A DNA stretch of 64,000 nt from positions 30,876,001 through 30,940,000 of the forward strand of contig OZ241833.1 of the NCBI GenBank assembly GCA_965202585.1, written 5' to 3'. Positions within the stretch are counted from its first letter, which is position 1, and every line of letters starts with the position of its first letter. Source of the stretch: Thalia democratica. Lineage: Eukaryota. The translations under genes and the position numbers were made by a program. The notes beneath the pieces are model-generated. The model made no database searches. It was not told the origin of the DNA and saw only the letters and a list, made by a program, of their open reading frames with translations. Shown piece after piece: positions 1 to 64,000 of the stretch.

Positions 1-2500
1 ACTAAAGTGACCTGTAAAAGCTTGTTGTAAAAATCAAAAGTAGTCAACTTTTGATTTATTTAATGTTAGTATTTTTAATTGATTGTTGTGTTTTTTTCAA
101 TGCGTAAAACTGTACAGGTTCGAACAGATTTATTTATAATCATTTTCAAAATTATTTTGCCTCAACTAGAGTTATTCAATCCGCTTAACTTTAATAAACA
201 AGTTATTCATGAGTTTTACAAAACTCACCGAGAGAGACTTGAGAACCGCTATGCTGGCAGCTCCGTCCTGCGATATGTAGTACCAGAAGTCCACGCACAA
301 GTCTTGGCTGCTGTCGGACACGATGGTCGGGCTCGTTATGATCGCCGTCTCGCCTCGCTGCATCTGGCTCGTTTCGAACACCATGTAGTACCCTGCGTTC
401 AAGTTGAAAGTTCAAGTTGATAGTGTTTGTATCAAGCAGTGTCGAATTGTATGAGTTATACGCACAAAGACGTAATACGTGTTTTGTTTAATTGAACTAA
501 AAACTTGAGTAGTATTTTACACGGTTGAGCTCAAAGAGTTTTGAAGTTTCTTCAAACGCTAAAAATCAAATGTTTTTAAATTAAATATCAACAATCGTTG
601 ACAAAACTGTTAATAATTAAAATAACACAGAGATTTAAAAACTTAAAAACTGTAACTACCTGAGCTTCCAGTTCCGTGGTCAGTACTGGGATCGTTGCTG
701 TTAGCAGCGGAAGCTCTGACCCAATCGTAATCGTCTCTCAACGTTGTGTGCGACCAAAAACACATGTCGTTCTCAAAATCGCAGGAAACTGTTTTTAATG
801 TTAAATGCGTCAGCATCACAAAATCTATCTATAGTATTAATTTGCACTTTATTGTTTTGTTTTATCAAAAACACTTCAACGGTAAGCGCTTTTATAAACT
901 ATAAAAGTTTTTTTTTACAACTTTAACTATCAAAGCTGTAGCTGAAAAAAGTTATACCTAGTAAATACTCTTGTGCAGGACACAACTGCCTTGGAGCCAA
1001 CCGACGTTTTTTTGAGCTTTTTTGAAACAAACTTAAAAAAATTCTCCTCAGCAAACTCACGCAGGTCTTTGCACGTGGCGTTGAGAATCGTCACGTCGTC
1101 GATGGCGATGTCCGAGTAGTAGGACGAGCCGACGGTGGCCTCGAACAGGACCGTGTACTTGTCCGCCCCTCCCAAGTTCACCGCCCCGAACTGCCACTCG
1201 TTGCCCTGGTCGCCGCTCAGCTCCCACTGATCGTACGTTACACTTCCCTGTTTGTTGAAAATTATTTATTAAAAATTTAATTTGTACTATAAAGTGTTAG
1301 TTGGTCACATCTAAAATCCCACTGATTGTATGTTACACTTCCCTGTATGTTAGAAATTTTTATAAAAATTACATTAATGCTATAATTAATGGTCGCCGCT
1401 CAACTCCCACTGGTCGTATGTTACACTTCACTATTGTATACTATTTTGTTTATGAAAAGTTGTTGATTGCAAAAAAATTATTTGTAGTATTTTACTTATG
1501 TTTTTTACTCAAACATGATTTAGCCCTTTTTTACTTTCAGTCAAAATTCTTTTTCTAGTTTCTACGTATGAGAGACTACATAGAATTAAATATTATATAA
1601 TCTACTTGGTAAATATTTTTATTTATACACGAAAGTCAAACACTAGCTTCAACAATTTGTTTAGAGTAATTATATGAACCACTTGACTTAACGTTGTTTT
1701 GAAAATTATATAGAAATTTTGATAAAAGCTGATAATAACTTTTATTTATGTGTACTCTTCACAAACATAAACTTCTTACATCTTTTTGCTGAACTTTAAG
1801 GGACCCGGTAGTACTACCGTACATGTGAAAATGGAATGTGAGGCAACTGTCCTTTTGTATGTCCCCTGTGATGGGAGGGGATTCCAATATTGCTCTCTCC
1901 CCGTAGTTGCTAGATGCCTCAACAAACACGTAGTAACCTGTGAAATAAAAGTAACAAAAAATTAAAAGATTATGTTTAGTTATGCCTTAACATGTGTAGT
2001 AAGGTTAGAAAATTTCAAAAAACTACTAACTTTGCAAGGTATTAAGTATTTTCGTTTTAAAAGTGAATTTTTTTTTTTTTTTTTTTCATTTCATTGTGAA
2101 AGGTTTACAAATTTATCCTTAGAACTTGGTAAATTCAAAAAACCGAAAAAATAAAGTTGTTTAGCTAAAAGATTACTAAAAAATTATATGTAAATAGTAT
2201 AGTCTAAAATACAGTAGAAAATAAAAAAGTTTTTATTTGTAATTTGAAATAATAATTTTTTTAGTTATACAATACTATTTCAAAGAAAAAACTTTTGTTA
2301 TAATCAAATACCTCTGGGAGTTTGATATGTGTGATCCGCGTAGGGACCCGTGTTCACTGAAGAGGTAAGTCCCTGCTGTCTCGTCCAATCAGTATCGTCG
2401 CTGAACACTTGCTGTTGCCATCCACACATACGGGGTAGTTCGAAATCACAGTTGTGGATGTCCTCTGTTGTTTAAAAGGTATGAAGCTTCAGATAGTTTG

Positions 2501-2541
<41 letters not shown>

Positions 2542-5500
2542 TAACTGGTTTACTAAGTCACGTTATTGTATGTTGTCTACTTGTTTATAAGACTTATAAA
2601 ATAGTTTTTTTATTACCGTTAAAGGCTGTATTATATAGTTTATTGAACGACAAAAAATATGCTCAAAATATTTGTTTCTAGGACCTGGTGCACAAAAAAC
2701 CTTTTGGTTATTGAGTCGCACACCACGGATACCTTTTAACGTCTTGTCCAGGACAATATTATATTAAGTCTTTATGTACCATTAAAGTGTAAAGTAAGAT
2801 TTTCGAAACCTTATAAACTTATGTACATCTTTTTGACGTATCTTAATCTAAAATTAACTGAAATCAAAATTGATCACTTTTTTTAAATATCACAACGTAA
2901 TACATTTATTTACAACTTGTCTTTTTGAACCGTCAGAAGCGAAAACTTTAAAGTTTTAGATGGGTGTTGTCTTCTTGCACTAAAGACAAACTATAAAACT
3001 GTTTTTTTTTGTATTATTTTTAACAACTTACCGGGCGGACAAACTCCATCAGTAAGTGTGATGTCGTCGATAGCAAAATCGCTTTGACCCTTTTTTCCTG
3101 GTGATGCGACAAAAGATATCTGTAAAAAAATAATTTGTTTCTATACACATCTTTTTTTTTTTAAACATTTACAGATAATTTTAAACTGAAAAAGCTTGGC
3201 AGATACTAAAACGGTAAAGTTTTTTTAAGGCTGAAATTTAGAAGGTATATATAGTTTATTGAATGACAAAAAAGTTCTCAGATTTGTTTGCTCCTAGGAT
3301 CTGGTGAACAAAGAAGCTTTCGGTTATCGAAATAAGGTAGTGCTTAAAAAGGAAAATTAAAAATAAAATAAAACCACTAGATTTTAACCTAGCTTACTTT
3401 CTAACTGTCAGTCAGACCTTATAACCTTATTAAAACTTCGTTACACAAGCGTCTAACAACCGACAGATACCAAAACTGCCCGAAACCCACCTGATAATCC
3501 ACGCTCGACGAAATGTCCACCACTGCCTTCTGCCACCCGCCCGACTGGCTGCCCCTGCGGTCCCACTGCGGGTCCACAAAGTCCGGCCTGGTCCGCACGT
3601 AGACCTCCAGCTTGCCCTGGCTGAAACCGGTCATGTAGTACCAGAAGGTCAGGCACCTGTCTGAAGATTTTCCGTCCAGCGGAGTCGGAACTACCGGACC
3701 GAGCAGCACAGCCTGGTCCCCGTCTGTATATTGTGTTTATTTTTCTTTAAATTTCAAATTATAATTTTTTTTTTAATTTTACGAAAGTAGTAGTTTTATG
3801 TTCTTGGTATAGATTTTGTTTTATCCACTTGTGTATGTTTTTGTCAATACTTTTATATGCTGTACTTTTATTAAAACATTTTATATTTTTGCATGTTTTC
3901 TCCGACTGTATAAAAGATTTAAGTTTTATTTAGAGTTGCAAATGTTGTTTAAACCTCTGTATTTTTAATTTCAATAAGTTTGTTTTTAATTACATAATTT
4001 ACAGGCATCTTGGAGCGGAGTGTTCATAGATTATATAAGTGTACTCTGTTTCTCGACCACCCATATATTTAAAACTTTCTAAAAACTTTTGTACTAACAA
4101 AGCCCTAATTAAGGTAAAGCCTCTTTCAACTGTAATCCTTTTTAGAAATGGTTCATTGACTAGACTTTTATCCTAAAACGTGTAAAATGCTTAAGATTTT
4201 TTGTTTTACTAAAAGCACTTAACCAAACTAGTTTGATTTTACCAGCACAGATTGGTTTGCTTAAAAAAATTATCTGCTAGGTGTCAACAAAGAGCCTGTA
4301 CGTTAAACAACTCTCGATTATTTGTTATTTGTTTGCTTTAGTTATTGTTCCGCTGCATCATTGTGTTTGTGATTACTTTATTTCTATATGCTCTGTCCAT
4401 AACTGATTTTCAAACACAATACATACACATGTATAAACACAACACGATTCTGGCTGATACTGTTAGGCCTGTTGCTTATATGTTGAATATAAGCAGACAA
4501 ATACTAAAACTTGTTTCGGTTTTTGCCCCACAAAACAGTATTTTTTATCTTTCTTTATACTTTAACATCATTTATAACAATCAAGTTGAGTTTTAGAGTC
4601 TGTGTTATATTCTAATTTTTTTACAAACAACGCAAAACTCACCGTTGCGCTGAAGAAAGTCGAAGTTTTACACTGTTCACAAAGTCGGAAAAAATAATTA
4701 TAATATTAAGAGTTTTAGTTAAACACAAGCAATACGAAACCAACCGTTGTACTGAAGGGAGTCGACGTAGGCGAAGCTTCCCGATCCAGAAGTGTGATCC
4801 CTGTCTGGTCCCGTGTTCACGTTGGAAGTCTGACTCCTGTAAAAAAAAGATCAGTTTTATTCATGTTGATGTGTTGAGAAGACTTTTTATATACTGCTTG
4901 TTTGTTTTATGTATGCCTACAGTTCTTCTTAATTCCACTTGACATTTACCAGTTCTTTAATCAATTTTTTTTTTGTTACAACGAAGAATGGTTGTTTCGT
5001 TAGTTTGTTATATTTCTACAATTTTGTTTTTTACTTCAAACTTTTATCTTATAATTTTTTATTCATAAACTTCTTACAGCTTTTAACGTCTCACTTTTCT
5101 CTTACCGGGTTTTCAAAAAACAAACATACATAATACTTTTTTCAAACAAAGATCTAAATCTACTCTTTAAGTTTTGAAAATTTCAACAAAAAGTTACATA
5201 TTTGGTAAATATCACTTTTCATTTAGAACTCTATTGAATAAAATTTGTTTTTAATATTTCTAAAACAATGAATCATAGAATTTTCAATAAGCTAATACAA
5301 AAATAAAAAACGAACTTGGTCCAGGACATGGGGTAGGATGGGTCGTTGTACCAGTTGCAAAGGTCCCCGTCGAAACTGCAATCGGAAGTCCCGGTTGTTA
5401 TGGGCGGAATGGGTTTGTCTGGGGCCGCGGTCGTCATAGGCTGGTTGCTAGGTTGCGCGTTTTGCGGGTTCACTTTGCAGTATGACGTCACAAAACCGAT

Positions 5501-8500
5501 GTCGTCGAGTGCCAGCATTGCTGAAAGTTTTGAAAAATTGCACTTTAAAAAACAGAGTGTAAAGCAAGTGAGCTTGCATAACTTCGTGCTAACAAAATTA
5601 AATAGGACACTGGAAGCATTAAACAATGAAGTTTAAAGTTCCTAGTTGTAAAAAATAACCTGTTTTTTAAGCTTCAGCATCTGCTGCTTAAATATTTTTA
5701 CTAAACTAAAGCGCTAAGTACTAAATGGTGCATATTCCAGCTTTATTTGTTTTAAGTGATACATTTAAAACAAACATTGTTTAATTTAATGCTAAACCAA
5801 ACTGATATCATAAACTGTATATCACTAATTCGGTAACACTAGTACTCGAAAAAAAGGTTTACTAGTATTTACTTTTAGCAGTTATTTTGAATATTTTCAC
5901 TAATTACAACTCACTACTGCCACTAGTGCCCGCCACAGCCTCGAATATAATGGTCCTGGTGTAAGAGCTCTGAATAGGGGCTGTACCTTCAACCCAGTTC
6001 GAACCCTGGTCCCCACTCAACGTCCATATCAAGTACCTGTGCATTGTTTAAATGATAGTTTTCATATGATTTACTTTTACTTTGCACTAAAAGTGGTTTT
6101 TAAAAAAAAAAACTTTTTACAGTTTGATAAAAGGCAAAACAACTTGTATTTAAAAGTTTAAAAAAAACTAAAAACTATTTTAGTTTTTAACAAAAAGTTA
6201 TATACGAGCAAGTGGAAACTATTATTTACAAACAACCCTAAGTTTAGTTGTTTTGTAATTAATTCACTACGGTTTTATCGAGAGTTTGAAAAACAAACAT
6301 TCTTAAAATCTCAATGCACTGACGCAAGACTAAACAGTCAACCGACAAATTTTAACATTCAAAACGTTTAATTTTTCTTAGTTTTAGTTTCATCAACAAC
6401 TAACTTGTCCCCGTACAAATTGTCCATCAGCCACACGTTCAAGGTGGCGTCCCCGGTCAAGTAGTACTTGAAAGCCACGCACGAGGGACTGGGGGTGGGC
6501 GGAATGGTCTCGCTGGTCCACAGCGCGCTGTCCCCATACAACCTTCCAACCATATTGGCATTCAAGTATGAACCTGGTGTTTATTTCATAGTTCAAATTA
6601 GTACAACTTTGAGTTGCTTGGTTTGCATTGACAAAGTTTTCTTGTAAAACTAAAAAGAAACACGGACGTAAAATAAAACTTATCTTGTAAGGTAACTACG
6701 TTTAGACACAGCCATTTGCTCAACTTAAAAGTTTTTGTTTCATATTGTTTGATTATAAAATTAGAATAAGTATACAACTTAAAGTTTAAATCAAAAGCTT
6801 AAAGAAGTAGAGTATGTGTAACTGTTTTTTTTTACATTCGAAACAAAAAGGTATGCATAGACAGTTATAGAAACTTTTTTTGTGAAGCAACTTAAGAAGT
6901 TTAACGTCAGGTATCTTACAAATAAAAGCAAAGCTTCATATAAACAAACTCCTTTATGCTTCATTTAATTTAAAATATTTAAGATTATTTTACATAAAAA
7001 AACGTAGAGACTACAAAACATATTGTGACGTCACAATCCGTATTTACCTTGACTGGTTCCCGAAGTACCGTCCACTGGAGGACCGTTGACCTCATTGGCG
7101 TACTTGGCTTGCTGTTCCGACCAATCAAAATCGTCGCTGACCAAGTTTCCCCACACACATGGCTCCGCGTGCTCGAAGTCGCAAAGCTGCGATAACAATT
7201 GATAACGAATTGATAATTGAAGTGAAAATGCTTTGAATATCATAAAATTCTAGGTTTTGTTACGACTGTAAAGTTGGTGCTTTGTTAGTTTGTTTTTAAA
7301 GTCTTACGTTCACTTAATTAGTAACATATCAATAGAGTATGATTTTTTTATAAATGAAAAGCATGTTTTGTTAAACAATGACAGCTTTAAAATTAATATT
7401 TATTTTTATTTTGAACTGTCAAAAATTTCGAAAACAAGGTATAATTCTAAAATTTAAAAGTCAAGTTAGCTTTTGATAAATTAAAAAAGTTTTTGGTGCT
7501 GGTGTTTTTTACCTCATTGCACGGTCCGTTGAGCAGGGTGAGGTCGTCGATGGCAATGTCTCCATAGTAGCTGGAACCCTTAGTCGCCTCGATGGACAGC
7601 TGGTAGTTGGTGTTGGTCGAAATGGTCGCCTGTCCGAGCATCCATTTATTGCCCTGGTTCCCACTTCGCGTCCAAATCGTCTGACCTTTTAAGTGTTATG
7701 AATTTTGATTTATACGATCTATCTGTTGCACCTTTTGTTTTATAATATTTAAAGTTTATTGCCTCGCAAACAACCTGGCCTTCAAACTAATTTGTACGTT
7801 ATTACGAAAATTACAGTTGCTTGAGTGTAGTTGTGGCTACATGCGTTTTCAAATGTAATTATCAAAAGCTTTATATACAAGAATGCTAATTTATAAATTA
7901 TTTTAAATAGTTTTATATGTCTATTATTGGAATAACTAGCAGAAAGTTTAATAAAAACTGAAAAAAAAAATATTTTTAATCAATAAACAAGGTAAAAGCT
8001 ATGAAACCTGTTATTCAGTGTCGAGTGTCATTGCTTTTGTACCAATGATAAAGTTTTCGTTAGTAATAAACTGTCAATTAGGGGCTGCACATTTTTTTAT
8101 CAACTAAAACCCTCAACAGTTTTTAATAAGACTTTGTTGCAGTATGTCCAAAATAAAATCAAAATGAAACAATTAATTCATTTAATCATTAACTTGTGAT
8201 AACTGGCAGTGGGGTTTTAATAGTTTGAATTATCATTTTAGTTTTAACTAACTTAATACATGCTTAACTTTTCTATTTACGAATTTTGTAATCAACTGCA
8301 AACACTTTAATAACAACTTGCATTGAAACAGCGTGAAACATGAGAAAACAGCGCTAACTTACATAAAGTTTACAATGTTTCAACTTTTTTGAAATCATCA
8401 AAATACTTAAAAATAAAACTAGATACAGCTTACCATTAAAAGTTGAGAAAAATATAGTCCAAACTTAAAACAAGTACTTCGGATAACGACTTACTGATGG

Positions 8501-11500
8501 TGGGGCCGCTGTTGAGAACGACCCTCAAAGTTCCAACGGTGCTTCCGTACATGTGGTACCAAAACTGGAAACATTGGGACTTTCCGTTCCCTGTCGCATT
8601 GAACTTCGGTGATGTTAACGCTGCAACGTCGTTTACAGCCTGGAAAAAGATATTTTGCTGTGAAATTATTGGACTAATAGACTTGCGTGGTTTTATAAAC
8701 ACTCTTAAGCCAACACGTTTTATAACTGATACCAGCTAAAGCTTTGTTTGTGATGTGCGTTTTTTGGGTAAAGTGAAAAATATCAAAAGATTTTTAACAA
8801 TTTGTAAGACTGTTTTTGAAGCAAATAAAACAGCTAGGAAATATAAAGCACAAGCTTTCACGGTACAGAACCAAGCATACTATTGTTTTGGATTTTGTGT
8901 TTTTCTATCAAATGTCTAAACTTTTGAAGTCAGTGTTCAAAACACGCCAGAATTTAGGTTTTAAAAAGTTATAAAAACCTTGTATTAAATAATAGTATAA
9001 GAAATACCAACATTCTGGCTGGTCTCGATGTACAAGTAGTGTCCGAGCTCGGTCTGGTAGGTGTGGTCGTTGGGGGGACCGGTATTCGTTGACGACGAGT
9101 CCCCGTAGTTACGCTCCCAGTCGAAGTCGTCGCTAGGGGACGCTACCTGCTCCCATCCGCACAACCCCAAGTCCTCAAAGGTGCAGCGGTGCGGGCCCTG
9201 GAAAAATTTGGGTGAAATTTCTCGAGAAACTTCATAAGTTACTAAACTGTGTTTTTGCGAGAACACTACCCCGTTTTGGATGGCAGCAATAAATTTTTAC
9301 TGCTGTTTTGCACACGCAAACGCCATTAAAGGTTTTCAATCAACTTTGGCACAATCTAAATGTTGTTAATGTATTGAAAGTATACATAAAGTTTAAACTT
9401 GCAGCAAAAAAACTTGTATTGATTAATTTTTTAGCGCATGCATAAAGTTTAAAGTACATTTTTCAACCTTTTAGAAATATAGTTACAGTGCACTTTAAAC
9501 TCACCGACGCGCAAGCTCCTTTCGTCATGGAAACGTCGTCAATGGCGACGTCGCCCTGGTCGCCCACGTTGTATACTGCTTCTATGCCGATCCTGAACGG
9601 GGCCACTGCCGCAACGTCAATCTGTGTTCGTGTGGTTCAGTGTTTAAATGTGCAGTTTACTGTTTACTATTGCTTGTTGAACGACAAAAAAGCGAGCAAA
9701 CTATTTGGTCTGGTCATTTGATAAATTTTATAGATTTTTGCTCAGTTCAACAACGCTTTGGCTTTTATCCAGTGTAAGAAAGTTGTCAAGCAGTTAATTG
9801 CAGCTAAACTTAACAAGTTTACAAACTTGGTACTGGAAAATAAACACGGCAGAACTGAAACTTTTCAAGTTATTTTGAAAGCTTCAAAAAACGTACATCT
9901 GCCAGTTACAACTTTAAAGTCACTGAGTTAACAATTTGTAAGTAAACTTTTTTTAAAGCTTAATTCAAGTTTCAAAAACTACAATGTTTTTAAGATTTAC
10001 AACCAAACCTCTGCCAGCTGCCAGAACCGGGACTGGGTGCCGAACCTGGACCACTGGGCCTGGAGCATGGTGTAGGTCGGCGAGCTGTACACGTTCAGGG
10101 AATCGATGTTGGAGCCCAGCATGTGGTACCAGAACCTCAGGCACTGAGGCGCTGTTGAGAGGAAAAGTAAATAAGTAGGTGAAGTTGTTAAGAAAACGTG
10201 TGAGACTTGTTGATCAAACCCGGACGTGATTTTGGGTTTAAGTCGGTATTTTCATTTTTGTTTGATGCTTTTTAACCTCGCTATACTTAAACACATTTTA
10301 AATTTGAAATGTAATAACTAGTCCTAGATTTTAGTTTTTTTTTATGTCAGACTAGAGTTTTTTTTTTTTACAAGACTTTTTTTATGATATATATAGTTCT
10401 TTGATTTAGAAATTCCAATGAACTAAGTAAAAGTTTTATAGTTTTCTTACATTCAGTAACGATTTAAAATCATTTCAGTGTTATTTATTTAACCAACAAA
10501 GCAAAACAATTCAAAACCTAACAAATAGTCTTACTTAAAATTTTCACTAAATCAACACAATACGTCATAACTTTTTCAAACCAATACTAAATGTCTACAT
10601 TACAACCATAATATATAAAATCAGAAATTCATAACAATTTTAAAAACTTTTAATTAAAGCGCGTTCAAAATGTTCTTCTAATCTTTTCAGACCCCACCGA
10701 CAAATCGATTCAGTTCGAAACCAAAAGCGCCTTAAACTTACGTCATCAGACTGAAAATGCGTCATAACTTTTGTGACGCATCAAAACAATCGAAACAACC
10801 AACTTGGTATCTCGTTGTCGTCGAGGAAGGGGCTGACGGGCGGGCTCCAAATGACGGAGTTGCTGCCGTCCTCGTACGCCTGCGACCCGCTGACGTAAGC
10901 GTAGTTGCCGCCGGTGCAGTTGACGCGGAACCCCGAATTGTGCTCCGCCTCCGGAACCTCCACGTTATAAGCGTCGGTCCTGAATTGTTAGTAAAATATT
11001 CAAATAAAGAGCGTTACGTTTGGTGGAACACAAGCTTCTTAGGCTGCACAGTTGTTTTTATTGCTAAATACAGACTGTGTGTTGGCGAAAGGTGCGTGGA
11101 GCGTTTTACTTCAGTTTTAGGGGTTTGATTGTACAAATTTTTGAGGACGTTTTAAAAGAAAGGAGGTTCATTGTTTTTTTAATGATAAAGGTTCTTTTTT
11201 ACAAACTAAAGATCAACTAACAGCTTTTAGAAGCTTTACGTCAAATATTCAATTGCACAGCCTTTTTTTTACTGTTTTCTTTATTTTTACATCGTTCAAA
11301 CATTAGCATTCAATTTGTTAAAACGTTCAAACACCTTCCGATGCAAGCTCCCGCGTACGGTCCGTTCGAAGGGTCCATCGTGTGGTAGGTGTAAGCGGCG
11401 CAGTTCGGTTGTAGGGCGCATTCCAGCTCGCATTTGTACTCCTCCGACTCGTCGAACCTGATCAAGTTTAAAAGTAAGTTGTTTGTATGTTGATACTAAT

Positions 11501-14500
11501 TTGCTAAGTTTTTAAAAGAGTTCTCAACTTATACAAGCAGCAGGATTTTGCTTTCAAGTACTTTTCAACTTTGACAAGGTTTTAAATGAAAAAGTGCTTG
11601 TAAACTTATGTTACTTTTTTATCATTGTTAACATGAATGTTTAATTTTGGGTTGAAAATTAATTCAAGTTTGTATGCAACAGAAAACATTTAATTAAGTA
11701 GCACAAATTTATGAAAAATAAAATTTCTTCGGGTATTTAGTAAATATTTAAACACAGCTCAAAGAAAAAATGTTCAAGTTTATCCAAATTAATATTGTTT
11801 TTTTTTCAATTTTTTTTTTTAATGTAGTTAGCCCGTTAAACGAGGCTTGTTGTAAAATTAAATGATATGAGTTTAAAGTTTAGAAAATAAACAGTTTTGT
11901 TTTTGAATCTTATAACTTTTTATCGCGCACTTGTATAATGTTTTCTGTCAGAGCTAAAATTGAGCAGAACTACTTTTGTATACAAAATTAATTTTTAAAC
12001 TAAATATTATGTCATAATAATGTTTTATGTAACATTTGTAAAGACTTTTTATTTTTTAGAAAATTGTACAGTTTACCGTAAAACAAATACACATTCACAT
12101 GAGTAAACAGTACTAAAAAAATAAACCAAAGCTTTTTGGTATTTCATTAGTGGTAATTTTATTTTTTTGGTTATTTAAATCAGTACAAAGGTACAAATTT
12201 ACACAAGTACAATTTACATGGTAGTAATCATGCAGGTTATTAATTAAACAGGGTTTTTGTTTGAACGTCTATTAGCAGTGTAAACAAACAAATTTGATTT
12301 CAAATCGTGCGCTGATATTTGCTATGAACTTGAAATATTAATCATTCAGGAATTTTGCTATTTGTTTTCAAATTTAATTCAAAGCAATAATTTTGTACTT
12401 TTCTTTTATTTTTAGAACTAATTGTTGGTTATTAAATTAAAACGTTTTCATGAAATTTAATACAAAACAAGGGCTAAGTTGTAAATTATTTGCACTTGAT
12501 TTTGAAAGTTTCAATATGAAAAAAAACCCTAAATGATTAGCAGCAAATAAGCTTATCCCAAAATTAAAAGCTTACTACATTTAAATCGATTAAACTTAAA
12601 AGTAAAATGTAATCACTATCGATCGAAAGAGTCTTAAAATTATAAAACAGTTTTATAAAGTCTAATTTAGTCAAAACACACTTTTAAAAGGCCTGAACAA
12701 ACATGAGTTTTGAATTTTGATAAAACAACTGTAGCACAAAAACTTACATCACAATTTTTAAACATGAAAAGTTTTAAACTAATGCTGTGGAAATCTACTG
12801 TCACAAAACAAACTCACTAGCGACAAACTTACTACTTATAAACAAAAAAAACAAAACCCATTTCAAACCACAAATGACAAACTTGATGTCTTATACTAAA
12901 CTAGTAAACCTTGCTGCTTACAGCCAAATTAGCGACAAAGATACTGCTCAAAAAAAGACTAACGACAAACTTACTGCTTACAAACCAACCAGCCACAAAC
13001 CCAACGTCTTGTTTTAAACAAACTAACGACAAACTTACGTTCCGAACAAAAACAGGTCGGGGTCCGTGTCGTCCGTGGGAGAGGTGGGCAACCCCCAAAC
13101 TGCGTTCATATCTGGCACACGATCGAAGCATGCGTCTGGTTTTAAAATAGTTTGTTTAGCTTTGTTTTTTAAGTTGAAAAAGGCTACTACATATCTGTTG
13201 ATTCGTATAAAACTTTAGCACTAATCGAAAGCAAGCTTATTTGCATACTCGAGTTAAGTGATAATTTAAAATGATACTTTTTTACAATTTTATTTCAATT
13301 TTTCAATTGTTTTTATTCTTGTTTTTTAAGTTTGGAAGGTAAATCGAAATCTTCTGAAGATTTTTAATTTACTTTGCGACATTACATCGCACATAAAGTT
13401 ATATTGAACAATTTCAACTTACTGCCGTTGGTGTGATCGTTCTCGGGACCGGTATGTTCTGCCTGAGTGCTTCCAGAGTTCAACGACCAATCAAAAACGT
13501 CGTTCTTCTCGGTATTCGCCCATCCGCACAACCCGTCCTCAAAGTCACAGTCGAACGGACCAAGGTTATCTGGAGTAGTAAAATAAATTGTTTTACGATA
13601 CTTTAGTTATTTGTATTTTAACTTGGCTTTATAATTTTTCAAAAAATAACGTCTAAGTACATTTAGTTTAAGCGTTAGCACGTTTTTTCTTACCTTCGAA
13701 ACATTTTTAAAACAGGTCTGTGTGAATTTACTTGAAGTTTTTTTTTTCTTTTATTTTGTTTTAATTTTAGCCTGGTTTTTTTTATCTATTTATCGCTTTT
13801 CATGTTAAAAAGCTAATTCTACAGAACTTGTTTTCACCTGTTTTCTTTTTATTCTTGTGTGTTCCAATTTTAATAAGTAAGTGTTTTATTAATCAAAAAC
13901 GAGAAATTGCTCAAAATTTTTCGGTTCAAAGACCTAGATACGCAAAAATACCTCTCGGTCTTTGATAAAAGGTTGTACATGCAGCTAAAAAGCCTAAAAG
14001 TCAATAACATTCGAAGAACTCACTGCTCTCCTTGAAGAAGCTGGCGTCCTTCTTGAATACGTCAGTGCCGTCGTCCTGGTCAATTCTCAGCCTGTAGTTC
14101 ATGTGCCTGATGAAGTGTCCCGGATAATTTGAAGACTCGTACGCGGTGTAGTCCTGTTTGATGAACAATAGTGTTTGAAAAAAAAATTGTTTTGTTTAAA
14201 AACAATCAAAGTTTTAAAATATTCATAAGATTAATTTGTATCTAGACCTAACTTTGTACCAAAATACTTTTGTAAAATTAAAGTACACATGGTAAATGTG
14301 AATTAAACTAAACATTAAACTGCATTTTTGCACAAAAACATGCTAAATTTCAAAAACATGAACGATAAAAAAGTTTGTTTTCTGTTCAAAATCTTGAAAC
14401 TTAAACGTTTTTTCTCAAGCAGTATCCACTGAAACTTTATCTTATTAACCAACCGGGTAGTACTTGTCCTCTCTTAGGTAGTAGCTGGCATCCTTCTTGT

Positions 14501-17500
14501 ACAAATCACTCTCCTCCAACGGGTCCAAATACAGCAAGTAGTTGTAGTGGCGCGCGAAAAAGCCCGGGAAAGTTTCGGACTCGAACGAGACGGTGCCTTC
14601 CTCACCGCTGATACCAGGTGTTAACAGGAGGAATCTTGAGAAATAAAAAAAGGTTAGATATAGTAGTATTAACTTTATTAGTTGTTATAGTATGGTTCTT
14701 AGTGCTAAGAAGAATAAAGTTAATGCTTAAATCTTGCGATTCATATAACAATAAAAACAATTATTAACTAGAAGAGTCTAGATAAAGTGTGTTTCGATTT
14801 TATAGTTAGTAAAAATAAAACTAGTTGACTATACTTTTATCAGTAAATTGCTTACTTTCGTGTTCTATCTAGTAATACTACCATTTATCTAAGCTAAAAC
14901 TTTTTGCCAGCTATATTTTTTAACAGTCACAAGTCATACGCTAAAGATATTTTGCTAAAAAAGTACTAAAAACTTTTATTTTTTAGTACAAACAATTTTG
15001 CTTGATACACTTGAAACCAAATGAAAACCTGTGGGGGTTCTGGTCGACTAGGACCATGTCCGAGTTGTTGACGATCCCGAAGGAGTAAGTCGGAAGGTTG
15101 TACGACTGGAATATGTGGGGTCCGGTTCTCTCTACAATGGCGTAGATGGGCGATCCTGTTTGCAATTAAATATGCTGAAACATGTTCTTAATTTAGAACA
15201 TAAATGTTAAAGATCTTAGTAGCACTTAAAGGTCTTCGTAATCAGATACAGTAGTTTTACTTAAATTAAGCATTTTTTGTCTACTTTTTATTCTTAAGCG
15301 ATAAACTTAAAATGTAAATCTTGGATCAAGTGTTTATTAAGTTTTTGTTTTACATAATTTGGTAATTAAACGTATCAATTGTTAAATTACTACATGTCAA
15401 GGTACAATATGTTTTTTGGCGCACCTATACAAAACTTCTTTTCAAAAACTATGTCGTCCAAAGCAATCGAACCGAGGATTCCCCTTTCCATGGAAATAGC
15501 GATCTCAATCTGTAAAAACATTTAATTTCTACTTTGTTTCTTAGTTAATATGTGTTATTTAGGTCATAAATGTTACGTACTTGAACTCTTTTTTTTTCAC
15601 TTAAAAGATTTTCTTATATTGCAAAAAAATATATAATTAATGTAAGATAAAAATAAAGTGTAAAGTAGGAAAATTATAGACCTGCTAAGAAAAATACTTG
15701 AAGTTGTCTGTAGCAAAATATATTCAAAGCTCAACTTTTTTAAGAAAATTTTAAGTTAGACAAAACAAAATATTTCCTACAAAATATCACTCACCATAAA
15801 ATATTTTAAGTTTAAAAAATTAAAATGAAAATACTTCCGAATTTGTATACATACCACTTACCCTGAACTTTTCAGCGATAGGATTAAAAAACGAAGTATT
15901 TTATTAACTAAGCTTTATCCTAGGTCTACATATACCTCATTTTTAGGTTTGAAAAAACAAACAACATATTCTACAATCAACATTATACGACTCACCCTGA
16001 AACTGGAGTTGCTGCTGATGCTGACGGCTCCTGGGAACCACTGATCCCCGTAGTTCTTTCTGAGCGACCACAGTTCCAAGGGTCTTCCCCTTCCCCCGTC
16101 GAAGTCGTCCATCGACCAATAGTAAACCGTCAAGCTTCCGATGTCCACTCCGCTCATGTACCACCTGGCGGTTAAAAATTATTTGTATAAATTTATTTTA
16201 TAAAAGTACAGCGTGTACTTAACTTTAAATGAGATACTTGTTTGTCTTACGTAAATTATGTGCTAAAAAAACAGTGTGTCTAAAACTAGGTAAGCTTTTT
16301 TGTTTTAAATATGTTTTTTTTTTGGTTTTTAAACGCATTTGAGGTCTTCAACTTGTAAGAGCTTTTTTTTCTTAAAATTAGCAAGCTTAACGTTTTTGGA
16401 ACCAAAAATATTTATAAATGTTAGTTACACGCTGTACAGACCAAAGTTAATCAAATGACAAAAAGTATTCTTACCTCCGGGTAAAATGTAATTATGTTTT
16501 TAAATGTTTAAAATATAGGCAAATCTAAACTTTCCATACTTTGCATTAAATCATAGTTATTTTATAATTAAAAAGTTCCTACGTATTTTACAATTTAATT
16601 TTACTCACCAGAAACTCAAACAGTAATCCTCGTTAACCCCGGAGTCGATGTAAACAATTGATGACGTCAGTCTGGATACGTCATCGGGATCTGTGAAGTC
16701 TGGAGAGGCTAGCAGAAATTTTCCTGAAAATTATATATATTTAATAGTCATTCGTTATAAGTTATGGTAAAGTCTTATACTAATTTGTATATTTCAAAGA
16801 ATTCTTACATTTACATCTTCAATGCTTTCAAAATTTTTTAGTAGAGGCTCACAAACATTTTCAACTTGTACGCTTTCTACTATTGTGCACATTTTATATT
16901 TAATAAAAAACGTAGTTGATTTTGTTTACAATTTTTCAAGTTTTTTTACAGAATTTCTAAATATTCAACTGCACGTTGTAATTTTTATATAAATTTTACA
17001 TGTTCTGCGAAATTCAACCTGTAGTCGTTTTGTTGTGATCGTAGGCAGGTCCCTGTGTGGAGTTCATCTTGATGAAATCTGCATTAACCCACCACAAGTC
17101 GAAATCAGAACCCATCCCGCCTTTCCAATCACAATAGTCCGTCTCGAAGTCACAGGTGGCTGTTGTACATAACAATTTTTTTTATTAGACGCTTGGTAAA
17201 TTAAAGCTTCTTTTATCTAAGCCGTAAATAAATTCTTTTTTATGCGGCTGACCTTACTGTCTGAAATTTTCGAGCTTGAAATTAAGTTATGTTCAACTTA
17301 TTTTTATCATGAGTTAAAGACGATGACTTTCTCAACAAAGTTACTTTTTAAAGCAAAACACGCTTGACAAGCAAAATTCATATTTACGAATTTCAAAACC
17401 AGAAATACTTTAAACTTTAAATAACTTTAAACTTACCTTGCTGACAGCCTCCCTGGGACAGGATGACGTCATCGATGGCGATGTTGCCTTTCTGGCCCTT

Positions 17501-18872
17501 CACCCCCTCTATTATGACGTCATAACTGCCGGACTGCATCGCGGGAACGTTTATTTTGGCGGGATACCAGTAGTCCCCCTGGTCCTTTGCGAGCCTCCAC
17601 ACGGGAGTCGAGGGAAGAGGGGATCCGGTTGATCTCACGTACACGTTCAGTTCTCCTGTTACGTAGGAAATAATATTGAAAAGTTTATATGCAGTAAGCC
17701 AAGTATTGATAAAAACACAAAGGTCATATTTATTGGTTCAATTTCTTGTTACGACGTCACAAACCGAGGCTTATGCCGGTGGCGTAGTACCAGAAGGTGG
17801 CGCAATTCTCCCCACTTCCCGCCGGTGAGGAGAAAGTGATCCGCGCTCTGTCGCCCTCTGAAACCACGCTCCCCTCCGTGTACAGGTAGTTTCCTGCGAT
17901 GATATGTAATAAATTTTAATGAATATATTTAAATTAATAGATTTTCAAATAGGTTTTATTACCAATATTTTCAATTTGCTTATAAAATAGTTTCTAATTC
18001 ACGATTAAAACTTTTTTTAAACATTTTTCAACTTCGCTGCTAATAGTTCTACTTTGTTTTTAAAAACAGCCGTTTTTGTTTTTGCATTAATTTTTTCCAT
18101 TCACTACGCAAATTTTATAAACACGCCTGAGGTCAGCATATTAAACGTGTTAAGTTAAATTTCGTCAAAGCAACAACGTTTAAACAAACGATATCTTAAT
18201 TTAAGCAATACAAATACTAACCGCTAGTGTCACCCTTCGTGTGGTCAAAGGTCGGACCGCTGCTGGAGGTACCGGCCGCCCCTGAAGTTCTCAACCAATC
18301 AAAGTCGTCCGAAGGGTCCTGAGTGTTGCAGCCGGTGGTCTGGTCCTCGAAGGTGCATTTCAGTGCTGAATAAATTATCAAGTTTTAAAAGTGGTTTTGA
18401 AAAACAAAAACTAATGACAAATGGGTTTAAATATTTCGTTTCTTAATTAAACGTTTTAGTGCGTTTGTTAAATCAATAGTTTAAAGCTCTAGTTGTACTA
18501 TAATACTAAAGGTTACAAATATGATATAAAGATGATTTAACAACAAATGTTAGTCGTTTACGCAAAAGCGTCTTAAATATATTTAAGTTTTTTTGAATGA
18601 CTTTGAATTAAAGTGCTATATAAACTAAATTAAGTAAGCTTTGAATTTTTTATTAGCTTTTTTATTTAACTTAGTTTTAAAGGCTTTCATACTATTTAAG
18701 AAGAGATAACGTTCCTGACGATAACGATGGTTAAAAGGTTTAAAATACTTATTTTAATAAAACACTAGTAATACAACTTTCAGTTATATTTTACATTTTT
18801 ACACTTACTGTATTGTGAGAATGCATGAGGAGTTATTAATAAAACTATACAAGTGAACTTAAAAGTCCACAT
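1..18872 (-). CDS. Large secreted multi-MAM-domain protein (signal peptide - MAM1 - MAM2 - AbfB/CBM42 - MAM3 with inserted PAN/apple - MAM4 to MAM8...), 3' end runs off the window
   Basis: Phase-consistent GT-AG exon chain (top-bottom): 18872-18809 (MWTFKFTCIVLLITPHAFSQY, signal-peptide-like), 18365-18222, 17893-17765, 17655-17437, 17159-17019, 16723-16609, 16164-15996, 15509-15425, 15155-15029, 14634-14454, 14153-14024, 13569-13423, 13135-13039, 11457-11335, 10979-10804, 10151-10009, 9621-9505, 9197-9012, 8639-8495, 7685-7513, 7186-7048, 6573-6405, 6036-5915, 5520-5316, 4836-4745, 3723-3491, 3119-3032, 2464-2312, 1937-1780, 1247-1061, 788-660, 392-229, and an exon starting at 11. The first 32 exons sum to 4650 nt (1550 codons) with no stop. 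MAM hallmarks recur eight times: CxFE..C.W, DFDW, GP..DHT, CL.FWY.M.G, W...G.QG..W, IAIDD(I/V)....G.C. No LDLa repeats were seen, so no MALRD1 symbol is assigned. Confidence 0.9.
2500..2536. repeat. (TA)n microsatellite
   Basis: Uninterrupted TA run in a MAM-gene intron. A second, interrupted TA tract lies at about 54731-54770. Confidence 0.9.
2633..2760 (-). repeat. Dispersed short repeat resembling a 5'-truncated retroposon 3' end
   Basis: Related copies at about 3246-3335, 9673-9713, 19551-19675, 29858-29885 (weak), 31315-31436 (opposite strand) and 31543-31620. All share the end TTTTGTCGTTCAATAAAC or a close variant. Confidence 0.7.
10900..13135 (-). CDS. PAN/apple-like module inserted within MAM3 of the MAM gene
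   Basis: Exons 13135-13039, 11457-11335 and the first part of 10979-10804 read NACFDRVPDMNAVWG...FDESEEYKCELECALQPNCAAYTYH...YAGACIGRTD...HNSGFRVNC. This is the C...C...C.....C.AYTY...C...SG..C cysteine pattern of PAN/apple domains. Confidence 0.65.
14024..15155 (-). CDS. AbfB / CBM42 (alpha-L-arabinofuranosidase B carbohydrate-binding beta-trefoil) domain exons of the MAM gene
   Basis: Three exons translate to GSPIYAIVERTGPHIFQSYNLPTYSFGIVNNSDMVLVDQNPHR / FLLLTPGISGEEGTVSFESETFPGFFARHYNYLLYLDPLEESDLYKKDASYYLREDKYYP / DYTAYESSNYPGHFIRHMNYRLRIDQDDGTDVFKKDASFFKES. The repeated ES..(F/Y)PG.F.RH.N..L......(F/Y)..DAS(F/Y) motif is the CBM42 subdomain signature, recognised by eye. Confidence 0.82.
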
Positions 18873-21800
18873 TTTAATTGACTTTTCAACTTCTTTGTTT
18901 ATTGATATTTCACTAAACAAGAAAAGTTTTCTTTGTCCTTTAATTTAAATCTGTAAAAACAAAGCAATCTTGAGTATCAAGTTTTTTAATTATATGAACT
19001 TTGTCTATAATTATAACTTTAGTATGTAGTTATAAAAGGTAAACTACTAAAGTTTGTTTATTAGAATAACTTACTAGAAATACTTCCCATGATCTTTAAG
19101 CAATCAATATAATAAAAGCGGTCGTAAAATAATAACTCCTTTAACTGCATTTTAAAAACCTTATTTAGTTAATTATCATAACTTTAGTTCTCCTATAATT
19201 AACAAGCTTTAACTTCTAAACTATTGTTTTAATGAGTAAGTTTTTTTCACTTTTAATTTTAACAAAAAAAAAGATTAACACAGTCTTATATTATTTATTA
19301 TGAGTTTGATTAAAAAATGTCGAAATTAACTTAAATTAGTTTGTGAAGTTTACAATTCAATGCACTATAAGTGCGATATTTACTTTATTTTTATTAAGCA
19401 CTTGTAGCTTTCTTCATTATGCAAAAAGTTAAACTTTTTAGCAAAATAGGTTAAACAGACTGTTAGAATTTGTTACTAAATTTATAAGCTGTAAACACCA
19501 TAAATTTTTATAAAACAATATTCTAAATTCTCATTTTTAACTGTTTTTCATATATTGTTTACTGAAGGACAAAAGATACGCTCAAAAGGTTTGGTCCAAG
19601 GACCTGGTGTACAAAAAACCTTTCAGTTATCGAGTCATACACCAGAACAGTTTAACGTCATACCCAGGACAATACTGCTGTACTAAGTTGGAAACACATA
19701 TACGTGTTTCACTGGAAAAAAAAGAAACTGTTAACAAATAACTCGATACGACATGAAAGACTATATTATAGAGCTTTTTTATTTTGTAAACTTTTTTGTT
19801 TTTTTTTTTGTGTAATATTTGCAGCTTTTTTTTTGCGAAATATAAGCTTTATCATCAATAGTTGTTTTTATCTAAATACAAATTTTAATTTTTTTTTAGC
19901 TGATTTTTTAAAGTATGCTTTTCTTGGCTAAAAAACTTTAATCAAAAGTAGTAAAAAAAGTAAAACTTTAAAGAAAAACTTTTCTGTAGAAAAAAAAAGT
20001 ACGTAAACACAAAAGCATAAGTTGTTTCGAAATGAATTTTATACCGACTTTATTTACGTAGCACGTTTGTTAAACGTATTATTAGATTGAAATCTAAACT
20101 ACACCTATCTTAATACAAACACTTTTCTGATCAAAACTTCTATAATCTTCTACAAAAATTCCAAAAAAACATCAGTTTTAATTCGCACTCAAAACACTAG
20201 TCGCGTTTCAAACAAAAATAATCAAAATTTGAATATCATTGTTGATATATGTGCATGTTTGTTTGCCATTGTCCTTGCATTTTTTAATTAGTAATTAGCC
20301 AGATTATTTTTTAACTTTTTGTTTACGTAACTTAGTTGAATGTTTGATCACCAAATAGTCATGTATCTTTTGTTCAAATAAACATGTGTACAATGGCAAA
20401 ATATCAAAACTGATTACTTTCATGTAGGTAATACTTTGTTTTTTTATTGTTTTATGTCAATCATTGCGTTTGGATTCGGAAATCAGAGAAACAGTACTTT
20501 TGAAATTAAATTAAAATTTGAGTGAAAAATCGGAATATTTTGTATAGAGTAAAAATATTATTCTTTATACCAGAAATCGAATTTAAATAACCTCAAACCG
20601 AATTATAAACAATGTTATCAAGAATATTTGTTTATGTTTTTACATAAATTATTTAATATAAAACAAATAGTATTTAGCTCAATCATTTTTAACATACACT
20701 GTTTTTTTTTCGTAAACTTTTTAAAATACTTTTGTGAGTCTATATCCTTTAAAAACTGAAATTTTATCAGGTAAAGTTTCATCAGAACGTTTTAAAACTG
20801 CCATCAAAATAACTGTATCAAATAAAGTTTTTTCAGCTGATGTAAACGTTCTATTATTAAGTGTTTTCGTAATTTATATTTTTTTTTTGTAGTTATTACG
20901 ACTATATATATATAAACTTTACCTTCACTGAAGAGTATATAGGACGTTATATCTCATAAAGGAAACGGTCGTCTAAACCTATTTGTTTATTATATAATTT
21001 AATAAATGTTTAGCTTTATTTATTAAATTGGTTTAAAATCAAAAGTGTTTTTTTATTTTAAATTGAACTGACTGGTAATTAAAGCACTTAGCTTTATGAA
21101 ACATATGTACCAGTATTTTTAAAATCATACTTTTCAATATATATATGTATATATATATTCATACTGCTGTGAAACTTTTTTTAACTAAATACCCTAACAA
21201 CCTATTCAAAATGTCTTATTTTTGAGTTGAAAATACTTAATACTGTTAAAATGAGTAACTGAAATAAATCAATACAGTTGCAGTTAGTTTTACAGTTTTT
21301 TTTATAAACCATGATAAAAAACTATAACAATTCATTTAAATATAAAAACAAAAAGCTTCTAGTTTCTTACGCACTTCTAAACTTACTTTTGGCTTTAAAT
21401 CGAACAATTACAGTTCTTAGTTAAAGTTTTAAAGGATATACATGTATAAAAACAATTTTACTTGATGTTTTTATTAGAAAAATTTTCACTTAACAGGGTT
21501 GTCAGTTCTAAAATAATTATTGTACAAATATAATTCTAATGTAAATGTTATTTTACATAATATAAATCTTGTGTATTACTAATATATAAAACTTTTGTTT
21601 TTGATCACAGAATTATAAAGAACTTATTTTGTACGTAAGTGTTAAAAAAAACTTCTGTTTTATTGTAATATTTAACTAGCTAGTGTTTATATTTAGGTTG
21701 TTTTTTAAATTTCAAATTATTGATAAAGTTATGATAAAAAATGATTATAAAACCATAATATTTCACCAATTAAACACAAATATGTAGATATTCCTATGGT

Positions 21801-22390
21801 CATTTTCAGAAAATTGCGGTAGGTTATAGTAATTTTTGAATATATCTATGAAATATTTCAAAAAAAATTCATTGTTACTAAAAACCATTTTCCTTGATTA
21901 GTAAATATTTGTTTTAGCAAGCCTGGTATTACGTGTAAATTTGAAAGTATCTTTGTGTAATCGACTGTAGTGGTAAAACTGTTTTTGTTTTACATAACAC
22001 AAAAAGCTTATCAAAAGACTTTAGCTCAGTCTTCTTTATTAAACGGAACTGTTCGGACATTTAAAAAACTATTCAAACAAATTTATTCTAAAAACTATTT
22101 CGAAAACAAACAGTAAATATAATTTTAAAATTAAAAAAAAAATTCTAAATTTAATAATTTTTTTATTTACTTATGACTATTTTTTAAGTTTTTACAAACT
22201 TTTAAATAACTATGGTGTAAGAAAAAAAAAATTCTCGTTTACTTTTGTTTAAAGTCTCTCTAATTATAACTTTTTATAAGCTATTGTTTTGGTTTTTTTC
22301 GTATTTTTTAGTGTTTCATACACCAACTACGTGTACTTTAAAATTAGATAATTAAACAGTTTAAATTTACTTTTAGCTATAAAAAATGGG

Positions 22391-23100
22391 TAGGAGTCAA
22401 ATATGAACGAAGACGCTTTTGCACGGCTTAAATTTTGCACGAATGGTCAATTTTGCACCAAGACGCTTTTGCACGAAGGCGCTTTTGCACGGGTTGCATA
22501 GTTTTTTTATTTTTATTTATTTTTTACTTTAATTTTACATCAGTTTCTTTTTACTATCACTATTACCTCTAACCTAGGGATGGGCAACTTTTTTCAATCA
22601 ACGGGCCGGATCCGGAAACATTTAGTCTTTTGCGGGCCGGAGCATTTCGAACTAGTAATTTACCTGATCCAGTATCCGTATCCAGCCGAATAATGACTCA
22701 GGTTCTAATTTAAATAAAAGTTTTGGAACCGGCCGGAATCTAATTTTATGGAAACAGTTGATCGCTTTTTTGAATCTTTCAACTTCAAAAAATTTCTCAA
22801 GTCTGAGAACTTTAGATGAAGATTGAGGCATGTCAGATGTTTAAATAATGTCTACAAAATAGAATTGACATTGTAATTGTCAAAGGTACGTATGTAAAAT
22901 ATCGTCCTTAATAAAACACTTTGCTTAGGGTATTTTAACAAAAAGATATTCCAGCTATATCAACGCGGGCCGGTCATTTTCACTCTGCAGGCCGGATCCG
23001 GCCCCGCGGGCCGTACTTTGCCCACCTCTACTCTAACCCTTACCCTCGGTAAGTTTTTGTCTTATTTTTTCTTAAAAAAAATTTTTTTTTGTTTTTTGTT
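22391..23100. repeat. TTTTGCACGA / TAACCCTTACCC composite repeat family, copy 1 (interrupted by the hAT MITE)
   Basis: Tandem GACGCTTTTGCACGA units, a T-rich linker, then TACTATCACTATTACCTCTAACC[hAT]CTTACCCTCGGTAAG. Confidence 0.75.
22575..23030. mobile_element. Non-autonomous hAT (Charlie-like) MITE, 456 bp
   Basis: Termini TAGGGATGGGCAAC...TTTGCCCACCTCTA, exact 8-bp TSD CTCTAACC (22567-22574 and 23031-23038), subterminal GCGGGCCGG/CCGCGGGCC motifs. Confidence 0.88.
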
Positions 23101-23895
23101 TGATTAAAAATTTTTATTAGGTTTATTTTTTAAAATTTTTATCTATCACTTTAACATTAAAATTATGTAATTGAGAAGCTATTCACTTTCAAATCTTAAC
23201 AACAAGTATGAATACCTTTAAATAAGTTTTAAATTATCAGATATGTCACATAAACAAAGAAAATATGAAAACATGATGTTTTAGTATTGTTGCAATGAAG
23301 GCACAACTAAAACTATTTGGAACTTATTTTTATTGTTATAACTATAATTAAATGTTTAATCATCTCTTCTAGTTTTTCTCGACTAAATTTAGTTTGACTA
23401 ACAAGTTTTATTTATTACTACACAACATTCATTTTAAAAGCTGTTTAGTTTTCTAAAATATTATTAGTACATGTATATTATATAACAGTTTAATTGATAT
23501 TTATCAGCGTTAGAGATTTTTCTTTATTCCAGATGTAATTCAACTTAAATTTGCTTTTTTTAAATGGATTATAAAATAAATTATTTTATTTCATTTTTAA
23601 TCTATAACTTTAAACTACTTAGTATTACAGTCGTATTTAAAAAGAATTACAATAGCATTAATAAAACATAGTGAACTAAAATCGGACAAAAGTTCACTAA
23701 AGTTAAAATTGACATTATAAAAATTCTCTAAACACTATTAGAAGTCAGTTAGGAGTAATTAAAACCTTATTTGGGCAAAAAATTAATATAAAAACAATTT
23801 TCAACAAGTGCTAAGTTCAGTTTCTATGTCAAATAGTATTATATACATACATTAAAAGTCAAAATTTAGGTAATGTAGTTTAGGTTAATCTAAAT

Positions 23896-24209
23896 CAGCG
23901 GTTCTTAACCTTTTTTCATGTTTTACTCCTTTTTGGAGGTTATTTCCAAGTTTTTCCCCAATATACAAAATAGTGTTTAATTTTGAGGAAAAAAAAACAT
24001 ATTTTTTAAACTTTAACTTAATAAATTTAAAAAAGTCGTAAAACTTAAAGTGTTTTTTTAACCTTTTTTTTAAATACAGTAAAATACTGACTTATGGATT
24101 GAAAACAGAATTAATAAACATTAATTTACATAACTTGTGATAAACAAAATTTATATCCTTTAACAATGGAAAATATCCCCGGAGCAAACTTACCCCATGA
24201 TAATCGCTG
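23896..24209. mobile_element. Degenerate hAT-type MITE, 314 bp
   Basis: Left end CAGCGGTTCTTAACCTTTTT, right end CCCCATGATAATCGCTG, 8-bp flanks ATCTAAAT / ATCTAACT (7/8). Confidence 0.65.
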
Positions 24210-27200
24210 ATCTAACTGTTTCGTCTAAATACTGAAAAATGAATTTTACGACAATTATCGTTATGTACAACGTGACAAAATAACGTTCTTATTATTCACA
24301 TAATAAAGTAAGTCCTAGAACAATCACATTAAATTTAGAACAAGTAAATTATTTCTACTCAATTTGACGTGGTAGTTCTATTCTAAAGTAAATATAAAAA
24401 GTAGCTACTGGAAATGGTGCGTAAAATTTTTAAGAGTTAAGAAAAACTTTTCAGTTTCTACAATGTTTTGATTCATGATTCAAGGTTGTATGCAAATGAC
24501 GTAAGACTTAGTATGACGTGTGGTCAAATAATTTTTGTTAAGTTTTTGTGACATACGTTTAATACATGCTAAACTATAATCTGTTGGTTTTGCATACTTT
24601 TAGCTGTAGAACGGAAACAAGTAAGAAAGTTGATAGCAAGCGTTGTGACCTTGATATTATGTGAATACAGAAACCGAGTTTAATTAGTATGAAAATTAAA
24701 AACAAACAGTTTGACCTTCATAATACGGAAGCTGAGTTGAAAGTAACTATTTTAATTCTATCAAATAAGTAGCTTAACTTGATTTAGAATTTGATAAACT
24801 TACACGTGTTTTTATTGTTGCACAAACCTTATTAATACAGTTTTGTCTTATAGTAGGCTTAGACTTTTTCGCAGAAACAGTTATTAATAACGAGAAGTAT
24901 ATTAACAACGAGAAGGTGTATATAAAAAAAAGCTATGTTTCATAAAAGCTAATTAGTTTTTAAAGGTCATCTTACATTTAAAATCTAAAATACGTTTAGT
25001 TAATTACAACTTATTAATCAAAAGTATTTGAACTTCTAAAACTGTTACAATTTTTTTGATGTTTAGAAACAGTTAGAAAAATTTTCAACAACCTATATAC
25101 TATTTTCAGTAAAAAAAACTATTTTTTTAAAACTGTATAATAAATTAATGCATAAACCTTTTTTTCCAGATTTACCAAAAATATTCTTAAAAAGTATGTT
25201 TTAATGTGTTTGATAAAAACACAACCATGCTAACAATGTTATTTAAAAGAGCGTTTTAGTTCACATTTTAAAATTAAATTACTCAAAGTTTAATATCAAG
25301 GTAGTGTTTTCAAATAGCCTACTTCTCACAATGCATGATATTTTCGACGTCACTAATCAATTTTGTCAAGTGGCACTTCACGATCGACAATCGTGACGTA
25401 ATAATCGAAATAATATATATCCACGTAACGGCGCTTGCGTGCAACTAGAATTAGTTGCATTAGAAGCTTTAGTATAACAATTGTTAAATAAACAAAAGGA
25501 ATAAATAGATGAAAGGTTTTGTATTCAGCTTTTTCAAGTGTTGATTGTATTAGTATATTAAGACCTGATATATTTAGATATCAAATAGTCTTAACAAAAA
25601 CGTTTTTATTAGTATAAAGTCAATTAGTTTTAAATAACATCTTAGTATCTTAACTTAGTTTTTCAGTTATCGAAGTTTTATTTTCATTTTTGCTAGAAGT
25701 TTAAAGTACTAAAAGACACTTTTTAACAGTTAAACTATTCTAAAACATTAGTTTTACCAAACCTTTCAAGTATTATTTAAAAAAAACTATATAGAGTTTA
25801 GTACATATGCAAATATTTTTGACAAAAGTATTATACTTTACGATTTTTAATTTGTCAACATTAGTAAATAATTTTTTTAACATAGTTATAAACATAAACA
25901 AAAACAGAAATTGAATTAGATAAATACATTCAAAGTGGACTTTATTTTACTTAAGTGTATTGTCTGTATTGGAGATTAGTTTTTGTTTAAGGTATACAAA
26001 AAAAGCAATTATTAGTAAAAAATTTAAAATTCCACCACAGTGGCATGAGTAAATATTTCGAGTTACTCATTTAGCTACGAACACGATAATCTATTCACAC
26101 AGATTGTTATACGTTTTATTAGTTTTTTTTTTAATTAGTTTTAAGAAGAGTTTTTGTTACAAACTCACAACTATTAAAGGAAGAACTGAGAATGTAGAAA
26201 TGTTCTCTTACTTACCGGAACAAAAAAACAATGCTCAAAGTCAAAACTTTACAGTTTCTTATAATCATAAAATTTTGTTTCAACTTAGATGTTGATTTAA
26301 ATATAAGATGTTTGAACGTTTGATGTTATCTTTACATCAATGCCCCTTGTATTTCACTGTCGCTCACAAAAACTTAAAGTGAAGAAGTTTACATACAACT
26401 TGCTACCTTTCAGCTTGCGTAAATCAATACACACGTATCAACGGCATCGCTAACAGAAGAAACAAATCCTTTAAAACAACTCGCTTTTGGTTTGTTTTAT
26501 TGTCGCAAAAGCCAGAACGCCGTAACCTCAACGAGTTATGCGGTCGAATATAATCGAATATCTGGCCCGAGCCGTTCCAAAATCGCGCTTACAAATTTAA
26601 AATTTAAAATTTTCAGTTAAAACCTGGTAGCTACCAAACTTCTAGAACTGTTTCAGTAAGATTGTTAACCTTTTAAAAATTGAATTTTAATAGCTTAACT
26701 TTGTTAGTGTGCACAGAAAGCTTGGTAGCTAAACATTATTTTTGTATTAAGAAAAAGCTAAGTTAGCATAAATTAACAGTTAGTTAGACATTATTAATGT
26801 TTTATGACACTAAAAAAATCTAATAATAATTATGTTTTTTTGTTTTCCAGTGTGCACAGAAATTATTTTTCAATAGTTTAATCTACAGAGCTTTTGAAAA
26901 GCTTGAAGACAAGTGGCTTAAATTACCATAAAAATAGCTTGAAATATTAAACACAAAATCTTTAAAAATTATGATAAACTTCAACTATTCTTTTTTTACA
27001 AAAAAAAACTGGGAATTTTGATTAAAAACTGTGCTTAAAAATTTTCAAACAAAACTAAATAGTAACTAAAGCAGTTAAAGTTTCCGGTATGCATGAGAAA
27101 ACAAAACTTTTCAATTACGAAGTTCAAATAAAATTCATTAAAAGTTGACACTGTCTGGGCGTTCATTAGATAAGTCAAGTGTATTTTTACGAAGGTAAAG

Positions 27201-30200
27201 TTCAGTTCGTTCTTAAAGTTGAAAGTTGCTACTAAATTCATTAGTTTTACGACGCGAAAAATATTTACTTGGTATATGGAACAAACTATGCCTAACTACG
27301 CGTGAAATTTAAAAGTTGTTTTCGTTAGCAATGTAATATTTTGATTTAAAACTATTGCCACCTTTGTGTAAAAAGAAAAACCCAAGTTTTGCGATTTTAA
27401 AACTATCAGTTTTTTGTTGAAATTTGTTTTATGTCGCCGGATATTTGAACGCTACTTGGCATTCATCTATTAACGGCAGATCGATCTTTTCTTTTCTACA
27501 ACTTTTATCGATTTTCATACACGCTTGCTGCAAATTGAAAGGTAAACACCGTCCTAACAGCTTTTTTTTTTGTATGAAATGTATACTCACGCACACCAAT
27601 GCACATTGTTTGAAAAACACTTTCAAGTTTTTGCTATGATGAATGTAAAATTTTAAAAAAGTATGCACTCTTGTACTGCTGTACGTAAATTTATTTTCAA
27701 AAGTTGTTCAACACTATTGGTTTCAATGAATTTTTAAAAGTGTGCACAAGTTTTTAAGAAATTTTCCACTGAAAAAAGATCGTCTCAACTTTTATCGATC
27801 AACGATTGAAAGCTCGTAGTAGTAGACGGTGGCAATTTGCAAAAAGGCTGCTTGAAACTCCTTCCGCTGGTGACTGTGACGTCATAGTATGTGCGTGGTA
27901 GTGAACTTGAAAATATTGCATAATTCACTTAGGCAGAGCGTGGCTTGATGCTTTGATGACTTGATTTTTAGTGTTTGGAAAAATTGATATAAAGTCATTT
28001 TATGTTAGTGATTCTCAACTATTTACAGTAACATACTTGATAGTGACAAACTAAACGTGTTGACAGGAGTATAGTACCATACAAAACAACATAATTAAAA
28101 ACAGTAATACATGCTTAGCAAGCCAGACAAAATTAAAACTAAAAATTCAAGTAGAAGTTTAAAGCTACTATGCAAATTTATTATGTTCATTGTAGCAAGG
28201 AATAAATTTTTTTTTCAGAAATTTAAAAATATATAAATAAACTTTTCTAAGGTTATTTTTTCTTACTGATAGAGCACTACCCTGAAAACAAACCTGCAAT
28301 AAAATTCTGAAAAATATTGATAATAAGTATCAAAATTTGTCTAAAATATTTTTTAAAACATGTTTTCAAAAACAAGCTAAAGTCATATTTTCGATAAAAA
28401 GGTCATGCCCTTGACTTTATTAAATTGCTATTTTTAAATCAATACTTCGAATTTGAGCAACTGTTTGTTGTGTTTTGTTCCTGCTGGCTTATGTGAGTAA
28501 AATAACATTTTGCACAAAAATCAAACTAGCATGCTTTTTTTTTATTTCTTTATTCTTTGTTTCTACACCTAAGTGTTATAAACAAAATATTTAATTTGTA
28601 TATTAGTTTCAGTTTTTGGCTTGTGACTTCGTTTAACCAAGACTGTGGCTTTCTAACTTCTTTTGTTTAGTGTTTGGTAATTAAAGCTGTCTTTTGTTGA
28701 AATTAAAATTGAAACAAAAAGCGCTTCGTAATGATTTTTTTGTCGCGACAAAGTCCAAAAATAAATCAAAAGATTTTCGCGTCAGCGGTTTATTGCGGTT
28801 TCTTAATTAACTATTTTTTGTAATCTGAGTTTTTTTTACGCGATAAAATAATAAAGATTGTGTGTTTGTTTTGTTGTTTACCCCTTTCTTTAGTTTTTAA
28901 GGCAAAAAAACATTTTAGTTGCGTAACATGAATAAATTCAAATCGTTCGAATAAAAGGTTTTTTTGAAGTATTGATTTATTGTTTTTAAAGTTTGCCAAG
29001 CAATTAGTACGTTTAAGGTGTAAAAACAAATGTTTCATTGAAACAAGTGATTGTTCATTCATAAGCCTTTGTTATTTTTCATCAAACAATATTTTTCCAT
29101 GTAGCTTTGTTTGCATACAAGTTCAATAATAGTTTTTATTTGCTACCCTACAATATTTCTACAACAAACTTAACAAGTTAGACTTGGTTATTATGCAAGT
29201 ATAGTTTATACGTTATACTTATTTTTAGTTTTGCTAAAATCTTATTTTAATTTATTTTCATGACTTTTTTTATTGGTTAAGTTCAAAAACTTTCACTGAA
29301 CCTTTTTAGATTTTTTTAATGAGTTCTAAAAGCAAAAAAAAAAAGTTTGAATGCATATTTTAAATGTATACAAACTTACCATTCACATCTTTTAGCATAA
29401 CTAGAATATAAAGCTAGGCTTAATTACTTTTACTTTCTTTGATGTAAATGAGCTGTATATCTTATATCAAACATTTTGATTTTCATGTTAAAAAATTTTA
29501 TTATTCAAAACTTATGAAAAGCCTGATAAAAACTTCGCACACGACTAACTTGTATTAAATTAGTTTAAATGTTTAGTATTTATTTGTAAAAGCTGTTTAG
29601 ATCAGTTGTTTCTACACAGGCGTTTTGTGTTCAAAATTTTTTACAGGCTGAATGTTTAACATAGTTTTAGTTAAAAAAAATACTTTAGGCTTTTAAAAGT
29701 CTCTATCACTACAAAGTATACTGGTACATATTTAGAAAAAACAAAATAACAGTTTAAAATAATATAATAAAGTGTATATAATTAGTTTTTTTTTCAATAA
29801 AAGGTTTTTTTATTTTATAAAATTATGAGCAATGTAAACACAGACTTTTTTAAATTTTTAGTTGAATGACAAAAATTCTAAAAAGGTTTTTTTTAAGTAT
29901 TATTTTATCCATTCAAAATATAGTATAAATCAAAATCTTAAGAACCAAAATATGTTTAAAGGTATCACAAAACTGCTTTAGCTCAAACTTGTCCGTCTAT
30001 TTTTAACTTTAGATCTCAAGTTTTTAAAGCATCTTTTAGAAAGGGATTAAACTTGAGAATAAACAAAGCTACAAGATTTAGAAAGAGGGCTTAAGTCAAG
30101 CAAAAAGGCATCAATCAGCCGAAGCAGCAAACAAATTAAAAATTCAAACCAAAATAGACTTATGCAGCTTTAAACCTTCTAAGATGACTTAAATATTGCA

Positions 30201-30329
30201 GCTGACCTTTAGCGAGAAAAACTGAAGTGTTTTGAACGGTGAATCTTGGAAAGTTTCAAATCAAAAATGTCGAAGTACAAACTGAAGAGAAATATATTTA
30301 CTTTTTGAAACAAATCGAAAGCGACAAGT

Positions 30330-30550
30330 GCAATGTTCTAGCGCGTCTTTGCGTGGCGTGACGCGAAACAATCAAAATTTATTTGATCGACTCCGTTTCA
30401 TTTCAGCCTTATGTAATGCAGCGTTTTTTTTTTTTGTATATTTTTTATTAATCCAACGCGACTTTTGGTACGTGTGGCTCACAAGTCACGAGAGAGCTGC
30501 TTATAAAAGCGCAGGTTTATGCTGAAAAATTTTGAATAAAATTCAGTGGC
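30330..30550 (+). promoter_or_regulatory. Putative otopetrin promoter (CpG-rich patch with TATA-like box)
   Basis: Local CpG cluster (gcgcgtctttgcgtggcgtgacgcg) and TATAAAAG at 30502-30509, about 400 bp upstream of the ATG. Confidence 0.35.
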
Positions 30551-30905
30551 TTTTTGTTCCAAGCAAGTTTTTAGAAAGCTCGAGTCTAATTTGATTTGCG
30601 TTCCTTTTGTCCGGTAAAACGCAAAAAGTTGGTTCTAATTTCGTTGCGACATACGCGATGTGTGTAAATAAAACACGCAACAGGAAAAGATTTGTTCTTT
30701 GAGTTCTCAAAGATAAAAAAAACAAAAAAATATTGCTTGATTTTTTTTCAATTTAAAAACCAAGACCTAATCTAATTTTTTTCGGAACGAAACGCGTTTC
30801 TCTAACGCAATAAAAAAATTACAAGCACGAGCTTAATTTAATAACAAAAAAGACTAAACGTTGTAAAAAAGAAAAAAAATCCAGGTAAATAAATAAAAAC
30901 GAAAA

Positions 30906-33900
30906 ATGACCGAGTACCCGGGAATGTGCAGGGACGAAATGCTGACGTACGCCAGGAACAAGACCAACATCCACTCGGACGCCCACGGCAACCAGGACTA
31001 CAACGTTGAGATGCGGACCAAGGACCACTACGTGTTCACCAACGGCTTCGCCAGGGTCCACGTGCAGTTAGTTGTTGTTTGAATGTTGATAAATTAATAA
31101 ATAATAAATTTATTTTTTCTTTTAGTTTTACAGGGTTTTTTTGATTTTGTTATATGCTAATTACTTTTTTGTAACTGTTTTCAGTTTTTATTCTAGTTGC
31201 TACAAACTCCACAGACTTGCGGTATGTTGTTGATTTTGTTTTTTAAATTATAAAGAACAGAGTTATTAAGAATTATTTTGTTACAAAGTTTTATAATCTG
31301 TCCAAAATTAACTTGTCTGTCTGACAAGACGTTAAAAGGTATCCGTGGTGTGCAACTCGATAACTGAAAGATTCTTCGTGCACCAGGTCCTAAGACCAAA
31401 CATTTCAAGCGTATTTTTGTCGTTTAATAAACTATAACTTTATACAATTATTAATGGATTTGTCAGTGTAACTATTAATGTGGAATATATTATTATTTTT
31501 ATTTCTACAATCCCGTTCAAAATTAGTCAACTATCAAAAACAATATTTGTTTATTGAACGACAAAAAAGATGCTCAAAATTATTGGTCTTAGGACCTAGT
31601 GCACGAAGAACCTTATAGTTAGGTTACAGTATCTCAAGTATTAATGACTTTTTATGTGAACAATACATTGATGGGTTTGCTACAACAAACATTTTGATAA
31701 GACACAGCTGATAAAAGTTTGAGCGTTTTTTTTCTGATACTTTGCTGTGTGTTTGTAACAAGTATTTGTACATGTTACGTATTCACTTACAGATTTACTA
31801 TAGTCCTTTTTTTCTTTTAATTGTTTGTTAAATCTTTTAGTCTAACCTTTTACATAAATTGCTGTGTTTCAATATAAATAAATAAGTTTTATTTTAAATA
31901 TGTACAACTTTAGTTAATATTCACAATGTGTTTAATTTTCACTGAAATATTTGGAAGGTCTTTTAAACTATTTCTTCAATATTATCTGTTTAGCTAAAGC
32001 TAATTTTAAGTTTTATCATTTTTAAAATTGGTATGACAATATTCAAAATTTTTGATGTAAATATTTATTAAATCAAAAGATGTTCTATGTTAAGAAGCTG
32101 TATTTGTTTAAGATTAATCATTGAACAGCTAAAAGTTAATTATATATTTGAATTTTTTTTTTATTAAAACCATTAAATAAGTTTGAAACTTTGTATAAAC
32201 ACTATTAAATTGTGTATCAATACTCGAAAAATTTAAGTAGTAAATGATAAATTTACAATTTTAACATATTCCTTTATTGTTATAATGTTTTTGTTTACCT
32301 GTAGATGTTTTAAAAACTTATTAGCTTTAAAGCAGTTTGTGTCTTTATAGTAAATGCTGTGAGTCAGCAGACTTATTTATTTTAAATATTAATAGTTTTT
32401 ATTTAATTAGGGTGGACAGCATTTGACTTATACACGTTATTCTACTTAACTTAACTAAAACAAAGTTCAAAGTTATCTAAATGAAGTAGTAAAAATAATC
32501 AGTAGTATAGTAATATTTGAATTTAGCTCATATTTTTTAAGCTAAAAGCATTTTAAGTTTTCTTAATCAAACTATGTTAGTAAAGCTTGAAAAGTTTTGT
32601 AGAAGTGAAAATTAAAAACGAGCATAAAGTTATTGTTATAGGAAAATTTATTAATTTTTCAAAAAACATAAAACTTTAATGTCAATTATTTTCCTTATCT
32701 TAAAAGCTATCTAAAATTTTTTTTTTTATTTTAGAGAACGCACCTTTGCCTTTAATTAAAAAAAAAAATTATTTAATTTGGGGTTGGAATTATTTCATGG
32801 GGTCCCTCCAAAAATAAAGGTTTTTTTTTCGTTTTTTTTCATCAAATGGTATTAGAACCAAAAATAAATATTTTTTTTTAATTTTTTTTTTTTTATTTCC
32901 CTTAGTTTGCATGTTATAAAAACTCTTAAATAGTTATTTTAAAAATAATGTTAATATCTTTTACGATTTGGCCCAAAATCAAAATGTAGTATATTACACT
33001 ATCATTTGCCTTGGCCATTTCCTAGATAAAAAATTGATAAAAGGAAAAAAAAAGTTAATAAGAATGTGAATATACAACAAATTTAATTAAACTATTTTAT
33101 TTTAATTTAGTTTGATGTAATTCACATTCTTATTAACTTTTTTTTTCCTTTTATCAATTTTTTATCTAGGAAATGGCCAAGGCAAATGATAGTGTAATAT
33201 ACTACATTTTGATTTTGGGCCAAATCTTAAAAGATATTAACATTATTTATAAAATAACTATTTAAGAGTTTTTATAACATGCAAACTAAGGGAAATCAAA
33301 AAAAAAAAATTAAAAAAAAATATTTATTTTTGGTTCCAATACCATTTGATGAAAAAAAACGAAAAAAAAACCTTTATTTTTGGAGGGACCTCATGAAATA
33401 ATTCCAACCCCAAATTAAATAATTTTTTTTTTTAATTAAAGGCAAAGGTGCGTTCTCTAAAATAAAAAAAAAAAAATTTAGATAGCTTTTAAGATAAGGA
33501 AAATAATTGACATTAAAGTTTTATGTTTTTTGAAAAATTAATAAATTTTCCTATAACAATAACTTTATGCTCGTAAATTAAAAATGAATTTAAGAACAAA
33601 ATCATGTTTGTTTTTCTTTTCTTTGTTGAACAAACAGAAACATTTTTAACAAGGCTTAATTATATTAACCAAAACTTATAAAACTTTACACTAAAAAGTT
33701 TTACTATCGATAATAGTTCTACTATCATCGTTTATCAATAGTTTTATGATAATAGAATATGAGAAAAAACTTAAATTTAATAAAAAAAGGTCATTTAATT
33801 TTTGCCGGAAAAAAAGTAATACTTAGTACAAGCTTGGCTTGAAAGTTTATCTTTAAATTGTTAGCAAGCTAAACTTCAAAAGTAAACTTCCGTTAAGTTG

Positions 33901-36900
33901 TAAAGAGGTCATTGATTTTTTGCTTAAACTCTGTTTATGTTTTATTGATTGCTGCTACATTTTTACTACAAAATCTAGTGAAACATGTGCAAAGAGAAAA
34001 AAATGTTTCAAAAAGCTTTCTTAACTAAAAAATACGTACAGCAATGTTACTTACCTTTTTTAATATGAAACAACATTATAAAACCTTTAAAAAAATATTA
34101 AAGTAATACAACTCATAAGTATTTTTAAAAGTATAAAGCTACTCTATCGTTTTATCTTTGGTTAATTTAAGCTAGTTAGTAGCATAAAAAAAAATTGAAC
34201 TTTTAACAACACTTTAAGTGTTACGGAAATTAAAATATAGTCTGTTTATAATTAGGTGGTTTCAAACTTTAAAGCAACTATTATGTTGTCATTTGAGTTT
34301 AAGTATCGTGTATCTATTAGAATATTAAGCAATTAGTTTTAAAGTCGGACTCTTCCTTTAATTGATTTTCAAAAGTAGTTTTTAAACTAATATGAACCTA
34401 AAACTTTTTTAAAGTCTAAAAATGATTCTATTTGTAATTACTATATCATTTTGATGAATACTTACTATACCAAAGTTTAGTTCGAAAATGCTGTAAATAA
34501 CTCTTTAAAAATAATAAATCTTAAAAACACCAACAAGTTTTTATGTAATGTTATTATTTTTTTAAACTTGTTTTACCTACTATTTATTTTCATTAAGACA
34601 CATGCACAAAATCTATCATTTTAGAAACACTTTACTCCGACTTTTAGTTGAAACATAAACTCTCTTCCACTACTATATTAATACAATTGCATCAATAGAA
34701 CACTTACTACCCTGACAAAAGTAACGATACACAAGTTTAACAATATTACAAAAAACTATTACTTTTTATCACCCTTTTTAAGAGCTGTATTTTTTTCTAA
34801 GATTCTTTAAAACTTAGCTACAGATTTGATGCAACTTTAACAAATTTTGTGTTGCAAATTAGAACGTGTAACTTTTATGTAATTGATCAAATTGTACAAG
34901 CCAAAATAACAGTTTTAAATCAAAAAAAATAATAGTTGGTTTACTAAAACAACTGTCAATTAACTTTTTATTATTTCAGACAAAAGCTTTCAATACTGTT
35001 TAGTTTAAAACAGCTGACTAAACTTACAACTTCAAGTTCCAAAATAGCACAAAACAAAATTAATTCTTACTTAATTTCTTGTCAAGTTGATCACTTAAAG
35101 CGTTTAGCTCGGGCAAATTTAATTACTAGGTAGACAGAAGATTTTAGATTTATCAATTTAAATGTAAAGTTTTCTGTAAACCAATGAGGCGGTTAAAAAG
35201 AGCAGTTTACAAAAAAGTACGTTTTAAGCACTTTAAAATACTTAGATGACTTTAGTGATCAATTAAAAATACTTTTTTTGACCAAGCAAAAAACATACTA
35301 CAGCTTTTTTTTTATCTTTTTTAATAATGTTTAGATAACACCAAAATATTAAATTGTATAATTTAACACTTTTAAATGTCGGGTGTTGAAAAAAAATATA
35401 TACTAGCATATCATAAACAATTTAACGAAGTTTTTTAAATTATCTCAGCTTTCTTCGTTAGATTCTTTTTAAACCTAAAATCCGATCACAACACAGATAT
35501 GTTTATGGTGAGTAAGTTCAAACCAACGACAAGCCTCTTTAGTATTATTTAAACCAATCAGTAACCGGAAAAAAACTAATTGAACCAATAACAGGGTGTG
35601 CGACGCGCCACCTGACGGTGGAAAATCTTGCGGTGACGATGAGGAGCCGGTGGACGCGATCATCAGGCTTTCCAGCTACATGCTGGCCGTGTTGATAGTG
35701 GTCGTCACTTTCGTCGTCAAGTTGTCCACCGTCATGGTCCAGCAGGTTTGTTTGTTTGATTGTTTTGTCGGCGAAAAAGCAAGCTTAGGGGTTTTGTTTG
35801 TTAAACAAGGGAATTAAGTGTTTCTTTAAAAGGTCTAAACGCAAAAAATACTTTTTCAAATCCTGATTTAAACTCAAAATAAGTTCACACTCTATTATTA
35901 AACTAAGATATTTTTTTTTTTTTTAATTTATCTGTTCACATAAAAAGGCTGGGATACAAAACTAATGAATAGACTACAAAAAAATATAATATCTAGTGCA
36001 AAATTTTCAACAATTCGTAACAGAATTATTCTGTATAATTTACTACAAAACACTGATATTCGTTATTCAAACAGTTCGACGTGAACTCCACCAACAAGCT
36101 GCTATTGTTTTTATATGTGACGTCATCGGTATGGACTACGTACTGCCTGATACCTGGGACTTACAAGAAACAACTGCTGACGTTTTCCAAAACCAACAAG
36201 TCAACTAATATATGGCTTAATTGTCAGTGAGAAATTGTTTATGACTTCTCTGATTATTAAAGCTATTAAACAAAATAAAAACAGTTTTAAGTTTTCCATA
36301 ACCTGTCTATTTGAGAACATGGTCTTTTTTTTTTTTTTTGAGATAATTTTTACCAATAAACTTTAGTATTATTTCAAACTCAGTTATTTTTTGATTTATA
36401 TATCTAAGGCTTAATTTAACTATGTCGCGAAGTAAGCCTTGCAAAGATTCTTTAAAAACAACACTTCAGTATTTAATTACAGCTCATTTAAATAACATGA
36501 GTTTAATTCAAATTTAACTTCAAGGTAAACATACATGATATTGGCTATAAAAAGACTAGTTGATAAGACTGTAAATAGCTGAAAAATAATAATAACATTA
36601 CCCAAACAGGCGTGATAACAGTGTTCGGGAGCCATACTGGTAAATTGTATGACTATAAATGTACTAAAAATTCAACTTTTATAAACATTCCGACAGCAGT
36701 ACAACCAATTTAAAGTTAACCTTAGCATAAACAACAAGATAAAAGGACAAAACGCAGCTGTAAACGTCACACTTAAACACAACATTAAATAAACATAACA
36801 TTATTGACCAAACAATTCAATAACAACATCACCCAAACAGGCGTGATCACGGTGTTCGGGATCACCATCTTCGTGCACGACGGCCTGCAGGTCTTCTCGG

Positions 36901-39900
36901 CCATCTTCGTCCGGGACATGGGCGGCTGCTACCCGCAGCAGCTGAAGATCTCCCTGTCCGTGTTCCACACCACTTTTGTATTGAGCCAGATCGCGTACAT
37001 ACTCAAGTACCTGAAGGTGTACATCCAGTGCTACTCGCACGAGTACTGCAGGTTTGCTGTTTTGATTGTTTATTAAGCACTTTTGAACTTTATGTTAATT
37101 TAACAGACTTGTTTTATTTAATCAGTTTTTACTGGAATCTAATTAGTACTGATTGTAAGCACTTGATAATAGTATATATAGCTTTGTCAGTCTTGCTTTA
37201 TGGAGATTCTAGTTTAGTTTTTTATGATCATTGTATTACGCATGTAACACTGTGTAGAATAAAAACTCTCAATTTTTAATTGTCTAACTAATGTTTATTG
37301 TTTTATTTAAATTTCTTAGTAGTTTAGTAGTTTTTCGCTTTCAAGCAAAAAACTCTACTTTTGTGGATTGATTTTCAAGTCGAGTAAAAATTTCCACTCT
37401 CATACTTACTGAAAATTTCATTGACTACAGCTTAAAGCTTTGTTTTATTTCACAGCGTAGTAGTATTTAATTTTTTTTCTATCACTTTTTTTTTTGCTGA
37501 AGGGACTATTTAATGAAGATTAGTTTTCTAAATAAATAGAAACTTTTAACTTTTACTACTAATGTAGGTTTTTTCAATTATGTTTTAATTTTTTTTTTGG
37601 TGACTTCTTTAAATTAAACTTTAAAGAGTTTTTATTCAAATATTTTTGACATTTTTAAACGCATTTTTATTTCTTTTTTTTACTTAATGGTTAAGTAGCT
37701 TTGTTTGTTTTTTAACTACTTACGTTTTTGCTTTTTCTTTTATAGGATACTACAGGTTTCAATTATTTTCAAGCTTTTATAGCCTTTAGAGAATTTTTTC
37801 CTATTTTTTTACATTTTATTTCAATTCAAAAAAATAATTGGTTTTGAAATGTTCGTGTTGATTTAAAGTTTTGTTAAAAGTCATAATTGTAATAAATTAT
37901 ATTTGTTTTTAACAACAAGTAAAACTAACATACATTAGATTGTTTTAAGAATCTTGTAAAATTCTATAAACAGTTACTCTTAAGTAAAAAAAGCTAAATA
38001 TTTGTTAAACTAACTTAATATTCATTCATTTTTATTAAATATTTTTCAAAGCTTTTTTAAATCAAGTAATTTTAGTAATCTTACTATTTAAGTAAGATTT
38101 TTTACTAACTTTTACTTTTTACCTTTAAAATAAGTTTTAATATCTTTTTAATTGTAAAAACATTTATTAAGATAAGCTTTTTAAAGTGGCTATGTAGGAT
38201 TTATCTAATATTAATACTTCAAATAGTTTGTAACTACGTAAGATGTAATTCTTTCTAATGTTTCAAAAAGTTTTTAGTTTATATTTAAAGTATAAAACTT
38301 CATTCACAAAAATTTATTTTTGACATCGTTTAGATTTATTTGTTACAATTTGAATACATAAAATGATAAAAAGAAAGATAGTATTGTTTTGATTTTTATT
38401 GGTTGAAAAAATTGATTTCTTTAGACAAAACCTTACATAAAAATGTTATACAAAAATCAATACAATTTTTGTAATGTTTTCATAAAAAAAAATTAAATAA
38501 TTTAACTCGACACTTCAAGAAAATAAGTTTTGTAAATCAAGCTAATCTAGAAATAATTTATTACTTTTTGCTTTTGATACCTTTTAATACTTATTACACC
38601 ACAAAATTTACCTTTTTAAATTCGATTTTTAAGAAAGACAAAAATAACAAACGTAGAAACTCAAACAGATTTTTTCTACTCTAAAAACTTTAAAAACTTT
38701 TAAAACACATTTTGTAATGTTCGTCCAAATCACTTCACATATTTACTCATTCGCTCATTCAGAGTGGGCCTGATGTTCCTCATCGGAACGAACCTATCCA
38801 ACTGGCTGTGCTTGATAGTGCAAGAGGCCGAGATCGCGCTGAACGAGCACACGAGCAGCAAGAACCACACGACACACGCGACCCAACTTACAGGTGAGAG
38901 CAATGAAACTTTGTAAAAATAGATGTGCTTATTTTCTCAGGTGTGTGAACCTGCAAAAGTGTTTTTTGAAGATTACTTTCTCAATTTAGTATGTTTTTAT
39001 AAGCTTTAAATTTAACGATTACTAATATATAAAAGGCTTACTTTAAAAATAGATGTCATTTGGCTACAAATTTGCAGTCAAGTGTACACTTGTTTTGAAA
39101 ACAGACGCGTTATAAAAGAAGCTTGCTAAAATTTTACAGTTTTTGCAACTAATTTGTCTAAAATGCATACCGGTCTAAGTATAAGAAAATGTAGCATTAC
39201 GTCAACGAAGTTTACGTAAACTCAAGTTGTGGCATTTATACATTCTTTTTTTTTTTTTTGCTTACATAAATACCAGCGGCTTAAGCTAATCTTCTAACGC
39301 ATGCTCTACTGTTGTCTAACCTGGTTATTTTTATATTACACAACTGTTTTTGACATGCATGCTTTTTTATACAAGTACAAAATCTAATTAACCTTTTTAA
39401 GTGGCAGTCGTGCTAGTTTTAATTTCCAAATTAATAGTTAGTTTTGACAGTTAAACTAATTTGGTAAAACTAAACTGATAACTGAGAGCATATAAATGTC
39501 TTGAAATATGTTATAAAGTTTTGTTTGTAGATAAATGTTAGTTTTTTAAGTTACAGTTTTGCTCAAAAAATTTTACTAGTAAGTTACTTTATTTAAGTAA
39601 GAACTTAAACTTTTAATTTTATTTAAGCACCAAGGTTGAAATACTTTAGTACTTAGTTTTTACAAAAGGAATTTTGTCATTTTTTATTTTGGCATAAACC
39701 TTAAAAAAACTTTTTCTAAATTACAACCACAAACTTGGGTTTTTAAACTTTATAGTTTACTTAAACCCAAAAATTTAAATTTAATTAATTTCTTGTTTTT
39801 AACTGGTTGAATCAATTTAAGGTTAGAATGCATAGTAGTGACATACAAAAGCTAAACATTAATTAAATTAGTTTTTTCTAACTTAAATGCTAAACAATTT

Positions 39901-42900
39901 AACTGAAATCTGTGTTTCAAAAAATCAATACTTTAAACATCTGACTTTTAATTTTTTTATTGAATTTTGTTTAAACCTACACAAAACTGCTTTTAGTTTT
40001 TGTTTTATGATAGTTTAAAATTTATCTTAAAATTCATCACGTCAATCCAGAGTTTCAATAATTCTTTGTTTTAAATGTAAATTGCCTCTTAAAATTTCGT
40101 GGTTTTTCCTGCGATTAATAGTTAGTTTTTTATTATATTTACGTTTTTTTTAACAGCCAATTGACGTTTTTCACAAATTTTATTTTTTGTATTGGCGTTA
40201 ATTATTATTTAGCATATCAAAAAATTATTTCTTAAATTTACAGAACAACATTTTTTTTTTAAATACGTTGGCAAGTATCTTTTAATCTTAAGATTTTTAC
40301 TTTTTTATGCTTTCCTTATATTTATAGCAAACGATTTAAACAAATGTATAAAGTGTATTAAACGAAACTAGTTGATTTAATTTGCTTCTTATTTATTTTT
40401 TTTTATTGATTTTAGACTTAATGTGTTCAAATTCAAAAACATTCTAGTCTAAGTTGAAGTCTCTAAACTTAAATTTATATTAAATTTAAATACTATTTTT
40501 TAATACATTTTTACTTAAAACTTTAAAGTAAATATGGGTTGTGACTTAAAGCATTTAAATAAAAATGAAATGCGACTATTTGCAAGCTCTTTTTACCTGA
40601 AACACAAACAATGGTATAAAGGTTTTTACAAAAGATACTTTTACAATTTTCAAAAAACGCACGTCTGTGCGTAATATATCTATTTGATGGGTAGTTATAA
40701 AATTTGCACGAGAGGAAAAAGTTGCACGAGTGCACAAAATTGCGCGAAGATACTTTTGCACGAGGGGACGAAATTGCACGAGAACATTTCTGCACGAAGG
40801 TTCACTTTTGCACGAAAACAATTTTGTACGGAGACATTTTTACACGAGTTCAGTTTTTTTTTTTTAATTCTTTATTAATTTTTTTTTTATCCCTGACCCT
40901 TACCCTCGATCGGTAACTTTTTTTTTATTTTTTTACTATCACTGTTACCCCTTACCCTTACCCTCTATTGGTAGTTTTTTTTTAATTAACTTATTTTTAT
41001 CTATTCTTTTTTGTTTTTAATAAGAGTTTTTATTAGTTATCTTTTTATTTTTACTATCACTTTAACCCATACCCCTTACCCTCGGTCAGTGTTTTTTTTT
41101 TCTTTTAGTTTTTTATTATTTTTTTTCTGTTGTGTTTTACTTTAGTGCAAAAATTACCCTCGTGCAAAAAAGTCTTTGGTTAACATTGGTAAAAATTTTC
41201 ACAAACATAAACTTAACAAACTTACATCAAAACAAGTATAATTATTGATAACAACTTTCAAGCAGTCACAGCAACACCTGATGACCATGGTGATGATCAC
41301 CACCGGAAGATCAGGTCGGTATCCAGGGACGCATCGGACCATTACATGTCCGGAGGTGAGTTATCATGGATTTTTATTTTCGAGCGCAAACATTATAATG
41401 TTAAGGGTTTATAAAACAAAGCCAAAGTAGAAAAGTACCAAAAGTAACAAAGTAAACAAATGAGTCGCATCAGCTAAACAACACTATATGCATAGTTTAA
41501 AAAATATACACAATCCGTGAAACAAATAAATGTTTAAGTGTTATTTTTATAATATTAGTTTTTAGATTACCGATCTGCAAACAAAATTTCTCTTATTTGT
41601 ATATCTTTAAAGTTTTCAAAGGAGGCAAAGCTACAATAAAAAAGCTATAAAGCTGGAAAGAGCTATCGATCGGTGCTAGAAGACTCTTCTGAATTAAAAT
41701 TTTACTGCTTCAAATGAACCTTAAAACTTTTATTCTTTCAGACGCTTGTTCGTGCGACCACCCTTTCTGCGAAGCGGCTCACACCGCAGAGAGGTTCATA
41801 TTCCCCTTCATAATAGAGTTCTGCCTGGTGGCTTCGTCCCTGCTGTTCCTGATCGCCAGGAACATCGACAGGCAGCCTTCGCCGTTCGAACACGTGGTCA
41901 AGCCCTCCTACAGATTCTTCAACTCGATACTGGGTTCGTAATACACTTGTTTGTAGTCTGCTGAACATTAGAAAATTGAAAATTTTTACACGATATTAAG
42001 CTGCGTGCTGTGAGTTAACATCGATCATTTTTATATACAATTTAATACAATTGTTTATTTTTTAGATTTCAAGACTTTTATGCAGTCGTAAACCCTCGAC
42101 AGATAAAACTAACAATCCACGTGACAGGTATATCGTGCGGGTGCGTGGGACTGATAGTGACGACCATCGTAATCAGCTACCTGGCTTGCAGCAGAGCGAC
42201 CAACCATCACCTCAACTACCTGGAAGGTTTCAACGTGCTCATAGTGCACAACTACTACCTGGTGCGTTTGACATTTGGTGTTTTTCTTTGGTAATGGTGG
42301 TGGAAAATTGTTTTAACAAAAAGGTTTTTTGGTAACTTGAAAGAAAGAATGTAGCCTTTAAATTTGTACCTTTTTGTACTGTCGGAAAAGTTTGTTTATT
42401 TTTAGAAGACGATTGAAACTAATTTTTTTAAATGCTGTCGGCGTAGTTCAAAAACCTGATTTAATATACATGTTTTGTCTATAGCGGTTTACATTAAATT
42501 CAAACATGCCAAAAAATACCTACAACCCAAAAAACCAACAGGTCACCTTCCAACTGTCCATGGTCGTGGCCACCGCCATGGGATTCTACTACTTTACCAC
42601 CATACAGCGCCCCCTGGAGTCGCCCATGATGCTGGACGTGGTCCTCCTGTCCGTCTGCATCGTCGGTCCCGTCATCCTGGACACTTTCGCGGTGATTTCG
42701 GTGGTCAGCGGCAGCGACAACAAGGTCGAGGGCTGGTTCGTCACGCTGGTACTGCCCATAGTGGACATCTGCCAGTGCGTCAGTCAGGTAAAAACTGAGA
42801 ATACTCTTGAGTATGGTAATAGATTTTATTAGTTGAAAAGTTCAAACTTTTGATACGTTTAATGTATTTTAGTAACTAATGAAGGAATCAAATGTTCAAT

Positions 42901-45716
42901 GTGAAAATAGTACTTTTGTAAGTAGTTCCTTTTATATTTACGTAAATAACTTTTCTCGGAATTACCAAAATCCGAACTTATTTTTTTTAGTTCACTTTTA
43001 TTGTGTACGGACTGAAACGCGAGCCGAAACCGTCAGATATCGTACAACAGGCAGCAGATAATTTGCAGAAAAAGTAAGAATTGTTTGTGTGCTTTTTAAA
43101 TAAATTTAGCTACATAAGTTCAAATGTACAACAACTAATTTTAAGCTCTTTTTTATCAAAGCTATTATTTTATTCATTTTTTAACTGAAGAGCCCTACGC
43201 AAAATATATTGTCTTGTATTTTTGATTAAATTAGTTTTTAAACACTTATTACCAAATTTAGATTCTAAAATTTATTTTAGCAATGTTTTTTCATTAAAAC
43301 TTATTTTTTGTACCAAAAATAATTCTCAGCGTGGTGAACGAACTGAAAAGACATGACATCATGTGCGTGACGTCATCCACTGAAGTCCTGCATCGTGACG
43401 TCACAATGACGTTCACCCCGTCGGAGAACGACAAGACCGATGACGCCATCATGACTGAACAGTTTGTGGGTCGGTAGTTGTTTGATAAAACCGAATTTAA
43501 AACTCACCCAGCTGCATAAATCTGAATAATAAAGATTTTAACTTTTTTTTAAACCTTTTTTAAACTTTAATTGGATGTTTGAAAATTTTTAAGTAGAATT
43601 TATGTTTCTATTGTGTACCTATTATTTTTCAATAATTTTTTAAAAGATGAAAAGGTACCCTTTAGCAGAGGTTGTTCTTAGCTTTAAGCAAAACTTTCAA
43701 CTGTATGTAAACATCTTCATAGATATAATAAAAACTACTAATCCTAATGGATTTTTTTTTAATTCAGGTAACGACAGCAACCTTTTGGACCTGAGAAGTC
43801 CTTATGGCAATAGATTGCACAGAAAAACTTCGCATTACAGAAGGCATGACAGGTGATAAATTATCAAGATGTTTCATTTACCACCTTTTTAAATCTTATA
43901 CAGCATAATAGCAAGCGTGTCTCAAAAAAAAGTTTAACCAACAAACAAGTTAACTTTCTCAATGAGGTAAGAGAGAGTCTAATATGCATGAAGGGTCACT
44001 TTTGCACGAAAGGACATTTTTTACACGAAGACACTTTTGCACGGTTTAAAAATTTTTGTTCATTTTTTAGTTAAACTTTTTTTTTTACTATAACTATTAC
44101 CCCTAACCCTTATTATCGGTCGGTAACTTTTTCTTTTTTTTTGTTTTTTCATAATCAATTTTAATTATAATTTTTTGTTTAATAAGTTTTAATTTTTCTT
44201 TTTTGTTTAATATATTTTTTTTTAGTTACTGTTACCCCTAACCCTTACCCTTGGTCGGTAAGTTTTTTTTTTTGTAGTTTATTATATATCTATTTTTTCT
44301 CTTTTTTCTACTTTTTTTTGTTAGTTTTAATTATTTATTTTACTATCACTGTCACCTCTAACCCTTACCCTTGGCCGGAAACTTTTTTTTCTTGTTTTTA
44401 CTTTTGTGCAAAAATGACCCTTTGTGCAAAAGTGACCCTCCGTGCAAAAGTGTATTCGTGCAAAAACTTCCCTTCGTGCAAAAGTGTCTCTTCGTGCATA
44501 TTTGACCCTTTGTGCAAAAGTGTCTTCGTGCAATTTTGACCTGTTCCCGTCTCAATGAGCTATTTACTTGCAGTTAGGTAATTTAATTTTACCGTTTTAG
44601 AGTTTTGACCTCTAAACAACAAATTTAAGTATTTTAAAACCGAGTTTTTTTTTCAGGACTTCGGTGGTGTCCGCCATGGTGTCCATCGCCAGCCCCATCG
44701 CCAACATGACGACCACCAACCTGCACAGCAGCCATGGCAACCAGCAGCGCCACCACGCGCCCAAAACCCGGCGGGAGTTGAGGAGGGGCATACGTCACAG
44801 CGTGTGCGCCATGACGACCCAGGACCTCATGTCACGCGACACGTTGGGAGAAATGGTCTGTGACGTCACGCTGAAGAACGGGGGGTTGCCCATCGACACG
44901 CCGCCGACGACCGACGAGGCGGACGACGTCACTCACTCTTCCAACTGTGACGTCACGACGAGTAACAATGGGAAGCACGAGGAGTCGGTGCTGAAGTTTG
45001 TGAAGGAAACGCAGATTGCGAGACCTATGGGCCAGAGAACCAAGTTTGTTTTTATTTAGTACTTTTGATTACATGTTTTAATGATAATAGAAAAGAATTT
45101 AACTAGATCTTTTTAGTTACTTAATGTGTCATCTGAGTCTATTTTTTTTACTTTATATTCAAGTACGTTATTAGAATTTTTTAAACTGTTTCAATCTTTT
45201 TTTTTCTAAATACTTTATATGTTATTTGAAGTTTCTGAAAGTTAGCACTCTATTTTACGCTGCTCACATTTTTTACACAGTATGAAAAGCGATAGTCGTT
45301 AGTCTAAAAACTTAAAAAGCTTAACCTACAAACTTTGCAACTATTTTTGCTAATACATTTAATGATATAAGCACAAAAGTTATACAATTAAAAAAAAATA
45401 AAAGAATAAAAAGTTTAAAGCCGTGAAAACCAATAAACTAAAGAGTAACTAATCCTCAACAGTTTTACAAAAACTTATCAAATCAATTTCAACAATTTTC
45501 AGGCTTCGCAACTTCGTTATGTACCTGTTGGTTAGCAACGCATGCTTGTGGATATTTCAATCGCTGGAGGGCACCGCGTTCGACGTGCACCCCTACCCCA
45601 TGTTCTTCTACGGGGCCGAGGCTTGGACCACCGTTGTCATGGTGTGCCGCCCCCTCACAATTTTCTTCAGGATGCACTCGGCAGGGTGCCTGTTCGAAAT
45701 ATGGTCGTACGCTTGA
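30906..45716 (+). CDS. otop: Otopetrin family proton channel, complete, 790 aa, 14 coding exons
   Basis: Exons 30906-31066, 35595-35745, 36075-36222, 36841-37051, 38763-38893, 41266-41355, 41742-41933, 42128-42261, 42542-42787, 42991-43073, 43330-43469, 43768-43852, 44657-45043, 45503-45716 total 2373 nt, all phases compatible. Otopetrin motifs: RVGLMFLIGTNLSNW (cf. RFGLMH..ATN), FPFIIEFCLVAS (cf. YPFNIEY), LDVVLL, QFTFIVYGLKREP, NACLW, FYG...W, PLTIFFRMHSAGCLFEIW. Exon 1 is the least certain (linked by phase and codon bias only). Confidence 0.92.
31315..31620. repeat. Two oppositely oriented copies of the same dispersed short repeat
   Basis: 31315-31436 (GACAAGACGTTAAAAGGTATCCGTGGTGTG...GTCGTTTAATAAAC) and 31543-31620 (reverse orientation, shorter). 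Confidence 0.7.
32618..33574. mobile_element. Foldback element with about 454-bp inverted arms and 9-bp TSD (Mutator/Foldback-like), in otopetrin intron 1
   Basis: 32618-33071 is the near-perfect reverse complement of 33120-33574, with a 48-bp spacer. Direct repeat AAATTAAAA at 32609-32617 and 33575-33583. Confidence 0.88.
40685..41180. repeat. TTTTGCACGA / TAACCCTTACCC composite repeat family, copy 2
   Basis: About 9 TTGCACGA-type units, three CCCTTACCCT subrepeats, and inverted TCGTGCAAAA units at the right end. Confidence 0.8.
43972..44545. repeat. TTTTGCACGA / TAACCCTTACCC composite repeat family, copy 3 (both inverted end-blocks present)
   Basis: Left TTTTGCACGA block, three CCCTAACCCT(T/A) subrepeats, right block of TCGTGCAAAA/TTGTGCAAAA units ending GTGCAATTTTGACCTGTTCCC. 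Confidence 0.8.
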
Positions 45717-48700
45717 TTTTGATTGGTTGGTTGCGGTACCACAAATATGGGAACTTCAAAACCTGATGGGTTTTTTGATACGCAGAGCAAAAATTTCCTG
45801 AAAAAAATACAAAAATTGACGTTTATACAAGAAAAATTTGCAATTTCGACCAATTATGGTTCATCTCATTCAAATTCAATTGTGGTTGTCGGCACTACCA
45901 GGTAGTAGAAGATCTGAGATCAGATTTTTCGAAAGCAAGTTATAAGTCTATCGACCCTGAAAATAAACTGATTATTGAGTACGCAAAGAAAAAGTTTGTA
46001 AAAAAATTACAAAAACTGACATTTTAATATAAATAACAAATAACAAAAAGAAACGACTTTTGCTCGGTGTAGTGTAACTTTGACTGACTGTACTTGGTGT
46101 GTGATTGGAATAAGTTCATCAGTAACTTTGAGAAGGTGATCAATTAATTTGTTTTTTACTCCTTTAATACTAATATTATAAAATATGTAGCAATTGGTAT
46201 CAAACTTGTTTGGTAGAATAGCTTAAAGTTTAATTGGTAATCTTCTATGTATTTTTTAGTTAAAAACTTTTTGTCAGGTTTTTCTAAGTTGCTAGCAAAA
46301 CTATTAAAGAAAGTATTAGTTTTGGTAAAACTTTGTATAGATCTTTTAATTAATGCAATTTTTTTTTCTAAAACTTGAAAAAATTAATTTTTTTGTCGAT
46401 TGGTGCTCAAACTTTTCAGTTATATAATTATTCTTTAAAAATTTTCATTATATTTTTGATGCACTTATAAGGTTTTCCCCTATAAACTTTAACTAATTTC
46501 TTCAACTGAAGTATACAGTCTTAGACTTAAGTATTTTAAACAGTTTAATATCTTTTTGGCTTAGAAAAAACCATACAATTTTATTTGTTGATTTGTAGTA
46601 AAAAAAAATTTTATTATAAAATTAATAATTAGAAACACGATGTTTTCAGATATCAAAAAAAAAATTGCATGTGTCATTTATTTAGTCTTCTATAATTTTT
46701 ATGATTATATAAAAATTTCGTAGCCGTTTTTAGACATACTTAAAAACGTTATCTTGTTCAAAGAAATTTTATAGCTTAAGTTAAGTTTATCAAAACCTAT
46801 TAACAAACTGTTTTTTATAAAAACTCCTTTTATATTTTTAACATTTTTCTGTAGGATTTATTTCATTTAGATGTATAACTTGTTCTTTTTCTAAATTTTT
46901 AAGCATCTAAAAACTGCTGTTTTATTGATATCCCTTAGTACGAAAGTTTTTGCATGCATTTTTTAAGTTTACTTGAAATTTTGTTCGTTTTACTTCAACA
47001 TCAGTGATATTGCAATTTAATTTTTCAGTTTACCTTTAGGAATTGACTTAGCTTTGCGTACAACAAATAACTAGCACAAAAGTTTTAATTCATCTACAAG
47101 CAATCTGTGTTTCAAATTGTTACTCTTTTTATCTTTTTGTAAAACCATTCTTATCAGTAACAACTATTCCTGAGTATTTTAACAAAAACTTAAAATAAAT
47201 TTGGTAAAAACTTTTTCTCTTTTTTATTGCTAATTTAGTTTTAAAAATATAATAGCTTTAATTTACAACAAAATAAATACACAACTATTTTTATCTACTA
47301 CTTGAAAACAGAAGTGGTGTTATTTTAATATCTGTTAAAGACTAGAAAAAATATAGATAAAATAATTTCAGTAAGTAATTTTAATCAAAAAATATAAAAC
47401 TTTATTGGTTCAATTGAGTTTTTTATAACAGACTCTTATTATATAATCGGTGTAAATGCATAAAAAATTTAATTTCAGTTTACATTAAGTATTGCTTTTC
47501 TAAAACTTTTAATTAATTTTTACAGTCTGACAATCCATTAAACAATACTGATTTTATATAATCTTCGTGAAGTTGTTTAAGTTTCTGAGTTTTAAAAGCA
47601 TCTCATTTTTTAATTAGACAGTTGTAAAATTAAAGCTAATATTTTTTTTTTTTTGTATTTGAAACTACTTTCAAATTTCATTAAACATTTTATCTACTTT
47701 TTTTACCGAACAGTTACAAAATTTCTAGAGTCGAACAAAAAACAAAACTTAATTAACCTATCAGTAAGCTTAGCAAACTACAAAAACTTAAAACGTAAAC
47801 TCAATATGCAAAACTTAAATTACAAACATATGTTTTCGGTCAGGTTCGTTCAGCAAAAGTCTACTTTTGAACAGTTCAAACTAGACTGTGAAAGACGTTT
47901 TAATCTAGTTATAAACTTAGACTGAGTAATTTTACAACTATTTAAAACTTAAGGTCCATGTAAACAGCTTTAATCAGAAAAGCAAAACTTTCCAGTTCAA
48001 TTTTGTATTGTTTTAAGTTTAAATAAGTTGAAACTGAAATTTTTAGATTACATAAATTTTAAAAACGAAACTCAGTTCAACTTTTATATTACAAGCAATT
48101 GAGTTGCGACAGTTTAAAAAAAATCTACTTACTTAACTAAAAGCATTTGCTGCGGTCAAGTTTTAGTAAAAACACTAATTGTTTTGCCCCAGTTTTTCTT
48201 GTTCAATTTGTTTTTATCTATTGTTTACCAGAAAAGTAAAAAAAAAAAGTTTTTCGAAACTTGTGAGCTACATTTTGCTTAATTGATAAATTTTTATTAT
48301 TAGTTTTTATCGCAGTTGACGGAATAAAATTGTTTTTTACGTAAGCTTGTTGTTGTTTTTTTTTGTCTAAGTTAAAAAATTGTTTTAGTTATAAAAACTT
48401 AAGTAGGAAAAAAGTACGAAGGTTCAGAGATGTGTTCTTTCAATAAAACACATTTTGTAGTGAATAAAGCTTTTCTTTTGCAAAACTAAATAATTCCAAA
48501 CTGATTTTTATAACTTAATTTTTAAAAATCAGCAAATTTTAAGTGAACCTTTTTATTTGGTACGACTTAATAAAACATTCGGTTAAAAGGAAAACTTTAA
48601 TAACTTAATATTTTTTGCAGAAAAAAAATTAAAAGTAAAAAGCTGCAAACTTGTAAAAACTTTGCTTATCACAAGTGTAATTTTTGGAATAAGTTAAAAT

Positions 48701-49080
48701 TTAGTTTTCAAACAACTTTAAATACAATATACATTAAAGTTTAAGCATTTTTAAATCTTATATATAAAAAATAGTTAAAATTACATTGGTAGAAAATAAA
48801 CATGTACTGTTTTTGTAAAGAAATATACTTCCAATATGTTTGAACAATTGCTTTGTTTTTGATGTACATTTGTTTTATTTAAAAAAAGCCTTTTTAAATA
48901 ATCTACTGCAAGCTTTGTTCAGTTTATTTTGAAATTCTAATGACTTTTTTTATTAAATGATGCAAACTACTTAAAAATAAATTTCATAAATGTTAATCAT
49001 TTCTTTTTCATTGAAAATATGAACTAATGCACTAAACATGATATGTTGGTTAAAAAAATAAAGCAAATAATTTATAATTA

Positions 49081-49853
49081 CAGTAACCTCTCGCATCTTT
49101 ACGCCTCGTGACGTTACGCACTCTCGTTTAGTTACGCATTTTAGAATTCTAAAAAATTCAAAATTTTTTATTTTTACTACTGCACAAACTAAGTTTAACG
49201 TATTTTTTACATTGAAATATGTTTTTAAATGCTAAGTCACCTCTCTATATCTTTAGACATTGTAAACTTATGTTTCTTGATTAATTGATAAACATTTAGT
49301 TATACCTCAGTACATCAGAAATTTCGTTAACAATAAGAGATTAAATTAAAATTATGAAACAAATATGACTGTGTCAAACAATGAAAATATAATGAAATAA
49401 TGAGAGTTTAAAATACAAATAAATAATACACCACTGTATATAGACATCACATCATTTTTTAATTGTAAACAAATGCTTAATTATGAATTGAATTTGCTAA
49501 GTAGAATAGAATATAAATGTTAAGTATCAAATAAGTAACATATAAATAAAGATAAACATAAAATCTACTTATTATTAAAGTTAGTAAAATTAATCTACAA
49601 GTATTGTTATTTTATGTAAATTTAAATCCTTTTTTAATAAATGTATAGTTTTATCTTTAGTTTTCATATTTAAAAAAAAAGTAAATAAATTTTTTAAAGT
49701 GGGAAAGTCCCCAGTCTGCTTTTAACCAGAAGCAATATCAAAAACAGCCATTATAGTAAGTATATTTGGTACCTCTCGTATCTTTACGATCTCTCGTATC
49801 TTTACGCACTTTTTCTGTGGACACAATGTGCGTAAATAAGCGAGAGGTTACTG
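49081..49853. mobile_element. Tc1/mariner-pogo-type MITE, 773 bp
   Basis: TIR CAGTAACCTCTCGC(A/T)T(C/A)TTTACG at both ends, TA on both flanks (49079-49080, 49854-49855), and internal copies of the TIR core near 49770-49810. Confidence 0.85.
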
Positions 49854-52139
49854 TACTAGCAAAATTTTTAACAAATTGCGTTTATTAAGTTTATACCAAT
49901 TCAGTGGTATATAAAACACATTTTTAACAATTAGAGCTAATTTTTATAAAGTTCATAGCTTTAATAATATTTGTTTACGCTTACCAAGTTGATTTTAAAA
50001 TGTTTTGGCAAAAATAGTTAGTTCTCTAATCAGTTATATGACTAAATAAAAACAAAGCTTGTTTTATATTAGCTTTTTTTAAATTATTAAAATTTTATCA
50101 AACTATTGACTTAAGATACAAGATTTTACAAAACAAAAAATCAAGCTTATAAACAAATTAATTATTAATGTTTATATAAAAGAGACACAGTTTGTTTTTT
50201 AAGATATAAAACTAGTGTATACTAGTCTAAAGTTTGAATAAAAGTATTATTTAATTACTCGAATTGATTCTCAAATTTTGATGTTTAACTTATAACTGTG
50301 TCTTAATTTACTACTTAGATAGTATAAAAGTATTTAGCTGTTTTCTTAAAACTAAATTTCACAAAAAATAGCTTTTATTTTAAAAAGTTTATTACAGTTT
50401 ATAGTCTAAACTTTATTAAGAATAATATACTTATTATTAAACGAATTAAAATTTGATTTAGATATAGTCTAACTCACTTTTCATTGCTAAACTATTTTTA
50501 AATACAAAAACAAAAAAGTCAACATTAAGACAAAAATTTTATGTTTTTTTCGAAGCTAACTTTGTAATTTTCTGAAAAATTACTTAGTAGATAAAGGTAT
50601 TGTTGTTGTGCATTTTATCAAGCAAACCTTACAAGCTATCTAGCTGAAAGTTTACAACTGCAAAATTCGATGCAAATTTTATTATATTTTCAGCTTAGCT
50701 ATTTACTGGCTAAAAGTATAGGTTTTGTGTAAAAATACCACTACCTATAACAAAAACATTTACTCTTGGTATCATGAGCTAAATTTTAAACTTAAGCTCG
50801 GTAATATAACAAAAAATAAGTAGGTAAACTTATAAGAACATTACAATATTAAGTATGTACTAATAAAACTTTTTTGGTGATCAATAAACTGTTTCAATAC
50901 TAAATATAGTTGAAAAATTTATTTCAACCAAACTAAGTCAACTATACAAAACCATCTTTATAATGCTAAAACTTCTTTTTAATATATAACAAGGTAAAAT
51001 TTTGTTTTTTTACAAACTTTTTGTTCATCATCCAAAGTTTTAAATAACTTTACTACTTAAAATAGTTCACTTTTATTTTATTGTTGAATATTTTTTGTCA
51101 ACATTTATTCTAAACACAAAAAAAGAGTGTTTTTTAAATCTAGCAATGCATTTGATACTATACTTAAATGTATTCTTTGAAAAAAATCTTAGTTTAAAGT
51201 TTCATTTGCTCTGCTTAATATTTTTTGAAAACACTTCTTAATATTTATTAAATTTTGCAGTCGTTAGAAGTTTAGAAAGTATTAACTTCAAAAACTAATT
51301 TATTTGATTCCAATATTTTTTTTGATCTTAATAAAAGATAGTTTATTAAGTTTGGATAAATTATGTAAAAATTTTCTAAAAAAACATTAATCTCTTTAAT
51401 GAATCATCCAAAATAAATTAAAGCAACTTTTTTACATATTATATTACGTTAAAAAACTAACTTACCAAAATCTTTTGTCTTTATGGTATTTTATTAGTAA
51501 GCTGAAGTTTCGCAAATATTTACAATTAGATAAGTAAATGAAAATGATGACTTAAAAAATGAACATTAAAAAAATGTCGTTGTTGAACTTTGACAAACAA
51601 AATAAAAAAAAAAATTTAAGCATTCAGTTTTTATATTTGTTAGAAACCAATACTGTTTTTATCGTTTATGTACTCTTTTTTAGCTGTATGACGATAGTTT
51701 TCAAAACTTTTAACAGTTGTGTTATTAAATAGTTAGTTAAAAGATGGTTAGTTTTTATAAAATCTGAAGTTATTTTGAAAACAATCAGGTTGATTATTCT
51801 TTATTTATAAATCTAGTGGTATTTTACGACAAAAAAAATTTATAATTTAATTTTTAGTAGTTATGCTTCAACCTAAAAGTTTCAATTAGAACTAATTAGA
51901 AACTTTATTGCTACAAATTAGAACAGTGGTAATATTAGTTTAAATCAAAAAATACATAAACAATGGCCAAAAAGTTATTTAAAAAATAAGATGGTGAGTT
52001 AAAACTATTTTTTAGTGTTATTTTAGCAGCTTATACAATTTTCAATATAAACTGTATTATACATCTTTTTGTTTGCAATAGCTGTCCCTGCTGTGAAATC
52101 AAAAAAAGTACTTTTATCAACCTAAGCGTTATAATCTAA

Positions 52140-52212
52140 ATTCGCGCGCTATGATATCAAAAAATACATTAATTGTGAGTTCCATTTGAATTTGGAAGCT
52201 AAGCAAGTAAGT
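52140..52212 (+). promoter_or_regulatory. Putative POLA1 promoter: E2F-like site and possible 5'-UTR exon donor
   Basis: ATTCGCGCGC at 52140-52149 resembles E2F TTTSSCGC. GTAAGT donor at 52207-52212 could pair with the acceptor AG at 52537-52538, five bases before the ATG. CpG depletion begins just downstream. Confidence 0.45.
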
Positions 52213-52543
52213 TCCTATTATAATCTACACATTAAACAAAAAGCTCAATAATTTTCTAACTTATCACAAACGTTGGTTTTATATAAAATGATAAATTCTA
52301 TTTAAATGTCTAGAAGCTAGTTACATTTTAAGTTTTCACTTTAAAGTAAATTACACACTAATGTAAGTTGTTAAATCTTTCTAGATATTTAGGATTACTT
52401 TTGATAATATTTTAAAATTACCTTATAGGATATATTATACTTCGTTAAGACTATTATTTGTGAAAAACAATATTTTCTTCATTCCGATATCACACTGTTT
52501 TATGTAAAGTTTATGCAAATACCACCTATTTTTTTCAGAAATC

Positions 52544-55500
52544 ATGTCCTCAGATGAGGGAACCCCTTCTAAATCTCAAAATGAAACTAACAGTAAGTCT
52601 TTAATTTATTTTGTTCAGATTGATTTTGACAATATATACCAAAGTAAACAGTTATTAGGCTATTCATAAAAAATTATCCATATAATTCTTTTAATCAAAT
52701 AAAGAGTAGAAATTAATTTATCTGATATTTAACTATGATTTCATTAATTAATAAGTTAATGTCATTTAGTAGAAATTCTAAATAATAGCATTAATTAAAT
52801 TAAGAGTTTGAATACAGTAATTCTAAATCATGTTGTAATTTTGGTGCATGGCTGTTTACAAAGAACATATTACCATCACTACACAACTAGAGTCTATCTA
52901 TATCTCATAGGACTAATTATAACATAAAATACTGATACCAAATTGTAAAATGTTTCAGTACATATATCATTTGTGTATGTTTTCCAAATCGATTTTCAAT
53001 TTGTCATTTTTCTTAATGTGCATGCATGTAAGCTTTAAGTAGTGTATTTAATCAATATCAGATGTCAACTAAAACAAAGTAACTTATTGTTGCTCTCTGC
53101 ATCTTAAACTAAGAAGTGTTCATGTATGAAATTGTTATTTCAATTTAACAAATTCTGTTACTTATTGAAAGAATGAGATGTCTAAATGTAGTACCTAAGC
53201 TAATGATAAATTTTCTATTTCAAAATGTAAGATATAGCCTAAGTTTAATTTATTTGTTTATTTTTTTTTTAATTTGTAAGAGACACCAGTACATAAATTT
53301 GTGCAAATATTACAAACAGTATCTGTTCAAGACATGTTAATGTATCCAAGTTTTTATTCATCTCGAATTGTGTAGAAAAATTCTCCCATTGGTGCCTCTC
53401 TTAAACATCTAAAACCTTTAACCATTAGTTATAGCAAACCCACAGCATGTATTTCTTCAGCTCTGCAGAATTTTTAAGCTTTTCCTAATAACTTGGTCAT
53501 CCACAAACATAGAATTGATAATTTGAAATAAAAATGCATATGTTAAATGTTAACTTAAGTATACATATCAGGTAAAAATTAGACATAATTATATAAAGAG
53601 TATTGAGTTTTTTTTCACAGATTAGCATTATAATGTTAAAACCATAGTGAAGTTCATTAAGGGGGTCTGATACATAACAAATGTTTACAGATATTAGAAC
53701 AAGTTTTCACTCATTTAATAGAATATTTAGATTTGAAAACATTAAGTTTATTAATCACATAATTAATTTTGTTGAGTATTCATTATAAAAGAAATTAGTA
53801 TTAACCTATTTCTGCAAATAGTACTAGTTGTGCCAATTGTAATATTTTTTTATAGTAAATGAAATTTATTGAAAGATATATGTTAAAATTTACAAACATC
53901 ATATTAATTTAAAAAATAAAAAACATATTGTTCTCTCAGTACTGCAATACACTTTGTACTTAAAGGTAGACTATTAAAAAAAATAAAACTTGGAATCTTA
54001 AATAAACTAACACTACTTGGACCAAGTGATCAAAAATTTTAAGCCACCTCAATATTAGTGAATGACATTTAAATCATAACTAACACATTGTGTATATTAA
54101 ATAATTGTTGAATTATCATAAAATGTTAAAAAATTAATCATCATGGTAACTTATGTATAGAATGCTATACAATATGTGTTGCAAACTTGATAGATGTAAG
54201 CCAGCAATTAAGTATAGCAAAATAATGACATAACATAAATGTTCTGATCAACAAACAATTCACAGCACATGCATCTGGCAGGGCAAGGAGGCAAAAGTCT
54301 GCCAGGTACAACAAGAGGCAGGCAGCCCTGGAAAAACTTCAGCAGTCCAAGTTGACTGGGAGCAGAGCCAACCCTGATGTTAGTTGAATTGATAGTTTCA
54401 CCAAAATGTTTTTTAAATAAAAAATCAATGTTTCATGTTTGAGCTACAACTGCAGTGAATTTGTTTGAATTGAGTTTTATATTAATATTTGTAAGATAGT
54501 CAAAACCTGTCAGAAAAGATTTTTTATTAGTTATAATAGCTAGCCCAAGCTGGGAATATTTTTACTCTTAAAAAGTGCTAAAGTTTGAGCCTGATGGAAA
54601 AACTGGGCAATTTTAATGAATTTTATAATGACAACATCAGTAATTTAAAAAGATGTACTTGTATAGTTAATTTTAAATTTTTTTTAAACATCCATATAAG
54701 TTGATAAATCTTTGAGGAATAAATGAATTGTATATATATATATATAATATATAACTATATATATATATATGATTGAAGCTTATATTAATGTATGCCTAAG
54801 AAATAATGAAACAGTAAAGAACACTAATGTATTTTGATACTTGATTTAAACCTAGCTGTTAGCTTTCTATTAAGTATAAAGAAGAACAGCTTTTTTGAAC
54901 ATGGTTTTGAACACCCCTAATGCCTAGAAAAGCTAAAGTTTTAACAATTTGCATGTATAATAATTAACCCAAAAACACAAGAGATGTAAGTAGATCAGTT
55001 GTACCCTCTTATGGTGTTTTTTGAAATAATAAGTCCATTCTACCTCTAAAATTTTTAATAATTTACTTTTAACCACAGGAAGAGCAAATAGATGACTTGT
55101 ATGAGACTGTTGATGAGGAGGAATACTCAAGGAGGGTGGAGGAAAGATTAGAGGATGACTGGATTGAAGATGATGGCACTGGGGACTACATTGATGACGG
55201 CAGGGAGATATTTGATGATGAAACGGCTGAGAACCGGGCACACAACAGGAGGGAGCAGCAGAAGAAGCAGGCTGTAGATGCTGAGAAGGCAGCGAGGAAG
55301 GCTGCAAAGAAGAAGACAATCAGCAAAATGGTCAAGAGTGGTGATATTCAGAAGATGCTGTCTGCTGCTAAGAGGACCCATACAGTGAGTTTTAATCTTA
55401 TTTATGTAGTATGTGGTGCTCAAAAAGGGATAAGTTAGATGAGAGTATCAAGTTTTAAATTTTAAATATAGCTTAAGTTTGTATTAATTGACTACTGCTG

Positions 55501-58500
55501 AAGCTAAAAATTTTGAAATTATCAATGAATCAAAACTAAATTCAAAATTGGAAGACATAATTAAATAAATTTTTAATCAATTTTCAGACAACAAAAAAAG
55601 AGGCATTCAAGAAAGATGACATGCTTGATGACATCATGGGAGAACTGGGTGGCTCTGATGATGTCATAGAAGAACCTAAAATATACACCCACCACAGGAA
55701 GCCGGTTGCTAGGAAACAGACCCCCTCAACCAGCAGCCAGTGGAGGAAGCCCCAGCTTAAGAAGAGGGTGTCAACAAGCTTAATGAAGCAGAACAGACCT
55801 CAGCAGGTGAAAATGTCTCCTGCCAAGCCACCTACACCTCCACCATTGATCAGGAAACCAATTGATGAACCTGTTGAAATAAATGTAAGTATTGAAAGTT
55901 AAATATAATGTTTATAAATTCTAATAAATTGAAACTGTTTTTACAATATGCTGTTTTTTAAAGTTAAATGAAAAAATATCTAAAAGTTTGATTCTACATG
56001 TTGGCAGAAATTTTTATAGACATTTTGCTTTCAGGAGGAATTTGAAGCAGAAATGATGGAAATGCCAGATGATTTTGACTCTGTTGAGCCCATGGTACAT
56101 GACAACTCTCCACCAGAGAAGAAAATTAAACTGGAAGCTGAGCAACCTGCTGCAAGTGAGTCTCACCATCATGATTTTGATGATGATGATTTCGCCGACA
56201 TTGATTTCGATGATGACATCCTGGAAATTGATGCTCCTGTGCCTAAGAAGGAAATCAAAATTGTTAGTTATTTTTGCAATAATCTTATACTCAAGAAAGT
56301 GTTTTAAACTTACAGAATTTTCTAGAATTTATCAGATATTCATAGATAAGTTTTCATTATCAAGTTTTAACAGCTTATAAATATCGGAGGTAATAAAAAA
56401 GTTATATGATGGAGTGTAATACTAAAAAATAGTTTTAGCCACAAGTCTGCAAATGAAGCTTTAAATTCAATCTGAACTTTTTAGGAGCCCAAACAGCCCA
56501 AACATGAGTGGGATGGAAAGTTGAAGTTTCAAAACGTCCAGCAGCAAACCAATAACATACCAGTTCAGCATGGAAAGTTACCAGTAAAAACTGAGAATGG
56601 TGAACAAGTTAGTTTTGGCATTATAAAATTAACTCGGTCTTTAATAATGTTTTTATAAGTAAGAATTAATAGCTATTGAAAAAAGTAAAAAAAAACTCTT
56701 GTTCTTGTCGTTCTTAAGAAGAATAAAACATAAAATTGTGAGTAATTTGGTAGTATAAGGCAGTTATACTCCACCAGAAAAATAAACTTGATTTCATTGA
56801 CAGGTACTGAAGTTCTTCTGGTTGGACGCCTACGAAGACCAGTACAAGCAGCCTGGCTGCGTCTATCTGTTTGGCAAGGTCCACTGCGACAAGTCTGACA
56901 GGTACCTCAGCTGCACGGTGGTTGTCAAGAACATCGACAGGATGTTGTACCTGCTGCCTAAAGAAAAGGGAGACGGTGAAAGGTATGAGATATCTGAAGT
57001 TTACCAGGAAGTCAATGAGGATATTGAGAGCAAATATGGCCTTAAAGTCAGCTCCAGGGACGATTTCACATACAGGACAAAGGTAAATTCTTTAGAAATA
57101 TAGTTGATAACAATTGACTAGTTAATAAAAATAGATTGGAATTAAAATTATTAATCTACAGATGCCTGAGATGAGAAATGTGTTTGCTGCAAATGATGTG
57201 CCCAGGGACAAGACTCAATACCTGCAGATTTCCTACCCAGCAAAGTATGGTCGTTTCCATGAAAACGTGAGGGGCAAGACTTTCTCCCACGTCTTTGGCA
57301 ACAATTCCTCAGCCCTTGAACTTTTGCTGCTTGAGAGGAAGATTAGGGGACCAAGCTGGCTAACCATCACCAAGTTTGTGTCAAAAGGTGAGTTGTGTGC
57401 TGAATTGATTGCTTGAAAACAAACTTTGGTATAAATAGGACCAAGTTAAAGGTATTTTATAAAACAATTTATATCAGTAACATCTTTTATGTTTCTACAG
57501 CCCATTTAGGATCGTTTATGAGCCACAGCAAGTTTGAGTTGGAAGTGAATTCTCCAAAAAGCGTCACAGTGGACACCAAACTGACTTCAGTCCCGCCCCT
57601 CTCCGTTCTCACCATCAATCTGGTCACGGTTCCCAACCACAACACTAATCAGAACGAGGTTTGTTATGGATTATAAATATTTAAGGAGTGTTTTTTAAAT
57701 AAATGACTGTTGAAATAACCTTAGTGTTTTTATACTAAAAAAAAAAATTGCATACTTAATCAACAGATTGTTGGAATTGCAGGACTGATACACAATGCGT
57801 TTCCAGTGGACAAGCCAGCTCCAAAACCAGCATTCAACAGCACCTTCTTTGGTGAGTTTCACATTTATAAATAACACATTGACAGATAAGCACATAAAAC
57901 AGTTCAGTACAGTGTGAAGCTCAGTGCAGTCTTGTCATTAGTAGTTAGCAGTAGTTAGTTGTAAAACTGAAGTTAAATCAGGATAAAAAGGGGGCAGGAT
58001 AATCAGGCGTAAACATTTGTAGCACCATTTACAGGCGAATCGCATCCTTGTCACTGTTAGTCATTTTCTTGTGCATCGGTTGTCATGGTAACTATTGCAC
58101 AAGTGAATGACCCCCTGTGACAGAGGACCACACTTCACAAAGAAAATCTTGAAGAAGACTTCAACATTGTGTAAGTGATGTTTCTTGTTTAATTAAAATA
58201 AGTAAATAACATAACTATTATATATCTGTTACTATTGGGCTTATAAATGAGCAATTTTCTGCGAGGAAACTCATTGGGCAACCCAAAACATTGAAAATAT
58301 TTTGTATTGCACAATTAGTTTCCCCGTGGACTGTTTGCACAAACTTCTTCAAGGTTTCATCCACAGTTGGGAAAAATTTTACTACTACCTAGGCAGACAA
58401 TTTGAAGTGACGTTCCACCAAGAGGCTCACCTCTCGAGGGGGCTGTGGGTAGGATTTCTCTTGTGCTATAGCTCGAATTTTGGCGGCTATTGCATAAGAG

Positions 58501-61500
58501 ATTCCCGACCACGGCTGCCCGCTTAAAGAGGTGAAACGAAGACGTATGTATTAAATGGCAGTCGGATGGAGGCGGGAGTTCGTGTAAGACATCTTTTGCG
58601 TGTTTTGTGACGTCACAACAGCTGGTGTATTGCACGGAAATTCCGCCCGCATCAGGCTGACCATAAACCCTACCAAGCAGAAAGAAGATGGTTGAAAAAT
58701 GTTGGTTTACAATAAACTCTAGTATTATATTAATATATTTTAACCATCTAGTTACTGTAACTTAATTAGTCAAATTTAATTACTGAATTTTAATAGCTGA
58801 AAAGGTTGAATATTTAGTACATTCTGAGCGGTTGGGCCTGGTGTGGGTTAGTGCAAGGCAACAGGTGACGAAGTTTCACCCAACTTGTATTGCACTAATA
58901 CACGCCAGGGCCCCACTGCATCACCATGACAACACGCCCCAACCACCACCATGGCAGCAAGAAACGCAGAAAACAAGGAGGTCTACATTCGGCAAGAACT
59001 CGCGCAACTACTTACCTCTGTGACGTATTAATACCGATCTCATTGTGTCGTAATTGCACGAGGTCTTGCCCGATTTATTCCTGCCACTGACTCGTCTGTA
59101 AATGGTGCTATTAAAAGTTTTTGAAATTACTAAATGGTTTGAATTTTAGATTTGTTAGATACTATAGAGATTTCAAGTAAGCTTGTTTTTTAGATTTATT
59201 GTCAGAAATATGAATTAATTTGTCCGCAAATTTCAGTGAAGGTTTACCTTAGAATATAGTTTTATCAATTAATTATTGTTTCCGTAAAGACGAAGGTTGG
59301 TTAAAAGCTAGGTTTGTAAGTAAACAGCGCCAGAGTGTATTTTTATGAAACAAATATATAAAGGAGTATTTATGTTTATGTTAGCTGAATTTAAACATTT
59401 TCTGAATAATTTTAGTAAGCTTAATTAAATTGTTGCAAACAGAAATATTTATTGTTTAGACACAAATAAAAGATAAGTTAACAGAAAAAGTTGAATATTT
59501 CCAGTTTGATGGTTAAAAACTTGAACATGATTTAAAAAAATATCAATTTTCAGATAGTTAGTCTGATATGAAAATAAGTTATACATAGTAGTAAGGAGAA
59601 TATAGATTGCTAAGAATAGAAAATAACATTGTAAAAAATAAAATTAATAATACATGGTGTAAATGCATACACAACTTATAAAACTGTATACAAATGTAGA
59701 TAGGATTTTTTTCTTATAGACAGCATCAGACAGCATATTTTATGAAAACTTTATGCAAGTGAAACAGTTAAAGTTTTGTTTAAAATGTTTTAATATGTAA
59801 AAGTTTTGAGTTTCATACAAGCACAAGTATTGATAATCAAAATATTTTGTACCATCATTTTTTGTTTAAACTTATTGTAAGTTATATGTTGCATGTATAA
59901 TTGAGTTGTGAGCTTAATAATTTACAACTATTCTAAAACAAATTTTAAAATTAAGGTTAACCAAGATTTTACTTAATATTTAATGTTGCTTTAATGTGAT
60001 CGTGTGATTGTTGGTTGCGTGATAAATTTCTGAAAACTTTGTAATTTTCTCAGCGCTGACCAAACCAAAGAACTGTCTGATACCGTTCGACTTCAAAGAC
60101 GAGGCCAAGAAAAAGAACTATGACGTATCAATATCGATGAATGAAAAAGATCTGCTCAAGTTTTTCCTGGCCAAGCTCGCACAGGTTTGCTTGTTAAACA
60201 TTTATATATTTTTACTATCAATATTGTATTTGTATTAAAGAGAATAACAAAAATAGCTGCTTCATGAACAGTTATACTGGAATATTCAGTTTTTTAAATC
60301 TGAATATAATTGTTTGTTACACAATTAAGACAAGATAAGTATTGGTTAAAATCACTTAGTACTATTACAGTTTCATATAATAAAATGGTTTGTTTACGTA
60401 TTATACAAGGTTACTATGGAATAAAATGTTAATATTTTGTCTTCAGTATAAGTATGCTAATGACACAAAGTTAGAAAAAATGTTCATTTGTTTTTACTTA
60501 AACTTTAAAGGTGGTTAAAACTAATTGCAAAAATCTGGAAATTAGTTAAAATGTGTTTTTTTCTGCACCATTAGTCAAGTTTGTAAAATGCTAATTGTCA
60601 ATCTTTTCATCAAAACAAAAATAGTACTACCTAAAATGCACAAAAAATTTTTTTAGAAAACAGTAGAACAGTAAATAACTTATTATATATTTTAATAAAC
60701 AAAATTAAATTTAAGATAAATGGTGCTTAAAAAGCTTTTTTATCACTGTAAAAAGATTTTCTATTATTAAAAAAAAAAAACGATATTTTAGTGAAACTTT
60801 TTTTTCATTAAATTGAAACAAATGTTTAAAATTTTTTGAATTTTTTTTTCACAGATAGACCCGGATGTGATTATGGGTCACGATCTGGTGGACTTTACAT
60901 TGGACGTCCTTTTAACCAGAATGTCAAAGCACAACGTGGACAACTGGTCCAGATTGGGCAGGCTCAAAAGAAAGTTCATGCCCAAGTTGAAGGTTTGTAA
61001 TTTGTTAACTTTTCTGATGCTGGTATTTTCCGCACGTAACCGAAGTACTTATAAAAATCTCCAGCTTTTTACAATGGAACTAGAACAGATTGGTGTGAAA
61101 ATAGTGGCACCGCTCTGTTTTAGTTCCACTGTAAAACACTGAAAAATCTGCAAAAGGTACTTTCGCGCTCTCTGTTTGAGGAAACTGAAAAGGCGTTTGA
61201 ATCTGTATGTAAGTTTGTTAGACTAAACATAATTTGAATATGAATATCATTATTTTATTTGATCTTTAAAAAAATAAAATTCTAAAAATAGAAAAGTGCA
61301 CATACTTTTTGTTATAAATATGGCTGATGATGAGATTTATAGTAAATTATGACAAACTTTTTATTTGAATTTACTGAAAAAGTTTACAACTCCGCTATTA
61401 ACATATTGGAATTTTATTGGTGAAACTGTAAGTTCAGTAGCAGAAAGGGGAGTTACTATTTAAAAACCAATAAAATCTAGTTGTTGTGAAGGATTACAAA

Positions 61501-63680
61501 CTGATAACATCTTTTGTCGAGCTTAAGTTGTAAACATGTCAAAATAATTTGTGATTTTGTACGGCTTAAAATGACCTTAACCTTAGTTTGAAGATAGTTC
61601 TGAAGTAAAAGCTTTTGTATAAATAAAGTAAAGCAGTTCCAAAAATCTAAAAAAGTAAAATTACACCAGAATGTTTTTTTTGTTTCATAATTATAAACTT
61701 ACAACTCAAAAACAAATTAGCTTAATGTTTTATATTGATCTTGTTATTTAATTAACAAGTTAAATCATTTTAAATACTATGAAACAAAACTGAGTAAAAT
61801 TTCTCTTTAATAATTTTTTGTAAGTTTAAGTCAAATTAAACATTTACTTGGATACAACATTTTTTAAAGTATTTAATATTTAATTCTTTGTAGTTGTTGT
61901 TACTGTTCTAAAGTTTTACCAATGTGTTTAAATTGTTATTAGTATTAGTGTATACCATTTTTCAGTTTTTAAAACAACCTGTATCTCATTCTAAACTTAA
62001 TGGAACTGATTACAATACCTTTTCAAACTCTTAAAAAAATTACAACTAATATTTAGCATTTATACCTAGAGCTTAATTAAAAGAGGTTCAATATCAAGAG
62101 TTAATTATTGTAGAATTCATAATTTGATAAACATTTAATAAATAATTTAATGACTAAAACAACAATAACCATAAATATCCATGACTTCAAAACCCCATTA
62201 TGTGTTTTTATATATAAAATTTAAAAAAATATATAATGATTAGTATTAAAATACATCCAGGTATAAAGAAGTGAGCCAAAATTAAGTTTAAATGTTTAAA
62301 AATAGTAAAGTTTGACTATATTTAAACACTTGATATAAATAATTGACAAAAATAAATTGTATTCTTAGTTAGAAAAAACCTGTATCTCATTCTAAACTTA
62401 ATGGAACTGATTACAATACCTTTTCAAACTCTTAAAAAAATTACAACTAATATTTAGCTTTTATACCTAGAGCTTAATTAAAAGAGGTTCAATATCAAGA
62501 GTTAATTATTGTAGAATTCATAATTTGATAAACATTTAATAAATAATTTAATGACTAAAACAACAATAACCATCAATATCCATGACTTCAAAACCCCATT
62601 ATGTGTTTTTATATATAAAATTTAAAAAAATATATAATGATTAGTATTAAAATACATCCAGGTATAAAGAAGTGAGCCAAAATTAAGTTTAAATGTTTAA
62701 AAATAGTAAAGTTTGACTATATTTAAACACTTGATATAAATAATTGACAAAAATAAATTGTATTCTTAGTTAGAATTGAATATAAAAGAGTATATTAGAA
62801 ATACATGTATTTAAAAGACCTAAAATATATTTTTTAACATATAACCAGACTTTAAAATAAATGATGTTTTGAATATTACTTAATACAACACTTAAAGTTA
62901 TACAATTATTTTCAACTACATATATGCATGGTAGGAAACAAGATTTAAAAATTTATTGCAAAATAATCTGAGCATAATTTCTAATCAAAATAAAGGTTAA
63001 ATGGCTTAAATTAAAAGGAGTTCTTATCAAATTGGAACACTAGAATTTTTAGTAATACATTTTAATAATAAATAAACTAAGGCCACATTGGCTGGCAAGC
63101 GAATCAAGCTAGGTGTTATACTTACTTATTTACTACAGGATTTCTTCTATTGAAAACTGTGTTTGATTTTTTAATGTTTGAATTATTTTATTAAAAAACA
63201 CTATATCTCGAAATTATTAAGACATTTATTTTTTTATTGTAAACAATTGCTTTTTTCTACTTGAATTCAAAGGTGCTTTCAGAGAAATGCAAAGTTTTTA
63301 AGGGACACGCAGCTCAAGTTTCCAACTAGAACCCTTTTTTTTCAACCTAAAATTACAAAAAATATTCTGACTGATGTCACATTAATTTAAAAAAAAAATA
63401 GACTCTTACAGTTATGAGTTTTTTAAACTACTTATTTTAATTTTTGGTAATCAAAATATACATTCAACAACATATCTTATTTGAGAATAGTTGTAAACAT
63501 GCAGGGCTTCACCAAGATGGTTGATCGCCTGGTTACATCCGGGCGTGTGTTGTGCGATCTGAAGATTTCCGCCAAGGAGCTGATAAGGTGCAAGAGCTAC
63601 GACCTGACCACTCTGGCGCAACATGTTCTCAACCAGGGACGCATGGAGCTGAAACCGGAACTCGTGCCGTCCATGTACAA
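52544..63680 (+). CDS. POLA1: DNA polymerase alpha catalytic subunit, 5' part (continues beyond the window)
   Basis: Exons 52544-52592, 54266-54378, 55079-55384, 55588-55884, 56035-56262, 56485-56607, 56804-57082, 57162-57387, 57501-57658, 57767-57851, 60054-60184, 60855-60992, 63505-63680 are in frame. Peptides recalled as matching POLA1: [48 protein letters not shown]...[56 protein letters not shown]. Confidence 0.96.
58046..58126 (+). ncRNA. Candidate pre-miRNA 1, miR-92 family (3p UAUUGCACAAGUGAAUGACCCC, 58093-58114)
   Basis: Arm 58060-58082 pairs with 58089-58111 (about 20 of 23 positions including G-U), with a 6-nt loop and a lower stem tgtcac/gtgaca. The 3p arm starts with seed AUUGCAC. 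Confidence 0.8.
58259..58329 (+). ncRNA. Candidate pre-miRNA 2, miR-92 family (3p UAUUGCACAAUUAGUUUCCCCG, 58305-58326)
   Basis: 30-position stem (ctgcgaggaaactcattgggcaacccaaaa / ttttgtattgcacaattagtttccccgtgg) with 5 single mismatches and an 11-nt loop. Seed AUUGCAC is on the 3p arm. Confidence 0.8.
58438..58520 (+). ncRNA. Candidate pre-miRNA 3, miR-92-like seed variant (3p UAUUGCAUAAGAGAUUCCCGAC, 58488-58509)
   Basis: gctgtgg/ccacggc lower stem, ctcttgtgc/gcataagag core, atagct/ggctat upper stem and an 11-nt loop. Seed reads AUUGCAU. Confidence 0.75.
58561..58657 (+). ncRNA. Candidate pre-miRNA 4, miR-92 family (3p UAUUGCACGGAAAUUCCGCCCG, 58628-58649)
   Basis: gatggaggcgggagttcgtgtaagacatc pairs with ggtgtattgcacggaaattccgcccgcatc. 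The roughly 30-nt loop is itself structured (ttgtgacgtcacaa palindrome). Confidence 0.78.
58828..58919 (+). ncRNA. Candidate pre-miRNA 5, miR-92 family (3p UAUUGCACUAAUACACGCCAGG, 58888-58909)
   Basis: gggcctggtgtgggttagtgcaaggcaa pairs with ttgtattgcactaatacacgccagggccc. The 23-nt loop has an internal ggtga/tcacc stem. Confidence 0.8.
58987..59075 (+). ncRNA. Candidate pre-miRNA 6, miR-92 family (3p AAUUGCACGAGGUCUUGCCCGA, 59052-59073)
   Basis: tcggcaagaactcgcgcaactac pairs with gtaattgcacgaggtcttgcccga (3 mismatches, 1 bulge). The loop is large (about 38 nt) and the seed is AUUGCAC. Confidence 0.7.
61067..61136 (+). ncRNA. Isolated pre-miRNA-like hairpin in a POLA1 intron
   Basis: 61067-61096 pairs with 61107-61136: 30 positions, 2 mismatches, 3 G-U pairs, 10-nt loop. 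I recognise no known seed. Confidence 0.45.
61976..62775. repeat. Near-perfect 401-bp tandem duplication in a POLA1 intron
   Basis: 61976-62374 is repeated at 62377-62775. I see two substitutions (tagcatt/tagcttt, accataaat/accatcaat). Confidence 0.92.
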
Positions 63681-64000
63681 GTTTGTGTGGTTTTTGTTTA
63701 TTGAAAATGAACTTTCAAACTAAATAAATATTTTTTATGTTGTTTGTACAAGTTTGTGTGTTTTTTTTTGAAACTTAACTCTAAGGTTGTTTATATGTTT
63801 GGTTGTATGATCTTCCTGTGTTCGGGCTTTTGTCTGTGTAGTTTTCTGGATACAATTTAATTATCAGAAAATGTTTAGCTGCATGTAAAATAAAATGAGT
63901 ATAAAATGCTTAAATTTAAGTTAAGATGTACAAAAAGTTTTTTAAATAAATATAATTATCTTAAAAAAGGAATTTGATATCTAAAGTAAACTTAAATATG

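What the first reader, a model, noticed from the sequence alone, without database searches (positions are those of the whole stretch)
14024..15155. Arabinofuranose-binding-type CBM42 (AbfB) domain inside a secreted MAM array
Seen in sequence: three symmetric-phase (1-1) exons place an AbfB trefoil between MAM2 and MAM3. Subdomains 2 and 3 keep the RH...DAS motif while subdomain 1 lacks it. Established: in fungal AbfB the His and Asp of the beta and gamma pockets bind arabinofuranose, and in animals the domain is best known from otogelin and otogelin-like. Inference: an exon-shuffled multivalent lectin or adhesion scaffold, possibly a mucus or matrix component recognising algal, plant or microbial glycans. 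I know of no characterised MAM-AbfB-PAN protein.
Basis: partly seen in the sequence, partly recalled or inferred. Interest (0 to 1): 0.7.

Follow-up and report, generated by a model that had tools for sequence, protein, structure and literature searches.

The report
Sugar-binding CBM42 module inside MAM array
A pelagic tunicate gene that encodes a long chain of MAM adhesion domains also carries, in frame between the second and third MAM, one complete CBM42/AbfB sugar-binding module that keeps two intact binding pockets; the module is real and is conserved in a second species, but it is a new combination of familiar parts, not a new kind of system.

Summary
On the minus strand, three GT-AG exons (15155-15029, 14634-14454, 14153-14024; 438 nt) encode one complete CBM42/AbfB beta-trefoil. 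Exons 2 and 3 alone score 42 and 50 bits against Pfam PF05270. The spliced domain scores 170 bits against an HMM of 53 related units. It joins in frame, through phase-1 introns, to the last exon of MAM2 and the first exon of MAM3, inside a stop-free 682-codon reading from a signal-peptide-like start.

The same MAM2-AbfB-MAM3-PAN order is found in a second organism (contig L013). Amino-acid identity there is 52% and synonymous sites are saturated.

The beta and gamma pockets keep the His/Tyr/Asp residues that hold arabinose in solved CBM42 structures. The alpha pocket is degenerate, as in most relatives.

The module groups with tunicate stand-alone AbfB-repeat proteins and shares their exon plan, which points to exon shuffling.

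This scan had already noted a 13-module AbfB gene elsewhere in this genome (s1-279073).

Two things could not be tested. No RNA run is available, so splicing is unconfirmed. No search of annotated proteomes for the domain architecture could be completed.

Verdict: a new variant of known kinds, of moderate interest.

The parts
18809..18872 (-). Putative first coding exon: ATG followed by a signal-peptide-like sequence (MWTFKFTCIVLLITPHAFS|Q), ending in a phase-1 donor.
   Evidence: A scan for Met followed by a hydrophobic stretch found it. It splices in frame to the first MAM1 exon through GTAAGT...AG. No signal-peptide predictor was available, so this is a heuristic reading only.
17437..18365 (-). 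MAM1, three exons (18365-18222, 17893-17765, 17655-17437).
   Evidence: Pfam MAM: 26.1 bits (profile positions 1-40), 20 bits (42-83) and 45.5 bits (86-158). All junctions are GT-AG.
15425..17159 (-). MAM2, four exons (17159-17019, 16723-16609, 16164-15996, 15509-15425). It ends ...IALDDIVFEKKFC with a phase-1 donor.
   Evidence: Pfam MAM scores 17.7 bits on the third exon. MAM start and end motifs are present. Orthologous exons are found in L013.
15029..15155 (-). AbfB exon 1, alpha subdomain (127 nt). It enters in phase 1 and leaves in phase 2. The pocket residues are absent.
   Evidence: Local HMM: 16.7 bits at positions 7-37, against a maximum of 4.4 bits for shuffles. It is 40% identical to L013. 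Both variants seen here in the DNA contigs are synonymous.
14454..14634 (-). AbfB exon 2, beta subdomain (181 nt). It leaves in phase 0. The His/Tyr/Asp triad is intact (ARHYNY...KKDAS).
   Evidence: Pfam AbfB 42 bits. Matches to solved structures: 9FNK 3e-15, 3KMV 6e-15. It is 60% identical to L013. In L013 the alpha and beta parts lie in one exon, which confirms the join NPHR|FLLLTPG.
14024..14153 (-). AbfB exon 3, gamma subdomain (130 nt). It leaves in phase 1 at a GTGAGT donor. The His/Tyr/Asp triad is intact (IRHMNY...KKDAS).
   Evidence: Pfam AbfB 50 bits. Matches to solved structures: 3KMV 4e-21, 3AKF 1e-20, 1WD3 6e-8. It is 58% identical to L013.
13423..13569 (-). First exon of MAM3 (phase-1 acceptor; ...FDCDFEDGLCGW...DHTNG).
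   Evidence: Pfam MAM 34.9 bits, profile positions 1-41. The junction 14024|13569 keeps the frame. The L013 counterpart lies at 4909-5052.
11335..13135 (-). Two PAN/apple-like exons (13135-13039 and 11457-11335) inserted after the first exon of MAM3.
   Evidence: PAN_4 scores 19.6 bits on the second exon, below the cut-off of 27. Both exons are conserved and collinear in L013. They are in frame in the gene model.
1..10979 (-). The rest of MAM3, MAM4 to MAM7 and the first part of MAM8. The array runs off the left end of the window.
   Evidence: Pfam MAM matches on 17 of 20 further exon-sized open frames. Some junctions in this stretch were not curated.

Best explanation
The three exons encode one complete CBM42/AbfB beta-trefoil. 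It is an integral, in-frame module of a very large tunicate MAM-array glycoprotein that probably enters the secretory pathway. The order is signal peptide, MAM1, MAM2, AbfB, MAM3 (with a PAN-like insert), then many more MAMs.

The module most likely entered a phase-1 intron between two MAM modules by exon shuffling from the tunicate family of stand-alone AbfB-repeat proteins.

Its likely function is a lectin unit with two working pockets, beta and gamma. These pockets would bind terminal furanoside sugars of the alpha-L-arabinofuranose type, and possibly the look-alike beta-D-galactofuranose. That would tether such glycans to a scaffold of MAM domains, a domain type that in other proteins mediates adhesion and oligomerisation.

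Shown: domain identity, the exon structure, frame continuity, conservation in a second species, intact ligand residues, and kinship with tunicate AbfB units.

Inferred: the splicing, the secretion, the direction of the shuffling, the sugar binding and its specificity, and any biological role.
For: - Domain identity. Pfam AbfB scores 42 and 50 bits on single exons. The spliced domain scores 170 bits over HMM positions 7-139 of 143, with the three exons mapping to alpha, beta and gamma in order. Solved CBM42 chains match single exons at up to 4e-21. An embedding search also returns AbfB.
- Frame continuity. A stop-free reading of 682 codons runs through 15 GT-AG exons from the ATG at 18872 across MAM2|AbfB|MAM3. 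The module boundaries are phase 1.
- No independent start. AbfB exon 1 has an in-frame stop three codons upstream of its acceptor, and no Met before residue 33.
- Second species. Contig L013 has the same order of MAM2, AbfB, the first MAM3 exon and PAN, with the same boundary phases. Amino-acid identity is 52%, pN is 0.35 and pS is 0.91, which is saturated.
- Ligand residues. In AtAbf43C, H70, Y73 and D89 hydrogen-bond arabinose in the beta pocket, and the alpha pocket is inactive (PMC12493170). The aligned His, Tyr and Asp are present in both the beta and gamma subdomains of the window and of L013.
- Origin. The window domain, the L013 domain and the four units of a Clavelina lepadiformis AbfB protein form a clade with 98/88 support. 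Units of this genome's AbfB-repeat gene have the same plan as L013's module: phase 1, alpha+beta exon, phase 0 after the ..K(Y/F)(Y/F)P motif, gamma exon, phase 1.
- Present-day constraint. Variants in DNA contigs are 9 intronic and 6 exonic, and 5 of the 6 exonic ones are synonymous.
Against: - No RNA data exist for this organism. Inclusion of the three exons in the mature message is therefore inferred only from frames, splice sites and conservation.
- The module is 438 nt and symmetric, so it could be skipped without breaking the frame.
- No 3D model of the spliced domain could be made with these tools.
- No animal AbfB domain has a demonstrated ligand in the literature I could search. His and Asp at these positions are kept in about 47-49 of 53 related units, so their presence may partly reflect family-wide structural conservation.
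- The organism behind L013 is unknown.
- The 3' end of the gene, and therefore whether the protein is secreted or membrane-anchored, was not found.
Confidence: 0.65

Rival explanations
1. The module is a real, expressed part of the protein, but it is not a sugar binder. It serves as a structural spacer or a protein-binding trefoil, which may also be the case for the uncharacterised AbfB domain of otogelin.
For: - No animal AbfB domain has a demonstrated ligand in the searched literature.
- The His/Asp motif is a family-wide feature, present in about 90% of 53 related units, so keeping it is weak evidence of function.
- A bacterial galactofuranosidase works equally well without its AbfB domain (PMC4560423).
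Against: - All six pocket residues (His, Tyr and Asp in each of the beta and gamma pockets) are kept in two species whose synonymous sites are saturated.
- Where relatives have lost a pocket, these same positions do change. Examples are the alpha subdomains generally and the gamma subdomain of this genome's array gene, which reads INH...KKNSS.
- Arabinose occupies exactly these pockets in solved CBM42 structures.
Confidence: 0.2
2. The three exons are a facultative cassette, or belong to an alternative transcript (for example a short isoform that ends just after the AbfB exons). Most MAM-array protein would then lack the module.
For: - The module is symmetric (phase 1-1, 438 nt), so skipping it keeps the frame.
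- Reading through the donors gives stops 11 codons after MAM2 and 8 codons after exon 3.
- No RNA data are available to exclude this.
Against: - The module, its boundary phases and its position are conserved in a second, distant species.
- The donor after exon 3 is a perfect GTGAGT, and the acceptors have good pyrimidine tracts.
- Exon 1 cannot start a protein on its own.
Confidence: 0.12
3. The feature is a chance match, an assembly chimera or a decaying pseudo-exon set.
For: Only that exon 1 has no Pfam hit of its own, and that the sequencing runs available may come from the same sample as the assembly.
Against: - E-values are 1e-10 to 1e-21 on single exons.
- There is no stop or frameshift in 682 codons.
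- Overlapping DNA contigs from public runs tile exons and introns, with no joints reported.
- Exonic variants are mostly synonymous.
- An orthologous copy exists in another organism.
Confidence: 0.02

Closest known systems
CBM42 modules of microbial arabinofuranosidases (AtAbf43C 9NXH/9NXI, C. thermocellum 3KMV, SaAraf43A 3AKF-3AKI, A. kawachii AbfB 1WD3)
   Same: Same Pfam family (PF05270), with the same three-subdomain trefoil plan. The same His/Tyr/Asp ligand residues are present in the beta and gamma pockets. The alpha pocket is degenerate, as in AtAbf43C.
   Different: The window's module is not attached to any glycoside hydrolase. It is encoded by spliced animal exons and sits inside a chain of MAM domains. 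Its ligand is untested.
Stand-alone AbfB-repeat proteins of animals (Clavelina lepadiformis CAK8691440/XP_076806765, Hydractinia XP_057315235, Lingula XP_013413771; this genome's arrays at C1:23.57 Mb, C1:72.93 Mb and C10:22.75 Mb; earlier scan note s1-279073)
   Same: These are the closest sequence relatives. The window module falls in one clade with the Clavelina units (98/88 support). The unit exon plan and intron phases are identical.
   Different: Those proteins are made only of tandem AbfB units. Here a single unit is embedded between MAM domains. The window copy has also gained an extra phase-2 intron between alpha and beta.
Otogelin and otogelin-like (vertebrate ECM proteins characterised by an AbfB domain)
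   Same: An animal extracellular multidomain protein that carries one AbfB domain of unknown ligand (PMC4948705, PMC4224354).
   Different: Otogelins are VWD-C8-TIL mucin-type proteins. No VWD, C8 or TIL match appeared in any of the 38 exon-sized open frames of this gene and its extension scanned with Pfam. The window domain's nearest relatives are tunicate AbfB repeats. No otogelin sequence was compared directly.
MAM and LDL-receptor class A domain proteins (MALRD1 / MAMDC4 type)
   Same: A long tandem MAM array on one strand. LDLa modules are interspersed in the distal part.
   Different: Known members, as I recall them, have about 6-9 MAMs, are membrane-anchored and have no AbfB or PAN domain. 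Here there are about 49 MAM end-motifs over roughly 112 kb. The first LDLa lies 34 kb beyond the window. Whether this is one gene or several is unknown, and no transmembrane segment was found.

Membership tests
CBM42 / AbfB domain (Pfam PF05270) | Sequence match above the curated Pfam cut-off | tested here: met
   42 bits (exon 2) and 50 bits (exon 3) against a cut-off of 22.8. The spliced domain scores 170 bits against an HMM of 53 related units.
CBM42 / AbfB domain (Pfam PF05270) | Three tandem subdomains of about 45 residues (alpha, beta, gamma) forming one beta-trefoil | tested here: inconclusive
   Met at the sequence level: exons 1, 2 and 3 map to HMM positions 7-37, 42-100 and 101-139 in order.
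CBM42 / AbfB domain (Pfam PF05270) | His, Tyr/aromatic and Asp ligand residues in at least the beta and gamma pockets | tested here: met
   The residues align with H70, Y73 and D89 of AtAbf43C (PMC12493170; alignments). [quoted passage not shown]
CBM42 / AbfB domain (Pfam PF05270) | Binding of arabinofuranosyl residues | not testable with these tools
   Needs the recombinant domain and glycan arrays or calorimetry.
MAM domain array (Pfam PF00629) | MAM domains directly flanking the module, in the same frame | tested here: met
   Pfam MAM matches on the flanking exons. The reading frame is continuous across both junctions.
PAN/apple domain | Match above the Pfam cut-off with the PAN cysteine pattern | tested here: inconclusive
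   PAN_4 19.6 bits (cut-off 27), PAN_2 14.8 bits and PAN_1 14.2 bits, on one exon only. The two exons could not be scored together. They are conserved in L013.
Otogelin / otogelin-like | VWD-C8-TIL units together with AbfB | tested here: not met
   Pfam gave only MAM, AbfB, weak PAN and LDLa in the exon-sized open frames scanned.
MALRD1 / MAMDC4-type MAM-LDLa proteins | Alternating MAM and LDLa modules in one polypeptide with a C-terminal membrane anchor | tested here: inconclusive
   An LDLa module scores 40.5 bits at 34 kb beyond the window, and six further DCxDxSDE motifs lie downstream. Whether they are in the same transcript is unknown. No transmembrane segment was found.

The most novel reading that the evidence does not exclude
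The protein is a giant secreted MAM-array component of the mucous feeding net, or of another extracellular matrix, of a pelagic tunicate. Its CBM42 module would be a working furanoside lectin that captures or recognises algal or microbial arabinofuranose- or galactofuranose-bearing glycans. That would make it the first animal CBM42 with a defined ligand and a role in particle capture or microbe recognition.
Probability: 0.12. Interest if true: 0.6.

Novelty: new variant of a known kind. Interest (0 to 1): 0.35.

Why it matters
In the literature I could search, animal AbfB/CBM42 domains have no known ligand or function. This includes the one in the deafness-linked proteins otogelin and otogelin-like. 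This locus offers three things:

- A clean, conserved case in which a single AbfB unit with two canonical arabinose-type pockets has been placed into an adhesion-domain scaffold. The likely source family is still present in the same genome with the same exon plan, so it is a well-documented example of exon shuffling.
- A small domain of about 146 residues that could be expressed to test what animal CBM42 modules bind.
- A pointer to a lineage-specific expansion of AbfB lectin-like genes in tunicates.

It does not reveal a new mechanism.

Tried and rejected
- RNA evidence. The look-up of sequencing runs found only two DNA-type runs from one study. Read laying showed genomic unitigs with no splice joints. 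Splicing therefore could not be tested.
- Architecture search for MAM+AbfB proteins.
  - The search of protein representatives with exon 2 gave 1301 hits. None of the nine long or animal-like ones I scanned with Pfam had MAM. They were bacterial hydrolase or protease fusions, one AbfB plus C-type lectin (P0127), and P0049 with AbfB only.
  - The search for homologous proteins with P0002 returned mostly bacterial proteins, plus one AbfB+PAN protein, P0263.
  - The same tool with exon 2 found no candidate, and with a Clavelina unit found only itself. The tool's length window prevents reaching very long proteins.
  - The metagenome scan was blank.
  - These blanks are not evidence that the architecture is absent elsewhere.
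- Literature. Searches for AbfB with MAM, lectin, ascidian or metazoa found no characterised MAM-AbfB protein. The accession of the L013 run appears in no paper.
- Introner hypothesis for the extra alpha|beta intron: rejected, because the intron is single-copy in the genome.
- A splice acceptor 27 nt inside exon 2 (first exon base 14607): rejected, because L013 reads straight through the equivalent FFLVSPGIKG stretch.
- Acceptor at 15131 for exon 1: rejected, because conservation with L013 extends up to 15155.
Folding a proxy relative was judged uninformative.
- A search for a transmembrane segment or the gene's end over 120 kb found nothing convincing.
Full report
WHAT IS THERE

The window is AT-rich animal DNA. 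Earlier notes of this scan call the genome a pelagic tunicate; I did not test that. The gene lies on the minus strand.

Translating the three GC-richer blocks inside 14024-15155 gives peptides with the hallmarks of the AbfB/CBM42 family. With canonical splice sites the exons are:
- 15155-15029 (127 nt);
- 14634-14454 (181 nt);
- 14153-14024 (130 nt).

Together they make 438 nt, or 146 codons.

IS IT MORE THAN CHANCE

- Pfam PF05270 scores 42 bits (E 1.3e-10) on exon 2 alone and 50 bits (E 4e-13) on exon 3 alone, against a cut-off of 22.8 bits.
- Single exons match solved CBM42 chains at E-values down to 4e-21: 3KMV, 3AKF, 9NXI, 9FNK and 1WD3.
- An embedding search also returns AbfB clusters.
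- Exon 1 has no Pfam hit on its own. I built a local HMM from 53 full-length related units, excluding this locus. The spliced domain scores 170 bits as one domain over positions 7-139 of 143. Exon 1 alone scores 16.7 bits at positions 7-37, while the best of 200 shuffles scored 4.4. Exons 2 and 3 map to positions 42-100 and 101-139.

The three exons therefore encode the alpha, beta and gamma subdomains of one complete trefoil, in order.

THE GENE AROUND IT

Exon-sized open frames on the same strand are MAM by Pfam, on both sides of the module.

Choosing GT-AG sites that keep the frame gives a stop-free reading of 682 codons through 15 exons. The order is:
- an ATG at 18872 followed by a signal-peptide-like stretch;
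- MAM1 (three exons);
- MAM2 (four exons);
- the AbfB module;
- the first exon of MAM3;
- two PAN-like exons;
- the rest of MAM3.

MAM2 ends at its terminal cysteine, and MAM3 starts at its CDFE..CGW motif, so the trefoil sits exactly between two complete domains. The introns at MAM1|MAM2, MAM2|AbfB and AbfB|MAM3 are all phase 1.

Only the module as a whole is 1-1. Its internal introns are phase 2 and phase 0.

AbfB exon 1 cannot start a protein. An in-frame stop lies three codons upstream of its acceptor, and there is no Met before residue 33.

The PAN call is weak. PAN_4 scores 19.6 bits against a cut-off of 27, on one exon only.

The array runs far beyond the window. There are 8 MAM domains in the window. 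About 41 more MAM end-motifs lie on the same strand over the next 94 kb, against 1 on the opposite strand. There are also 7 LDLa-type motifs, one of which Pfam confirms at 40.5 bits. I could not tell whether this is one gene or several, and I found no membrane anchor.

A SECOND SPECIES

An 80-residue ORF fragment, P0149, is 59% identical to exon 2. It lies on a 6.5-kb contig assembled from another public run (L013). The organism is unknown.

That contig carries the following, in the same order and on the same strand:
- the end of MAM1;
- the MAM2 exons;
- AbfB (55.8 and 40.4 bits);
- the first MAM3 exon;
- both PAN-like exons.

The module boundaries have the same phases: 1, then 0 after the ..YY(P/D) motif, then 1. 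The alpha and beta subdomains are in one exon there, which confirms my exon 1|2 join.

The two AbfB modules are 52% identical over 145 codons. pN is 0.35 and pS is 0.91, so synonymous sites are saturated. This indicates long divergence under purifying selection.

In this genome, exon 2 is the stretch most similar to L013 (60%). The array genes reach 41-45% over most of the query, and up to 55% only over short pieces. This supports orthology.

DNA contigs from public runs tile exons and introns without joints. They carry 9 intronic and 6 exonic variants, and 5 of the 6 exonic ones are synonymous.

POCKETS

In the arabinose complex of AtAbf43C, the sugar in the beta pocket is hydrogen-bonded by H70, Y73 and D89. 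The gamma pocket is also occupied, and the alpha pocket is inactive (PMC12493170). PMC2518083 reports arabinose binding by the fungal CBM42 and the residues involved.

In the HMMER alignments these three residues correspond to the His of RH, the Tyr three residues later, and the Asp of DAS/DAT.

- The window has all three in the beta subdomain (ARHYNY...KKDAS) and in the gamma subdomain (IRHMNY...KKDAS).
- L013 has them too.
- The alpha subdomain has Ile and Asn at the His and Tyr positions.

Across 53 related units the beta and gamma His and Asp are present in 47-49 units. The alpha 'His' position is hydrophobic in most. The beta/gamma-only pattern is therefore the family norm, not a peculiarity of this copy.

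WHERE THE MODULE CAME FROM

- The nearest full-length relatives are units of Clavelina lepadiformis (tunicate) AbfB-only proteins, followed by Hydractinia and Lingula proteins.
- In a maximum-likelihood tree, the window, L013 and the four Clavelina units form a clade with 98/88 support. That clade sits inside a well-supported clade of 39 animal-type rows.
- This genome has at least 94 exon-level AbfB matches in about five other places. One was noted earlier in this scan as a 13-module gene (s1-279073).
- In the array at C1:23.57 Mb, each unit has the same plan as L013's module: a phase-1 acceptor, an alpha+beta exon, a phase-0 intron after ..NKYFP, a gamma exon, and a phase-1 donor.

A two-exon, phase 1-1 AbfB cassette dropped into a phase-1 intron of a MAM array is therefore the simplest history. 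The direction of transfer is an inference.

The window's extra alpha|beta intron is absent from L013 and from the array genes. It is single-copy in the genome, so it is not an introner family.

HOW IT MOST LIKELY WORKS

MAM domains are extracellular adhesion and oligomerisation modules (established knowledge of meprin, RPTPmu and zonadhesin). CBM42 binds non-reducing arabinofuranosyl side chains through its beta and gamma pockets. Enzymes that carry this module often also act on galactofuranosides (PMC4560423).

I therefore read the protein as a large extracellular MAM scaffold with one bivalent furanoside-lectin unit near its N-terminus. The ligand, the tissue and the role (feeding mucus, tunic matrix or microbe recognition) are all untested.

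COMPARISON AND NOVELTY

- Membership in PF05270 and PF00629 is met.
- It is not an otogelin. No VWD, C8 or TIL was found, and its nearest relatives are tunicate AbfB repeats.
- Resemblance to MALRD1/MAMDC4 is limited to the MAM array and the distant LDLa modules.
- I found no paper describing a MAM-AbfB protein.
- I could not run a proper architecture search. The protein tools either returned bacterial fusions or were blocked by length limits.

The finding is a new arrangement of known modules, backed by good evolutionary evidence, and of moderate interest.

Noticed in passing
window 1-18872 (minus strand), continuing in L014-L025 (G000:C9:30756001-30876000): The MAM array is enormous. There are 8 MAM domains in the window and about 41 more MAM end-motifs (xIDDV) on the same strand over the next 94 kb, against 1 on the other strand. 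Seven LDLa-type motifs appear from 34 kb onward. Whether this is one gene or several tandem genes is unknown, and no membrane anchor was found.
   Followed up: partly
window 14635-15028: The phase-2 intron between the alpha and beta subdomains is absent from the orthologous module in L013 and from the AbfB units of this genome's array genes. It is therefore probably a lineage-specific intron gain. It is single-copy in the genome, so it is not an introner-type element.
   Followed up: yes
G000:C1:23569453-23588834, C1:72931621-72938567, C10:22741845-22759226, C668:12595-34935, C1093:1133-15861: There are at least 94 exon-level AbfB matches outside the window, arranged in dense tandem arrays. 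The C668 and C1093 arrays score almost the same as the C1:23.57 Mb and C10 arrays, and so look like alternative haplotigs or recent duplicates. In the C1:23.57 Mb units the gamma pocket is degenerate (INH...KKNSS), unlike in the MAM-embedded copy.
   Followed up: partly
window 13039-13135 and 11335-11457; L013 5958-6065 and 6118-6192: The PAN-like pair of exons inserted after the first exon of MAM3 (the subject of scan note s1-292080) is conserved and collinear in the second species. There the intron between the two exons is only about 50 nt, against 1.6 kb here.
   Followed up: partly
P0263 (569 aa), P0127 (350 aa): Other non-enzymatic AbfB architectures exist in public data: two PAN domains plus AbfB (P0263, source organism not named), and AbfB plus a C-type lectin domain (P0127, from a metagenome and animal-like).
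   Followed up: partly
G000:C9:27892869-27893153: An isolated AbfB-like stretch with three in-frame stops lies 3 Mb from the window on the same chromosome-scale contig. It may be a decayed copy.
   Followed up: no
window 15156-15424: The public DNA contigs show nine variant positions in this 269-nt intron. That suggests high heterozygosity in the sequenced sample.
   Followed up: no

Follow-up and report, generated by a model that had tools for sequence, protein, structure and literature searches.

Six predicted miR-92-seed-family microRNA genes clustered in a POLA1 intron of a tunicate

Introduction

Do six copies of a short motif, crowded into one intron of a tunicate POLA1 gene, mark a cluster of microRNA genes of the miR-92 seed family, and how far is any such cluster peculiar to the species? 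The family, which comprises miR-25/32/92/363/367, fly 92/310-313, and worm 235, carries AUUGCAC at nt 2-8 of the 3p arm. Residence in a replication gene has a vertebrate counterpart in the miR-106b~25 cluster, which mixes miR-17-type seeds with miR-25 and lies on the sense strand of an MCM7 intron. An earlier note, made from the letters of a 64-kb window (the whole stretch of DNA analysed here), had proposed a lineage-specific, six-member microRNA "amplifier" co-transcribed with POLA1. Here, we follow up that proposal computationally.

Host gene and intron

The assignment of the host to POLA1 is confirmed by Pfam domains DNA_pol_alpha_N and DNA_pol_B_exo1 on the exons flanking the intron, which align at residues ~598/596 of Clavelina POLA1; in a POLA1 tree, the window's gene is placed in the Clavelina/Phallusia/Ciona clade of tunicates. 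The proposed intron is likewise spliced in RNA: a 755-nt contig from transcriptome-like run X7 joins 57850/60053, skipping 2202 nt bounded by GT..AG, and seawater run X5 also has a joint across it, at 57851/60056, read as GT..CG. Long-RNA (transcriptome and metatranscriptome) contigs contain exons only, with no cover of the host intron, and the hairpin-bearing island within it was not found in any RNA run. The features of the locus are listed below (MFE in kcal/mol; pairing is given as nucleotides paired out of 22).

57765..57851 (+): upstream POLA1 exon; spliced RNA contigs, tblastn to tunicate POLA1 proteins
57852..60053 (+): POLA1 host intron, 2202 nt, GT..AG
58040..59080 (+): hairpin-bearing island; GC-enriched, single copy
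58048..58123 (+): hairpin 1; predicted 3p 58093-58114 (UAUUGCACAAGUGAAUGACCCC), predicted 5p 58059-58080; MFE -33.6, z -4.9; 16/22 paired
58258..58330 (+): hairpin 2; predicted 3p 58305-58326 (UAUUGCACAAUUAGUUUCCCCG), predicted 5p 58264-58285; MFE -26.3, z -3.3; 17/22 paired
58435..58521 (+): hairpin 3; predicted 3p 58488-58509 (UAUUGCAUAAGAGAUUCCCGAC), predicted 5p 58450-58472; MFE -47.6, z -5.1; 17/22 paired
58560..58658 (+): hairpin 4; predicted 3p 58628-58649 (UAUUGCACGGAAAUUCCGCCCG), predicted 5p 58571-58591; MFE -44.3, z -3.8; 17/22 paired
58677..58758 (+): candidate seventh hairpin, AT-rich and seedless; 3' arm begins UAUUAAUA; MFE -23.6, z -3.8
58828..58919 (+): hairpin 5; predicted 3p 58888-58909 (UAUUGCACUAAUACACGCCAGG), predicted 5p 58839-58860; MFE -53.7, z -6.4; 19/22 paired
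58989..59073 (+): hairpin 6; predicted 3p 59052-59073 (AAUUGCACGAGGUCUUGCCCGA), predicted 5p 58991-59011; MFE -27.3, z -3.7; 16/22 paired; poorest lower stem among the six
60054..60181 (+): downstream POLA1 exon; spliced RNA contigs (next joint 60181/60852), tblastn to tunicate POLA1 proteins

Hairpins and seeds

All six (T/A)ATTGCA(C/T) sites are present as first described, on the + strand at 58093, 58305, 58488, 58628, 58888, and 59052. The 64-kb window holds 15 WATTGCAY matches, six of them in the cluster, where 16.1 would be expected by chance; the window-wide count is thus at chance level, but six on one strand within 1 kb are not a chance outcome. Each of the six sites stands at the start of a 3' arm, in a stable hairpin (MFE between -26 and -54 kcal/mol, z between -3.3 and -6.4) with a loop of 12-40 nt, and in the comparison with shuffled sequences that the earlier note had suggested, only 0-1 of 200 shuffles per hairpin fold as well. 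A single fixed pairing test found 16-19 of 22 nt paired to the upstream arm at 6/6 cluster sites, and such a hairpin at 0/9 of the other motif sites in the window (z -2.0 to +1.6). An unbiased fold scan of the whole intron returned exactly these six hairpins and one AT-rich extra.

The seed AUUGCAC occupies nt 2-8 of the predicted 3p in 5/6 hairpins; hairpin 3, with U instead of C at nt 8 (AUUGCAU), matches at nt 2-7. Given this seed on the predicted 3p arm of a stable, pre-miRNA-like hairpin, the six would belong to the miR-92 seed family. Seeds and POLA1 share the + strand. Hairpins 3, 4, and 5 fold better on that strand by 9-18 kcal/mol, through G:U pairs (by 12 kcal/mol for hairpin 3; + -51.0 vs - -32.5 kcal/mol for hairpin 4, with five G:U pairs), and the minus strand gives the better fold for hairpins 2 and 6. 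Microprocessor motifs (CNNC, UG, and UGU) occur in some of the hairpins and are uninformative. A mirtron is rejected, as no hairpin end coincides with a splice site: the one closest to the 5' splice site is 196 nt away, and the one closest to the 3' splice site 980 nt.

In the AT-rich extra hairpin, the loop has indels and the 3' arm a SNP, at 58743; this hairpin therefore seems less constrained, and its membership in the cluster is uncertain.

Co-variation, copy number, and polymorphism

Outside the shared 8-mer, the six 3' arms had been described as almost unrelated. Their tails indeed have only 3-8 of 14 positions in common, but the description overlooks a CCC(G) block that recurs near nt 17-21 and that is a remnant of the miR-92 tail, pointing to common descent. 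The claim that 5' arms have co-varied with these diverged 3' arms stands. We measured co-variation on twelve hairpins, using a pair table anchored on the 3' arm and a cross-pairing permutation test: duplex energy was -21.1 kcal/mol with the own arm vs -12.4 kcal/mol with foreign arms, the own arm was the best partner in 9/12 hairpins, and 0/100,000 permutations did as well as the real arm pairing. Each of positions 9-19 has a partner in 10-11 of the 12 (nt 12 in 6/12), with 3-6 pair types per position, and position 2 is mostly unpaired. No consensus structure emerged when twelve hairpins were put through MAFFT and RNAalifold, because loops ranging from 12 to 40 nt misregister the 5' arms.

The island is GC-rich, as the earlier note had it (41.7% vs 24.8% in the remaining intron), and has a single match, itself, in the 801.8-Mb genome. 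Among the SNPs listed, 0/29 fall in 3p arms (P 0.02) and 1/29 in 3p and 5p arms together (P 0.002), with 19 in spacers; for the SNPs listed, this is suggestive of constraint on the hairpin arms in the population.

Relation to canonical miR-92 and to other tunicate clusters

At gathering thresholds, no Rfam model matched in the window (mir-92 RF00464, mir-92_2, and ciona-mir-92 included). A sensitive scan produced only sub-threshold miRNA-like matches, the best being a weak one of ciona-mir-92 to hairpin 5 (19.7 bits, E 0.65) vs the 56 bits needed. This genome has its canonical miR-92 pair at a separate locus, C9:44247371, 13 Mb off on the same chromosome, with tails that match (P 0.0005) those of Ciona mir-92-1 and -2. 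This canonical copy itself scores just 24-30 bits in Rfam; the models are therefore strict for tunicates. With canonical miR-92 (RF00464; Ciona mir-92-1/-2), the six intronic members share the 3p seed and what is left of the GUCCCGGCC tail, the CCC(G) block, whereas they differ in lying at another locus and in falling below Rfam thresholds.

The orthologous intron, whose inspection the earlier note had recommended, carries four AUUGCAC hairpins in Clavelina lepadiformis, and the window's cluster is the positional orthologue of these four. The Clavelina intron is only ~617 nt long, and the hairpins occupy much of it; the assemblies of the two Clavelina haplotypes are identical over the cluster, so they yield no variation signal. 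No AUUGCAC hairpins were found in POLA1 of amphioxus, the hemichordate Ptychodera, or the sea star Patiria. In Ciona intestinalis, a mir-367/mir-2206-3/-1/-2 cluster has been mapped to the minus strand of JGI v1 Scaffold_223:143,804-144,212, with 3p reads numbering 27,714 for mir-367, 851 for 2206-3, and 391 for 2206-2 (Hendrix, Levine & Shi 2010, PMC2884542 supplement). Clavelina members C1, C2, and C4 have as best matches Ciona mir-367, 2206-3, and 2206-2, in collinear order (tail matches: C1-367, P 0.013; C4-2206-2, P 0.001), and Halocynthia has miR-367 as well, at S99:176620-176695. Tandem hairpins with AUUGCAC on the 3p arm and divergent tails thus recur across tunicates, with six in the window and four each in Clavelina and Ciona. 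The cluster is therefore neither lineage-specific in the narrow sense, given the four hairpins in the same Clavelina intron, nor unprecedented, since the Clavelina counterparts match a Ciona cluster with 3p products known from sequencing in 2010.

The window's cluster is probably also the positional orthologue of Ciona mir-367/mir-2206. Both consist of tandem hairpins (~100 nt apart in Ciona) whose 3p arm (the dominant arm in Ciona) has UAUUGCAC at its 5' end, with divergent tails, and the first member in Ciona and Clavelina has a GAAUG core, as does hairpin 1. Hairpin 1 has 14/20 ungapped positions in common with Ciona mir-367 by hand count, comes first in its cluster like the mir-367 counterpart in Ciona and Clavelina, and is possibly the counterpart of the tunicate "miR-367". 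The two clusters differ in size and spacing, with four members in Ciona and six (perhaps seven), set wider at 140-260 nt, in the window. They also differ in that the window tails have no clear one-to-one match to those of the Ciona cluster; likeness to individual Clavelina or Ciona members is weak, the best being that of the hairpin 2 tail to Clavelina C3 (P 0.0125, uncorrected). The species-specific aspects are the number of members and their tails.

Interpretation and known parallels

We consider it very probable that the locus holds six microRNA genes of the miR-92 seed family, arranged as one polycistronic cluster in sense orientation within a single intron of a tunicate POLA1. The earlier note had named a transposon with ATTGCAC repeat units as a reading that would undo its proposal. 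Single copy in 801.8 Mb leads us to reject a transposon or DNA-level tandem repeat; nothing beyond recurrence of the 8-mer speaks for that reading or for chance folds, and against them stand units that share only the seed and the CCC(G) block, the failure of all nine control motif sites to fold and of nearly all shuffles to fold as well, and an orthologous cluster in another tunicate. The probability left to these readings is negligible. We also give a very low probability to the view that the hairpins, or some of them, are relics in decay or structured elements of the intron whose processing into functional miRNAs has been lost. The weak lower stem of hairpin 6, the altered seed position 8 of hairpin 3, the seedless and polymorphic seventh hairpin, and the lack of recognition by Rfam models would fit decay, but the 3p arms are free of listed SNPs vs the 19 in spacers, pairing has been maintained through co-variation, the position is conserved in Clavelina, and the Ciona counterparts were abundantly sequenced.

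A further alternative accepts true miRNA genes but gives them their own promoter in the intron, or an overlapping non-coding transcript, leaving their output uncoupled from POLA1. Regulatory sequence could reside in the GC-enriched island, the location of the canonical miR-92 pair elsewhere in the genome indicates that the family can do without POLA1, and no RNA contig joins the hairpins to POLA1 exons. Yet the hairpins are sense-oriented in a short, efficiently spliced intron, and the ~617-nt Clavelina intron, being largely hairpins, offers little space for a promoter; we regard separate transcription as unlikely.

For the preferred reading of a polycistronic cluster hosted by POLA1, the following course may be envisaged. 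A miR-92-type hairpin was probably duplicated in tandem to give the cluster. The six hairpins would be carried on POLA1 pre-mRNA, or on a transcript that overlaps it, and each would be cropped by Drosha/DGCR8 and then diced by Dicer, and the 3p strands, all starting (U/A)AUUGCA(C/U), would load into Argonaute. These predicted miRNAs would share seed-based targets, to which their differing tails may add supplementary pairing, and together they may have the "amplifier" role suggested in the earlier note.

The kind of element is already known, this being a species-specific six-member version of the tunicate miR-92-family cluster, and no new RNA type or mechanism is revealed. What is modestly new is the conserved hosting by POLA1: our literature search found no paper describing it for a miR-92-family cluster, and a search with the six predicted mature sequences found no paper either. 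The POLA1 intron has carried such a cluster at least since the ancestor shared with Clavelina, and the POLA1 genes of the three non-tunicate deuterostomes examined lack it. An unannotated tunicate genome thereby gains a well-supported miRNA annotation, and the intron provides a fixed genomic anchor for tracing a duplicated miRNA family that keeps its seed while tails and copy number drift.

The location also raises the possibility that miR-92 output is linked to a replication gene. The vertebrate miR-106b~25 cluster is similar in that a DNA-replication gene hosts its miR-92-seed member, miR-25, in sense orientation within an intron, but its host differs, its seed families are mixed, and there is no sign of ancestry shared with the tunicate arrangement. 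A bolder reading, which we hold to be unlikely, is that POLA1 hosting of a miR-92-seed cluster is an old tunicate trait kept by selection, which couples miR-92-family output to the transcription of replication machinery in S-phase, parallel to and independent of MCM7/miR-25. If that were true, one seed family would have been wired convergently to replication genes, and the growth of the cluster to six or seven members, in a species that is long-branched and apparently planktonic, would represent an adaptation of dosage or target range.

Local duplication has a parallel in Drosophila, where miR-310~313 are local duplicates with the miR-92 seed and diverged tails, as in the window, and where miR-92a/b lie in jigr1, the intronic miR-92a being co-expressed with its host and repressing it (PMC4238352, PMC4441384). 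POLA1 differs from jigr1 in this last respect: no GTGCAAT seed match occurs in the 10 kb containing its 3' UTR, and canonical 3'-UTR feedback on POLA1 is therefore rejected. In insects, Mohammed, Siepel & Lai (2014, PMC4238352) took a copy of miR-279 in a POLA2 intron as a genomic anchor; this copy resembles the tunicate case in that its intronic host also encodes a polymerase-alpha/primase subunit, and differs in subunit, miRNA family, and phylum.

Host gene and intron

We consider it very probable that POLA1 of Thalia democratica carries a genuine, tandemly duplicated, sense-intronic cluster of miR-92-seed hairpins, as an earlier note had proposed from sequence; its structural reasoning proved correct and its overall call sound. 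The features concerned are as follows.

57852-60053, + strand: POLA1 intron
58040-59080: island, the GC-enriched part of that intron
58093, 58305, 58488, 58628, 58888 and 59052, + strand: predicted 3p starts of hairpins 1-6 (W1-W6)
58677-58758: AT-rich seventh hairpin, lying between hairpins 4 and 5
L011:6248-6361 (fetched locus): next POLA1 exon, ~6.2 kb past the window end, Clavelina residues 749-786
L002:1440-1836 (fetched locus; G000:C9:44247311-44247707): second miR-92 locus, same chromosome, 13.3 Mb from the cluster

The + strand exons encode Pfam domains DNA_pol_alpha_N and DNA_pol_B_exo1 and match POLA1 proteins over the whole length of the gene, which spans ~40 kb. In X7, a transcriptome-like run from organism A, a 755-nt contig links five exons, its last joint (57850/60053) skipping exactly 2202 nt with GT..AG ends; a seawater run (X5) has a joint across the same intron too, and marine metatranscriptomes X4 and X6 have adjacent splice joints. 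These joints confirm the 2.2-kb intron called in the earlier note and show that POLA1 is expressed. The intron itself is covered by no RNA contigs, as expected of long-RNA libraries, which are uninformative on mature miRNAs, and a search for small-RNA runs gave none. GC content is 41.7% in the island versus 24.8% elsewhere in the intron. The island is single copy in the 801.8-Mb genome, which rules out the origin from a multi-copy transposon that the note had warned of.

Six motif sites and their hairpins

The motif WATTGCAY has 15 matches in the 64-kb window, versus 16.1 expected by chance, and six of the 15 are grouped inside 1 kb on the + strand, each exactly where first reported. At all six, folding yields a hairpin whose 3′ arm opens with the motif (MFE -26 to -54 kcal/mol, z -3.3 to -6.4), and for each hairpin 0-1 of 200 dinucleotide shuffles folds as well, a stability control that had been called for at the outset. 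As a negative control, all 15 sites were folded with fixed flanks (62 nt on the 5′ side, 34 nt on the 3′ side), and the number of the 22 nt that paired with the upstream arm was scored: every cluster site had 16-19 paired (z -2.5 to -7.8), and none of the nine off-cluster sites in the window gave a comparable hairpin (z -2.0 to +1.6). Chance origin of the hairpins is excluded.

Scanning the entire intron by sliding folds, without regard to the motif, returned the same six hairpins plus one AT-rich, seedless extra at ~58677-58758 (z -3.8), whose 3′ arm begins UAUUAAUA, not UAUUGCAC; it may be a paralogue that has decayed or is diverging. Indels occur in its loop, and a SNP at 58743 in its stem. 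Because of G:U pairs, hairpins 3, 4, and 5 fold better on the + strand, by 9-18 kcal/mol; for hairpins 2 and 6 the minus strand gives the more stable fold.

Arm divergence and co-variation

The 3′ arms had been described as almost unrelated outside the motif. Their tails (nt 9-22) indeed agree pairwise at only 3-8 of 14 positions, but they are not wholly unrelated, since a CCC(G) block recurs near nt 17-21 and in alignment resembles the GUCCCGGCC tail of canonical miR-92; this recurrence argues for common descent of the hairpins. RNAalifold found nothing on a sequence-only alignment, where the 5′ arms are out of register, and two alignment-free tests were therefore used on 12 hairpins: the window's six, the four of Clavelina, and the pair at the second locus. 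Duplexes with the own upstream arm average -21.1 kcal/mol, against -12.4 ± 3.7 with the other eleven; the own arm is the best partner in 9 of 12 hairpins, and none of 100,000 permutations reached the observed own-arm energy sum. The co-varied 5′ arms of the earlier reading are thus borne out. With the 3′ arm as the fixed register, essentially a single pair type serves seed positions 3-8; each of positions 9-19 forms pairs in 10-11 of the 12 hairpins, except nt 12 (6 of 12), and does so via 3-6 pair types.

Three DNA runs from two organisms cover the island. Among the SNPs listed between 58040 and 59080 (at least 29), the 132 nt of the six predicted 3p arms hold none (P 0.02), and the 5p and 3p arms together (263 nt) hold one, at an unpaired bulge (P 0.002); 19 are in spacers. 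Among these listed SNPs, the placement is suggestive of selective constraint. Listed SNPs cluster at 58934-58972, as opposed to the SNP-free mature arms, and both organism-A runs show a 9-bp deletion polymorphism at 58957, in the spacer that separates hairpin 5 from hairpin 6.

Other tunicates and a second locus

In Clavelina lepadiformis POLA1 (locus L006), four sense-strand ATTGCAC sites with ~125-nt spacing lie in an intron between residues ~598 and ~596, the same residues that bound the window's intron. Each of the four opens a hairpin's 3′ arm (z -5.1, -4.6, -3.4, and -1.5), so that the orthologous intron, which the note had suggested inspecting, holds seed-bearing hairpins as well.

Sites in the window, and in POLA1 of other species, that satisfy one objective rule (presence of the motif, a minimum of 15 of 22 nt in pairs, and ΔG ≤ -22)
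Both strands of the window: six, no others
Clavelina, in either assembly: four, no others
Amphioxus (25 kb): none
Ptychodera (47 kb): none
Patiria (48 kb): none

The Ciona cluster in the supplement of Hendrix et al. 2010 (PMC2884542) comprises four hairpins in 370 nt, in the order mir-367, mir-2206-3, mir-2206-1, mir-2206-2 (27,714, 851, 1,525, and 391 3p reads, respectively), all with UAUUGCAC on the dominant 3p arm and with 3p arms kept in C. savignyi. The best tail matches of Clavelina hairpins C1, C2, and C4 are mir-367, 2206-3, and 2206-2, an order that agrees with that in Ciona; by analogy with Clavelina, we infer that the Ciona cluster is located in POLA1. In Halocynthia, miR-367 has been validated by RT-PCR. 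The window's tails match those of Clavelina and Ciona weakly (best W2-C3, P 0.0125, uncorrected); W1 and Ciona mir-367, each first in its own cluster, are alike at 14 of 20 ungapped positions. We take this comparison across species as the decisive part of the evidence.

The second locus holds a canonical miR-92, UAUUGCACUUGUCCCGGCCUUC (Rfam mir-92_2 30.1 bits, mir-92 24.4 bits), and, ~310 nt downstream, a hairpin-like partner with UAUUGCACUUCCCUAGACUAGU. Ciona mir-92-1 and mir-92-2 are 300 nt apart and have been sequenced (PMC2884542); judged by their tails (P 0.0005 each), the pair are clear counterparts of these. The intronic six are therefore extra family members, not the genome's only miR-92 genes.

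Interpretation

Lying in the sense of POLA1, the hairpins would probably be cropped from its pre-mRNA, giving six predicted 3p miRNAs with one seed and differing tails; that they are instead transcribed from an internal promoter seems to us unlikely. Partial decay of some members is less likely still, though hairpin 6 is among the weakest, together with the seedless seventh, which is polymorphic in loop and stem. Distance from the splice sites excludes mirtron biogenesis. Canonical 3′-UTR feedback on POLA1 is unlikely, because the 10 kb that includes the POLA1 3′ UTR has no GTGCAAT site.

Diverged-tail miR-92-seed clusters are well known (fly 310-313, Ciona mir-367/2206, and miR-17~92 paralogues), and the window's cluster is a further species' version of one. 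Vertebrate MCM7, which hosts miR-25, is a near analogue of the host arrangement. POLA1 as host, conserved between two divergent tunicates, was not found in the searchable literature; genome browsers or MirGeneDB may already show it. The nearest published analogue is the POLA2-hosted miR-279 of insects (PMC4238352).

Placement of the species and other observations

All six of the POLA1 proteins that best match the window's exons come from tunicates, and a maximum-likelihood POLA1 tree (1412 columns) places the species within tunicates (100/100), where it groups on a long branch with Clavelina, Phallusia, and Ciona (100/99), separately from Styela. A miR-126 hairpin at L005:1462-1528 (G000:C1:62500888-62500954; Rfam 40.9 bits, E 1e-6; mature UCGUACCGUGAGUAAUUAAGC) fits a genome of the tunicate or vertebrate line; miR-71, miR-2, and canonical let-7 were not found in the genome with the marker sequences used, which serve as leads only. 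Spliced POLA1 transcripts 90-99% identical to 56800-61000 occur in X4, X5, and X6; the species or close relatives are therefore abundant in plankton samples, pointing to a planktonic habit. The same POLA1 exon ORF occurs, at 83% identity, in a 547-bp contig from an ENA metagenome (L004).

Elsewhere in the window, 40600-40900 and 44100-44540 are rich in a short repeated unit with TTGCACGA / TGCACAA and yield long but spurious open frames in several phases. Two off-cluster AATTGCAC matches come from these stretches, on opposite strands (40772 + and 44528 -); the stretches may be inverted copies flanking ~3.5 kb.

Follow-up and report, generated by a model that had tools for sequence, protein, structure and literature searches.

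Six-hairpin array in an intron of POLA1

An array of six hairpins with a miR-92-type seed lies, in sense orientation, inside a 2,200-nt intron of POLA1 in a pelagic tunicate (Table 1). The window referred to below is the whole 64-kb stretch of DNA that was analyzed. The POLA1 exons were searched one by one rather than as a joined exon model, and a collinear metagenome contig gave a match to the Pfam family DNA_pol_alpha_N. For comparison, two related lineages, B (closer) and D (distant), were available as marine metagenome contigs from Tara Oceans. A word search toward the 3' side of lineage D, for which the downstream exon (60056-60184) served as query, gave no match. Two intronic ORFs were looked up as exact sequences in public assemblies, and an intronic ORF of 92 aa was used in a word search, likewise without a match.

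Table 1. Features of the POLA1 intron and of the hairpin array that it contains. Positions are those of the window; changes are counted against lineage B unless otherwise indicated.
Feature	Position	Strand	Sequence	z	Changes	Remarks
Upstream POLA1 exon	57806..57853	+				followed by gtgagt; conserved in lineages B and D
Host intron of POLA1	57854..60053	+				2,200 nt, GT..AG
5' arm of putative closing helix	58020..58041	+				inverted-repeat search and pairing map
Hairpin 1	58045..58127	+	3' arm starts with miR-92-type UAUUGCAC	-5.2	1-2 in lineages B and D	dG -37.5 kcal/mol
Hairpin 2	58251..58338	+	UAUUGCAC in 3' arm	-4.1	3/88	
Hairpin 3	58431..58530	+	UAUUGCAU variant	-5.2	4/100	
Hairpin 4	58555..58664	+	UAUUGCAC	-6.1	4/110	
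Hairpin 5	58825..58923	+	UAUUGCAC	-6.3	2/99	
Hairpin 6	58977..59084	+	AAUUGCAC	-3.8	3/108	
3' arm of putative closing helix	59089..59110	+				inverted-repeat search and pairing map
Downstream POLA1 exon	60054..60184	+				preceded by tttctcag; in frame

All six hairpins are stable and of pre-miRNA size, with z values ranging from -3.8 to -6.3. In five of them, the product of the 3' arm has AUUGCAC at positions 2-8, which we take to be the seed of the miR-92 (miR-25/92/363) family; hairpin 3 has AUUGCAU. On the basis of their sequence, we regard the members of the array as candidate miR-92-seed microRNAs. A scan of 55000-62000 against Rfam 15 (E up to 1) returned no microRNA family match, and JGI metagenome scans with the products of hairpin 1 and hairpin 6 gave no match either. 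The hairpins have little in common beyond the seed, which suggests that the array is old; a MAFFT alignment of all six was structurally poor.

An inverted repeat flanks the array

The original prediction described an inverted repeat around the hairpins, and this was confirmed. The repeat search returned two arms of 22 nt each that are 91% complementary (20/22 matching) and spaced by 1047 nt, and that are separated by 3 to 4 nt from the outer ends of hairpins 1 and 6; in the pairing map, 58042/59088 forms a possible 23rd pair. The 19-bp helix initially proposed, a TA followed by 17 bp, was correct for the outer part of the repeat but did not give its full extent, which reaches 3 nt further inward. 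Likewise, the G-U pair described as the sole difference between the arms is present on the + strand at 58035/59095, but there is a further A.C mismatch on this strand at 58039/59091, which reads G.U on the - strand. In the reference alone, each strand thus carries one wobble and one mismatch, so that there is no strand asymmetry, and the strand argument drawn from a single G.U pair holds only once the related lineages are added. The flanking TA, which had been put forward as a target duplication, is itself palindromic and therefore belongs to the repeat, without providing separate evidence of such a duplication.

Both arms were found in the independent read sets X1, X3, and X5 and in metagenome contigs, and are thus not an assembly artefact. 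Within the intron, 166 nt separate the 5' splice site from the start of the putative helix, and 943 nt separate its end from the 3' splice site. A canonical miR-92 sequence (1 mismatch) is found elsewhere in the genome (C9:44247371), and this locus is without a comparable clamp, indicating that the clamp is not a general feature.

A second, small inverted repeat surrounds hairpin 2 (58144-58157 / 58344-58357). It was considered as a second clamp and rejected, as it is broken in lineage B.

Predicted folding and conservation of the arms

On the transcribed strand, the complementary segments are located 5' and 3' of the hairpins. The helix closes both the MFE and the centroid structures, in the reference as well as in lineage B, and pair probabilities of 0.9-1.0 were obtained at 21 of the 22 positions when the whole 2,200-nt intron was folded.

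The array occupies the same POLA1 intron site in the two other lineages, lineage D being compared on the 5' side. The 5' arm is identical in lineage D at 21 of 22 positions, only the outermost base being different, whereas the intron upstream of it has diverged by 34% substitutions, with 51 gap columns in the alignment. In lineage B, the 3' arm is unchanged (0/22), and the 28 nt from 59085 to 59112 form the longest identical flank of any hairpin; six changes follow in the next 22 nt, and conservation ends 2 nt beyond the outer edge of the 3' arm. The upstream flanks of the six hairpins are otherwise identical to lineage B over 2-6 nt only, and ordinary flank conservation thus does not explain a block of 24 nt. 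About 15-20 nt are conserved as well in the 3' flanks of hairpins 1, 2, and 3. Taken together, the arms differ from lineage B by 2 changes in 43, which fits either the hairpin or the spacer rate.

The nature of the changes was also analyzed. In the 5' arm of lineage B, A>G substitutions at 58021 and 58027, fixed in four contigs from different samples, both give rise to G.U pairs. Position 58042 is a derived A>G in the reference and is polymorphic in X1, and the 5' arm, scored in X1 and X3 in a comparison of read sets (Logan contigs), is unchanged in both among the variants listed. All three derived substitutions (3/3) are therefore A>G opposite U, and pairing is kept on the + (microRNA) strand only. 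The null probability of three wobble-compatible changes out of three is about 0.025-0.03, or about 0.08 when the lost terminal pair is counted, in a test that rests on three substitutions. The duplex energy is kept on the + strand (-35.3 to -33.4 kcal/mol) and falls on the - strand (-33.3 to -27.7 kcal/mol). The observed changes are all one-sided, with no double compensatory change, in a comparison that covers only the 5' arm for lineage D, and the old A.C mismatch at 58039/59091 is still unrepaired.

Arm conservation, changes limited to wobbles on the + strand, and predicted folding all favor the proposal that an RNA helix makes one domain of the six hairpins. These sequence data support the existence of the helix, which is probably under selection, and we consider it reasonably probable that the arms form a long-range RNA helix closing the whole array into a single domain.

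Alternative explanations for the inverted repeat

Alternatively, the arms could be the terminal inverted repeats (TIRs), with duplication of a TA target, of a MITE or DNA transposon that carried or generated the microRNA cassette. Their geometry is MITE-like, with an inverted repeat, TA on both sides, and a unit of about 1.1 kb, and the genome has many MITE-like inverted repeats with comparable spacing, such as 49079-49855. However, a search of the genome for further inverted pairs of these termini, many of which were expected under this proposal, found none. The arm core is unique: a 13-mer gave seven matches in the 802-Mb genome, corresponding to its own two sites and five unrelated ones without extension, whereas two other inverted repeats of the window, used as controls in the same test, gave 5,242 and 3,065 matches. 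The 22-mer, allowing up to 3 mismatches, gave nine matches versus five in a control, which is at chance level, and none of them were paired; the whole 1,151-nt unit occurs once in the genome. Neither related lineage has the TA on the 5' side (AG in lineage B, after a 5-nt deletion, and CA in lineage D). The empty TA site sought in relatives was not found either, the site being filled in all lineages, with no empty-site joint in lineages B and D or in four read sets. The interior consists only of the six hairpins and AT-rich spacers, without a transposase gene or a relative among autonomous elements, and neutral TIRs as old as this array would have decayed as the flanks did. The lack of a TIR family, the absence of the 5' TA in the related lineages, and a site that is filled in all lineages largely refute the transposon proposal, which we consider very unlikely, although an ancient transposable element that was later exapted is conceivable as the origin of the arms. 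An inverted repeat arising by chance in AT-rich sequence has a virtually negligible probability. When arms of 13 nt or more that match exactly are sought within 2 kb, the window does contain 54 inverted repeats, but these are mostly low-complexity A/T, while the arms described here have a GC content of 45%. Inverted repeats with at least 20/22 matching positions and a GC content of at least 0.35 within 2.1 kb occur at four independent loci of the window, and the repeat of the POLA1 intron is the only one of the four whose arms lie within a few bases of the array at either end. We estimate the chance of such a placement at about 1e-5 or less, and this placement, together with conservation across lineages, refutes a chance repeat.

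The arms could also be a neutral relic, that is, a one-off inverted copy produced by template switch or inverted duplication, the two copies being conserved for separate reasons, such as Microprocessor or splicing-factor motifs adjacent to hairpins 1 and 6, rather than for their pairing. The conserved 3' flanks of hairpins 1, 2, and 3, the CNNC-type motifs that can be read in the hairpin flanks, the persisting A.C mismatch, and the fact that a double compensatory change is unseen are in agreement with this explanation. It would, however, require two independent constraints, each ending where the complementarity ends, and the short conservation of the upstream flanks of the hairpins elsewhere and the wobble compatibility of all three derived changes on the transcribed strand also argue against it. 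We thus regard a relic as rather unlikely, while giving it some weight. Finally, the first 11 bases of the 5' arm are presumably the start of miR-29b/c, and the arms might be related to a miR-29-type microRNA, the 5' arm resembling miR-29 and the 3' arm being its complement or target site. The 3' arm, with its seed match, is unchanged in lineage B, but the seed itself is altered there by A>G at positions 2 and 8; no local hairpin is formed by either arm, whichever the strand (z about 0), and none of the genomic candidates scored (62 of about 120,000) was a mir-29 gene. With no arm hairpin, no convincing miR-29 among the genomic candidates scored, and a seed that is not kept in lineage B, a relationship to miR-29 is highly improbable, and we treat the resemblance as a coincidence.

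Proposed role of the probable closing helix

The inverted repeat is probably a selected cluster-closing stem, the function of which we infer as follows. In the sense intron transcript, which would be the primary microRNA transcript, the arms would form a helix of 22-23 bp with an energy of about -35 kcal/mol. As this helix would start 3-4 nt beyond the stem bases of hairpins 1 and 6, the six-hairpin array would be closed into one multibranch domain. Most likely, the helix would insulate the array as a folding unit of its own within an AT-rich intron and keep the two intron remnants paired once Microprocessor has cut the hairpins out. The helix may also modulate the cropping of the outer hairpins 1 and 6, whose outer flanks would be double-stranded in the closed state. 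Transcription reaches the 3' arm about 1.07 kb downstream of the 5' arm, and cropping, if co-transcriptional, could therefore take place before the helix forms. The helix is probably derived either from a short inverted copy or from an ancestral hairpin, of which it was the basal stem, and would have been maintained since.

The further suggestion that the helix joins distant intron ends is weakened by the size of the intron, which is only 2,200 nt long; about half of it would indeed be looped out. A related role, which we consider unlikely, is that of an intron-stitching tether: the duplex would hold together the exon-bearing 5' and 3' remnants and shield the new ends, so that POLA1 would still be spliced. 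If true, the tether, acting after removal of the six hairpins from the transcript of an essential replication gene, would be a cis-encoded answer to the conflict between the cropping of intronic microRNAs and the splicing of their host.

Comparison with known systems

The POLA1-intron repeat shares with MITE and Tc1-mariner-type elements an inverted repeat that ends in TA on either side and a unit length of about 1.1 kb, but differs from them in being single copy, in its atypical termini, in a TA that is not conserved, in the lack of an empty site, and in arms that are probably under selection. Even in a MITE-rich genome, a transposon origin does not necessarily follow from the presence of an inverted repeat on the two sides of a microRNA array.

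Complementary segments by which part of an intron is looped out are known as "zipper" stems in yeast and RNA bridges in animal introns. As in these systems, a stable helix within one intron would shorten the effective distance between the splice sites, but the part looped out here is exactly the microRNA array, and in an intron of only 2.2 kb, reduction of distance alone is a weak rationale. In split trans-spliced introns, such as those of Giardia, long complementary stretches hold separate pieces together for splicing. The clamp could similarly hold the two remnants left after cropping; the Giardia halves are transcribed separately, whereas those of the tunicate would result from Microprocessor cleavage.

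Most animal microRNAs are made from clusters, many of which are intronic. To our knowledge, the control of processing by the shape of the primary transcript is understood for very few clusters, chiefly miR-17~92, and a conserved simple helix surrounding a complete cluster would offer a clean test case in nature. In pri-miR-17~92 (oncomiR-1), 5' and 3' repression domains and a compact fold govern the access of Microprocessor (PMC5766152, PMC4005684), and a "progenitor miRNA" model is cited in the former report (PMC5766152). Both transcripts are six-hairpin polycistrons that include members with a miR-92 seed, and in both, the sequence 5' of the hairpins associates, as predicted here for the tunicate, with sequence near the 3' end. 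In pri-miR-17~92, the pairing is partial or the contact is tertiary, and miR-92a is not enclosed, whereas the contact in the tunicate would be a simple, near-perfect helix of 22-23 bp enclosing all six hairpins; moreover, all tunicate members are miR-92-type and their host is the intron of a protein-coding gene. The two arrays have no sequence homology beyond the seed. The putative closing helix of the tunicate array would probably be a new form of the type of long-range pairing described for pri-miR-17~92.

Structure and genomic context of the inverted repeat

The inverted repeat around the six miR-92-type hairpins was present as described in the original prediction, and the 19-bp helix proposed there forms the outer part of 22-nt arms, both of which were also found in independent read sets and contigs. 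This outer part contains a single G.U pair on the + strand (58035/59095), and three bases inward of it lies an A.C mismatch that becomes G.U on the − strand (58039/59091). A 23rd pair is possible at 58042/59088, and 3-4 nt separate the helix from the basal stems of hairpins 1 and 6.

Location of the inverted repeat arms and of the host intron.
Feature	Position	Strand	Remarks
Host intron	57854-60053	+	2,200 nt, GT..AG; array in sense orientation
5' arm of inverted repeat	58020-58041	+	Repeat search; 22 nt, 91% complementary to 3' arm
3' arm of inverted repeat	59089-59110	+	Repeat search; 1047 nt from 5' arm

The exons flanking this intron, POLA1 exons being searched singly by reference, read as DNA polymerase alpha on the + strand, and a Pfam DNA_pol_alpha_N match was obtained on a collinear metagenome contig. 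Bringing the distant intron ends together, as had been suggested, is a weak rationale for the helix, because 166 nt separate it from the 5' splice site and 943 nt from the 3' splice site.

The six hairpins between the arms are stable (z −3.8 to −6.3), and their 3' arms open with UAUUGCAC, the miR-25/92 seed, or a near variant. None of these miR-92-seed hairpins was recognised in an Rfam 15 scan of 55000-62000 (E up to 1). Curated models can miss paralogues that are lineage-specific, even in a deeply conserved family. Beyond the seed, the hairpins have little in common, which points to an old array. Hairpin 2 alone is enclosed by a further inverted repeat (58144-58157/58344-58357; 14 nt, 93% complementary), which is probably not functional, since three changes in its 5' copy break the pairing in lineage B, one of two relatives described below. 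The spacers are prone to indels (sites 58716-58751, 58722, and 58957): 36 nt are deleted in lineage B, and the independent read set X1 shows 5 nt inserted and 9 nt deleted. The hairpins are intact. In one X1 contig, 57978 is joined directly to 58285, leaving out 306 nt with the 5' arm and hairpin 1. This joint, whose shorter side spans only 21 nt, is probably an assembly-graph artefact at the repeated seed sequence. The same chromosome piece carries, 13.3 Mb downstream, a canonical miR-92 (L054, G000:C9:44247371-44247391) with one mismatch to the vertebrate/fly-type product; 310 nt beyond it, ATTGCAC occurs again. Neither a flanking inverted repeat that contains GC nor a comparable clamp was observed at this locus.

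In this AT-rich window, inverted repeats that match exactly over at least 13 nt and lie within 2 kb of each other occur frequently, nearly all being low-complexity or obvious repeats. Only four independent loci in the 64 kb had a match of at least 20/22 and a GC content of at least 0.35, and among these the repeat described here alone flanks a functional array to within a few bases at either end, a placement whose chance probability we estimate at about 1e-5 or less. The window also contains a large near-perfect foldback (32618-33574; inverted arms totalling about 450 nt, exact blocks of 21-98 nt) and a cluster in which a CACTTTTGCACG-type motif recurs in direct and inverted orientation (43985-44533); a similar motif, TTTTGCACGGAG, flanks an unrelated match in the entry L001.

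The array-bracketing repeat is not a transposon terminus

The original prediction also considered terminal inverted repeats (TIRs) with a TA target duplication, and the genome search that it proposed was run. The arm-core 13-mer had seven matches in the 802-Mb genome, two being the arms themselves and five sharing nothing past the 13-mer. With up to three mismatches, the 22-mer matched its own two arms (no mismatch) and nine unpaired sites (three mismatches), versus five matches for a reversed 22-mer control, and the whole 1,151-nt unit was single copy. The other two inverted repeats in the window that contain GC served as positive controls. The repeat at 49079-49855, whose arms open with TACAGTAACCTCT, represents an abundant MITE family whose TA-CAGT ends are Tc1/mariner-like; its 13-mer had 5,242 genome matches, mostly as +/− pairs about 720-1,130 nt apart (commonly about 800). 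The 21/22 repeat at 31372-31610 belongs to another abundant family, since its 13-mer GTGCACCAGGTCC had 3,065 matches. The test thus detects families, and the array repeat is not one of TIRs. Moreover, the TA 5' of the array is not conserved in the relatives, a 5-nt deletion just outside the 5' arm having removed it in 4/4 contigs of lineage B, and neither the four read sets nor any related contig showed an empty site. As the array is old, neutral termini of the same age should have decayed. Together, these data support the view that the arms are not transposon termini.

Conservation and strand specificity of the helix

A neighbouring POLA1 exon used as a word-search query retrieved ORFs on marine-metagenome contigs, mostly from Tara Oceans, and these contigs were fetched. 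Lineage B comprises L047 (56846-59413, whole array) and L050, L051, and L053 (5' part), and lineage D comprises L041, L044, and L045, which extend to hairpin 1 only, so that the 3' arm was compared in lineage B. Neither sequence was present in the window's own genome. Relative to the window (the reference), lineage B carries 2.9% substitutions in hairpins and 10.9% in spacers and intron, plus indels. In lineage D, the intron upstream of the array differs by 34% substitutions, with 51 gap columns.

In all three lineage D contigs, the 5' arm was identical to the reference at 21/22 positions, the outermost base differing, and in all four lineage B contigs it carried A>G at 58021 and 58027; both lineages have A at 58042. 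Positions 59085-59112, which include the 3' arm, are identical between lineage B and the window, whereas the 22 nt that come next contain six changes. No other flank of the six hairpins is identical over as many as 28 nt in that comparison. On the upstream side, hairpin flanks otherwise match over only 2-6 nt, and ordinary pri-miRNA flank conservation therefore fails to explain the 24-nt block 5' of hairpin 1 in lineage D. Arm substitutions relative to lineage B (2/43) are not distinguishable from the hairpin or the spacer rate.

The strand had been argued from one G.U pair, which does not hold in the reference alone, where both strands are equivalent because the inner A.C on the + strand would be G.U on the − strand. 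When the state shared by two of the three lineages is taken as ancestral, all three derived changes are A>G opposite a 3'-arm U (58021 and 58027 in lineage B; 58042 in the reference, still polymorphic in X1), each keeping the pair on the + strand and giving C.A on the − strand. Under the local substitution spectrum, a random substitution in the paired part would preserve pairing with a probability of 0.29, and three out of three thus has p ~0.025, or ~0.08 when loss of the terminal pair enters as a further, fourth event. The wobble argument draws on these three events. The duplex energy was −35.3 kcal/mol in the reference and −33.4 in lineage B on the + strand, versus −33.3 and −27.7 on the − strand. 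MFE and centroid folds were closed by the helix in both the reference and lineage B, and pairing probability in the whole-intron ensemble was 0.9-1.0 at 21/22 helix positions.

Among the arms compared, no two-sided compensatory change was seen, and the A.C mismatch, although old, has not been repaired. Each arm might be conserved for a local reason of its own, their complementarity being a relic; we regard this main rival as rather unlikely. A relation to miR-29 was also considered: TAGCACCATTT, at the arm start (58020-58030), presumably corresponds to the first 11 bases of miR-29b/c, and its complement is carried by the 3' arm (59100-59110). This resemblance is most likely a coincidence, given that no local hairpin was found at either arm, that a limited search found no genomic miR-29, and that the miR-29-like seed is changed in lineage B.

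Possible role of the helix

Our data support a conserved, strand-specific, predicted long-range helix enclosing the array; the roles proposed here are inferred. Because it abuts hairpins 1 and 6, the helix would turn the array into one closed multibranch domain, and a possible effect is to insulate the hairpins from AT-rich intron sequence. The helix could also tether the two intron remnants after cropping, leaving the host mRNA still spliceable. In a limited full-text literature search, no paper was found on a helix around an entire microRNA cluster, nor any on a POLA1-miR-92 link in tunicates. In pri-miR-17~92, a repressed conformation affects Microprocessor access (PMC5766152, PMC4005684). 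By analogy, the closed helix could alter Microprocessor access, in this case to the outer hairpins.
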